NCBI GenBank assembly: GCA_051294375.1
Contig: CM119267.1
Coordinates: 18,392,992 to 18,456,991, forward strand
Length of the DNA stretch: 64,000 nt
Reading direction: 5' to 3'
Origin: Paraspadella gotoi
Lineage: Eukaryota; Animalia; Chaetognatha
Shown here: positions 1 to 64,000 of the stretch, piece by piece
Numbering within the stretch: the first letter of the stretch is position 1
Layout of the letters: each line of letters opens with the position of its first letter
Notes under the pieces: generated by a model
Told to the model about the DNA's origin: nothing
The model's database searches: none
The model's input: the letters and a program-made list of their open reading frames with translations, nothing else
Position numbers and translations under genes: made by a program

Positions 1-568
1 TCCTCATGAACATTGAACAATGTCAATTTTTTCCTAAGAAAGTCTTTTGTCTCTCACCTTCGGGACATGAATGGTCTTTGGTCTGAAACTGAGGATTGGG
101 TTCCCGCGGGAGAGTGGCGCTTCCCAAGCTTCCGTCGATGTAATAAGCGCGGTAATGGTCGGCCACGTTGGAGGCCGAAGCGTTGATTTTTTTCGCCACG
201 TCTTCCCAATTGCCGAAACTGATAAGAGACGAGAGGCACAGTTTAAGGCTGAAATTCAACAAGACCCGCCATACTAAATATCATGTTCAAAATAAACCAA
301 CGGACCCGAAATGCTCGACAGTTTCAACGAGATCACACTCGTTGGTGGCCTGCCATTGGTTGGCCCCTTCGAAGATCGGAAAGGATCCGCGGTCGGCCAG
401 ACTATAGGCGTGCCCGCGCTTGTGGGAGCCCATCTCTGCTCCACACGCCAAGCACTTGAGGCAGAGAGGCAGATCTTCGCAAACAGCGCAGACGGCGCCG
501 ATGCCCAGAATCTCATCCTGGCAATAGGTGCAGAATACGCGCGGAGTCGATTCTGAAGGCGCCGCCAT
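1..568 (-). CDS. TADA2B: Transcriptional adapter 2-beta (Ada2b), 5' part; runs off the left edge
   Basis: ATG at 568: MAAPSESTPRVFCTYCQDEILG..CAVC..LCLKCLACGAEMGSHKRGHAY (ZZ zinc finger), then SANT domain (W..NECDLVETVEHFG / FGNWEDVAKKI) split by a short intron. Confidence 0.85.
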
Positions 569-1045
569 GGCGAATTGACAGTTTTGAAGATTAGACGAGA
601 AGTTAGCTACTTTTTTTCGTGGCACAAGGTTTTCGGTTAATGATTAATCGGGGTGAAGATCGCGCGGCTCCTTGGTCTCCCCGGACGCGACCTTCCTTTC
701 TATTATTAAAAAAAAAAACGAGGCATAGAAAAAAAATAGAATAAAGGTGTTATATATCAAATGAGCTACGGTCGACACAATCTCGCGCCGATCGTAATTG
801 AAAAAAAGCACATCTTTTAAATATCAATCTGAAGCTGAGCTAAGAATAACGAATCAAAAGAACAGAACATAGTAATGAAGTCATTGGAGATCGCTGTTAA
901 TGAATCTTGATTGTAACGAGAAAAACAAGTCAGTCAATCATTTTCGGTTACGTATCACAGGAATTCGCAAGATTAGGTTAATTTTTTTTCGTAAGGCCAT
1001 GAAGATTTTCCATGAGTTCGAATGTTTTCGCCTTAAATTCCACGA

Positions 1046-4000
1046 TCAAAAATCTTCGGGGATCGATCGACTAGTTGAGTCTTTGTTGGAACTTATGAAG
1101 TCTTTGAGCGCAAATTCGTCACGACCTTCTCGTCTCATCGACAAATAGACCTAAAAAAATACTCGGTCCAGTTGGTATTGTTATTTTTAATATTGCAGCG
1201 TCTTTCAGCATTGAACCGCAAAGGTCGACAACAAACTCCTAATTCGTTCGAACAAATGCTTACTTGGGGTTCACCAGTTGGTGCCTTTTCGATCTTCTTC
1301 AAGACTCCGTGCAAACGACCACCCGTGAGAATTTTCGAGATGATTTCCAGATTAGGGTGATCCATTAACTTACTCATGTCCGCCAATTCCGCGGCCATCC
1401 CTTTAGTAGATCTCCTCCGGGGAATAAGCCCCTCTACGGGGAGGTGTCGAAGGTTGATCACTTTCACCTCATCCGAGTTTCCCCAGTCCACGAAAGCAAC
1501 CTGACGGAAAAAATAAACTGAAAATAGGCTTTTAAATAGGAAACAATAAAAAACTTACGATAGCCGAATCTTGATGCCCTGTCTGCGGAGGTTCGATGAT
1601 TTGACCGCGGTACCATAGACCATCTTGCTCCCAAAAAGCGGCGCAAACCATATTTCTGACGGGATTCTTCATGAACGGCCACGTATGGGCGTTAGTCTGC
1701 GAAAAAAAATTGTGCAATGTGCATGTTATAATTTATGCACGTTTATATCTTAATTATTTTTATTATTTTATTACTATTTTCTAACAATAATTTTAATGAA
1801 AAATAAATATATATTATATAAATATAATATATGTAAATAATATATAAAAATAAATGTATAAATAAATAAATATTTTTAATTAAATATGTTTAGGAATATG
1901 TCAATATCAATAAAACAAAAATAAATATTATTAATCTTAATTTATCAAATATATCACATATTTAATAAAAATAAGTTTTTAGACGTTTTCATAACATTTA
2001 AATAGAGATTCTTAGTGGGAAGTACAAGTGCATTTATTTTTTTGCTAATATTTTTATTCACATAGCGGAATCAATCAGAGAGAAGTAGAGAAAGAGAGAG
2101 ATTGGCTGATTTTTAATTAGGTCATTTGAAGCGGAGAGAATACGAGCGATTGTCAAAAACAAGAAATATATTTTCGGAACGAAAATTATATGACACGGAA
2201 GAAAAAGCAAATCAACGAATTGATCTTCCCCGGAATTCCGAGAGAGGGAGGAATGAGAGAGGGAAAGAAGAGGAGAAAGAGAGAGAGAACAAAAGACTCG
2301 CTGCAGCCCCCCCAGTGGTGCGCCTGAAGGCGTGGCACGCAACACAGTAAGAGTCAAAAAGGTGAAAAGTCATCTTGCTGAATGAAGGCCGGAGGATGAA
2401 AGTGCGGAAGGTTGGCGGGGGCTTGGGCTGTCGGAGCCTGCGGGCGACCTCTGGCGCGCGTGGCCGCCAACTGGACTTCTACGGAAGGGTCCACTACGCA
2501 GGGCTTCAATCGATCAACGGAGACGTCGTCCTCCGCGGTGCCCAAGGCGATACGGAACGTCTTGTCGCCGGGGCGGACAACTCGGAATGGGCCATCATAC
2601 GGTGGCTGCAGTGGGCCGCGATGCGCGCTCATGGCGGACAAAGACGAAACGGGAGTTTTGCAGTTGAGGCGGAACGTAGGAGGAACGTGCCCCGTGGCGG
2701 GTCCCGGGAACAGGGCGGAGGAGGGCGACGTCATTACGGAGATTGCGAAGGAATTGTGCGGTATCAGCGCCTCCAGTGGGAGGCGCCACGAAGTCACCCG
2801 GCAGAGTGAGGGTGTCGCATAAACGAGTTCTGCGACGGAGGCGTTGAGGTCGTCCTTCGGAGTTGTTTCGGAGGCCCAAGAGGACCCACGGTAACTGGTC
2901 CATCCAGTTGCTGTCTTTAAGGCGTGCGCGAAGGGCGGTTTTAAGGTCGCGGTGGATGCGTTCCACGATCCCGTTGGATTGCGGGTGAAAGGCCGTGGTG
3001 TGGATGATTTGGGTCCCAAGCAGCTCGCCGAGTTGCGACATACAGCTGAGGTGAACTGGGCACCGCGATCCGAAGTCATCCGTGCCGGGACCCCGAAACG
3101 GCTGATCCAAGATGAAAGGAGGGCGCGAAGCAAGAGTCATCGCCGACGTATCGGGAACGGGGATGACTTCCGGCCATCGTGTGAAGCGGTCGACGATGGT
3201 GAAGATATGGGCGTGGCCCCGAGACATCGGGAGCGGCCTCTACGACGTCAACATGGATTGGAAACGCTTCTCTGGCGAGGTAAGGTTTGCAGGGGCGCCG
3301 CGGTATGCCGATCGATCTTAGCCCGCTGACAAGCGTGCAGCGCGGGTCCAGGCGGCGACATCTTTGCATACAGAGGCCAGAACGTAGCGACGTGTGACGA
3401 GGCGTTTGGAAGCATTAATGCCGGGGTGTGTATAATGCCATGAACAGTGTCGAACATCTTTCGCCGCCAGGAGAAGAAGGAGACGAGTGCGCCTCTGCAC
3501 CCCAGTCGAAACGTCGCACAAAGACAGTGAGTGGCGGACCTATTGCGACGTCTTGCAGGCGCAGCCCGGTTGTCGGATTCCGAGGGATCGACGGTGTGTA
3601 AGCTCATGCATCAGTGATCCGTGTCTGGTCACCAGCAAGAGCAGAGAAGTCAACGCCGGAGGCGACAGATATGCAGATACATATGCGCGAGAGAGTATCA
3701 GCTACGACGTTCCTCTTGCCTTCGATGTGCCGAATGTCCGTCGTGAACTCGGCAATGGCGCTGAGTTGTCGGCGTTGGCGGTCGTTCCATGGGTCCTTCA
3801 CCATGGAGAGGGACGGTACGAGAGAGTTCTGGTCCGTGAAAAGGGTGAAGGGGCGCCCATAGAGGAAGTGCCGAAAATGCCGAGTCGCGAGATGGGCGCC
3901 GAGTAGTTCGCGGTCATACGCTGAACGGGACGCCTCCGATGCCGTCAACTTGCGGCTGAAAAAGGCGAGCGGACCCAGTTGCCATCGATGTTCTGTTCCA

Positions 4001-7000
4001 GGACTCCTCCAACAGCCACGTTGGAGGCGTCAACGGTGAGGGCCGTCGTTGCGCCCTCGACGGTGGGCAAGGAGTGCCGCTGATGAAAGGGCTTCCTTGG
4101 CGGCGTCAAAGGCAGCGATATTTATGTCCGACCATTGAAGGATGCCCTTCTTCTGCTTGGCGAGGTTGGAGGGGCGCAAGTACGTGCGCGGCGTGAGGGA
4201 TGAAACGATGGTAGAAGTTAATCATACCTAGAAAGCGCAACAAACCGGGAACGTCAGTGGGGCGTGGAAAGCGATGGATGGCGTCGACTTTGTCCGGGAG
4301 CGTCGTGATCCATAGCTGCGTGACGCGATGACCCAAGAAGTCGACGGAGGCTGCCCCGAAAACGCATTTGGCCTTGTTGACAACTAGGCCGTGCTCCTCT
4401 AAGCGGTCGAAGAGTAGAGCGAGGTGGCGCCGGTGTTCGTCTTTACTGGCGCTGGCGACGAGTATGTCGTCCAAGTAGACGAAGACGAAATCAAACCCGC
4501 GGCAGACGTAGTCCATAAGGCGTTGGAACGTCTGTCCGGCGTTCTTTAGTCCAAATGGCATGCGCGGAAACTCCCAAAGCCCGAAAGGTGTCGCGACGGC
4601 AGTCTTTTTAATGTCTTCCGTGCCACCGGGATCTGGTGGTAGCCCTTCACCAGATCGATTTTGGAGAAAATCGTCTTACCCGCAAGGTTGGCCGTGAAAT
4701 CTTGTAGGCGTGGAATTGGATAACGATCATCGTCTGAGGCGCAGTTGAGTCGACGGAAGTCGCCACAGGGGCGCACGCTGCCGTCCGGCTTAGGAGCGAC
4801 GTGGAGCGGCGACGCCAAGGGCTGTGGAGCGGCGCACGATGCCCGCTGCCTCCATAGCCTCGAATTCCTTTTTCGCTTGAGCCAACTTTTCGGGAGAAAG
4901 GCGGCGCGGGCGTGCGAAGACCGGTGGACCGGAAGTGACGATGTGGTGATAAACGCCGTGCTTTGGCGTAGTGCTGTCGAAGGTGGGCGTGGTCAACGCC
5001 GGACGATCGAGGAGGAGCTGCTCAAACTCGTTTGAGACGTTGGCGATGATCCGCGTAGGAACGTTGGACGACATCTGCGCGCGGATGGATTCAAAGGTAG
5101 CGGCGTCGATGAGGCGCTTGTTCCCGAGATCCACCAATAATCCGTGCTGGCGGAGAAAATCGGCTCCGAGAATCGGGCGGACGACGTCCGCAACGACGAA
5201 GCGACCGGTGAGGCGTTTGGACGTGAGCCTCAGAGTCATAGTTCGGGCGCCGTAAGAACGGATCCGCCGTCCGTCAGCGGCGTTGAGGGGTGGGGACGAC
5301 TCGGCGTTCCAACGCCGGTCGTAAGGTGAGGGCGGAAGAGGCTCACTTCCGCGCCTGTATCCACAAGAAACTCGAGTCCGGAGTCGTAGTCGTGAACAGA
5401 GAGAAGAGGCGTGCCGTTGCCGACCGTGCTCACTGCGGGCGGGCGGCCGAGGCGTTTCCCGACGCCAAAGAGCATGGTAGGCGGCAACTACGAGCGCGGG
5501 CGCCGAATTCCGCGTGATAACGGCAAAAACGCGATCGTCCGGGCCATCGGCGGCGAAATCCCTTTTAGCGGCATCGGCGCCTTTGATGCGGTGCCGGCGG
5601 TTCCCTTGATCTTTCGGTTGCCGCCTCTCCGACGGCGGGAGTCGAAAGCGGCAGCTGCGAGCAGCGGGTCCGCCGCGTCGGGAGCTGCGGTGCTGCGGGC
5701 GAGCCCGGGCTGTGCCGGTCTGTAGAGATAACGGAAATGGGCGACGGGCCGCGCTGATTCGCGTCGTTTGACGGCGGTCACCGCTTCGTCGATGTCCGTC
5801 GGGGAAAAAGAGGAGAGAAACTCTTCGTGTGCGCCGCCTGCGTAGCTGTGAACGAAGACGGCGGTCGCGATCTGATCGAGTGAAAGTGAGGCAATATCGC
5901 GCTTGATTTTCGCGGCGTAATCGTCGGCGTTTTCGCCGCGATCGCCGCCGTAGAGGAGGGATGAGGCGACTCGATGTTTTCCGGCGTGTAACGGCGTCGG
6001 ATCTCCGCGACAATCTGTTCGTAAGGTCGTTCGGACGGGCGTTCGAGCGCGACGGGCCCGAGGCGAGTCAGTTGGCGCGATGTCAACTTGGCGATGAGAT
6101 GAAAGTATTTCGTAACTGAAGAGGAAATTCGCCGAATCGCGAAGATCGCCTCGCATCGCTGTATCCAAGCGATGGGCGACTCTTCGTCCCAGTCCGGTAG
6201 AGAGACGTTGATGTGGCCGACATTCGCGTCGAATTCCGAGTCGGTTGCGTGTTCGTTAGGGTAGGACGTAGCCATTAGTCGTTGAGCGTCGAGGATCAAC
6301 AATGAAGCGGAGAGAATACGAGCGAATGTCAAAAACAAGAAATATATTTTCGGAACGAAAATTATATGACACGGAGCAAAAAGCAAATCAACGAATCTGA
6401 TCTTCCCCGAATTCCGAGAGAGGGAGGAATGAGAGAGGGAAAGAAGAGGAGAAGAGAGATAGAACAAAGACTCGCTGCATCATAATGCTGAACCAGAAAA
6501 ATGGCTAAGCCCTGGCCACCCCGATCCCGCACATCATCTTTTTTTATATTAAGAAGTTGAGATAATTTTTTAGGAGGGCATTCCAAGGGTCTGTCTTGAC
6601 TTAGTTTCCACAAAGACTATTTAAATATTAAATAACATGTGCATGCGATGTCCTTACTTTTTCCTAACATTCAGAAAATAGATTTCTGTTTACCATAAAA
6701 ATATTAATTAGCTAATACTATTATTAAATATATTATATTTTGTACATTTTTATATTAGTAATCACTTAAGAAGTTAATAATATTAATTTATATCTTAAAA
6801 AGATTCATGACAGTTTGCCATCTACAATGTCCAATTTAAAAAAAAAAAAAAAACACAAAATAAAAAAAAAACCAATAACCCACTTCCGAAAAAACCCAGA
6901 GGGCTGGGTGTTTAAAAAAAACAAAAAAAACAAATTATTGCCAACCCATATTGGCAATAATTTGTTGTTTTTTTTTTTGACTAATTGTTACCTGCATAAA

Positions 7001-10000
7001 CTTTTCGTAATTAATTGACTCGCGGCATTCTCTCTTCTTTTCAACGAGGACTGGGATCTCGTCGTACTGCGGATGATCGATGTCGTAGTGATAATAAAAA
7101 CCGTCGACGCCCCAAACTTGAATCTTGTAATAAAAGTCGACGCCGTCCGGGGCTGTCATGCGCATGAACCGCTCGGACGTCTTCTTTGCGAATCCTAAAA
7201 CGTGAAGGTAATGTAAAGCAATCTATCCACAATTTTTTTTTCCAAGTGCACTCACCTTCTGTTACCACGCCCGGTGTCTTTTTAACGCGCGCTTCGCGTA
7301 AATGATCTGAAGTAGCGACTTCTCCCAGATTGCCCCTGTGCAATCTTCCGGACGAGGCATTTGACGAGCAACTGGATAAACTGGCTTGGCTCTGGCTACG
7401 AGGAATCCCGGTCGATGGTGGAGGGCGATCTTCGATCATCTCGGCATAGTTCGACCAAACCATCATGCTGTGTAAGAGAATGTTGGTAGGTTTTTAGAGC
7501 TTATTAGTTTCTCCTCGTCATTCTGAGACTCCGCACTTACATTCCAAGCTCAGGAACGTTCCCCGCCGCTGCGACGCTGCCTGATTCGTCCTCGCGCTGG
7601 CATCGATCGATCAATAAGACTCCCTCCTCGTCGATAATTGGTAATCCGTTCGGGCCGTAAGTCAAACGACACCAGACAGTATGACCGACCAATAGATTAT
7701 GAATGTAGCTGATGGCATCAGCCGAATACGACTTTGTTCCTGGAAACACAATCGGACCGAGACAACTTGTTATATAAATAAAAGAAAATCTTATTAAAAT
7801 GTTTAAACCATAAAGTAACCTTTCAGGGGTCGTACGTGGGAGAGACGCATTTCCACAGCCATTTGAGGAAGTTCTTCTAGAGTTGGGTTAATTTTCGTAC
7901 GAATCTGATGAGAAGAAAGCAAACTAACTTTCCCGCGCTAAACCGCCACCACAATTAATAGCCTGGGATTAAATGCAATTGAAATGCAATTTCAATGTCT
8001 CACTTTATGCGGAAGAACTCGTTCCGTGTTGCCAAACTCTATAAAGGTGACGTCGATCTTGAGAACGCCGCCGTCGTCGACGATCTGGAAGACGCGGCCG
8101 CGGTACCACTTATCGTCGTCCTCCTGGTCGTATTGAGCCATAACCGCCTGACCGACCTTCAATTCCCCACCCAAATCGACTGGCTCTTGGTCGATGAAGA
8201 AAGCTTGGGTTTTGAGGGTCATCTCGTGGATGACGTTGTCGTCGTAAATCTGAAAAAGAATTTAAGTTTGATAACTAATACGTATATTAATGCATTTTAA
8301 AGCAAAGTGTACCCACCTCCGAGGGTGTGGCCCAAATGACGGCCCTTTCATCAACGTAAGTCACGAAGGCTGAGAACACGTGTTCGTTTTCGAAGAGCCG
8401 CGACCTTTCGGGGGTGAGGAAAAGTTTCCAACGCGGAAACTCGTGGGATCGATCGCGAACAATATCCGCTTTCGTCGACAATTCGGTCGACGTCGCCGCT
8501 GCAGCTTCGATGGCAACCGCCCACTGCGACGCAAAGTCTGTCGTCGGTAATGGTGGTTCGGCGGCTGGTACCGGGGAAGAAACTCGTTCCGGGGTGGGGT
8601 CATGAAGGGAAGGCACGGAGGAGGAAGGCTTTAGCTCGGGAATCTCGTCAGTCTCGGGCGACGTGTCTTCAGACCTTAGATCCACGGGGAACGTTTTTGA
8701 CGAAAGCGGCTTCGGCTTCGTCGCCACCTCAAGTATCGTCGGCGGAAAGGCCACCAGATCAGGGACAGAAGAAACACATCTCATCGCCTGGTGGGCCGAG
8801 TCTTCCGTCGGATCAAGGGTCGGCGGCGCTGTCTCTAACTTTGGGACATTAGCTGGCGAGGGAATACGCGCGGGGCTCGGCAATGCGCTGTCGTCCGTCC
8901 CAAGAAACCTCGGTGGGTTTTTGAACGCCAAACCCTAACCGATATTTTAATTTCAATAGTCGACCAAAAAAAAACAAACAAAAAAAAACAATAAAAAATC
9001 TTTTTTGAGTAAGGACTAACTTTCTCGATTAGTAATTCGGCCACGTCTTCGTAAGTCATCTTCGCCGGCTCCAAAGCAGTTTCCGATTCAACGTTTTTTA
9101 TGTAAAGCTGAATGGCGAAACGATTGGGCGCCGTTTCTACAAACTTGGTAAAACAAGTCTCGTGTTTGGTGACTAGATCATGAAATTCTTCGCAGGCAAC
9201 CTGAAATAGAGATGGTCAAAATATGACAAATATAATATCAAAATGCATTTAGACTTAACTTAATTTTTAACGTTTAACGTTTTAAAAATCGTTATTTCGT
9301 CTCGACTCATCCACCTCTGCCTTGTTCTCCTCTTCATTTTCATTTTTCTTTTTTTGTAGAAGCAAAAATTCTTTTTTTTTCGTTTCTCATTGTATCTTCG
9401 AAAACAAGTCACTTAGTTGATTGTAACCTTTTCAGTCACAAGTGTACCATTTAATCTTACTTTAACGAAAGATAAATAGACATACTGACCAAAAAGTGAC
9501 TGAAGTCTAAATATCATAAAAAGCATTACTGCATTACTAATATATTTTATGAATCTCATGACTTTGTCTGGAACAGCGAACAAAAAAACAACCTGCGACC
9601 AAGAAGAACCGCCGGACGGATAAGCGTTGAGCAAGTGGCTTTCAAGCGCGAATGCGTTGGTCGTTTTGAACTCGTCCGATTTGAATTCGCGAAGATCCTT
9701 TTCTTTGACCACTTTGTCTTTGCCAGTGTCGAGGAGGTTTACCCTGACCTTTTTGCCGGGCAACGCCTCCAAAATGGTGACTCGGCACCACTTGTCCAGA
9801 TTGTTGTACTCTTGAAAAATAATGTGGGCGGCGCAACTGACTCCGACCGCCCAATCCCTGAAGGGCTCATCCATCCCGTCGCACTCTTTCTTCAAGCGCT
9901 TTTCCATTTGCTTTAGATCGTCTTTGGCTTTGGAAATTTGAATGTAGAATTTGTCTGTGAAAAAAAAAAGATTTGTAAGCACTATGCGGCGGAAGAACAA

Positions 10001-13000
10001 AGCTATCCGAGTAAGCAATGTACCGGGCCTTAGAGCGTGACTGATAGTGATGGACTGACGTTGATCTTTGGTAGTCTTCCTGACGCCCGCGGGCAAATCT
10101 CCGTTTTTTTCTTTTTCCTTCTCCTTTCCCTTTTCCTTTTTTCGCTTTTCAGCCCTTTCCTCCTTCGATCGCGACTTTCGATGCTGGGCGGGAGAGTTTT
10201 CGGAATCCGATCGAGGCTCTGGAGACTTGGATCGACGGGGAACTGACGAAAGAAAAAGAGTAAAGCCAAAGGAACGCTAAAAATTAAATCCTTAAGAAAA
10301 AAATCTTAAAAGTATAGTGATGCGATAATAACCAAATATTGATACAATGATAACAAAAGATTAAAATCATTCATGGATGCGATGAGTCATTCATTGACGC
10401 GATGATAATCATTCATTGACACGATGATAATCATGATTTGCAACGATGATAATCANNNNNNNNNNNNNNNNNNNNNNNNNNNNNNNNNNNNNNNNNNNNN
10501 NNNNNNNNNNNNNNNNNNNNNNNNNNNNNNNNNNNNNNNNNNNNNNNNNNNNNNNNNNNNNNNNNNNNNNNNNNNNNNNNNNNNNNNNNNNNNNNNNNNN
10601 NNNNNNNNNNNNNNNNNNNNNNNNNNNNNNNNNNNNNNNNNNNNNNNNNNNNNNNNNNNNNNNNNNNNNNNNNNNNNNNNNNNNNNNNNNNNNNNNNNNN
10701 NNNNNNNNNNNNNNNNNNNNNNNNNNNNNNNNNNNNNNNNNNNNNNNNNNNNNNNNNNNNAACGCTAAAAATTAAATCCTTAAGAAAAAAATCTTAAAAG
10801 TATAGTGATGCGATAATAACCAAATATTGATACAATGATAACAAAAGATTAAAATCATTCATGGATGCGATGAGTCATTCATTGACGCGATGATAATCAT
10901 TCATTGACACGATGATAATCATTCATTGACACGATGATAATCATTCATTGACACGATGATAATCATTCATTGACACGATGATAATCATTCATTGACACGA
11001 TGATAATCATTCATTGACACGATGATAATCATTCATTGACACGATGATAATCATTCATTGACACGATGATAATCATTCATTGACACGATGATAATCATTC
11101 ATTGACACGATGATAGTCATTCATTGACACGATGATAGTCATTCATCGTAAATAAACATGAGTGTTTAAGTGAGAGAGAGAAAGAAAGAGAGAAAAAGAG
11201 AAAAAAAGTAAAAGAGAAGCTGGACAACCGCTGGACAGCCGCTGCAGAGCGGTCTCGTTTTTAGACGAATCAAAAGAGGCAGCGATGAAAAAAAAGAGCG
11301 ACATATATTTAAAATGTAATAGTAATTTATAATAGTTTTTATATGAAATATGTGATGATGATGAGAAGCTTTGGTTACACACTTTTACAATTTCCAATTA
11401 TAAAAAAGGGTGACGACGACGGCACAAAGAAGCAATTCTAAACAATTATATCGCCAAGACGGGCTTCAGCCCGTCTGGCGAGATAAAACCTTCTTCCACG
11501 TCGGCGACAAATCGTTTCAGGTCGTCGCCGCCCTCCATCGCCGCCTTTACGGCCTCGTCTACTCGGTTCACGCGACGAGATCGCAACTGGACGATGTGTG
11601 GGTCGCCGGGCTGTCTCGGCGAAGAAACGATCGTTCCGTCAAAAATACTCTCCGGCAAAAGGGTCAACTGTAAGTTGAAAATTTGTATATATTTTTACTA
11701 CTCAGTTCAATTGATAAGGTCCGCCAAAGTAAGAATTGCTCTCGCTCACGTCGTTAATGCGTTCTAACGCCCTTTTTCCCAATTCTAGATTCGTTTCGTC
11801 GTAGTCGCAAATGTCGGCGCACGGCAGCGAGCATTTAATCGCCAACGGCGTCATCACTAAGAAATCGTCCAAAAGCTTTTTAACGTTCCAAATGCTAGTC
11901 TTCTGCCGATTTCCGTAGTCGACGAACTCGACCTCGACAGTTCGTTTGCCAATGATCTTTAAAAAAATGTAAAACGATAAAACACTTCCATCAAACGCAG
12001 AAGACGAGGAAGCAGAACTTTTCAGCCCGTAAAGAAAAAGGCCTAACCTCTTTGACGAGGGCACGATACCAAAATTCGTCCGCGTTAAACTTTGCGGCGC
12101 AAACCATGCCGGGTTGAGGACAGAAAAGCGTGTAGAATTCGGTAAAGTCCGAACTGTACACTTGCTGCAGCTGCCTCATCATGTCTTGCAAATGAGTGAT
12201 TTTACTAAAAAAAAATGAAGAGAATCGATATTTTCTGTTGAGAGGGTGAGAACAGGGAAGGCGAGAGTCATTACGATTAACGTTTACTTGGACGGGCTGA
12301 ATTGAACGTAAAACTCTTTAGGCGATTCAATGTGTGAAACATAAGTCTCGACAGTGACGTTGATTGGTGGGACTTCTGAACGCAGGTAGCGCCGCGAGTC
12401 GTGGATTGGGACAATGCTCTCCGGAGCTGCTCAAGAGAGGAGGGTCAGGATTAAGAGGCTTAATGCGCGGAAAACAACTTTTTTTTTAAATAACCCAGCA
12501 CTGACCCGAAAGATTGGAAGTAAAAACGGCGAATTCTAGAAATACAAGAGCGTCACGAACCGAGAGCGGTGCTTCCAAATTGATATCCGTCGAGTGGGCT
12601 TGATGCAGGTCGACCTAAAATTAAAAATAATTAGTTAGAAATTAGAGCTTGGATTGGATTTAAATCAAATCGACGAACCAAGTGATACCATACCTGCCAT
12701 ATCCCATCGATTTTTTCTCTGACAGACATAAGAAGTCGCTTGTCTCTAACCATATCGTGAAACTTGTTCAATGCTTCGTGACTGAAAAAGACAATTGCAA
12801 AAACTCGTAACAATGACGGTTGATTGTGAATCCCTTACTAAACTCTTACCTAAAAGCGGAAGCTCTCTTTGGCGGAGATATTCCGTGCAATCCACAGCAG
12901 AAAGCCTTTTCGGGAATGTTTTTAAACTTGCTAGGAAGTTCGCGGAACCAGGTGATGGGAATTCTTTCCACATTACCAAAGTCAATAAATAAGGCTTCCG

Positions 13001-15618
13001 CCCAATGAACTGGGGAACTGTCGGGAACGTCTGCGACCCGGCAAATCGAAGTGTTCATTGCATGCAGCAATAAAACAACGCGAAATTTCATTATAGCTTA
13101 CCTGGAGGGGGTTCCGTTGGATTGGGAAGGCAACGTGTCACGCGTACACGATAAAACTGGCCATCCTAAAAAAAAAAACACAAAAAAACGTAATAATGTC
13201 GTTTCCTTTTAAAAATTACAAATTCCCGCTACTAAAGACCTGCGTCCATCTGGCCGCGTAAAGATAAGAAGGCTCAATGTTCGATATTGTGAGAGGCCGG
13301 TTGTTATGCGAATCATTGGCCCACCTCGTTAACTCTTTAACAAGTCTGTGAATATCAGGCCGATCCTCGAATCGGTGGACGTAGAATTTTACGGGGGAAT
13401 CGATAAAGACGAGATGAACGTCGACCGTCTCCCCGTGACGCAACTGAGACGCCTCGATACTTTTTACGGTCGAAGACGCGGAAGAGTCGGACCTTATGGA
13501 CATGGCCGGGGCGGCCGTCGCGCCCTCGGGATTCTCGAGGATGCTCATCATAACATCGCTAGCGGATTCTTCCATTTTCATCAAGCGAAACCTATGGTCG
13601 ATTTAGTACACGGCCTGTGACAAGGACTTAAAATCGATATTTGTCGCATTATCGAGCACCTTGCCGAAGCGTTGCGAACATGAAGCTTCCCATTGTTGTA
13701 AAGCATTTTGTTGACGGCGTCGGGCGCGGCAGCAGCAAAGTGGATGCCCTTGTCCGAAGTAGGGAGGTGAGTCACGATGATCGGAAAGTTAAGCGCGGCG
13801 TCGATCTTAGACACGATCGGTCGAGGATCGAATACCGGAATTTTCATGAGTTCTCGCGATTCCAAGAGAAGGTTAGAAATCTCGTCGTTTTTTTCCTCCA
13901 TTAATAACTGCGTTAAATAAAAAGTTTCTGGCTTTGGAGTTTCTTTTCAAGCTTACAGACAAGAACGCGATACCTTAAGCACTTGGATGGGTCGTATCTC
14001 ATCAAGGGATATCGTTATTACTTCTTTGAGCAATTCCATCTCGCGTTTTTGGCACAAGGAATGAAGAATCTAAATGAAATAATATAAATGATTTTAACTT
14101 AACACCCTCAATGAAAAAAAAATATGTTACTCGCCTGAAAGTAATTCCTGACTTCGGCCGTAGTAGCTGCGGCGTCTGCTTGAATGTCGCCCACGAGTTT
14201 CTCCAACTCTTTTTTCGAAGATTCCATGAGGTTCAGCAGTTTATGACAGCGATTGGTCGCCGGGTAGAGACGAGCTGCGACATCCGCCTGTACCTCGGAT
14301 AACTTCAAGACCCGGTGTTGGCGGTGATCGTACTAAGAAGGGCGAATACGTCCGTTAAAATAAAACGCGGTCACCGAACGTCTTAATTCGACAGATCACC
14401 TCAACGCAAGTTCTGCAGGCGTACGACTGGTCCTGCTTGCAAAAAAAATCAATCGAGTTGTTGGGGTGAAGTTGACACAGGGTCGGCGGTTTGGCGGTAG
14501 CTCGAATTTGGCGGGACTCGGCATCGCCCACCGCCGATACGTTAACCACGGGGCGTTCGGAGGACAGCGCCTCGGCCACGTGCATCCTAAGAGCGCGAGC
14601 CGACTCGTGGACGCTGAACGAAGATGAAAAGTTTCAAGATCGATACATGATAAATTAACCATGCTCACAAAACCCACCTGCTGAAACAAGTTCCACAAAA
14701 CGAGCATTCGCATTTTTTGCAAAAACAAGTGGCGGGAACTTCGCTACACTCGCCGCACAATTCTTTAGGCGGTTCAGGATGCGGAGCGTCTGTTGAGAGA
14801 AAGAAGTTGACGGTTATACTCGTGACGGACACGAAAATTTTTCGGCGAACTCGCCACCATTAATGGGATTTTCCTCCGTCGTTTCGGCTGCGTCACCATC
14901 GGCAGGAGGGACTTCCTCGACTGAAGCGAACACGTCAAAGTTGTCGAACGAGAGTCCGAATTTAGCCGCGACTTCGACGCGTTCGTCGTAGTCCACGGAA
15001 GACAACTTTTTTCCCGAGGCTCGAACGATCGCACCGCGAACGGCTAGGATGAAGAAATCTAGCAATTACTGAAAAAACCTAGGGAGAAACCAGCGAACTC
15101 CAATATCCTTACAGAAAGCTTGGTATCTTTTGACTGAAAAAGCGGTGGCGCAGATCAGGCCGAAAATATAATAGTCGAGCTCCAGTTGCTCGATTGAGAT
15201 TTTCAAGTTGTCTCCGGGTTTGACCTGGAAAAGCGCAACAGAGAACGTTGACGCAAAGATCTCTCCGTTTTTAAAACTCCTTAAGTCGTTTACTTTTATC
15301 GGTGTCACGTGACTGCACTCTCTACAGGCAACTCCTTTTCCTGGTCGATATAGTTCTTTGGCACACTCCTCGCACCTAATTAGGAAACCAAATCATTGGC
15401 ATATTTGATGACCAAGTTAAATTCTTGCCCAAAGTATTTCTTCACGATCTGCAGAGAAAACGGCAGATCCCCAACCTGGTATGTCCGCAGTCTAGTATAA
15501 AGGGAAGTCGTCTGTTTGGAGGCGGAATACCCTGTACGGGGCTGAGCGTGAACGAGTAAGGCTGATGGCAACCGGCGCATTTGGGGCCGACATCGGCTTT
15601 GGTATGTCCTTCTTCCAT
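1046..15618 (-). CDS. RING finger / B-box / coiled-coil / multi-Tudor protein (RNF17/TDRD4, Qin/Kumo-like), multi-exon
   Basis: ATG 15618 MEEGHTKADVGPKCAGC..LDCGH..CEEC..CREC (RING); B-box LCQLHPNNSIDFFCKQDQSYACRTC; several Tudor-SN repeats (CAAKFNADEFWYRA, VEFVDYGN, MAQYDQEDDDKWYRGRV..FIEFGN, CAAFWEQDGLWYRGQI); last exon 1150-1046 ends SIPEDF*. Spans an N gap and a retrotransposon-containing intron. Confidence 0.75.
2127..2305 (-). repeat. 3' LTR
   Basis: Direct repeat of 6303-6479, differing by a few substitutions and homopolymer-type indels. Confidence 0.95.
6303..6479 (-). repeat. 5' LTR
   Basis: Starts TGCAGCGAG and ends CCGCTTCA on the minus strand; followed by a PBS-like sequence. 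Confidence 0.95.
10456..10760. other. Assembly gap (N run)
   Basis: Run of n; about 170 bp left of the gap is repeated immediately right of it. Confidence 1.
10855..11147. repeat. 22-bp minisatellite (TGATAATCATTCATTGACACGA)n, about 13 copies, intronic
   Basis: Near-perfect tandem units with no spacers; degenerate units at both ends. Confidence 0.95.
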
Positions 15619-15954
15619 TTTGTTTGGTAATTAATGTTTTTCCGACAGGAATTATTGATTTATTAAGAGATTCTCTGCAAAAATATTTTAACAAAGCGAA
15701 ATTTTTTTTATTTTTTTATAAGACAAAACAATTCCCTTGCCTATTTCTATTTCGTATAATGCAGGTATCAAATTAGATAAAAATGAGTTGTATTGGGTGT
15801 AAAATAAAAACCAACGGTAAAAGTATAGCCAAATAATAACGAAAACGATTTATTATGTATATTTTTTACCACCATAAAAATTTTTAACAACTGGAATTCA
15901 TCATCTTTTTCCCTCTTAGTGTTTTTTCCATCATAACCGCAGAGGGGGGGGAAA

Positions 15955-19001
<3,047 letters not shown>

Positions 19002-19493
19002 TCAAACCTGGCTACAAATATGCAGACGTGAATCAATGAAAACAATGAATTGGTGGGAAGAGATGCCCTATTTGGACCGCGCTTTAAATCTAAACGACTT
19101 TTTATGAAATATTATTAAGTTTGCGTTTAGTTACAAATGCTATAAAGAAACTAAAACTTCAATATTCAAACAGCGAGCACGGTCGTACAAAAAAAAGTTT
19201 AAATTGATTGATATGCTAAATGAAGCCAACGAAATAAATATGTAACAGAATCATTGAAACGTTATTTAATTGATGTATAAAATTACAAAAAAAAATATAA
19301 AAAAATTCCATAACAGGCGGAATACAACAACCAAAAATTGATAAAGAAATCTAACTTCTGAAGCTAAAATCCTACCAATCGCTAACAAAAATAAAATGTC
19401 ACATACTAAAAATAAAATAATTATTTAAACGTGTCGGCGATGAGATTTCTCCGGGAAAGGAAGGGGGAAACTGAGCTCCACACTAGGTGACGT

Positions 19494-20343
19494 TCAGTAA
19501 ACGGAATGAATTTCGGAAGACTTGGAGCGTTTGTGAACGGAGGAGTTCCGGTTGACGTTTTGCTGCACGATGACGGATTTTTTGATGATCGTCCAATCCT
19601 CGATGATCTCCGAGTCTCCCAACAGATAAACCAAGTAGGGTCCCGTCACGCTAACGGGTTTCTTCCTCTTTCCCTCGCCGCTGGCTCCGCCGCCCCCGGC
19701 GCCGCCGAGTCCGTCGGCCCGCTGCTTCCGCGAGTTTCTCTTCGACTCTTGCCAGAGGTCCGTGGTGAGATCGAGGTTGTGCCGATCCTCCTCCAGTCGG
19801 TGGATCTTCTCCTCCAGGTCCTCCTTGAGCGCGTCGAAGAGGAGCGCCTTTTCCGACTCAAAGTTTTGCTGAGCGGCGAGCAAGTCGGCCTCTGTTCGGT
19901 TCTTCAGCGCCTTGATCCTCAGTTCGCGAAGGACGCCGGCAACGTGAGTACGGATCTGCATGTTCTCTTGGAGCTTTTGCAGAGGTCCCAGATATTCGGC
20001 GGAGCGGCCGCACCGGACCTGGCCCAATTTGAGTTCAATCTGCTCGAGGCGCTCGCGGTAGAGTTGCTCCTTGAGACCGTTAAACTGTTTCTCGATATCA
20101 TTCATGACTTCGACGCATTCCTCGCGTCGAGCGTCGCACTCGTCGAGGTCGAAGTCGGAGCTGGGATAAGTAATAATCGTCGTTTGACTCACTCACCTTA
20201 CATGACATTAGATAATAGTAGTCAAACCTGTAGTCGGAATCCTCGCCATCGCTGGCGGAGCTTTCCTCAGAATCTGACGCCTCAGTGCTTTTAGTGCTGG
20301 ATTCTCTCTCCATTTCGTCCTCGGGCGCCGGATTTTCTGCCAT
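19494..20343 (-). CDS. BRMS1: BRMS1/BRMS1L (Sds3-family Sin3 complex subunit)
   Basis: RREECVEVMNDIEKQFNGLKEQLYRERL..KRKKPVSVTGPYLVYLLGDSEIIEDWTIIKK; one intron. Confidence 0.9.
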
Positions 20344-21103
20344 AGCGCCGACGTTGAGTAGGACGGGATAACAAACGCTCCTAGATCATAATCAATTATA
20401 CTTGCGATACTAAAGCGTCTTTTTTGAAGTCATAATCAAAAACCTCTAAAAGAAAATGAAAATAATTCCATAGGCTTCACGAAACGGTCGTGCAATAATG
20501 TAAAACGAGTATTGCTATTTGGATTTTTTATTGTTAATTAAAACAAGAGAACAGCAAATCAAAAATATTACGTACTAAAAACGCGATTAAACCTTTATTA
20601 GGCAACGGAGTAACAAAGTGTTCAAAAAACGAACAATAACAAGCTACAATTTAATTATAAGATTATTAGCAAAATAAAAAAGCAAAAAATGGCCTTCCAA
20701 TTTAGGTTTCGGACGGAAGTACATTTGTGCGCTATTAATAATAGCAAATTTTCGTATAAATAGGAGTTAACAATTTCGGTAAAACCCAAAAAAATTACGG
20801 TGTGTTAAATTACAACTTGCGTGTGTATTAAAAGGCCACGCACGATTAAGCTGGTACAATAGTTTGAGCATTTGAGTCCAAAAAATTCAAGCCTTAGGCG
20901 ATATTAGAAACCTCGTTCGTTAGATATCCATGAGCATTTTGCACTATAAGGTGATCAGATTATGTTTGGTCTTGCAGCAGAAAGAAACCGTTTGATGCCT
21001 GAGATTCTAAGTTCTATTCAAGATATCTGGGTGTAGTAGTATTTCTTTTTTAATCCGTAATATGTTCCTGCTCGAAAGCGAAATCATTCGTTACAAGCTG
21101 CAG

Positions 21104-21902
21104 TTAGCACTCTCCGTCAACGATCACGAATTCCTTTTCTGCTCTTGCGTCGTCGCTGTGACCGTTATCATGAACGACAGGCAGCACGTTCTCCTTGAAC
21201 TTTGACTTGAAATTATCGTTTCCTTAGCGAAACGTAAAAAAAATTACACGCATAATTAAATAGATATTAGATATACGTCCCATGCTTCTTCTACTCAGAA
21301 ACCGCGAGAGTTACAAAATCGCCTCGCGGCTCATTTCCGATGCCTACCAGCTGGGTAGTAGTGAATAACTACTACGATTTTGTCATCGCCCTCGATCGGG
21401 GCGACCCCGACGCCGATGTCCGTGGTGGCTCGCCAGATCATCTGGGTGAAATGAACGGTTTCCCTTCTCCATCCGGGAGCGGAAAAGTCGTAGGCAGCGA
21501 ATTCGCGGTACCAACGATCGATGAGCTCTCTCTCCATGGAGACGCTGTAGGAATGTTTGGACGTCTGTATCGATAATTCATTTGCTCATTTCTGAATGAA
21601 AAGTAAATGTACACTAACCCTTCGTTCTCATCGCCGACTTGGACGATTTCGATGGATTGACTGACGTCGGGATCCTCATCGTCATAAAGCACGTAACCCG
21701 ATTTGGCGATCTTGCTCGCCCAAATGGTGGCGCTCTCGCTCAACTCTCGCGAAAGCTCCAGCGGCGGGGCGCCGTGTCGAAGACGGACGGCGTTGTGCAG
21801 GGCGAGGATATTGTCTTCAGTTAAGGCAAGGCTCGGGTCGAATTTGGCTCTTTTGAGGGGAACGGCGGTGTCCTCTCCAGGTGAGACCGCGTTTCCGTTC
21901 AT
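21104..21902 (-). CDS. GLIPR2/GAPR-1-like CAP/SCP domain protein
   Basis: LALHNAVRLRHGAPPLELSRELSESATIWA; WYREFAAYDFS..HFTQMIW..IGVG..VVIHYYPAG/GN..FKENVLP; no obvious signal peptide. Confidence 0.85.
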
Positions 21903-22173
21903 TGCTGATTCTTATTTCTTTCCCCTTTTTTTACTTTTTGATTTTTTTTTTTGCATCAATTATATTTTTCTCTGTTAGAGCTCCCAATGTTTTCAAGTTT
22001 TTTCACCCCGCCATGAGTGACCTGAAGAGCAGAAACCAGATAAAAACAAGTTTTTGTATATTTGTAGCGTTAAAATAAAATCGGTTATAAAAAACGTGTG
22101 AATTCGTTTAAAAAATTGTGAACATACAGTAAATTAAAAACAAACTTCAAAAACGGCGCGTGCGTATAAGTCA

Positions 22174-25100
22174 TTATTCCTTATTACATATAAGATCGCC
22201 AATGCTTGCGACGCCCGTGGTGACGAATTTTCGGTAGAGACGATAAATGAGCGCCAGAGCTTGAAAGTAGACGGACAATATTTTGGAAACGAGGCCCAGA
22301 ATAAATAAAGAGCGAGCGAAGCTCTCGTTGTCGTAAACCCAACAGGATCCTTTGAAGCTCGGATCGCATCGCCAAGTTTGCCACAAGATGCAACTGTTGT
22401 CGATAACCAGGCCGAAAACCAGGGGGGCAATGACGCTGAATAGTTGTTGAAGATTGAACGGGTGATGAGATAAACTTAATAACGATACTAACGATATAAC
22501 AAATCAGTCAAAGGTATTGATCAACTGTCCCAATGTCGGTTGCCCATAAAACATAAAATATTAACGGATCTCATCGCCCGCACGACCTTCCGAGCAGAAA
22601 ACCGATACTCCGGTAGGTTGCCATGGCGACGGACTGAAACTCTTGAGCGACGATAATCAAAACAATTTCCGTGGAGGGGACGGTACAAAAACTAAAAAAA
22701 AAGGGGGTTTACGTTTTCAGCAAACATAAGCGAAATAAGAGCAGCGGCACCTGTGGCAAAACAGGAAGAGAAACATCCCAACGATGCCGATCCACACGGA
22801 AGAGCAACCACGCTGCTTGCAGAATCCCGCGACCACGGTCGTCGAATGGTTTCGACCGAGACAGGCGCAGTTTTCGTAGGTCGTCTTACGACCTGGTTCC
22901 AGCGACTCTTTTTCGGAAATGCATCCGGCGTGACAGGCGGAAAAGTACTGTGTCTCTTCAACCGCGTCACAGACGGGCTGGTAATAGCGGCGGGGACAAG
23001 CGCACCCGCGGTTGCAATCGTTATCCAATGATGCGGCGCCGTCGGAGAAACCCACGAGATAGTCGCCGTCGCAACGTAACCATAGCACGCCAAGAAACCA
23101 GCAACAACAAAAACCAACAAAGACGTTCTGCAGCAACATTCCGTTGAGTTGAAGACTTCGGAACTTGACCGAGAGACCGCCGAGAATTACTCCGAGAGTC
23201 ATCGCCACGACCAGGGTTCCGCCCATAAGCATGGCCGCGAATGAGGCCGTTAAGGAAAACTGAATTTTTAATTTTATTTCTTAAAAAAATTACAACCCGT
23301 GATAACTGATGCCTCGTGAGTTGTGAGTAAATTACCTGATTTTCCAAAAACTTTGGCATAAAGGCCGCGAATCCGTTTAGCAGGAACAAGTCGGCGGCCA
23401 AGGACAGGGCAACGCAAACAAACGCAGGATTCTTTAAAACAACCCTCAAAGCTTGAAAAATGGGCCACAACTGACAGCGATCGTGGGAGCCTCCGTTAGT
23501 AAGGTCGACTATTTGTAAAGCACCGTTATCCAGTGGCTGAGGCGAGGGCAACTTGAGCGGCGTCAAAGGGACCGAGGACGGAACGTGCGTCGCGAGGGCG
23601 GACAAGTTGATATTGACGATGGCGGGAGAGTCGTCGACGGTGAGAAAGTCGCGGCGCCGATTCGGGCGTGTGGGCGGTTCAACGGCCGATTGCGACGAAG
23701 CGATAGGCGTTGATTCCTTTTCACTCACGTCGATCGATCGCGGAGGCAACGTTTGCTCTTTTTTTCTTAGAGATCGAGGAAAAGCCGCGAGCGGAAGAGC
23801 TGTGGTTTTATTTACGGGATCGTAGTAGTTATTAGCGTATTATTAGTAGTCCTTTTGAGGAACTTTTCGTTTGACCGTCTTACCCAGAGGCAAGGTGAAG
23901 ATCATAGACAAGACGAAACCAATCCACCAAGCACCGCACCATCTTGGATCGTCCGGTGACAATTGGTTGTCGCCGAAAGACCTCAGCTCTTGCATAGCGT
24001 CTAATTTATCTACATCCACGAAAATGTCGAGAAATCGGCCACCGAGGAGAAAGCCGGCGGCAGGACCGAGGCCAGCGATGCCGAAGAATACACCGACGTA
24101 AACGGGTGACTGCGACGCGGGCACATTCTCATGGAGAAAGGAAATACCGACTGAATAGATGATACTACCTCCAACCGCGTGCAAGGCTGGATTTGATGAA
24201 AAATAGTTTCCGAAATCTTTTTCTTCCAGTCGTCCTTACTCTCATTGTTATGACTAATAATTAATATTTAATATTTAATTCGATGGTCACCTTGCGCAAG
24301 CAAAAATAGGTACAAATAGTTTTGTAAGTTGGCTGCGTCGTGTATGTCCCCATCCTCGAACTCAATCTGACACTCTTCCCTTCGGAATCGGTCGTCGCAA
24401 ATCGTCCCTTCGAGACCGAATGAGTTGTACTGATATGGACCAACAAGGAAATGCGCCAGAGAGAAAATAAGGGCCCCGGCCGACAGCGCAAGCGACGACA
24501 GGGCTATGAAAAGAGGCTTGTTTCCTGACAACCAACGATCAAAAAACAATATAAAAAATGATCTTTTTTTATTTTTCCTCAAACAAACTCCACTGCAGAC
24601 CTTTGTCTCCATAATATCCCAACGGAATTCCGATGAAGGTGCAGAAAAATGGGTAGGCTCCGCAGACGAGCCCGAGATGTAGCGAAGAAAGGTTGAAACG
24701 CCTTTCGAGAGTGGAAACGTTGACGTTGACCAAACCGTTGACTATCATACCTGGAACAAGTTGAATAGTTTTAACGAATAACTAGGAATACTCACTCAAC
24801 ACGCCCGATTAATTACTTTGACAAAAAGCCAGTAAGCTGAAAAAAGGAAGAAACGCCTTGGGAGAGGAAAACGGTTTCATCCATCGGGGTCGGCATCCAA
24901 AAAACCCGCAAATATTCGAAACTTCGTTTCGGAAGCTTGAATCTTAAAGGTAGTGGCTATTGGGTCAACACTTCGAGCCTAATCTAATGTTTTACAAAAA
25001 TTAAACAAATATCGTAATAGTTTAATTGACAACTTAAAATTAGGTGGAGGTTGACCCAATGACCATTACTAGAATGTGAAGTCTTGAAAAAAATCTCCGC

Positions 25101-25664
25101 GTAAGGATTGGTAACTCTCAATTCCTCAACGCCCGGTGGGTCTGCGCGAGGGGTTAATCTTGGAGCAATCTTCCTCACATTCTTGGACGCGACCGTCGAG
25201 ACGCTACTCTCCCGGCTTGGTTCAAAGCGCTCATTCGTCGACCCATCCACGCGTGAAGGCATCGAGCTCTCGTCGAATACATAGTTATTGTTGACAATAA
25301 CGTTGGAGGAACAAAACGGGAAAACTTCGTCGGAATCGCTCGCTCTTGCGCGCCAACTTGCCAAGGAATTTCGCAGGGCATTCAGCGAGCCTCTTGTCGA
25401 AGCCTCAAAAGCAGGGGAAGCGAGTCGGGTAGTTTGAAGCGGCGTCGATGACTCGATGAAACTGTTTTCTGGGATTTCTTCTACAGACTTCTCTGCGGTC
25501 GCGTCTGACTGAGGCTCCTTCTTGAGCCTTACAATAAGCGGGGCATCCCCAGTTAAATTCCATCGAGCCAATATCGAGGGAGAGGATAGGGCGGAGTTGA
25601 TCTCCTTTGTCAAACGGTCAACATGGCTGTCACGTCTAGGATACGGCTTCGGAGCGGATGCCAT
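22174..25664 (-). CDS. Organic anion transporting polypeptide (SLCO/OATP), multi-exon
   Basis: GMIVNGLVNVNVSTLERRFNLSS; GLGPAAGFLLGG; LSPDDPRWCGAWWIGF; FMPKFLENQ; Kazal-like CNRGCAC..YQPVC..YFSACHAGC; GSCWVYDN. Whether the first exon (25664-~25060) belongs to this gene is less certain. Confidence 0.85.
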
Positions 25665-25860
25665 AGTATTTATTAGCAAAAGAATGCCTGACAATTTTTT
25701 AAGTAAAATAAAAATGACGTAAAATTTTCTTGGTTAAAACAACAAGGGGATGGATAGAGTTTATTATGGATATAACACCGTCTAGGTCGACGAAAGTTAA
25801 CAAATTAAAACAGAAATAGCAAATGCAATTTAAAACAGTACATCAAAATATTTAAAAAGC

Positions 25861-28800
25861 CTAAAATAAATAACTCATCGGTTTAACGGAAACTAGAGAA
25901 TAAAGCAAGTCATCTTCAGAGTCTTTGGTCAATTTGTACAAAACGTCCTTCGGTACATCATCTTGGCAATTGGCGGCGGCAACGACTTTGGCCTCATTAT
26001 TATCGCTTTCAGTCGCTGCGTCAGAAGTGGCACGTAAAGTGTTACTTGATGTCGTTGCGGAATCGGCCGAGTCGACCTTCACTGGATAATCTTGACTAGC
26101 CAATCTGAGTTGTGCAAAAGATCATGGACTTAAATTTTAAACTCAAAAGACGTCCAAACAATAACTAAAAAACGTTTTAAAAAACCTGAATAATACGTTA
26201 TCCTCCGGGGAAGCTAAAAAATCTGCTCGACCGAAACTGCTTTGAAATTCGGCGGTCGATAGACGGTAAAGGTCGCCGCTTTCGTCGGACCTAACGCTCG
26301 AAGTTATAGGAAAAAAGGAGGGAGAATCGTCTGAAGGAGAGTTAACAGATGCCGGAGTTTGTGTTTCGATGTCGCCAAGAGATCGCGATGATGGGCGGTC
26401 ATTGGGAGGAGGAGGAGGAGCAGGGGGAGGAGCCAATTTGTACAGAGTATTAACGTCCTCATCTTCCGAATCTTTTTTGATCTTTTTCGACGGCGTCAAC
26501 AATGGAGGGGAATTCTCATGTTTTTTTCTTTTACCGCGTCCTTTTCTTTGCGGCAGCGACCTTTTCGTCGGAGACAATAAAGACGCCACCTCGCCTAACA
26601 TCGAAAGGTTCTCGCGGCCGCCGACGTCGGACGCCTCGTCTTCCTCGGACGCTCTTGAGTCTTCCGAATATTCACGGGTTGTCCGTGGAGGCGACTCGAT
26701 CTCGCAATCGGCGGAGTCATTAGAGGAATCGAGAGCCGCGCTGGGACCATCCTCGGAAGAATGCGGCGCGGAGGATCGAGGCGCAGTCGAATCGGTCGAA
26801 GATGACGCCGGCGCGGGGGTCGAGATTGATGAGAAAGAATCGACGCTCGATAGTTCTGACTTTCTTTGCTGATCTCGCATCATTTGTTGAGTCAACTCTA
26901 TGCTTTCATAACGAACCTCCTAAAATAAAATTTTGTAAATTATTATCGAGGCAATCATTTAAGATGTGTTTTTTTTTTTGTAAACGGGCAGATCTAAAAC
27001 TTGCCTGAAGTCTGTAAAATCCGTCGTCGTAAAGAATGTACTTGACTCGCTTAAGTTCTTCGGGCCACTTGAAGTCGTGAACGCTCCGCAGATGAGTAGT
27101 TAAAGTCGTTCCGCGAGTGAATTCCTTCAAACACTCGTGGCACTGGTACTTTCGATTACCGATGCCGGCATTTTTTAAGTCGTGAGACCTTTGGTGAGAT
27201 TTCAGACATTCCAGGCTCACCGAAGAATACTTGCAACCTTCTACGTCGCAACGGTAAACTTCGTCCAATTCGTGGTTGTTCAGATGTTTGTTCAGGTCGT
27301 ATTGAGTTTTAGCCCGGTAAGGGCATTGGGGACAGCTATGCGGCCGGTAGTCCGAGTGTTTGTACTGGATGTGATGTCTTAAGTTGGCAGGGAAAGCGCA
27401 GGTGAGATCGCAGAAGGGGCATTTGTAGTGATTGACGTGTTGTCTCATGTGGTCGCGGAGGAGGCGTTCGAGGCCGAACTTTTTCGAGCAGTACTCGCAA
27501 AGAAATACTTGCGTTTCGGCGTTTTGTTGTCGTTTGAGATGATCGAAGAATTTCGTTTTGTTCGCAAACATTCCCCCGCATCGGGGACAACCCACGCATT
27601 TTTCCTGAGTGTGACCCATTAGGTGTTGCTTAAGATGGCCTTTCAGGCGAATGGACTTAATGCAGTTCCGCCATAAGCACTTTAGGAGGGTGCCTTTTTC
27701 CGATGGCTCGTTAAGTACATGGGAGGCTACGTGTTTGTAAAACAGAATTGGATTGTCGAACACGGTTCCGCAGTCGTTCCACCTAGCGAAAAAATAGCTC
27801 TTTAAACTTTATTCTAAATAACCGGCGTAATTTTGGCATAAATACCCTAATGGTTGACGCTCACTCGCATAATAGTCGATTCGGCAAGTCTGGAATAAGA
27901 TTCCTACTGGAGACGTCGAACTGACAATCCTCCAAATTATTCTTCGAAGTCACCGCGGAGCCCAAAAATTTTATTTTTGAGTGGAAGACGTGAAAGAAGA
28001 CGTGACGTGAAAACTCCTCAAACTGCGCGTCGATCGGTTTCGTGTCCACATCCGCCTCTATGGGCACATTTGGTGGTTAAATAAATAATAACAATGTGAA
28101 ATAGCCTCATACTAACCAACTCTAAGCGGGACGAAATCGCAGTCTTCCCAGAGACACTTAAAAAGAGGATTAGTTTCGTCCGCTTGACCGTCGACGAGAG
28201 AGTCGTCGAGGACGAGGGCTTTTTGAATCCTGTCGCGGACTCGAACCAAATGCTTCTCCACGTGGGACGCGAGATTTTCGCAGGAGAAGGTCGGACCATC
28301 GCCGGTTAACAGATTGCCCTGAGTGAAGAAATTAATTGTGCTGTGAACCATAATTGAGAAATTGACAATACATTAAAAAAAAAAGAAGAAATATATAGCA
28401 TGAAAAATGAAGATCGAATATAACTTTAGTAAAAGGAATGAACTAACGAAGCTAAGAATTCCCTCCAAAAATTGATTTCGAGATAGAAACCTTTTGTGGA
28501 CAATCGCGCCACTCGCACTTGAGATGAAAATCGACTTTCGAAGAAAAAGTCTTGGCGAGTTTGGGATCGGGTTGATAGTCCGCTTCGTCATCCTCATTCT
28601 CCGCCGCCGACTCGTGCTGAATCACCACCAAGGGCGCGTCCGACGGAAGATTTAAAGCGTCCAGACTCGTCAGAGCCGTCGTCGAACTTAAAAAAAAAAA
28701 AAGAGTCATTAGCTCTGGAAGCTGTTCTTCGGAAAAGAGTAACGGGACTTTTTCTTTCTGAACCAAAACTTATTACTAACCTGTGATTGTTGTCTTCCGT

Positions 28801-28878
28801 GGCGATAAGAATGTCGACTGTTTTATACGCAGACTGAGCTTCTTTGACGTTAGCTTCTCCGACCGAGTCGGACGCCAT
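25861..28878 (-). CDS. HINFP: Histone H4 transcription factor (HINFP/MIZF), C2H2 zinc-finger protein
   Basis: CEWRDC, CLWEDC..HVFFHVFHSKIK, HTQEKCVGCPRCGGMFANKTKFFDHLKRQ, RLLRDHMRQHVNHYKCPFCDLTC, FTRGTTLTTHLRSVHDFKWP..Y..DDGFYRLQ; long low-complexity C-terminus, 3' end approximate. Confidence 0.9.
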
Positions 28879-29141
28879 CTTTTCTTTACCACTAAACTTA
28901 GTCCATTCTGCTGAAAATTTGTAAATTATAAAATAACGAGCCAGTAAGAATGGCAGTTTTCAACGAAAAAAAGGTAACGTGGCCTTAAAACAAGCTTGTA
29001 TAATATGGAATTATGGATGCAACGGTTAAATAAAAAGAAATACTAACAATAGGAGGCACTTGAACAGAAATAAATCAATGGAATGTAAATTCCGATAAAG
29101 TACAGCTGGTTTCGTGCATCACAAGTAATAACTTTATGAAC

Positions 29142-32100
29142 TTATTTCTTATTGGGGTTGGCAAAACGTTGCACAGTGGAAACCCCATCGACAAACTTTG
29201 TTCGAAAAAGAACGTTGGCGTTATTGAACATATTGTCCTTGAGGGAAACTATTATGAATTGAGAGTTTTTAAACTTTTGCTTGATTATCTGCCCTATGTT
29301 TTGCGTGTGCGACAAGTCCAATGCTGCATCCACCTGAAAATGTAAGTGAAAATGGTGATGACGAGGAATTTAAATAATGCATAATGTTAAAGTACCTCGT
29401 CTAGAATGTACAAAGGCGCCGGTTTAAAACGGAGGAGGGAGAGAATGAGCGAAAGAGCGACGAGGGATCGCTGACCGCCGGACAACTCTGTCAAACTTTC
29501 TTTCCAAACGTCACCAAATGCCACCTAAATTGACAAACACATCAAAGCGTCAAGCAGTTTTTATTTACTCTGTATGATATTGAAATGTATTTTCTTGAAC
29601 TTACGCGAATTTCTAAGCCTTCTAAAGTTTGGTCGTTTTTGAATAATGGCACCAACTTTGAATTTGTCCCGGGGAGCAACGTGGAGAAAATTTGTCCAAA
29701 GTCGACGTTAACTTGCTCGCAAGCTTTGCTTATAGCTTGAATCTTCTGGTCATCGCATTCTCTGAAGCAAAAATGTTTGTAAATAAAAAAAAAAATTAAT
29801 CTCGCAAATAAAAACGCACCTAATAACGGCCTGTATCTGTATCTTATCCGAAAGCACTTTCTCCCGTTTGTTTTTCAACTCTGTGAATTGCTCTTCCTTC
29901 TCGCCCAAAGTCGCCATCGCTCGCTGGAGTAAAAGCGAAAGTAGTAGCATTAAAAATCGAATGGTACACCGACCAGCGTTTTCGCATCTTACCTGATTGA
30001 CGGTCTTGAGCAACGAGTCCCGCTTTTCGCAGAGCTTCTTTCTCTTATTTGATGCCTCGTGCGGATCCTGTGCTTTGAAATCGTAAATGGAATGCGGTCG
30101 TCCGAAAGATTCTCGGTCCTCTTTGATCCAAGGATACTCTTTGATCATCGACTCCAACTGATTTTCGTTTCCGGCGACTTCATCTTCTTTTTTTCTGTAA
30201 ATATGTACAAAACATTTTTTTTTCCAGGTGATAAAAATTTAATCATTAATTTTTGTTAAACATTAAAGTCTATTACAAAAAAAATCATCTTTTAAACGCC
30301 TGTACTTGAGATTGTGTTCCAACTCGCCGATCTTGAGCTTTAATTTTTCTACGTCCTTCTTGATTCTTTCCTTCTCGGCGACGTGCTTGGCGATCTCCTT
30401 GCTCTTGGCCTTGATCCATTCCTTTTTTTCGGCCAGCTCCGCCTGAAGCGTTTCGGCGGTCTCGCTTGTCTCCTTGGTGGTCTTCCGTAACTCCTCGATT
30501 TTCTCGGCGAAGGCAACGATATTCTCCGCAACCTTGTCCAATTGGAGACGGTAGTTGTCCGACTCCTTCCCAAGCTCTTCGATCTCGAGACGATTCTGTC
30601 CGTGTTGACGCTCCATCTCCGTCATTCGCTTGCCGACCGTCTCGGCCGCCTTTTTGGAGTCTTTGAAATTCTGCTCGGCGGCTTTCAACTCCTTTTCCCG
30701 ATAAGCGGCCGCGTTTTGGATCTGAGAGAAAATAAGAACAACAATAAAACAACAACAAAAATAAGTATATTTTAGATTCTTTAGAAGTGCCCTACTTTGT
30801 CCTGCAGTTCGTCCGCCTTCTTCTTCATCTCCGCCGCTTTGTTTTCCGACGCTTTCATTGTTTCCTGGCAAGTAGTAATCGTCGCTTCCAACTCCTTAAT
30901 ATCTTCCATCAACTGATGGTGACTTGTCGCTTCCAGTCGTTGACGAGCTAATTCGCCCTCTTGCATCTTTAACTCGAAACGGCCTTTCAAGTCCTAAATC
31001 ATATTTTCGGGGAAAAAAAAAGATGTTTAAAAAGAGTTTAAAACTTTATGGGACTAAAACTTGTCATTCAAGGTTAAAACCTGATATTTTCGAAAGTTGT
31101 TCATCATTCCTCCCAATTGGCGGGAGATTTGGGCGAGGCGCTCTTGCTTTTGACGCAGTTCATCTTCCATCCTGTTCAAGTTCGACACTTGACTTAGAAG
31201 AGAAGCGCGCTCTTGACGAGCGCCACCGGAAAGCGTTCCGGCGGGATTATAGTTATCGCCTAGCCAGGAATAAAAAAAGCGCCAATAATAGTATGGTTGA
31301 ACTTACTTTTGGCAATGGCTTAAAACTTACCTTCCAAGGTCACGCAAGTTTTACTAATGGACGGGTCGAAACAAACTCGCTTGGCGACGTCTGGGTTGGC
31401 GCAGATAAAAACACCTCCAAAGACCCACTCCATTGCGGGTCGCACCGCCTCGTCAAAGTCGATGACATCGAGGGCGCGCCAGACAAGTCCTGGGCCCCCA
31501 GCGATGCTCTGAGCTCGCTTGACCAGCTGCGGTTGAATAGGGTGCGGCTGGATTTTATTGAGAGGGATAAAATTGGTGCGACGCTCAAGTCGACCACGTT
31601 CGATAAGCTGTTTGCCGATTTGCTCGCTGTCGACGATAACGAATCTGGAAATGAAATTTTTTTATTAGTAATATATAATAAATATTCAGGCGAAGGATCT
31701 TTTTTTTTCTGAACGTTTTTAACAACGAGGCCACATAAGCCTGTATAAAACAGCTATGCTTTTAACTTGTATGTAAACTGGTCAAGCAAAGTGCGACAGA
31801 TAGTACCTTAATTTTCCCCCGGAGGCGACTTCAACGGCCGTAGTAAATTTAGGATCTTTCACGTAAACACCCTTCGCAACGAGGCCTTTGACTTGTGAGT
31901 CGTCGAAGTTGGCAGAAGGGCGTGAGTAGCGGAATTGTAGATCGGGATGACGATGGAAGATCGTGTCTACGCTGTCGCTCAATGTCCTGAGAATAGAAAG
32001 TTTATGAAATAATTCATAAAATAAATATTGAATTTCGCAAAAAAAAAAAACCAAACCTTATTTGAGTTTGGAGCTCCTTTTTCTCTTGACCCAGCGTTTC

Positions 32101-34083
32101 CACGGATTCCTCATTGACGCCGAGTCTACGTATTTCCTCCTCCAGATTTACGGTCGAAGTGTTTAAATTATCCACTAAGACCTGTGGGAGGAAATATAGA
32201 TTTCGAAGAGGAACACTGGCACGAAATGTTTTTAAGACTTACCTTGTCCTTGACGTAAGCCGCCTCGGTTTTTTTCAACTCGGACTGTTTCTTCTTAATT
32301 TCTCCATGAGCGTGCTTCAAACGGTCCTGTGACTTTTTCAAATCCGTTTTGCTAGTAGAAACTTCTTCCATGGCCTTCATCAGTTGATCCTTGATAATAA
32401 TACATTGAGAATCATTTGTCGATATTGACACCAAATGAACGCAACTCCCGCACCTGCAATGAAGCGTTGTCCCCGTGCTCGTTGCTGCAGAGTCCAGCTT
32501 GGACGCCTTGGAAATTCTTCTCGGCTTTTTTGTGAGCCTCGACGGCCTCGGCGTGCTCTTGCTTCATGGCCTCGTACTCCTCCCTCTTTCTCTCCAAATC
32601 CGCCTCCTTTCGCTCGACGGTCTTCACATTGTTCTCGATGTTCCGCTTGAGATCGCACTCCGTCTTTTGCTCCGCCTTGAGACCATTTTGGTTTGCTGTT
32701 AATTGTTGATACAAGGGAGAGTCGAAGAAATAAGGGAATCTTGAAATTTCTCTTAATAGAATTCAGCGCGACTTACTCTTGAGAGTGCTCTGAGCGACGG
32801 CGTCGAGTTTAATGGCTTCTTTCACTTTGGTCTCGATCTCGTGCAAAGCGTCGCCACTTTCCGCTTCCCGTTGCTGCTCCAACTCTTTGATAATCACTTC
32901 TGTCTGGGCAACACTTTCCGTTTTGTATTTCGAATCCTACCAGGGAAAAAAAGGAAAAATTAGTGAAAACTATGTCTATGTCTTCGGTCGGAAAATTGAA
33001 AAACAGTTCATCTACCTGTTCGATTTTAGCGATGTTGTCCTGAATTTCTTTCACTTGATTGCTCGAAGTCAAAGCCACCTCCTCGGTCTTCATGTATTGA
33101 AAGGCGACGACGAACTTGGTCAAATGCTCCAACTCTCGACTGACCTAATAAAAAAAATTAACAGGCTAAGAAAAAGCCATAGCGCCTTAGCGATAACTAA
33201 AGATATTCGTTCGAGCGGCGAACCTTTTGAAACTCCATGTAGGCGGCACGCTCGCCCTTAAGCCGCTCCATGGTGGGCTCAATGTCATCCTTGAGCATCC
33301 GGTCGATCTCGTTAAGCTTCGTCTCGTTGTCGTTGATCGCTTTTAGGCATTGGAGTCGCTTGGCTTCGTACATCTTCGTCCCGGCAGCTTCCTCCACCAT
33401 GGACAAGATTTCCGGAGGTTTCATGTTCAGAACCTTCGTGATGCGGCCCTGTTTTGAAGGAGAGAGACTGGTGGTGAGTTTCGGCGAAAGTATACTGCCC
33501 TGTTAATCAATAGAAACATCTATGAGACCCACTTGCATGATAAGAAAGTGAGGGTTATTGACGTTAAGAGAGACGCTTTGGAAAAGATCGTGGACGCGTT
33601 GATTCTGCGCGTTGACGCCGTTAATGAGGTATTTATTCCTGCCGCCCACGACAATCTAGCGAGTTTTAAAGTACGTAGATAAATATGTATTATATTTATT
33701 TTACAGATCATTCAAAAGGGCGTCTTGTATTTTCATTTTTCAATGTTTCGATGAATTGAGCGAACCTGACGAGTCACAGTAATTTCAGAAGACTCTTCGT
33801 AACCCAGCGGGGACTGACTCCGGTCCGAATTGTCGAAAACTACGTTGACTGTGGCCTTGGTGATTCCGGCCTGGCCATTCTTGTAGACCAACTCCTGCAG
33901 GTTATGGGCTCGGACGTGGGAGAGATTGCTGATACCTAGCACGAAGCAGATCGAGTCGAGAATGTTCGATTTTCCGGAGCCATTGAGACCGGTAATGGCA
34001 TTAAATTGAGGATCGAAACCAGAGACGACAGTTCGGTTAGCGTACGACTTGAAACCGTCAATTATTATCTCTTTAATGTACAT
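29142..34083 (-). CDS. SMC2: Condensin subunit SMC2
   Basis: [40 protein letters not shown]; [35 protein letters not shown]; hinge; [45 protein letters not shown]. Confidence 0.98.
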
Positions 34084-34592
34084 TTTTCAAATGATTTTTT
34101 TTTCGGCTAGAAAATAAAATTCTAAAAAAATAAACATATATAGTAACTAAATACGAGCCGGTGAATGGCACTGTTATACTTTAGATCTTTACCTAAGGTT
34201 AAGGAAATAAAACGAAAAAAATATAAGATGTCATGGGATGGCACTGTCAAAAGGCTGTATAGATTATTTCACATTATAATGTAATAGCGTAACTACAATT
34301 ATTCTCGAGACATATTCGAGACGATTAGGAACGAGTGAATTAGGAGTAAATTAGCGTTTCATACGGTAAGTAAAATCTAAGAATGTCGTGTCAAAATACG
34401 ACACTTAAGCCAAAACTTAAAATGAGAACAATTTAACAACTCTTAAAAACAAAAATAATAGCTGGAAAATCTCGATGTAGATAGGTAAGATCACAAAATT
34501 TTGAGTATCGTTAATACAAATTGAGCAGGCACTCTATGTTAAGCGATATGTAGAGGTTCTTAAGGCGTTATTGTTTAGTATAGGAAGTGGCT

Positions 34593-37500
34593 TTAAAGCC
34601 GTTCATCTCCAGGGCGCAGCTCGGGTTCTTCCGGAAAGGAAAGGTCTTGCAGGTCCTCCTTCGAAAGATCTCCTTCGGTCGTAACCTGATGGGTCAACAA
34701 ATTAAAGTACTATGAAATTTGTACAACCTATATAAAAATTATCCATTCATTTAATAAATAAGCTATCTTGCCCCTGACTTTGGACAGGCTTTGGTGGTTT
34801 AAGGCCTCCATCACTCTTACAAGATAATGACATAGCAGGACCCTGCAAGCTTTCAATCAAGACTGTCACAGTCTCGTTTATTCACTCCCAGAGTTCCTGG
34901 CTTCCCTATTAAATAACGATTATAAATATATGGGGGTCTCTTACTTGATCCGTTTCGGTGGCCATGAATGAATCGTCTTCTCCCTCCCCAGTTGTATTAG
35001 CGGCGGGATGGTTCAATGACGTTTCGGCCGTCTTCTTTGCGTCGTGCTCTATCAGTTTGACGCCCTCCTCCTCGTCCGCTGGTGCCGCTAGTATTAAAAT
35101 AAGAATATAGCTAAAACTATATGCAATAGGACGTAATTTTTTCCCCTTTTCTTTCAGTGCAATATGTAAGACTTCCTCTTCTTTCACCCTCACCTTCTCC
35201 CTTAGCGTTGACGCCCTTTTCGACGTCCATTTTTCCGCCGGTGGCTTTTCGCCTTAAAACCAAGGCTATGAATACGGCGACGGCGACGATGATGACGATG
35301 GCAATGGAAACGGCCCAAACCGTCGATGAAATATTGCTCAATGGGAAAGCGGAAGACTCGTCTGTGGTAGAACATCAGTTAATCAGGACATGGTCTAATA
35401 TTACTTATTTAAAAAGAGACGAGAGGGCCTTACCGTCTTCATCTCGCGGCTCGATCAGACTCAACTCGATCGCGTGAGTCTCGACTCCAATCCCGTTCTC
35501 CGCCACGCACTTGTACACGCCGGCATGAGCGCGGGACGCGTTCTTCACGTGATAAACGGCGGTGGTGGCGGAGACGCCTTCAGCTGGCGCGTCCAGGGCG
35601 GAGCCGTTTTCCCGAGATAAATTTAGGTGGGGAGAAAAGAACCAAGCGTAAGAGGGGCTGGGGTTCCCATGGAACGGGCACGCGAGCAGCAAATCGTTTC
35701 CGAGACTAATAAAAGTTAAGACGAGTTCGAAAGGTCAAAAGTTTTAAGTAATAAAACACAACATCGTTTCAATTTACCCAAACATAACGCGATTCGGGAC
35801 GACCTCCCGACGCGAGAGAAAACTGACGTGGACAGGAATTTCTGCAATAGGGGATTCGACTCCGGTCCAAGGATTTTTGGCCATGCAAGATATGGCCTTG
35901 TTGTTCATTTCCGCCACGGCGACGATGGCGCTTGAATTGACGATTTTTTCATCTGATACGACGAAGAATAAAGTCAATATGAGAAAGCAAAAGAGAGAAA
36001 AAGAAAGAAGCAACGCCGGTTAACCTTGAAAAGAATAAGTAATAACTGATTGGGGACGAGAGTTGACGGCCACGCACTCAACCCCAAAAGTCTGACCAGC
36101 TTCAACACGAATCTCTTCCTTGTTCGGTCGAACCGAGTCCGGTCCATGAGCCACGGGAATTTGAAATTCTTCGCTGAGATTCGCTGAGATAAGAATCAAA
36201 CATCGATTTTATAGTTGAAAATATTATACATATAACGAAATGGCTTTTTTCTCCTCACCCGCCTCGCATCGTACGACGGCGTCGGTCAACGCCGGCAGAG
36301 ACGAGGTGACAAGGGTAAATGCGACGACTTTCCCCTCACGCGTCAAGTTGGAAAGTAGACCGTCTGATTCTGAGTCGACGGTGATTTCCGTCGCGGGATT
36401 TCCTAAATCGTCAACGCCACAAGAAACTCGACGAGAATCGTCTCCCATGACAATATATTTGGGTGCGCCCTCAAGCTAATCAAAAAATAAATGAAAAAAA
36501 TTATTATTTTAATAGAAATATTAATCCCGGGGAATAACAGAAGACAACGCTGCCAAACAGATTCTCACTTTCAAAATCCTAGGCGCCCAAGTGACGCTGG
36601 CGAGATTAGATTCGCAGACGAGTCCGAGAGAAGGAAGTTGGCAAGCGACTCGAGTCGCGTTGTCGTCATTTCTCGAGAAAACCGGCTGAGATAAAAGACA
36701 AAAGTCGAATTTTGCGTCTCGAATAATAAATCATCAAGAAAAATCTAAAAAGACCTCGACAGCGGAGCCAATCAAAAAGTCGCCGTCGTCCGAGATTTTC
36801 GACCGCTGTTCCTCGTCTCCTTTTTTCATGAGGAAAAAACTTGGCAACCAACCGGCAGAGGGACCGAATTTGGCGACGCGACAGGAGGCGTTCGTAGGGG
36901 CGCCTTCCTCTACCGTCGTTAGCAGAGGGCATTCGAAAGAGGATCCGTTAAAGACGGAAACGGAAACGTCATTTCCGCCTGGAATCCACAAGAAAGAGAG
37001 GTACGTATAAAAGGTCAATTTTTTTTTTCTAACCGCAGTCTACGAAACCGAACTCGAGACAAGACCTTGATCGTCGCAGAAGTAATCTCCGGCTTGTTTC
37101 TCGGTGGCGGAGGCAAATGTATAAACGAATGTTTTTCCATTGTCCTCCACAGTGATGCTTCAAAAAAGAGAGATTAAATTGAAACTTAATTCGAAGAAAG
37201 TGATTCCTAGGATTTATTCGTCAGCAGTTTACGTTGGTCAATGGACAGGCCTACTTTAATTCTTTGGGCGCATCGGGTCTTCTTTTCTCCCCCTCGGCAA
37301 ACTGAACCGATTCAACGTTAGACTCGTAGTGTTTGAATTTCAAAAGTGGTGAAAAGGCTTTGGTATCCTTGAAAATCGTGGGGCAAGTTAACCGTAGCGG
37401 TTCACCTTGTGGTAAATATTGAAAAGTCAAGGGGTAAAAACCATACTAATTTGTTTCATTCCACAGGCAATAACCGTAATAACCCTCTAACACTTTCACG

Positions 37501-37618
37501 CTCTTTGCTCACCTTGCAATACTGAAACTGGTCTTGGGACTTTTCCAAACGATTTGGAAATAAGTAACATCGACAAAAACAGCAAAAGATAATAAGCTAA
37601 TGTCGACATCGCAAACAT
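34593..37618 (-). CDS. Type I membrane protein with immunoglobulin-like domains
   Basis: Signal peptide (MSTLAYYLLLFLSMLLISKSFG); Ig motifs (LACPFHGNPSPSYAWF..HAGVYKCVAENGIG); TM helix VWAVSIAIVIIVAVAVFIALVL-RRK; acidic cytoplasmic tail ending PGDERL*. Confidence 0.7.
34710..34909 (-). mobile_element. ~200-bp interspersed structured repeat, copy A, carrying a twister-like ribozyme
   Basis: Near-identical reverse-complement copy at 58655-58853; lies in the last intron (34686-34944) of the Ig-domain gene. Confidence 0.85.
34763..34827 (-). ncRNA. Twister-like ribozyme, type-P5 permutation, no P3, mini-P1
   Basis: UUAUCUUGU-AAGAGU-GA-UGG-AGGCCU-UAA-ACC-ACC-AAA-G-CCUG-U-CCA-AA-GU-CAGG-G-GCAAGAUAG. 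P5, P2 and P4 pair; T1 UGG:CCA; T2 ACC pairs with GU+G. Predicted cut U34801/A34800. Confidence 0.75.
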
Positions 37619-37904
37619 TAATGAGATCACAGCTTATAAATTATCGTTTGTATTTAATTTGGAATGTGCGGAGGAGATCACCTAGGAGTAACGGATAACA
37701 ATAAAAAATTTAATAAAAGTACAATTTTTTTAACTAAATGAACAAGGCACGAATAAAATAAACAAGAGCCATCTCTTCAATGATTCATCTTTTGTTCCGT
37801 CGAAATTCCATTTTGGAAGAGGCGTTCCTAAAAGAAATGAAAAAAAAAATCGTACATACGAACATAAGTTGATATAACAGATAGCAAGCGAACAAGCAAT
37901 CTGG

Positions 37905-38130
37905 TGTCCTCAGATCTCATAATGATAATGCTCAGCGGGCTGCCAAGTCGATACAAAGTTAAAATTCGTAAAGTAAAATAAAGGAAAAAGTAAACACAAT
38001 ATGTACAAATAAGTTTCCGATAAAATATTTTTTCAAAAATGTTAATTTAAAACTATTAAAACGAATTGAACAAAGCATCAGAAGGCAAAAAAAACGTCGC
38101 TCTCACAAAAAGCTATTTAATCACAGAACA
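37905..38130 (-). ncRNA. Box C/D RNA, SNORD97/SCARNA97-like, copy 2
   Basis: Terminal stem UGUUC/GGACA; box C GUGAUUA (38124-38118); 3' end UGAGC..AUUAUGAGAU-CUGA, complementary to the elongator tRNA-Met anticodon loop; U-rich interior; lies in a probable intron 3' of the Spindly stop codon. Confidence 0.75.
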
Positions 38131-38213
38131 TTAAAGAAAACTTCATATGAATGATAAAATAAACACTCACATACATTAAGAAGATTGGGATGAAAAATAA
38201 ATGTGATGAAACG

Positions 38214-40434
38214 TCATTGTTGGCCGCATTCGTCCGGCTTCATCACTGCCTCCTCCTGAGTGAGAATCTTGAGTTTCTGTTTGACCGGCCTGTTTGGTGA
38301 CAACTTTTTGTCTTCCAATGGGCTTGTGGGGCGCTCTGCGAGAAAATTAAATTTTATTCTACTGTAGCACTTTGCTGAAAACTGAAAAATGAAAACCAAT
38401 TTTATTTCTATGGTCCTCAGGTCTCATAATGAATGTGCTCAACGGCCAGGCTCAGATGTATCAATGCAATAAAGAATTTAAATAATTAATATAAGTAAAA
38501 CTTAAGTAATTTACAATTAAAATAATTTTCATTGATTCATCCGAGGCCAAGATGCAGTATGTACGACCTCGCGTCAAAGTGTTATAATCATAGGACGTTC
38601 GCCAAAAAAAATACCAATATAATAAAAAATGAGGCAAACCTGAACCAGAAGTGTTGGCGTCGCCGTCGATAGAGGAAAGAACCGTCGATTCATCATAAAA
38701 TTTGGTGGAAGCTCCAGACGTTGTTGACTTGGCGCCGCTGATAAAAAAAAATACTTTGCGGCTTTACTTCTGTTTAGTTTTACAAGGTACATATAGGTTT
38801 ATAGGCCTAAAAAATATTGGACCTGGTCGAATCGATTGGGGGCTCAACGATCTTCCAATCTTCAGGCTTTTTCTCCACGACCACTTTTTGCTTTTTGGTG
38901 GGAGGCGGCTGATTGGAAGAGGTCGTTTCCTCCGACGCCGCCTTCATCTCATTCATTTTCATCGTTAATTTAAAATTTTCGGCTTTTTGCTTTTGGACGT
39001 CTCGCTTTATCTTGGCATTCTCGAATTTCAACCTGCAGACATTTATTAAAAAAAAAAAAAAAAAAAAAAAATATCAGTTCAATATCTAACAGCGCATGTA
39101 TCAGTATTGGACCCTCGCCCTGGCAATATACTCACTTGGAGTTCTCTTCCTTGGCCAGAAGTTTTTCCGTGATTTCGTCCTTCCACCTTTTCTCAATCTT
39201 CTCCGTCTCTTCTTTCTGATTCTCCACGCAATTCCGGTAGTAGTCGACGAGACGATCTTCCGGACGTCCCTTCTCTCCCTTCTTCCGCTCATTCTTCAAC
39301 GCGTCGGCCCTGAGTCGCTCTAATTCCGAGTTTTTCGATTTCATTTCGTTCATCAACTCCCAAATCCGTTCCTCCTTCTCTCTACTTTCGACCTTGAGCA
39401 TTTTGATCTCCTTTTCGATCTCGCCGTACTCCTTGGCGTCCACGCGACCGGCGCAGGACAGCAACATGAGACTCTCGACGTCGTCCTTGAGCCTTTGGTT
39501 GGCCCCCTTGACCAGACGGTAGTTTTCTTCCAGCCGCTCGTAGCGTCCTTTCAATAGAGCGAAGGCCTCTTCGGCCTTGCGCCGTTGATCGTCCAACTCT
39601 CCGAAGAGGCTATTGCCCTGCTCGCGCCCGGTCCCCTGACTCATCCGCTCGTTCTCCAGCAACTGTTCCAGGCCGAGAATGTCTTCCTTTAACCTGCTCA
39701 CGTCGTTCTCGCAGGAATTGAGTTTGCGGCAAAGATGGTCTTTCTCCGCCTCGCTTTCCTCTAGAGACCGTTTTAGCCGCGCAATGTCAAAAGAGAGTCG
39801 TTCCTCGCGAGATGTCATCGACCTCAATTCGGTCTTAAGAGATGAATTTTCCTTTGTCAATTCGTCTACGGAGGCGACAAGAGATCGCTCGTTCTCTTGC
39901 GCGTCGACAGCAAGATTCTGGTCGGCCTTGAGGCGGCGATTTTCGACATCTATCTCCTCCAAACATTTGTCCTTGGTTGAGATTTGCGATTCAAGAAATT
40001 TAATGCGCCGATCTCTTTCCTCGATCTCTAACTCCAGCGTGCGATTTTTGTCGTCGAGGTTCTTTTTGAGAATTTCCGTGTCTTTGCGAAGACGCGCGCA
40101 CTCGTTATCCTCAGAGTTTTTTCGTAGAATGGACCTTTCGGTGGCGTCTTCCTTAAATCAGTATAAGAGATTTTGTAATTTAAAAATATAATCGGCTAAT
40201 GATAATGAAATTTAATGAACAAACCTGCAAAGAAGCCAGGGTATTGTTCGCGACTTCTAGCTTTCTCTTGAGCTGGAAAACTTCTTGAAGGCGCTGATCC
40301 TCTTTCTCGCTGAGTTTTTCACGTAAATCCTCCAGTTCCTTCTCCAGAGAGATATTAGTAGTCAAAAGATTCTGCCCATGACGCGCTGATTGCTCCAGCT
40401 TTGAACATAGTTCTTCTTTACTCATACTATCCAT
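38214..40434 (-). CDS. SPDL1: Spindly, kinetochore dynein adaptor
   Basis: CC1-box-like LEQSARHGQNLL; long coiled coil; Spindly motif GNSLFGELDDQR; C-terminal CaaX CGQQ*. Confidence 0.9.
38413..38596 (-). ncRNA. Box C/D RNA, SNORD97/SCARNA97-like, copy 1
   Basis: Terminal stem GUCC/GGAC; box C AUGAUUA; guide AUUAUGAGAC-CUGA, complementary to GUCUCAUAAU of tRNA-Met(e), with D+5 opposite C34; internal ~16-bp stem CUCGGAUGAAUCAAUG/CAUUGAUACAUCUGAG; in the last coding intron of Spindly. Confidence 0.82.
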
Positions 40435-40831
40435 TTTTATAACTGTTCGCCTGAAATCAAAAACCAAAACATCCCTCATATATAGATTTATCTATACAGT
40501 TTTAGCCGGGTAAGGCACATTGAGGTTCATGTTTACGAATATACATATGAAAACCTGAATTATATATTATTTTGCATAACTGAACAATGTATAAACACCA
40601 AATTACAATGTACACTAAGACTCAATTACAATGAAAATAACCGTTTCAATTTTTCATTTAAGTTTCCAACAAAATTGTTGACTCACGAACGGAAATTTCA
40701 AAACGCCTATTTAAAAAAATGCATGCACGTTTTAGACAGCTTTCTCTGAGTCAAACAGGGATTACACCAAGAGAATATACAACGGGAATGCATTAGTATT
40801 GGTAATAATCGTAAATTCCTTCGGGTAATTA

Positions 40832-43602
40832 TTAGGATTGAGTGTCTTTTTCTCTAGGCTTATATGTCCAATCAGGAGACTCGGGAATCGTCAAAGGTTT
40901 TTCTGACCCATGAATTTTTGGCTCCTTAAAAGTCGGCATTGGTTTTGACTGAGAAAACAAAAAAGAGACTTGAAAGCGTTTTTAATCAATGTTTTCCCCG
41001 ATTTTTATTAAACTAACCTTGTGAACCATCTCTTCTCTCATTTTTTTAATCGTCTCAGCCTCGGCAATCTTAAACAACCGTTGCTCCTCCTCCTCTTCTT
41101 CCCTTTGTCTGAAAAAAAAAGAAAAGAAAGGAGATCCTAAAATTGATAATGCCATTTACAAATAACAACCAAAATGTCAATTGTCAATAATAACCTGGCC
41201 TCTCGAACTGCGCGCTGCGCTTCATTCTCCTCCCAAGCTTCAGCCCGGTCGTTGGTGGCCAAATGAAATTCTTGGAACTCGGTGAAAGGCTTCCGCGTCG
41301 GTTTCGGGATGAAGGGTTTGCTTTCCAGGACCTTGGGAGGTTGAGCCTTGAATTCTTGAGCTTTTTTTAATGTTTCTTTCTCCTCTTTCAACTTATTCTC
41401 AAACTCTTGTTCTTTGTGATGACCTAAAAGCAAACGTTTAACATTTCGGAAAATTTTTATCCGAACTGTTAATAATATCGTTTTCCGAACCTCTCACGTC
41501 GGTCTTCAAATTGAATGGTTTGGGCTGCGTGGCGCGCTGCGGCTTCTTCTCCGGTAAACCATCACTCGGATTGACGGGTAAAGGTTGAGCATGGAACAGC
41601 CTCTTCGCTTTCTCCGTTTCGTGTTCCTAATTAATTTTTTTTTAAAAAAGGGAAATGAGCGTTTCTTTCGGTAGGTTTTCTATTAAATTTTTTTACCTTT
41701 TCAATGAATTTCTCCTTGTGCTCTATCATTTCCTTCGAGCGCAGTTCACATTCGAACGGCTGCGGGATTGTCACTTTTTTTTCTTTTGCTCCCGGATGAG
41801 ACGATCTGATAAAAAAATTGTTTTAAATGCTCTTACCAGACTGAAAAAAAAAACACGCATTACTACAAAGGAAAAGAATCAAATATTCATACCCAATTTT
41901 AAGAGCAGACTTAATCGCGGCCACCGGACCGCGGGTCGAGTTAGATTTTGTAGAAGGCAGTTTCATTCCTCCATGTAATGTTTTCAACGAACTATTGCAT
42001 TCCTGCTATGTATAATATGTATTATGATTTTCATTAAGAAACATAAATAATTGCCTCTGTTCTGTAAAATAAATCTAACAGTAAGTTTAGAAAAATATTA
42101 AATGTTAATAGTTAACTATATATATCTGTCTTATATTTGTTATCTTACCTCATGTTTCTCTTCCTCCTGAGTCTCTACAATCCTTCGTTTCCTGTTCTTT
42201 AACGCAAAAGCCGGTGACTTCGGAAGCGTTACGGGTTTCTTCTTAGCTGCTGGCAATTTCCCGGGGCCTACTTAAAAAAAAACGCATTATCAATCTATCT
42301 AATACTAGATATAAATATGGATACAAGAAACACGCCTTTGAACATTGAAGGATCCAAAACGGTTTTTGAAACGGGTTGCTTTTCGTCTTTTTGAGCGCGA
42401 ATAGCTTTTCTAACTCGACACCTTTCGGGAGTTTTGGTGAAAAACTTGATAAATTTTTCCGCATCAGACTGGTAGGCATTTCGCGAGGCCTGTAAAAAAA
42501 AAATGAATTGGTTGGTATTCGTGGTGAAAACAAAATCGGCCTCGTCTATCAAATCTTTAACAATTTACCATCGACGCTGCGGTGGGCTTGGAACTGACGG
42601 AAAACGCATTAACGACTTTACTGGACGAAGGTTTGGGATTGTCTTTCTTGGTATCCGACCCGTCCTTGGAAAGACGCGTAGGCGATTTTGTTCGAACACG
42701 TTTGGCTCTGGCGTCTAGGAAATAATGAAATCATCGAGCAACGTGACATTTACTTACAGGGGAAAAAAATAACAAAACTCTTTAATTACCTGTTACAAGT
42801 TTAAACGGAGAAACGTTCGTCAACGTCCGCGCGGAGGTCTTCTTAGACTCGAGTAGTCGATCTCTCGCCCTCTGTGCTGCCTTCCTGCTTGACCTAGTCA
42901 AAGAACTGCCTTTCCGCAAACTCCGACGACGTGAGTTACGAATTATGTTGTTCCTGAGAAAATAACAATAAATTATATGAAAAATATAAGCTGAGAATTT
43001 ATAATACAAGAAGTTACCAATCAACGTTCGGGGGAGTAGAGAAAGTAGTAGTCTTCAAGGTTTTTAATTTTGTAAGATCAGGAATGGTCGCCGGAGTCGT
43101 GGCATTCGATGACGCCGTCAATGACGCGGTCGACGACGCCGCCGACTTTCCATTTCGAAAACTATCGACTTCTTCTTTGGTGGCGCACATGTTGGCTCGA
43201 CGCCGTGGGGCAGGCGTGGTCGATGCCGAAGATCCAGCCACGGAAACAGCGGATGTCGCCGTCACCGTCTCGGCAGAGGTAGTTGCTCCCTCAAAATTTG
43301 AGTGTGGCTCTGGGGAATATGGATCTTCTTCGTCCTGTTAATAAGAAGCTTGGGATTTTTATAAATCGGGAATACGTATTACGTTAATAAATACGATTCT
43401 TTAACAGTGGATAATTTTCATAATATAATTCGCAAGAAAAAGTACATAGCGAGTGTTTTAGTACTATTTAGTACTATCTTGTAGGCAAGACCTGCATATC
43501 GGTAAAAGATTCGTTGCTGAACCAAGAATCTCCATGTTCGTCTTCACCCATGTCTCGTTCAAAATCGTAAAACTGTGGTGCGTCCATTCCATTGTAATCC
43601 AT
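40832..43602 (-). CDS. TPX2: Targeting protein for Xklp2
   Basis: N-terminal Aurora-A-binding-like MDAPQFYDFE..DSWF; SDAEKFIKFFTKTPERCR; TLPKSPAF; FHAQPLP; TQPKPFNLKTDVRG; FKAQPPKVLESKPFIPK; FHLATNDRA; KPLTIPESP. Confidence 0.9.
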
Positions 43603-44003
43603 AATACCGAATGATAGTGTTTGCAGCAAAATTGGTTTTAAAGTATCTAGTAAAGTATCGTGTTCTTTAAAATTTACATCTAAAATATAAAATAGACATG
43701 ACAAAAACATATTTTATAATTTTATGTTTGAAAATTTTGTCTTTCTTTCCCAATAAGAGAACTATTTTTATTTAAAAAAATGTAGAATGTGGAGTTAGTA
43801 AGAGTAATGTCTAAAATTCAATATCAAAAATATGAGAATAGCACCTTGGATTCGGCGATAAACTCGTAATAAAGAGACAATAACAACAAATAAAGCAACA
43901 GATAAAATCGCTCACGAAAGCCGACCCTTATTTCTTACATATATTATTTTTAAAAAAAAGGCAACGGTGAGATAAAGTCATATACACTAACAGTTCTTAA
44001 CCT

Positions 44004-47000
44004 CTATTGGTTAAATTTCGACTGCAACTGACGGAAAGGCGTCGATCTCAAAACCGCCGAAGGAGTCATGGAAGGGGCCTCCGAGGAAGCGACATCCGAG
44101 GAGGCAGCCGTGTTTCCCCCGTCCGAATCCATCCGAAGAGAGCAGGAATCAAGATCCTCGTCTAATTCGGTCAAGTCTTCGAGCGAAGAAACAGAGTTGG
44201 AATCTGTCGACAAGGAAGAAGTGACGGTTTGCACGCTGCCCCCAATCGTGGCGGCGGAAACGAGGCGCCGCTTCGGGAGCGTTTCGTCGTTCCCGCCGAA
44301 AGCGTCGTCGCCGCTCGAATCGCTTCTTTCCCGGCGGGGGGAGTCTTCATCCAGCGATACTATCGAGTCGAGCGTCTGGACGCTATCCGATTTCGAGGCC
44401 GCTCGACGTTTATTCCGCTCCTCCACTCGACGTCGAAGTAGCGCCTCGAAATTGGCTTTAGTAGGCTGCATAGCGAGACGAGCTTCAGCGACGTCTTTCG
44501 AAGCGGTGGCTTTAGCGACTTCCGGCTGCCTATCTTTGACGACCGATTTCACAAACGACTTTGTCGGGGATTTTGGTGGATGGTTAACGATCCGATGAGA
44601 TGGACCATTATTGTCGCTGGAGCAACAGCTGGATCCAGAAGGTGTGGGACGTCGTCGGCCTGCATTAGCCTCGTCCCGTTTGACGACAGCCTTGTTGCTT
44701 CTCTCCTCACTAGGGACACCTTGCCCTTTTATGCAAATTAGCTTAACCCACAATGGTTTCGGACTGGTGGCCACGTAAATAGCGTGAGAATCGATGGATC
44801 TGGACAGCAGTCGAAAATTGGGAAAGACGAAAGAACGCCTCTTCGAAAGAGCCGTCTTGTCGGAGGACAAGAATCTCGTCTCGACGCCGTTAAGGTAGGC
44901 AACGTATATGACGCCACCCACGTGAGCGAAACCCAGCGGAGTTTGCGACCAATGGAACAATTCCTGTCGCGTCCGTCGCCCGAATCCGTCAACGAAAAAG
45001 CCAAACTCGTGGAAGCAGAGAAGAATCTCTTCGTTGCCGTCTTTGTCGCCACCCGATGGAGAGACAAGGATGGCTCCGACCGGAAACGTGGCCCCCGACG
45101 AAAGCTTTTGCAGGACATATTTGTTGTTCTCGTCGCTCTTGTCTAGGAAAAAATTGGCACTGTGGGCGCAGGAGCGCGTCACATCAATCTCGTGAAACTG
45201 ATCGGCGCCGATAATTAGAGAGGGAGAAGGATTGGTCGGATCCTGGTCGTGGAACAGTAGGCAAGAGACCGGTTCGATCACGCGAACCTCTTGGGTGACG
45301 ACGAACTTTCCCAGACGAGGCTGGTACTTAAGGAGGACAACTTTTTCGAAAAGCGCCGCGGCTACCAGGGGACACTCGGCTCTTTCGTCTTGTACGGAAA
45401 AGAGAAGGCAGCCTTCGGCTTCCGGAATCCAAGTAGTATGAACAGAAGGCAGCGCCTTGGCGTAAATGACGCCCTGCACGTCCGACTTGAGTTGGTTGAT
45501 GTCCAGCAAGACGAGATTCCTTTTGGCGCCGATAAGAGCCATGGCGCCTCCCATGGCTACCACCGGCGACATTTGGAAAACGCTCTCCGGGCCACCGACG
45601 CGGGCGTGTCTGTTATTAGCCAGTCGCGCGAGGAAGAGACCAGTGTCGGTGCCGAGGAGAAGCGTCTCGTTGTCGAGAATCAAGCAGCAGTTGATATCGA
45701 GGTGGTGCTTGTCGCGAAGAGTGAGCAACGGGTTGCCTAGCAACGACGACGAATCGCCACTGTCTCCCGATCCAAACTGTAGATTCTCTTTTTCTTCTCC
45801 GTCGAAAACAACGCGCATGAGAGCCGTCATCCAACTCTTCTTCGAGTCAACGTCGGCAGCGAGAAAGTGAAGGGTTCTCGCTGGCCAACAAGTCGTCGAC
45901 GGCTGCAGCTCCATCTTGAAGATGCAGCGCATCTCGTTGGGAGAGACGCCGCCGAGCAGCGAATCGGCCGAATCAGCGTGGATGGCGCTAACGCCAACGG
46001 ACGCGCCATCTCTCGGCCGCAGATCGAATCGATCAATCGGTCGGGTTTTGTTCTCATCGAGGACGGTGAGGACGGCGTCCGGGGCGTTAAGGTCGACCCA
46101 GCGTTTCTCCCATTTTCCGGAGGCAACGTGAAAAACTTGCAAAACTCCGCCTTTGCTCGAGTCTGCCAGCGACCGAGAGCCGGGGGTTCTTGACGAAGAC
46201 GGCGATAGAAAGTAATCGAATTGATCGAGCGGCTGACCGCAATCGTCGCTCGATTTGGCGGCGCAAGCGTTATGAACGACGGTCTTGCAATCGGAGCACC
46301 GCTGAGCTTTGGCGCCGAAACGCGCCGTCCCCATGCAAATGGAGCACTTGGCAGGACGAGAGACGAGAAAGGCGGAAAATTGATGGAAAGTGGGGCGGCG
46401 AACGGGAGCGGCGTTGGCGGGCGGCGGAGTCGGAACCAACGACGCCGATTGAGTTCTAACACTACTGCATGCGGAGGTGACGGAGGGAGTGGCGCTGTCG
46501 TAACCCGAAGTGAAGTTAGCGCCTGGGTGTGAGAGAAGTATGCGTGATGAAGTCGATTGCGATGATGATCGTTGAGATGCTTTTTTTCTTGAATAACTAC
46601 TGTAATGGCCGTCACTACGTTAGTATGATACAATAAATACTAGGATTTTGAGATGAAACGTGCCCGAGATGACTCGCACCAAGCGACACTGAGCAAGATT
46701 TTATTTGGCAGTTGCATAAATAATTCCCCCCAAGCGTAGATCACCGACACACCAATCACCGTAAAAAGCTCGATGTGAACATGACGTTTTGACTGGTTTT
46801 AAAAACTGTACCTTCGTTCCGCGAAGAGATTTCCGACGAGGACTGCGTCTCCTCCGAACCGGAAATCGAGGCTGTCTCCGATTCCTCTTCCGGAAGATTC
46901 TCTGAATCGTTGGCGGAGGAAGCGAGAGAGACGGCGTCGGCCGAAGACACGGAATCGTCGAAAATCTCGTGAACGATGTTTTCTTCGGAGAAATCCACGT

Positions 47001-50000
47001 TTTTCCTCTGTCGCTTTTTTCGACTCGATTCTGCGCTTTCCTCTAAAGTAACTTCGCTCTGCGATTCGTGCGGTCGACGCGTCGTCGTCTTACGAGAGAT
47101 ATGCGGCTGCGTCCGGGTTTTCTCAGGCTGTAGCTGCGGCGGCGGCTGCAACGGAGGAGAGTAATTCGGGGCCACGTTGATTTCGGCCATTATTCGTGGG
47201 AGCGTATCTCGCGAATCTTTGGACGACGACTTCAAGGCCCCAAAGATTCCGCGTTTTTTTCTTCTTTCCTCTTCCTCGGATTTCATTTTTTCCTGCAGGT
47301 GCTGAATTAGCTTGCTGTGCTGTTGAATTTGGCTCTGCATACGATATTTTTCCGTTCCGTGCGTCATATTTTCTTTCTCCATCTTCGTCTCGAGGTTCAT
47401 GAGTTGCAAATGAAGTTGTTCTTTTTCTTCATTAGTAGAATCCAACTGCTGTTTAAGTGCGGCGTTGATTTCTTGCGATTGCTTAAATTGGGTCAACATC
47501 GCGGACATTTCCTCTTTGAGCGAGTTGTTTTCTTCCTCGTTGGTGTCGAGATATTTCGACTTAATCTTTATTTTACTCTCTAACATGGCGTTTTGCTTAG
47601 TCACCTCGGCCAATTCATCGTGCACTGTGGCCAACTCGTGACGTTTAATTGTTAGTTGAGCCTGGAGAGCGTCGGTTTCTTGGCGATAACCGTTAAAAAC
47701 TGTGTCTAGCTTCTCCCCGGTCTGTTTCTTAAGATTTTCCGCCGTTTGGCGCATTCTCTGTTCACATGTCAATTTGGCTTCTAACTCTAAAACCTGCTTG
47801 TGATTTTCTTCGTATTTCTGCTTGTACTCTTTCACCAAATTTTCGTTTTCTTTCCCAGCATCTTCCTTTTCGCTCAAAAGCTTTTCCAAAGCCGTCAGGT
47901 GTTCTTCCTGCTCGGTGCACATGGCTTCCAACAGCTTTACCTTCTGCGTTTTGGCCGTTATGTCCTCCTTTTCCTCCTTGAACGAACTCAATTCGCCCTC
48001 GAGTCGGTCGCGGATGATTTTGCTCGATTCCATTTTTCGCTCCAATTCTCTAACCTTAAGAGTCAGAGAATCTTTTTCCTTCGTCAGCGATCCCAGACGA
48101 TTCAATTGACTCGTCGCCAACTTAAGCTTGGTATCGACCTCGGCTTTTTGAGTGAGAATCGACTCGTAGTCAAACTTGAGGCTCTTCGCGGATTGAACGT
48201 CGTCGGCGTCCCTTTTCATCCGCTCTTTCAAATCCTTTTCCGTATGTTGAGCCGTTTCCAACTTGGCCTTGGCGACAACGGCGTCGCTTTTGGCCGTCCG
48301 CAGCTCCTCCCACAAACTGGAATTCTCCTTCTTTAGCTTGTCCTTCTCCTCGTCCTTTTCGTTTTTCAACTCCTCCAGCTCCTTCTTCGTCTTTTCCAGC
48401 TCCCTCTCTCTGGCGTTCTTGATCGCCTCCAGCACCGTCTTGTCTCGCTGAAGCTCGGCCACGGTTCGCTCCTCCGCCGAAGCTTTTGTCATCAACTCCT
48501 TCCTCGAGAGGCTGCGTCGGTTGGCCTCGGCGAGCTTTTGCTCCAAAATCGAGATTTGCTCTTCGAGCTCGGGGCATTTCTTCCGCGAATCGTTCTTATC
48601 CTTCTCCGCTCTCTTCCGGTCCTCGTCGGCATACTTGATTGACTCGCGCATGCGTTCTATCTTTCGCTCAAAGGTCTTGATCTCGACTTCGTGGAGCCGT
48701 TCGCTCTCTTTTCGCTCCCGCTCCAGTCGAGCGAGATTCATCTTCATCGTCTCTGCCTCTTGTTTAAGAATCAAGTTTTGTTCCTTGAGAGAATCCTTGA
48801 CAAATTCAGGGTCGATGCATTCGAGAAGGGACTGGCGGTTAGAGTTGTCGCGAAGACGTTCGATGTCGTCGCGAGCCGATTGCAGCGCGTCGTCCTTTTC
48901 GTCGACCAAGATTTGGAACTGGCATAGATCCTAGGAAGGCTTGCATTCAGGACATTTTCTTTTTCCGGGGCAAATTAGAAAGAACCTACCTTTTCAACTT
49001 CTCCCTTTTGCTTAACGACGGAATTCAATTCCTCCTTCAATTCTGTTATCTTCTTTTTCAGATCATCAATCTCACATTCCGTCCGGACGAGAGGTTCCAA
49101 ATCTAAAACACTCCTACGACTTTTCTTGAGGGTCTGCGAAAAAAGAAATGGATTTTGCAGTTAGGTACATAGGGGTACTAACTTACTATTTGAAATAGAT
49201 CAGATTTACGATTTACCTTTTTCTCATTTTCTCCGTTTGAATATTCATTCACTTTGCGCAACTTTGATTCTACTTCAATCAACGTCTTTTCACGATCTAG
49301 TTTCACATTCTCCAATTCTTTTTTCACGGCCCAATAATTCTACAAAAAATGTAAGAAAAATTCTTATTGGGTTAAATTTTAGCATTTGCAAGCAAATCAT
49401 TTTTTCTTTTAATTTAATTTAATGTTGTGGCGGTATATTCACACCGCCTTACGTCCACCATCCTTCAGCCAAATCCATTGGCTCAGAGGGGGAACACACC
49501 ATCCCAGGCGTAGTGTTCCATCCACAGTCCTAACGACTTCCCTCTGCGTTGGCAAAGCGAGACCGTCCTAGGGTAACCGCGCCAGTGACTGGAGGCGTCA
49601 CTGAGGGTCGGAAGCCCCCAAAGCCAACAGTGAGATGCCCCATCCCAATGGGCATCACAGGCAACCCGGCTGTTGCCATAATGTCATGTTTATTTAAAGT
49701 AGTTTGTACGTTCGTCGTTGTCATAGACGAAAATCGTATCAAATTTACATTAAGATTATCGTCTTATATGGAAAATTTAAAATCTAGCTAGCATTGCGCT
49801 TAGGATATATAGTATATAAACTATATATAGGATATATTATATACCTTTTGAGCGTTATCCCTCTCGCGAATGATTTCTTCGAGTACGGGCCACATATCCT
49901 CCAATTCGCGACGCGCTTGCAGAGTTTTCGTATCGACAAAGGCCTCACACGCCCGAGCATTCTCCGCAAGCATCTCCTGCGCTTCTCTTTCACGATCTTT

Positions 50001-52074
50001 GATTCTTTGACGCAGGTTCAGAAGATCGGCTTGAGAAGCGGCAAGATCCACCATCAGATTGTTTCGTTCCTCCTCGATACTAAAGGAATGTTTAGTAGGC
50101 TAGTTAAAACCCGTTACATATGTTGTTGCACGACTTCCATTTTCTCTCAATTTACCGAAAAAGTCGGACGCTTCTTTCCTCTAGAGCTTCTCGAACTTTA
50201 TCCAACTCAGAGATCAAGTTTTTATTGTGCGCTGCTAATTCGGAATTTCGAAGAGTTGCTTCGCGCAATTCCCGGGAACGGTTTGTCGAATCCACTGCCA
50301 AAGAACGCCTAGAAAAGATAAAAATGCTAAGTCGGAGGCTTTATTCGCGAACGACACAAAATGGCACCGTAACAGCAAAAATTCCGACCTGGAGCTAGAA
50401 TCCTGCGTGGTGTGGGTAAACCCCACAAAGGCGAGGTTTTTTCCGTCGAATCCGTTCTTTCCCATGCGCTTGAGAGCGGTCGGGTCCGGCGGGCGACGAG
50501 ACTGTGCCGAGGCCATTGTCTCGTTGAGGTCAAAGTCGTCGAAGTTGGAGGTGTCGTCGGGCGATGTCAACGTCGGCACGAAAGGAGGCACCGAGAATCG
50601 GATGGTGGGAAAGTCGACGCCGCGGAAAAACGGGTGCGATTTTATTTCGTTGTATCCTGAAACAATTAGAAACGGGAGTCCATACACGGCTTTTTTGGTT
50701 AACAATTACAGAAGGCTTCAAATAAAAACTCACTCAATCTGTCATTGGCGTCTGTAAGCAGTCGCTTAATGAGATCGATAGCTTCAATGGAGACCGAGCC
50801 GTCAGCAGGAAACTTGAGAGCTTTCTTGTGATTTGATATGTCGGCCACCTTCTTAGCGGGATCAAGCGTTCCGGATGAAAAGGGTAAGGATCCGTACAGC
50901 ATTTCGTACAGGACAACGCCTATAAAATTTTGTGTAGGCCGTAGAGCAATTAAGATTGAGTTAATGAAAAATATTCTTAAAACTAACCGAGAGACCACCA
51001 ATCGCACTCAGCTCCGTAAGCAGCTTTAACGCTTTTCGGGTAGTTGTTGTTAGCGTTGATTGTTTGCATCACTTCGGGGCTGACGTAGTCCAAAGTGCCT
51101 ACAGGCATCGGGCAACCGCGGACTTTCCCATCTTGGCCGAGTCGAGCGGCTGATCCAAAATCGGCGAGCTTCAAGTGTCCCGTCCTATCGATGAGTATGT
51201 TTTCGGGTTTTACGTCGCGGTGGACGTACCCCAGTTGATGAACGCTGTTGATGGCTTCAACCTGAAAAGAAAGAATTAGGCAAAAGAGGTTACATTTAGT
51301 AGGTAAAAATTGACTTCCTTTTATCACTCGGTTACCATCTCGGCCACGTAAAACTTGGCGACGCTTTCCTCCAGCACATCGTTGTGTCGTGAGAGCAACT
51401 GCAGCAGGTCGCCGCCCCCGTGAAATTCCATCACCAAATAGAGATCCTCGGAGTCTTGAAAGGCGTATTGCAAACCCGTGATCCAATCAGAGCGAGCGCC
51501 TGAGAATAGCAAGATAATATGTATTAGCTGACAGACAAAGATGGGATCTCCCGCTATCGGAGCCCGTTGTCGCTCACCCGCGGCCAATATGTCCCTTTCC
51601 TCCTCGAAAAACGCGCAGGTGGATTGGCTGCGAATCTCTGACTTTCTGAGAATTTTCAATGCGAAAACATCGTCGGAAGATTTTTCTTTGACGACCTTGA
51701 CTTCGCCGAAGTGACCGCGCCCGATCGTGCGGATGACTTCAAAATCGTTGAGAGAAGGGCGCAAGGACCGAACCGCGCGGACGGCAGGGCCGCAACGGTT
51801 GGCGAATTCCATGAGGGACGGGTCGTCGTTCTGACAAAATTTAGAAAAGACATGTCAATTATTTTTGCAATTATTTTTGACTGATAAATGTCGAATAGTC
51901 AATTCGATTTTCACGAACCTTTTTTCCGATGGCTTCATCGTAGAATATCTCGAAAAGATCGAGGAGGGCATTGTTGGACAGAAGTGGCTTTGCTTTGGCA
52001 TCTGAGACAGATCCGCCTCGACCATTAAGGATCTGCGCCAATCTGGCGCCTCGGGAAAGGATAGATTCTGACAT
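44004..52074 (-). CDS. CIT: Citron Rho-interacting kinase (Sticky): kinase, coiled coil, C1, PH and CNH domains
   Basis: [19 protein letters not shown]; [30 protein letters not shown]; [12 protein letters not shown]; [19 protein letters not shown]; long coiled coil; C1 domain; PH domain with TTCWP motif; CNH domain [19 protein letters not shown]. Confidence 0.92.
49422..49684 (+). mobile_element. ~260-nt GC-rich multi-hairpin insert in a Citron intron (retrozyme-like)
   Basis: Complementary ends ATGTTGTGGC/GCCATAATGT; stems GGCGGT/ACCGCC, CAGAGGG/CCCTCTG, GGAACAC/GTGTTCC, GATGCCC/GGGCATC, GGCAAC/GTTGCC; contains a twister fold. Single copy in the window, so mobility is inferred. Confidence 0.55.
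49548..49628 (+). ncRNA. Twister ribozyme, type P5
   Basis: GUUGGC-AAA-GCGA-GA-CCG-UCCUAGGG-UAA-CCGC-GCC-AGUGAC..GUCACU-G-AGGG-U-CGG-AA-GC-CCCC-AAA-GCCAAC. Core nucleotides present; T1 CCG:CGG; two terminal A-C mismatches. Predicted cut U49574/A49575. Confidence 0.82.
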
Positions 52075-52238
52075 TGTTTTTTTTACGAGGGGTTCTACAT
52101 CATTTTTCTACTTTTAATTCAATTAGTAATTGACTACAAAAAGTAACAAAAACACCAATCGGTAGGTTTAAATTATTAAAAATCATGAAAAATAATGAAA
52201 AATCACAGTCGAAAGAAAAGCTTTCTTTATTCTCGGGA

Positions 52239-53720
52239 TCACCTTCCCGCTTCCGTTTCCATAAAGTCACCACTATCGCTTTTATTGAGCGATTTCAAAA
52301 TGTTTTCCATGATTTTTTTAAAAGCGTCCGTCGCGGGGGACGCAGAGTCAAGAAACGACCTCCCCTCGTCACAGCTTTGACCCACGCGAGGATCCAAGGG
52401 AAGTTGGCCCAGCAGGTCGCATTGCATGTCTTCGCACAATTGAGCCGCACCGCCTGTCCAATTCAATTATTATTGAATGTCTACTTGAATGTGTAACAAA
52501 TACAAAAGCAAAAGAGTGAAAAGGAAAAATGGGTTTACCAGATGTCGGAGGAAATATTCGTGATTCGTGACTGCATTTTGGACAGATAAATCCACTCATA
52601 TTCTCGATGACTCCGATAATTGGCAAACCGACTTTGCGACAAAAGTTAATTTCCTTTCGAACGTCCAACAAAGATAGCTGGAGTTTTCAATAAAAAATAT
52701 TCAACATTTTAACCTTGTTCGATAGTATTCTTTTTGGTTTCGTTGTGTTTGAGATTAGCGTAATTTGTTTTGTTGCGACAACGATTTTATTTGTTTTAAA
52801 AAACAGACATGTTTCGACTATTTCTAGTCTTATGAAGATTATGAAGATTCGAAATAGAGTCGAAACAAATAAAATCGTTGTTGCAACAAAACAAATTTCG
52901 CTAAACATTTGAACAATATTGGTTGTACCAATTTCATAGAAGTAGAGAAAGCAAAACTAACCCTTTTAATCCCAATGTTTCTCTACGGAAGCTCGTCTCA
53001 AATTTTACCTCTTGCGGCGTAGTGACGATAACGGCGCCGTCGATTCCAGCTGCGCTCAGATATTGAACGATGGAGAGATGTTCGTCTGAGGTTCCTGGGG
53101 GAGTGTCGATAACTAAGCATTCCAACTCGCCCCAGTCGACGTCCCGGAGAAATTGCTTGATGAGGCCGTTCTTCTTAGGACCGCGCCAAATGACAGCGTC
53201 GTCAGGACTAGAAAGCAAAAATCCCACCGACATGACGGAGAGATTGTCGTCGACTGCGACCGGCGACCATCCCGATCCGCTCTGGTGCACCTGCTCCCCC
53301 AAAACGCCCATCACTCGTGGGACGGACGGCCCGCAGATGTCGATGTCAAGCAAGCCGAATTGTTTATCTTCGTCGCCCGCAGCCAAGTAGCGCGCGAGAT
53401 GAGCCGCCACTGTGCTTTTTCCTACGCCTCCTTTGCCCGAAAGGACTATAACCTTGTGCTTGACATCGGCGAGTTTTTCTAAAAATCGTGAAATGAGTAA
53501 TAGTAGTAGTTACTGAGTAAATAATAAAATGCGCCAATAAATATATATGAAACAAACCTTTAATGACCAGAATATCGGGATCAGGCGCTCGCGGCATCCC
53601 AGAAGAGCATATTTTTTGATTCGGGCATCCGGCACAGGGAGCGGCTTTACCCGCTAGATCACTTTGGGTTCCAGGGCAGGATTCGGGCGCTCCTTCGGGG
53701 ATATCACCCGTCTCGGACAT
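52239..53720 (-). CDS. NUBP1: Cytosolic Fe-S cluster assembly factor NUBP1 (Nbp35)
   Basis: N-terminal [22 protein letters not shown]; [12 protein letters not shown]; [10 protein letters not shown]; [16 protein letters not shown]; [12 protein letters not shown]; [11 protein letters not shown]. Confidence 0.97.
52755..52904. repeat. Foldback / MITE-like inverted repeat in a NUBP1 intron
   Basis: TTAGCGTAATTTGTTTTGTTGCGACAACGATTTTATTTGTTT against AAACAAATAAAATCGTTGTTGCAACAAAACAAATTTCGCTAA, plus an inner arm TGTTTCGACT../..AGTCGAAACA. Confidence 0.8.
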
Positions 53721-54157
53721 GATCATATTCGGTCACATTGAACATTTAATAAAAAATAGCCTCTAAAACAAAGAGACATCAAAAATAATTTATTTGATAC
53801 GTAAACTGAAGAGAAGAAGATATGGGAAACTTAATGCCTTTTCCAGCCTAGAGATTTAATTACGTAAAACTAAGTTTACTTAACGAAATGTATCAAAAAC
53901 CGAAGACTTAAGATTTAAAAAAAAAGTCAACATTAATGAAGAGATCGAAGTGCGCTCTGAAGAAAAACGGGACCTGGCAAAACGAATACAAAGTGCCAGG
54001 TAGACAACGACTCTAGTGCGATAAAATGAGGAATGATTTTTTTTTGGGGGGAAACCTGTCACCAATCGCTGAGCAGATCTTGTCCATAGCATTAATTCTT
54101 CCAAGAGAGAAGAAATTGACCAGAATATTGCTGCGTGAACATCGAAGAATTTCTCGT

Positions 54158-55104
54158 CTAAAATTCGTCATGTTTCGGTTTGTTGGATTTGGTTTCCGTC
54201 GGCTTCACGAAAACGCCCTCGGCCGCCATCCATAGGGTGTTGTAGCCCGTCGAGCCGTCGCCCTTAACCTCGAGCTGCCCGTGGATCGGACGACCGTACA
54301 TATGACCGCTTACAGTCAAATGAACTTCCGTCTGTAGAGGATAAAAAAAAATAACAGCCGGAGATCGAAGGAGCGAATCGAATTGATATGAAAAAGAAAA
54401 TAATGACCTGCACGTGCTTGAACCGAACTTCCCCATCTCTTTTCCAGCTTCCAGTTGAGCAGATCACATTCCAATCGTCGCCGTGATCCCCGAAACCGTC
54501 GTCCCCATACGCGCTCACTTCTTGCCCGTTCGACAAGTGCGACGAATACATGTGGGTGTGCAAGTTACGACGCGTGTTTATATGCATCAAACGAATCTGT
54601 CAAAAATTAATTTTTACATTTTACTTACTGAAAACGCCAAGTAATCTGTTCGGTAAATAGTTCTTACCGTAGACCCGCACTTTACAGGTTCTCCCCTCGT
54701 GCAGATACTTCCATGCTTGCCCTTGAGTTGCCAATAGCTGTCGAAATTTGGCAGAAAAATTTTTCAAAAGAAAAAAAAAAAATTTGAAAAATGGGTCGTC
54801 AAAGTCCAAGGCACCTGTTGTGATCGTCGACGTTTTCAACGCCCGTCACGGATTGCTGCCCGCTTCCGCTACCGTATTTGACGTCGTGAGAATGAAGCCT
54901 TACGTTGAACTTGACGTTCTGAAGTTTAAGCACTGAGCCGCACGTTACATTGTCGAGCTCCAGGGAAGAAACATCACCAAACAATATGAGGAGGCAAGCG
55001 CAAAACGTCACCAATGACAGAGTGTGACGAGAAGCGCCGGAAAAAAGAAGACGTAAGAGCATTTTCGTTGTGGAGGGAAACGTGTGAAAGATCGATGGAG
55101 ACAT
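54158..55104 (-). CDS. SDF2: Stromal cell-derived factor 2 (MIR domains)
   Basis: Signal peptide; VTCGSVLKL..RLHSHDVKYGSGSGQQSVTGV; NLHTH..SSHLSNGQEVSAYG; ends with ER-retention-like HDEF*. Confidence 0.95.
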
Positions 55105-55460
55105 CTTTTTCGTGTGTTTCTCACTTTTAGGCTATTTTCCTTTCAACTGAAATTTACATCAAAATATATAAAAGCAATATAAACATCCGGCGGGAGCTTG
55201 ATTGAAATGATAAATGACTAATGGGCGAGTGTCACGATGGGATTTTCATCTTTATTTTATGTCGCCGAGACTAAAATTTAACAAATGTGAAGTTAACATA
55301 GTATACATAGGTAAAATAGTTTAAAGTATACTGTTAGAATACATTGTAAACATGTTTACAATTCTTCCACGTGAAAATAACTAAACACGCAAAAATAAAC
55401 CAAAAAAAAAAAAAACTTAACCAGAAGGCACATGAATAAAATTGAGGGCTTTTATTCTAA

Positions 55461-58400
55461 TCATTTTGTCTTTTGAGAGGCGGTCCCGATGTTAGTATTG
55501 TTGGCCTTGGCGGCAAACCGCAATGAGTTGACCGTCTCGTTGGCGTGATCAAGACGAGGGGAAATATTGACGAACATCAGCGTCTTCGAACTTCCAACAA
55601 AGTTGTTTTGAAGAAGATAAGTCAGTTTAGATTCCCTGTGAGAAGAGAATGAAAAATTGATGAGAATATATCATTAATTGTTATAGTACCTCAATTTGAT
55701 AGTCGTCCCACCTAAACGGAATGTGCTTCGAGTTTTTCTTAATAGCTTCAATAACGTCGCCCAAAACCTTCAGACTCGTATTGATTTTAAAAGCTTCTTT
55801 GGCTTGCATCCCTGTGATGGTTCGAGGAAAAACAATGACACTTAACGATGAATAGAGAATAAAACGATCGATGGGGTTACCTGTCGATCCGGATTCTTTG
55901 ATCCGTTCTGATCCTGCGAGGTCTACGAGATCAATAGATCCAAGGAGGGTTTCTTTTGTGCGTTGGTTCTAACAAAACAAATTTAAAGGAATACAATCAT
56001 CGATTCATCGCTCTTACTATTTCTCTTCTCTTTACATGTGAATTCTTTTCTGAAACACTCACATGCGACTCGATCTTGATATTGCATATAAAATGTGAGC
56101 GAGAGCTTCGCTCGTTGCATTGGGTAGCCGCGCGTTTCCGGTTATGATGCGCCTTGGCCATCAGTTGGCTGATGTCAGAGGGTGAATGGACGCTTTTGAC
56201 GGTTAAATTAGTGACGTGAACCTGGAGAGTTAAGAAAGTCGAAAAAAAATGCACAATATGATTGAATTAACTAAGTCAGTTATAATCTCTAATGACCTCT
56301 TTGGAGCCCTCCTTAACCAGCTTGATCTCGTGTTTCGGGGCCGCATCGGGTTTGCCGTTGTAGAGCAAATCGTTGACCTGTTCGTTGTAAATTTCTAGCA
56401 TCGAAGCTTGGAAAATGAAGGACCATCTTTACAAAAAGAATTTGATAAGGTCATTAAAAACTTCTCCGTTCAACATTGATGAGAAAGAGACACGAACTCA
56501 CCCTTTAACTTCCATCTTTTCGGCAGTATCAAATATCTGCCGAACCGAGCGAGGTATCATGCCCATCGATTCGTCGTCGAAATCATCTGGTCCCTCCATG
56601 GTGAAGGTCTTGCCGGACCCGGTCTGGCCGTACGCGAAAACACAGATGCTGAAAATACCAAGTTTCGTTTAAATCATTCACAATTTCATGGCAGATTTGA
56701 AAATATTTGGCATAATTCGAAACCTATAGCCGTCGAGGGCGGATTGTACTAATTGAGATAGTTCTTCGAAGACCTTCTCCTGAGAGGCTTTATCATTAAA
56801 GACCATGTCGAACTTAAAAGTCACGGGTGGAGTTTTGGTGTTGGAGTCGTTGACTAAAATCTTTAAAGCGAACATGAATAAAAATTAATGATTCACTTCA
56901 TCTCGTACGTTCGGTCAATTCGCGATTCTTGTCTGAAAATTCGTATGAACTGTTCAACTACACAAAACATTACCTTACAGTCGTCCTCATCATCGAAGGA
57001 AATATGGCTAGAGTCTTCGTGGCCGTCTTTAAGCTCTTTAGGAAGAAAGGGGCGCATTCGACAGAACACTCGAATGTTGCCCTTCAATTCCTATTGGTAG
57101 AAAACATTTGAATTGGAATCAAGGACAGTCTTGTAATCTTACTAATGTCAAAAACCTGAATGGTGTTGTGCAACTTGCGGCGTTCCAACTCATACCAATC
57201 GCCCTTCTTGATGAGACGTTCGATTTCGGCCTCGCATTCGACCAACCTCCGATCACGATCTTTTATGTCACCGCGGAGGCGCTGATTTTCACCGGCGTTG
57301 TTGCCACAATCGAGCTTTAGACTCTCGATCTATTCAGGAAACAAAATACTAACAAACCATTTACGGGGAAATTTTCAAGTAAGTTATACAGTATGTACCA
57401 ACCTCAGAATCCAATTTGCGAATTTGAGATTTTTGACGTTCCACCGTTGTTTCCAAAGTATCCAAATCATCATTTAAATTATTGACTTTGTTTTTTAACT
57501 TTTTGCATTCTCTTTCTTTGTCGTCCAATTCTTCTTGCTTCGCATTCAACTGGTTCTGGAAAATAAAGACAAAAAATAATTTTTCCCAGGGAGGAAAAAG
57601 TTAAAAGAAGCTCAAATTGTTTCTGACCTTGAACTTTTCCTTCTGTTTTTCCGATTCCAATTGATTGTCCCTCTGATCTCGGCGAGAATTCATTAGAGCC
57701 CGCTGGGATTCTTCTAATGATTCGCTTTGTGCGGACAGCTTTTCTGATAGTTGTTCTTTCTGGATAAGACAATTATCAAATTATTAAAAATCAACAAGTT
57801 ATGGTGGACAAAAATCCACCAACCGTTCATCAGCGGCCATTGGTGCAGAAGGCAAGTCATTCGCCTCCCAACCTAAAGGTCCGGGGTTCTAGCCCGTTGG
57901 TCGCCTAGCAGTTAAGAGGGACGGGGCGCTTAACCCGCCTGTAACACAGTGTTACAGCCTGAAACGAAGCTCAGGGACTGCTTATATTGAACGGTTTTGT
58001 CACTAACTCATAATAATTATTACTGTCTCTTCAACGTGTAAAGAGAAGAAATTCTCAAAAAAAAATTTAATTCAACTCCTGAATTTTTTTTAGATGACTT
58101 TGTAGAACTAAATACGCACTTGTTCTCTAAAACATCGAAGATCATTGTCCTTTTCACCAAGTTGTGTTTTAAGTGATTCAATAGCATCTAAAAGTTTTTG
58201 TTCGGAAGCTAAAAAAAAGTAAAACACTTTTAATGTTAAATTCAACCTTAATGCCGCGATTTCGCTCAAAAGTCGCAAAAATCATAAGAAAAAAATACCA
58301 GGAATAGAACGTTTGTTGTTGAGTGCTGATCTAGAGGTCGCCAAAGTTCCCCGTGCTGGGGGACGGGACTGAACATCTGAAGTAGATTTTTCCCATTGTA

Positions 58401-59985
58401 AGCACAAATAAAAATCACAAAAATATTAAACTTATATATAAAAATTACTGGTTTTAGAGGTGGCTTGCAGATTTGATGCATTGGGAAGTCGGAAAGAAAA
58501 AGACGACGACGTCGGCAATGTAGAGCACCCTCCGGAATTACGTTTTGTATCTGACAAAGCAAGGGAACGGCATCATTCGTTGATATGTAAAAGTAATATT
58601 CGCGCGCGGAGATGCATCAGCCTATATATTCGCCAATAATATTTATTGATATTGATAGGGAAGCCAGGTACTCTGGGAGTGAATAAACGAGACTGTGAGA
58701 GAGTCTTGATTGAAAGCTTGCAGGGACCTGCTATGTCATTATCTTGTAAGAGTGGAGGCCTTAAACCACCAAAGCCTGTCCAAAGTCAGGGGCAAGATAG
58801 CTTATTTATTAAATGAATGGATAATATTTATATTGGTTGTGCCAATTTCATAGCAGTAAGTTGGGGGGAAAAAAACCCAAAAAAACCAACACGCTAATAT
58901 CTAAAAAGGATTAATTCAAGAGTCGCTAATATACTTTCTTTTAAATTATGGAGCCTTTAATCTCATGTGCAAAAACAAGTTTGAGAAAACAACGTCGGAT
59001 CTGCGTACGGTAATTTAGCGGTAATCAGTTTATCAGATAAGTCACGATAATTTTTTTTCAATTTGTGATCTTAACAGATAATAACAGATCATAACATAAT
59101 AACTCACAACAAACTTCTCTTCTCTCGTTAAAACTTGACAAAAAAAAAAAAAAAAAAAAAATGTATATAAATTTTCAGCTTCATACACCCAAATTTAATC
59201 ATGAAAAAGGCGATCTATAATTTGGAACGCCGACGACAACGACAACGACACGCCTTTTATGTGCAAAACCACAGCAAAATCGTCGCAAACGCAAAGCGAT
59301 TGCGACGATAAAAAAATAAAAAGTACCCGCGATAGGAGCGTTTCCCGGCAACTTGCGAGCGGCAACTGCTGACGGCACACCGCGTTGATTACGAATCGGA
59401 GGTCGGGCTAAACCAGTTCGGCCAGGAGCAGCCCCTTTGGGAGCTGCCGCTTTTGGTGGTGCATTTTTCAACCTATATTGTTTGGAAGAAAAATCAGTTG
59501 CAATAAACAAAGAAAGTTGTTAAGTAGTATTTACGAAATCATCCAAACCTTTTAGAATCGCAAACTTCGCCAACAGAGGCTTCATTAAACTCGCTGCTGC
59601 TCTTACGCTTTGACGAATCACGATTCTCGCCGTCTTCAGCGATCGTCGTTAAAACCGTTTCCATTGGAGGTTCCGTGGTTTTGGCCTGCGAAAAATTAAA
59701 GCGGGTTAATATTGCGCAATCAATTACAAAGACAACCGAATAAATAGATGCACCTGTCTTAGATGATGCGGCGTAAAAATGGGTTTCGGCAGGCGGCTGA
59801 TTCCCGATGGAGTAGGACGAGCTGCTAAAAGCAAAATAACATAGGTTATTTCACGGATACTTTATTACACAGATATTTTAGAATCGACAAGTCTTACCGT
59901 TAACTGTAATATTTTCGGCCGGTGAAGGATCAAAAGGTAACACCTTGGCCGTCGGCGTCAGTGGCTCAGTTTGGTCCTTGTCCAT
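55461..59985 (-). CDS. KIFC1: Kinesin-14, C-terminal motor (KIFC1/Ncd/CTK2-like)
   Basis: [23 protein letters not shown]; LVQSALDGY; [17 protein letters not shown]; NERSSRSH; LVDLAGSER; HIPFR; [23 protein letters not shown]-terminal tail exons approximate. Confidence 0.9.
57833..57905 (+). mobile_element. tRNA-derived (Gly-CCC-like) head of a SINE-like element
   Basis: Acceptor stem GCGGCCA/TGGTCGC; A-box-like TGGTGCAGAAGG; B-box-like GGTTCTAGCCC; ATTCGCCTCCCA resembles tRNA-Gly; the anticodon stem does not pair. Confidence 0.7.
57907..57982 (+). ncRNA. Twister-like ribozyme, type P5, mini-P1, L4 partly degenerate
   Basis: AGCAGUU-AAGAGG-GA-CGG-GGCGCU-UAA-CCC-GCC-UGUAAC..GUUACA-G-CCUGA-A-ACG-AA-GC-UCAGG-GACUGCU. 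T1 has 2 of 3 pairs and the first L4 U is A. Confidence 0.65.
58655..58853 (+). mobile_element. ~200-bp interspersed structured repeat, copy B; twister fold at 58739-58800 with a 3-nt core deletion
   Basis: Reverse complement of 34710-34909; AAGAGTGGAGGCC versus AAGAGTGATGGAGGCC in copy A. Confidence 0.85.
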
Positions 59986-60437
59986 TTTCTTCAGTAAATT
60001 TAACTCAAAGAAAAAAAATTGTTAAGACGATAGAAAAGAATAAAGGGTCGAATTCGTAAATGATACAGATCAAAATTAGGACAACAACGAAAAAATTAAA
60101 GCTGACGCTCTTTTTTACAAATATCGGGAATGGACAACGTTGACAAAAAATTATGCTTCGAAACAAGTTTTGGTCGCATAGCTTTCTTAAAAAAAAAACA
60201 ACAAAAAAAAACACTTAATAATTTTCATGAAGTGATTTTCTCAGAAAAATAATTTCATTTTATATGTGTTAAATAAGGGAAACTTGAAAAAAAAAATGCA
60301 GATAATAAAAAGCAATTAAAAATTCACAATTCTGGACTAGAATGTGTCAAAGCGCGAATATATACTACAAAAAATTCAGTGAGTCTACTTTTTTGGGGGG
60401 CAGCATGTTCAAGCACGTTTTAAATCTCCTACATACA

Positions 60438-61290
<853 letters not shown>

Positions 61291-62688
61291 GTTTGATGTT
61301 TTTAGTGTGATTTAATAATTTATTCTGGAATCATTTGAAAAAAAAAACGAAATTGACCACGAAAAGTACGGAAGAAATAAATAACTAATCTGTTACAACG
61401 AAATCTAGTAAAATCCGAATCATAAAATAAAAGGAATATTGACATTACTGAACATAATGAAAAAACATTTCATTTGGTGGCAATGAGTGATTTTTTCACT
61501 AGACCATCTCGAATGTATACGAAATTGAAAAACACTAGCTATAATCGTACCAACAAATTATTAAACAACACAAATAAAAACAGTGTACAGTAATGATATG
61601 AAGGATTTTACGAAAATCTCATATTAATCTGTAAAAAAGTATTCGAGAATCAAGACACTATGGAGTATAAAAAGTCGTAAAGCAAAAAAACTAATCAGAT
61701 ATGGCTTCCTAAGCTAATCAAAGGAGTAAGTTATCTTAAAAAGGTAACCTCGTTTAAAAACTAGCAATTCGACGCTAAAAGTAAAACAGAAAATCCGATG
61801 TGATAAGAATCCAGATTTTTGCTTTTTATTTTTTTCCCACTGTAAAAGGCCAGGAAAAGTATAGAGACGTGATCCTCATTATATTTTTCAGCTTTATGTA
61901 GATGCTTCTCGATGATTACATAGGGAGAATGGTGACTGGTGAGGTTTTTATATTAGTAAATGCCATGAAAAAATTTCAAGGTGATTAAGAAAGAGCTATC
62001 TCAAACTTTTCCTGGAATTCACAGCGGAATATTCAAAGCATGCTTTTTGTCATGCTAAATGATTCTATGTAGCCGAAAACCTTACAAATGCCAAGGAAAA
62101 TATGGCAAGATTAATTTTGTTTCATAAAATTTTTTGGCACAAAACTCACTGCGTACAAAACAGTTTTATTTAAACTAAGTTACTACTGGACAGATTATAA
62201 ACCGGCCACGTCCTAGGACTTTTGCAGTTATGAAAGACTGTTGATGGACGGTGAGTCATAATTAGAGTATGATCGGTTTGCTTTTTTTGGTATTATATGA
62301 TGCGTGGCACTGTTTGAGGTTACCAGGCCATTGTTAATGGCATTATCATTATCAATACGACACTTAAAGCATATGACTAATTAGCATAGTTACGTCAAAA
62401 CGCTTGTCAAGTGCACGCAGGTTGGCTTAATAATTAAAATGAATTGTTTAAGTAGAAAATTATCTACTACTTGCAAATATTTTTAAAAATTCATCTACCG
62501 TAATAGGAGGTAATAAATAAAATCAACAAATAAAGTCATATACAGCAAAGCTAATTTGAGATCAAAGCAGTGATAGGTGTAAAAATAAAAGTACCGAGTG
62601 GTTTGGTGAATGGGCTATTATAAAATAAAGAAAAATTCTCTTAGACATTTAGTATCCATTGGCCATACAAGCAATCCTACAGCTGGTA

Positions 62689-64000
<1,312 letters not shown>

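Follow-up and report, generated by a model that had tools for sequence, protein, structure and literature searches.

A dispersed 258-nt intronic element with a type-P5 twister fold and a self-complementary P1: a candidate retrozyme-like family in an animal genome

Is the short, structured insert in a kinase gene intron of this window (the whole 64,000-nt stretch of DNA analysed here) a mobile RNA element, and how could the ribozyme that it appears to carry take part in its spread? The insert had been proposed, from the letters of this stretch, to be an integrated monomer of a twister-based retrozyme or a viroid-like circular RNA. The host gene lies on the minus strand and encodes kinase, C1 and CNH domains (Pfam), from which it was read as Citron/MRCK-type. 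The intron is real: one contig of sequencing run X9 is spliced from 49339 to 49845, and the CT..AC ends place it on the minus strand. The GC-rich island claimed within this AT-rich intron was also confirmed, with 52–60% GC in the 100-nt bins inside the insert versus 29–34% in the flanking intron. The two features are as follows.

49340–49844, minus strand: host intron of the Citron/MRCK-type kinase gene, placed by the splice joint and the Pfam domains
49425–49682, plus strand: body of the element (family 1), 258 nt, with no coding role seen, delimited by the loose ends of other copies

The ribozyme strand is the plus strand and is therefore antisense to the host gene, an orientation that the original prediction had missed. 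Because the twister is antisense and lies within a spliced intron, the host pre-mRNA is out of reach of its cleavage. An AT-rich, near-palindromic hairpin is found at the donor end of the intron (49794–49857), outside the element; its match to mir-392 is weak (22 bits against a cut-off of 62).

Contigs were compared from four of 16 sequencing runs (X8–X11), which come from four studies and are not among the six possible sources of the window. X9 and X10 are presumed to be RNA, and X9 contains spliced contigs. The insert or part of it was present in 12 of the 16 runs, from five studies, and 473 contigs of X9 and 104 of X8 were aligned to the stretch. At least 17 X9 contigs showed unlike sequence before 49425 (among the 18 of 131 loose ends listed), and unlike sequence was also found in at least 12 behind 49680 and at least 16 behind 49682, with a flank agreement of 0.46–0.49. 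Further copies with other flanks, ending at 49426, 49681 and 49684, were found in X10 and X11. The unlike flanks beyond shared ends indicate a dispersed element whose 5′ end is sharp and whose 3′ end is constant to within 2–4 nt. Family 1 has at least 17 loci sharing the 5′ end in one run, is represented in runs of three other studies too, and is a non-coding, structured, multi-copy unit within the 150–450 nt range (258 nt; fold z-score, −2.6). Thus, the proposal of an integrated monomer holds in so far as contig ends and the pairing check place a type-P5 twister in an integrated, protein-free, multi-copy unit. Its viroid-like part is not supported, since no ribozyme was detected on the opposite strand and the family consists of genomic DNA. 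In X9 and X8 the summed depth of contigs was far higher over the element than over the flanks, a value that measures neither copy number nor expression; the depth in X8 is uneven owing to C>T/G>A conversion, and the 40 of 139 variants listed are all conversion changes in the flank. One 213-nt contig of X8 (49469–49681) is unconverted within this converted DNA run, and strong structure may have blocked its conversion.

The two ATGTT copies suggested as a duplication do occur (49422 and 49686), yet their positions do not coincide with the element ends at 49425 and 49680–49682 seen in other copies, and ATGTT was rejected as a target duplication for this reason. A direct repeat of 6 nt fits the ends better.

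49420–49425, plus strand: left copy of the 6-nt direct repeat, a candidate target duplication or microhomology
49679–49684, plus strand: right copy of the same repeat

Part of this repeat overlaps letters common to other family 1 copies, so that a target duplication and the element end are inseparable without an empty site. The copy at this locus is single, and the 64-kb window contains no second copy of family 1. No head-to-tail or circular joint was seen among the 15 of 16 joints listed, a weak observation as contigs show presence only.

The fold of the ribozyme was checked pair by pair, and its parts are placed as follows.

49548–49628, plus strand: type-P5 twister fold with P3, with a partial Rfam twister-P1 match
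49548–49553 with 49623–49628, plus strand: P5
49577–49580 with 49557–49560, plus strand: P2
49583–49589 with 49597–49603, plus strand: P3
49604–49607 with 49616–49619, plus strand: P4
49609–49611 with 49563–49565, plus strand: pseudoknot T1
49581–49582 with 49614–49615, plus strand: pseudoknot T2
49574–49575, plus strand: predicted scissile bond U/A, from the position in the Rfam alignment

The twister with P3 and a short P1, as originally predicted, is borne out by these pairings (P5, 6/6; P3, 7/7; P2, 3/4; P4, 3/4), and both pseudoknots are fully Watson-Crick paired (T1, 3/3; T2, 2/2). The conserved core is in place, namely U/AA at 49574–49576, GA at 49561–49562, the U..AAGC of L4 and the GC of T2. 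The fold is closed by the six-pair P5, in which the motif termini lie, and ends located in P5 define the type P5 twister (PMC5408937, in the part available). A gapped core pattern matched once in the window and never in 100 shuffled windows. The same kind of pattern gave 3 viral and 28 metagenome matches, none of which was similar to the element by BLAST at E 0.1 and in which the stems were absent by eye; the exact 20-letter core was found in no viral and no prokaryote genome searched.

Rfam covariance models see this fold only in part. A 2-kb scan around the insert missed the twister, and narrowed stretches gave partial matches to twister-P1 (RF03160) at 15.2, 17.6 and 22.9 bits against a gathering threshold of 67.2, the best of them (E 0.002) on a 57-nt stretch chosen by hand. 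No match to RF02684 (Twister-P5) was listed for family 1. No hammerhead core was detected in 49000–50200 on either strand, nor any hammerhead by Rfam, and the opposite strand of the insert gave no ribozyme by Rfam or the pairing check. We consider it very probable that the fold belongs to a true twister lineage.

Two A-C oppositions, C49577-A49560 in P2 and A49604-C49619 in P4, had been suspected to be inactivating mutations. This suspicion is weakened, since both recur in other copies and are not private decay. A copy in X10 with another 3′ flank has one difference in 192 letters over 49490–49681, one X11 contig has none over 49572–49626, and a second X11 contig with its own flank has none over 49597–49684. 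The near-identical X10 copy comes from a run labelled as another organism, in which the host gene is uncovered, as a mixed sample or horizontal transfer would give. Across more than 2600 natural twister candidates tested, cleavage was generally robust to imperfections in P1, P2 and P4; an A-C pair in P4 lowered it modestly, and the pseudoknots and catalytic bases were sensitive (PMC11662667, in the passages available). Mismatches in helices were frequently tolerated in a mutational scan as well (PMC5113685, likewise in part). The parts reported to be sensitive are intact in family 1. With pseudoknot energy excluded, a fold compatible with the ribozyme is 9 kcal/mol less stable than the minimum free energy fold, and therefore this copy may also be damped by misfolding.

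The window carries two further insert families with type-P5 twisters, both missed by the original prediction, and no BLAST similarity was detected among the three families.

34710–34909, minus strand: family 2 copy A, 200 nt, with an intact-core type-P5 twister, a 6-nt palindromic P1 and a predicted cut at 34801/34800, found through Rfam Twister-P5
58655–58853, plus strand: family 2 copy B, 199 nt, 94% alike with different flanks, found by repeat comparison
62809–63078, plus strand: family 3, about 270 nt, with ends inferred from one copy, found by descriptor search and a weak Rfam match
62949–63012, plus strand: type-P5 twister of family 3 with P3, a 6-nt palindromic P1 and a predicted cut at 62964/62965, found by the descriptor

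In total, four copies of three twister families lie in 64 kb. In the Rfam scan of the whole window, copy A of family 2 matched Twister-P5 (RF02684) at 34773–34815 on the minus strand with 25.8 bits (E 0.32; gathering threshold, 37.6), and family 3 reached 16.3 bits (E 0.21) against the same threshold. Both copies of family 2 have the same 4-nt direct repeat at both ends and no inverted ends. Copy B has lost 3 nt in the conserved GA region and is likely to be inactive, judging from this loss. Copy A apparently lies in sense within an intron at 34944–34686, predicted by eye, a position that would suit a ribozyme weak as a monomer. In family 3, a Pol III-type A box (62870) and B box (62914) precede the twister, and this box match was reached by 0 of 300 shuffles; Rfam gave no tRNA match in this promoter region. 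The letters of T1 differ among the three families and yet stay paired (CGG/CCG, CCA/UGG and UCC/GGA). Families 2 and 3 are identical on the 3′ strand of P2 (62949–62955, and 34816–34810 on the minus strand), and a C-A opposition or a bulge occurs in P2 of all three.

The short P1 of family 1 had been seen in the original prediction, but not its self-complementarity.

49566–49573, plus strand: minimal P1, an 8-nt self-complementary segment with two pairs and a palindromic tetraloop in the monomer and eight pairs between copies

The P1 region of all three families is a self-complementary segment of 6–8 nt, in three different sequences. As monomers these segments have 1–2 pairs and a palindromic tetraloop, and no stable fold was obtained for two linkers tested, while the homoduplexes were calculated at −11.0 kcal/mol for family 1 and −9.1 kcal/mol. 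The Rfam alignment gives families 2 and 3 a three-pair P1 with a loop of zero length, and thus one strand cannot form that P1. With a control descriptor that accepted linkers of 3–30 nt and did not require a palindrome, four core matches were obtained in the window, three of them with P5, and the linker was self-complementary in all three. The same descriptor gave 22 matches with P5 in 100 shuffled windows, none with a self-complementary linker. The background self-complementarity within the elements was 38/905 for 6-mers and 18/897 for 8-mers. The palindrome came to notice in family 1, which leaves families 2 and 3 as the only independent tests of it. The fourth match in the window, near 56056–56153, has no P5 and a non-palindromic linker and was rejected as chance.

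Known twisters provided a further comparison. Scans of phage and prokaryote sequences, covering at least 272 loci, gave 134 matches (115 distinct) that passed a filter on P2, T1 and T2. The P1 region was 14–30 nt in 113 of the 115 type-P5 matches listed, and the other two (8 nt) were not self-complementary; the patterns of this control fix the letters of T1 and P4, a few matches may be chance, and the set is without eukaryotes. Two or three type-P5 matches lie within about 1 kb in five of these contigs (L064, L082, L104, L235 and L236). In a MAFFT alignment with 38 phage and prokaryote twisters, two of the three from the window were misaligned.

Hammerheads offer precedents for such a P1. According to the portions available of the respective papers, the stem of axolotl retrozyme hammerheads is either a single pair capped by a palindromic tetraloop or two pairs capped by a tetraloop, and these ribozymes are weak as monomers and efficient in dimeric constructs (PMC7229834), and Penelope hammerheads have a very short palindromic stem-loop that is thought to force dimer cleavage (PMC6765202). 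On the other hand, P1 is described as dispensable for twister cleavage in passages of PMC5408937 and PMC11662667, so that a monomer might cut without a partner. From this analysis we give cleavage that would depend on a dimer an even chance.

The remaining structural claims on family 1 were examined over the whole insert.

49425–49431, plus strand: 5′ arm of the terminal stem, which pairs with 49675–49681
49675–49681, plus strand: 3′ arm of the terminal stem, which pairs with 49425–49431
49458–49645, plus strand: four CCAUCC motifs (49458, 49499, 49518 and 49640) and one AUCC (49473), for the most part single-stranded in the predicted fold

At least six hairpins had been claimed, and the minimum free energy fold of the insert has seven hairpin loops. 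Folding of both polarities gave z-scores of −2.6 for the plus and −2.8 for the minus strand, and the fold is therefore only moderately beyond chance and not strand-specific. The complementary termini are confirmed in that the two arms can form seven pairs including one G-U; this pairing competes with local hairpins, and circular folds are less stable than the linear fold and add no support. The four CCAUCC motifs are among 17 plus-strand occurrences in 64 kb, and could possibly serve as a protein-binding signal; the motif at 49499 is retained in two diverged variants of the family. The absence of a tRNA promoter was upheld, as family 1 contains no tRNA gene and its matches to the A and B boxes were equalled by 16 of 300 shuffles. 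The A- and B-box consensus used for scoring families 1 and 3 is one that we assume. The Pol III promoter was not significant in families 1 and 2, a sigma-70 promoter scan gave nothing beyond chance (this promoter type is irrelevant to an animal), and family 1 has neither a poly(A) nor a repeat tail.

Elsewhere in the window, an LTR retrotransposon occupies 2127–6479, with 180-nt direct repeats that are 96% alike and have TG...CA ends; its matches to RT, RNase H and DUF7041 are spread over several reading frames. At 10273–11146 a tandem array of 22-nt units adjoins a gap of Ns, and a 183-nt stretch is repeated on either side of the gap, a duplication that is probably an assembly artefact of one locus. 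A match to an H/ACA snoRNA (SNORA40) at 52813–52927 is weak (28.9 bits versus 51) and probably due to chance. A search for homologues of NUBP1 returned hits from named animals at 68–79% identity, none of them a close relative, and the lineage is taken here simply as animal.

We slightly favor the reading that family 1 is a retrozyme-like, non-autonomous element that has spread through RNA and whose twister is predicted to cut as a dimer. Tandem source copies elsewhere would be transcribed, and the palindromic P1 segments of two ribozymes would pair and thereby complete both active sites, a lone copy cutting weakly. Two cuts would free a unit-length RNA, which a host ligase would probably circularize; such circularization is described for retrozymes (PMC7761336, in the part available). 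The reverse transcriptase of an autonomous non-LTR element would then copy the unit in trans into A/T-rich DNA, the unit presumably having been opened near the terminal stem. No autonomous partner element was found. The copy in this intron is a probable dead end, since it is antisense to the host transcript and has one ribozyme and no clear promoter. Besides the dispensable P1, the single family 1 copy in the window, the missing head-to-tail joint and the energy gap noted above, two further points count against the favored reading: a fixed 5′ end with a 3′ end varying by 2–4 nt would be expected from a linear template no less than from a circle, and the Rfam scores are below the gathering thresholds in all three families. 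We put a circular intermediate in the spread of family 1 at somewhat below even.

The same ends fit a SINE-like element copied from linear RNA, in which the minimal twister would cut as a monomer, or be active in source copies alone, and what reads as a palindrome would be a shrunken P1 hairpin. The sharp 5′ and slightly variable 3′ end in A/T-rich DNA, the short TA-containing direct repeats, the Pol III boxes of family 3 and the partially available reports of a dispensable P1 (PMC5408937; PMC11662667) all agree with it. However, an efficient cut in the middle of the element would split the template, a dispensable P1 leaves full self-complementarity in three sequences unaccounted for, and family 1 lacks a significant Pol III promoter as well as a poly(A) or repeat tail; we regard this explanation as unlikely, at about one chance in four. 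Another proposal is that an infectious, viroid-like circular RNA left a copy in the genome. The size, the branched fold on both strands and the near-identical X10 copy, from a run carrying another organism's label, would suit this, as would the twisters known in viroid-like circles (bioRxiv 10.1101/2022.07.19.500677, in part). The opposite strand is without a ribozyme by Rfam and the pairing check, the many loci with identical ends present in DNA runs point to repeated insertion by transposition, and three unrelated families share one design, which makes this origin very improbable.

Two explanations involve DNA-borne or LTR-type ends. A Gypsy element might have moved the insert as the solo LTR of a TRIM or LTR-type retrozyme. 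In keeping with this, 49426–49678 begins with TG, ends with CA and has an exact 6-nt repeat on either side, plant LTR retrozymes carry the ribozyme inside the LTR (PMC6765202, in the passages available), and 2127–6479 is occupied by an LTR retrotransposon containing RT and RNase H. This origin is improbable, as 28 of the 29 X9 right-end contigs listed near the end match 2–4 letters past CA, and families 2 and 3 do not have TG...CA ends. A MITE moved as DNA, with the ribozyme a leftover, could also account for the fixed ends, the TA-rich flanks and the imperfect inverted repeat of 7 nt. The end pairing, however, relies on G-U pairs and bulges rather than on DNA repeats that match, inverted ends are absent from family 2, and selection on RNA is implied by the intact cores and the covariation of the pseudoknots in three families; we consider a MITE hardly credible.

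Metazoan non-LTR retrozymes are among the nearest known systems. In the portions available of PMC7229834 (Cervera and de la Pena 2020) and the review PMC7761336 they are, like family 1, protein-free structured units of 150–450 nt with one self-cleaving ribozyme and many copies, and the ribozymes of amphibian retrozymes have a stem of 1–2 pairs with a (palindromic) tetraloop and work better as dimers (PMC7229834), a feature paralleled by the P1 of family 1. Non-LTR retrozymes carry a type I hammerhead, whereas family 1 has a type-P5 twister fold; they form tandem arrays, whereas the copies of family 1 seen are single with fixed ends; they have less than 50% GC, whereas the bins of family 1 have 52–60%; and they yield abundant unit-length circular RNA, whereas family 1 is known here from contigs alone. 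Family 1 would work like a non-LTR retrozyme yet falls outside this group in ribozyme class and GC content. It shares with the type-P5 twister of RF02684 the ends in P5, together with P2, P4, T1, T2, the core and an optional P3. The twisters of families 1–3 differ from RF02684 in their sub-threshold scores and in lying inside a mobile animal repeat, and differ from phage and prokaryote type-P5 twisters in having a self-complementary P1 of 6–8 nt instead of a P1 region of 14–30 nt.

The SINE-like hammerhead repeats of schistosomes (PMC6765202, in part) have a promoter followed by a ribozyme in a short repeat, as in family 3, but schistosome and Penelope-like systems use a hammerhead while families 1–3 use a twister, for which no protein-coding partner was identified. 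The twisters of the RTE element Perere-3 in Schistosoma resemble family 1 in being part of an animal retroelement and in a reduced or variable P1, and they cut at the 5′ boundary of the element ahead of the RT gene (PMC8501958, in the part available). In family 1, the predicted cut is 150 nt inside a non-coding element with no adjoining RT frame and the topology is type P5.

Twisters are known in RNA viruses (PMC13725137, in part), and the passages available of the review PMC5408937 mention twister dimers only as a crystal artefact. A full-text search, over titles and the openings of abstracts in mostly non-subscription literature, found no description of a twister-based non-autonomous animal element or of a natural dimeric twister, and the part available of a further review (PMC6154101) held no relevant passage. 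The supplement of PMC11662667, as described in its available text, lists about 1000 new twister candidates from many animals and may contain such forms. In this surveyed literature, retrozymes have so far been defined by hammerheads, and the sole role shown for twisters in animal genomes is the trimming of the 5′ ends of RTE retrotransposons.

If the favored reading is correct, a twister-based, protein-free mobile family would be a second role, and the retrozyme design would be independent of the ribozyme class. We tentatively extend this to a whole class of twister retrozymes, in which unrelated elements of 200–270 nt would be activated as dimers through a P1 formed only between two RNAs, an extension that we hold at rather less than even. 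As the forms described here lie below the Rfam thresholds, other animals may harbor them without their having been picked up by standard annotation. A twister that in nature depends on a partner strand would constitute a new regulatory form for this ribozyme. The twister would then have converged on the palindrome switch of retrozyme and Penelope hammerheads, by which monomers and circles would be spared and concatemers cut.
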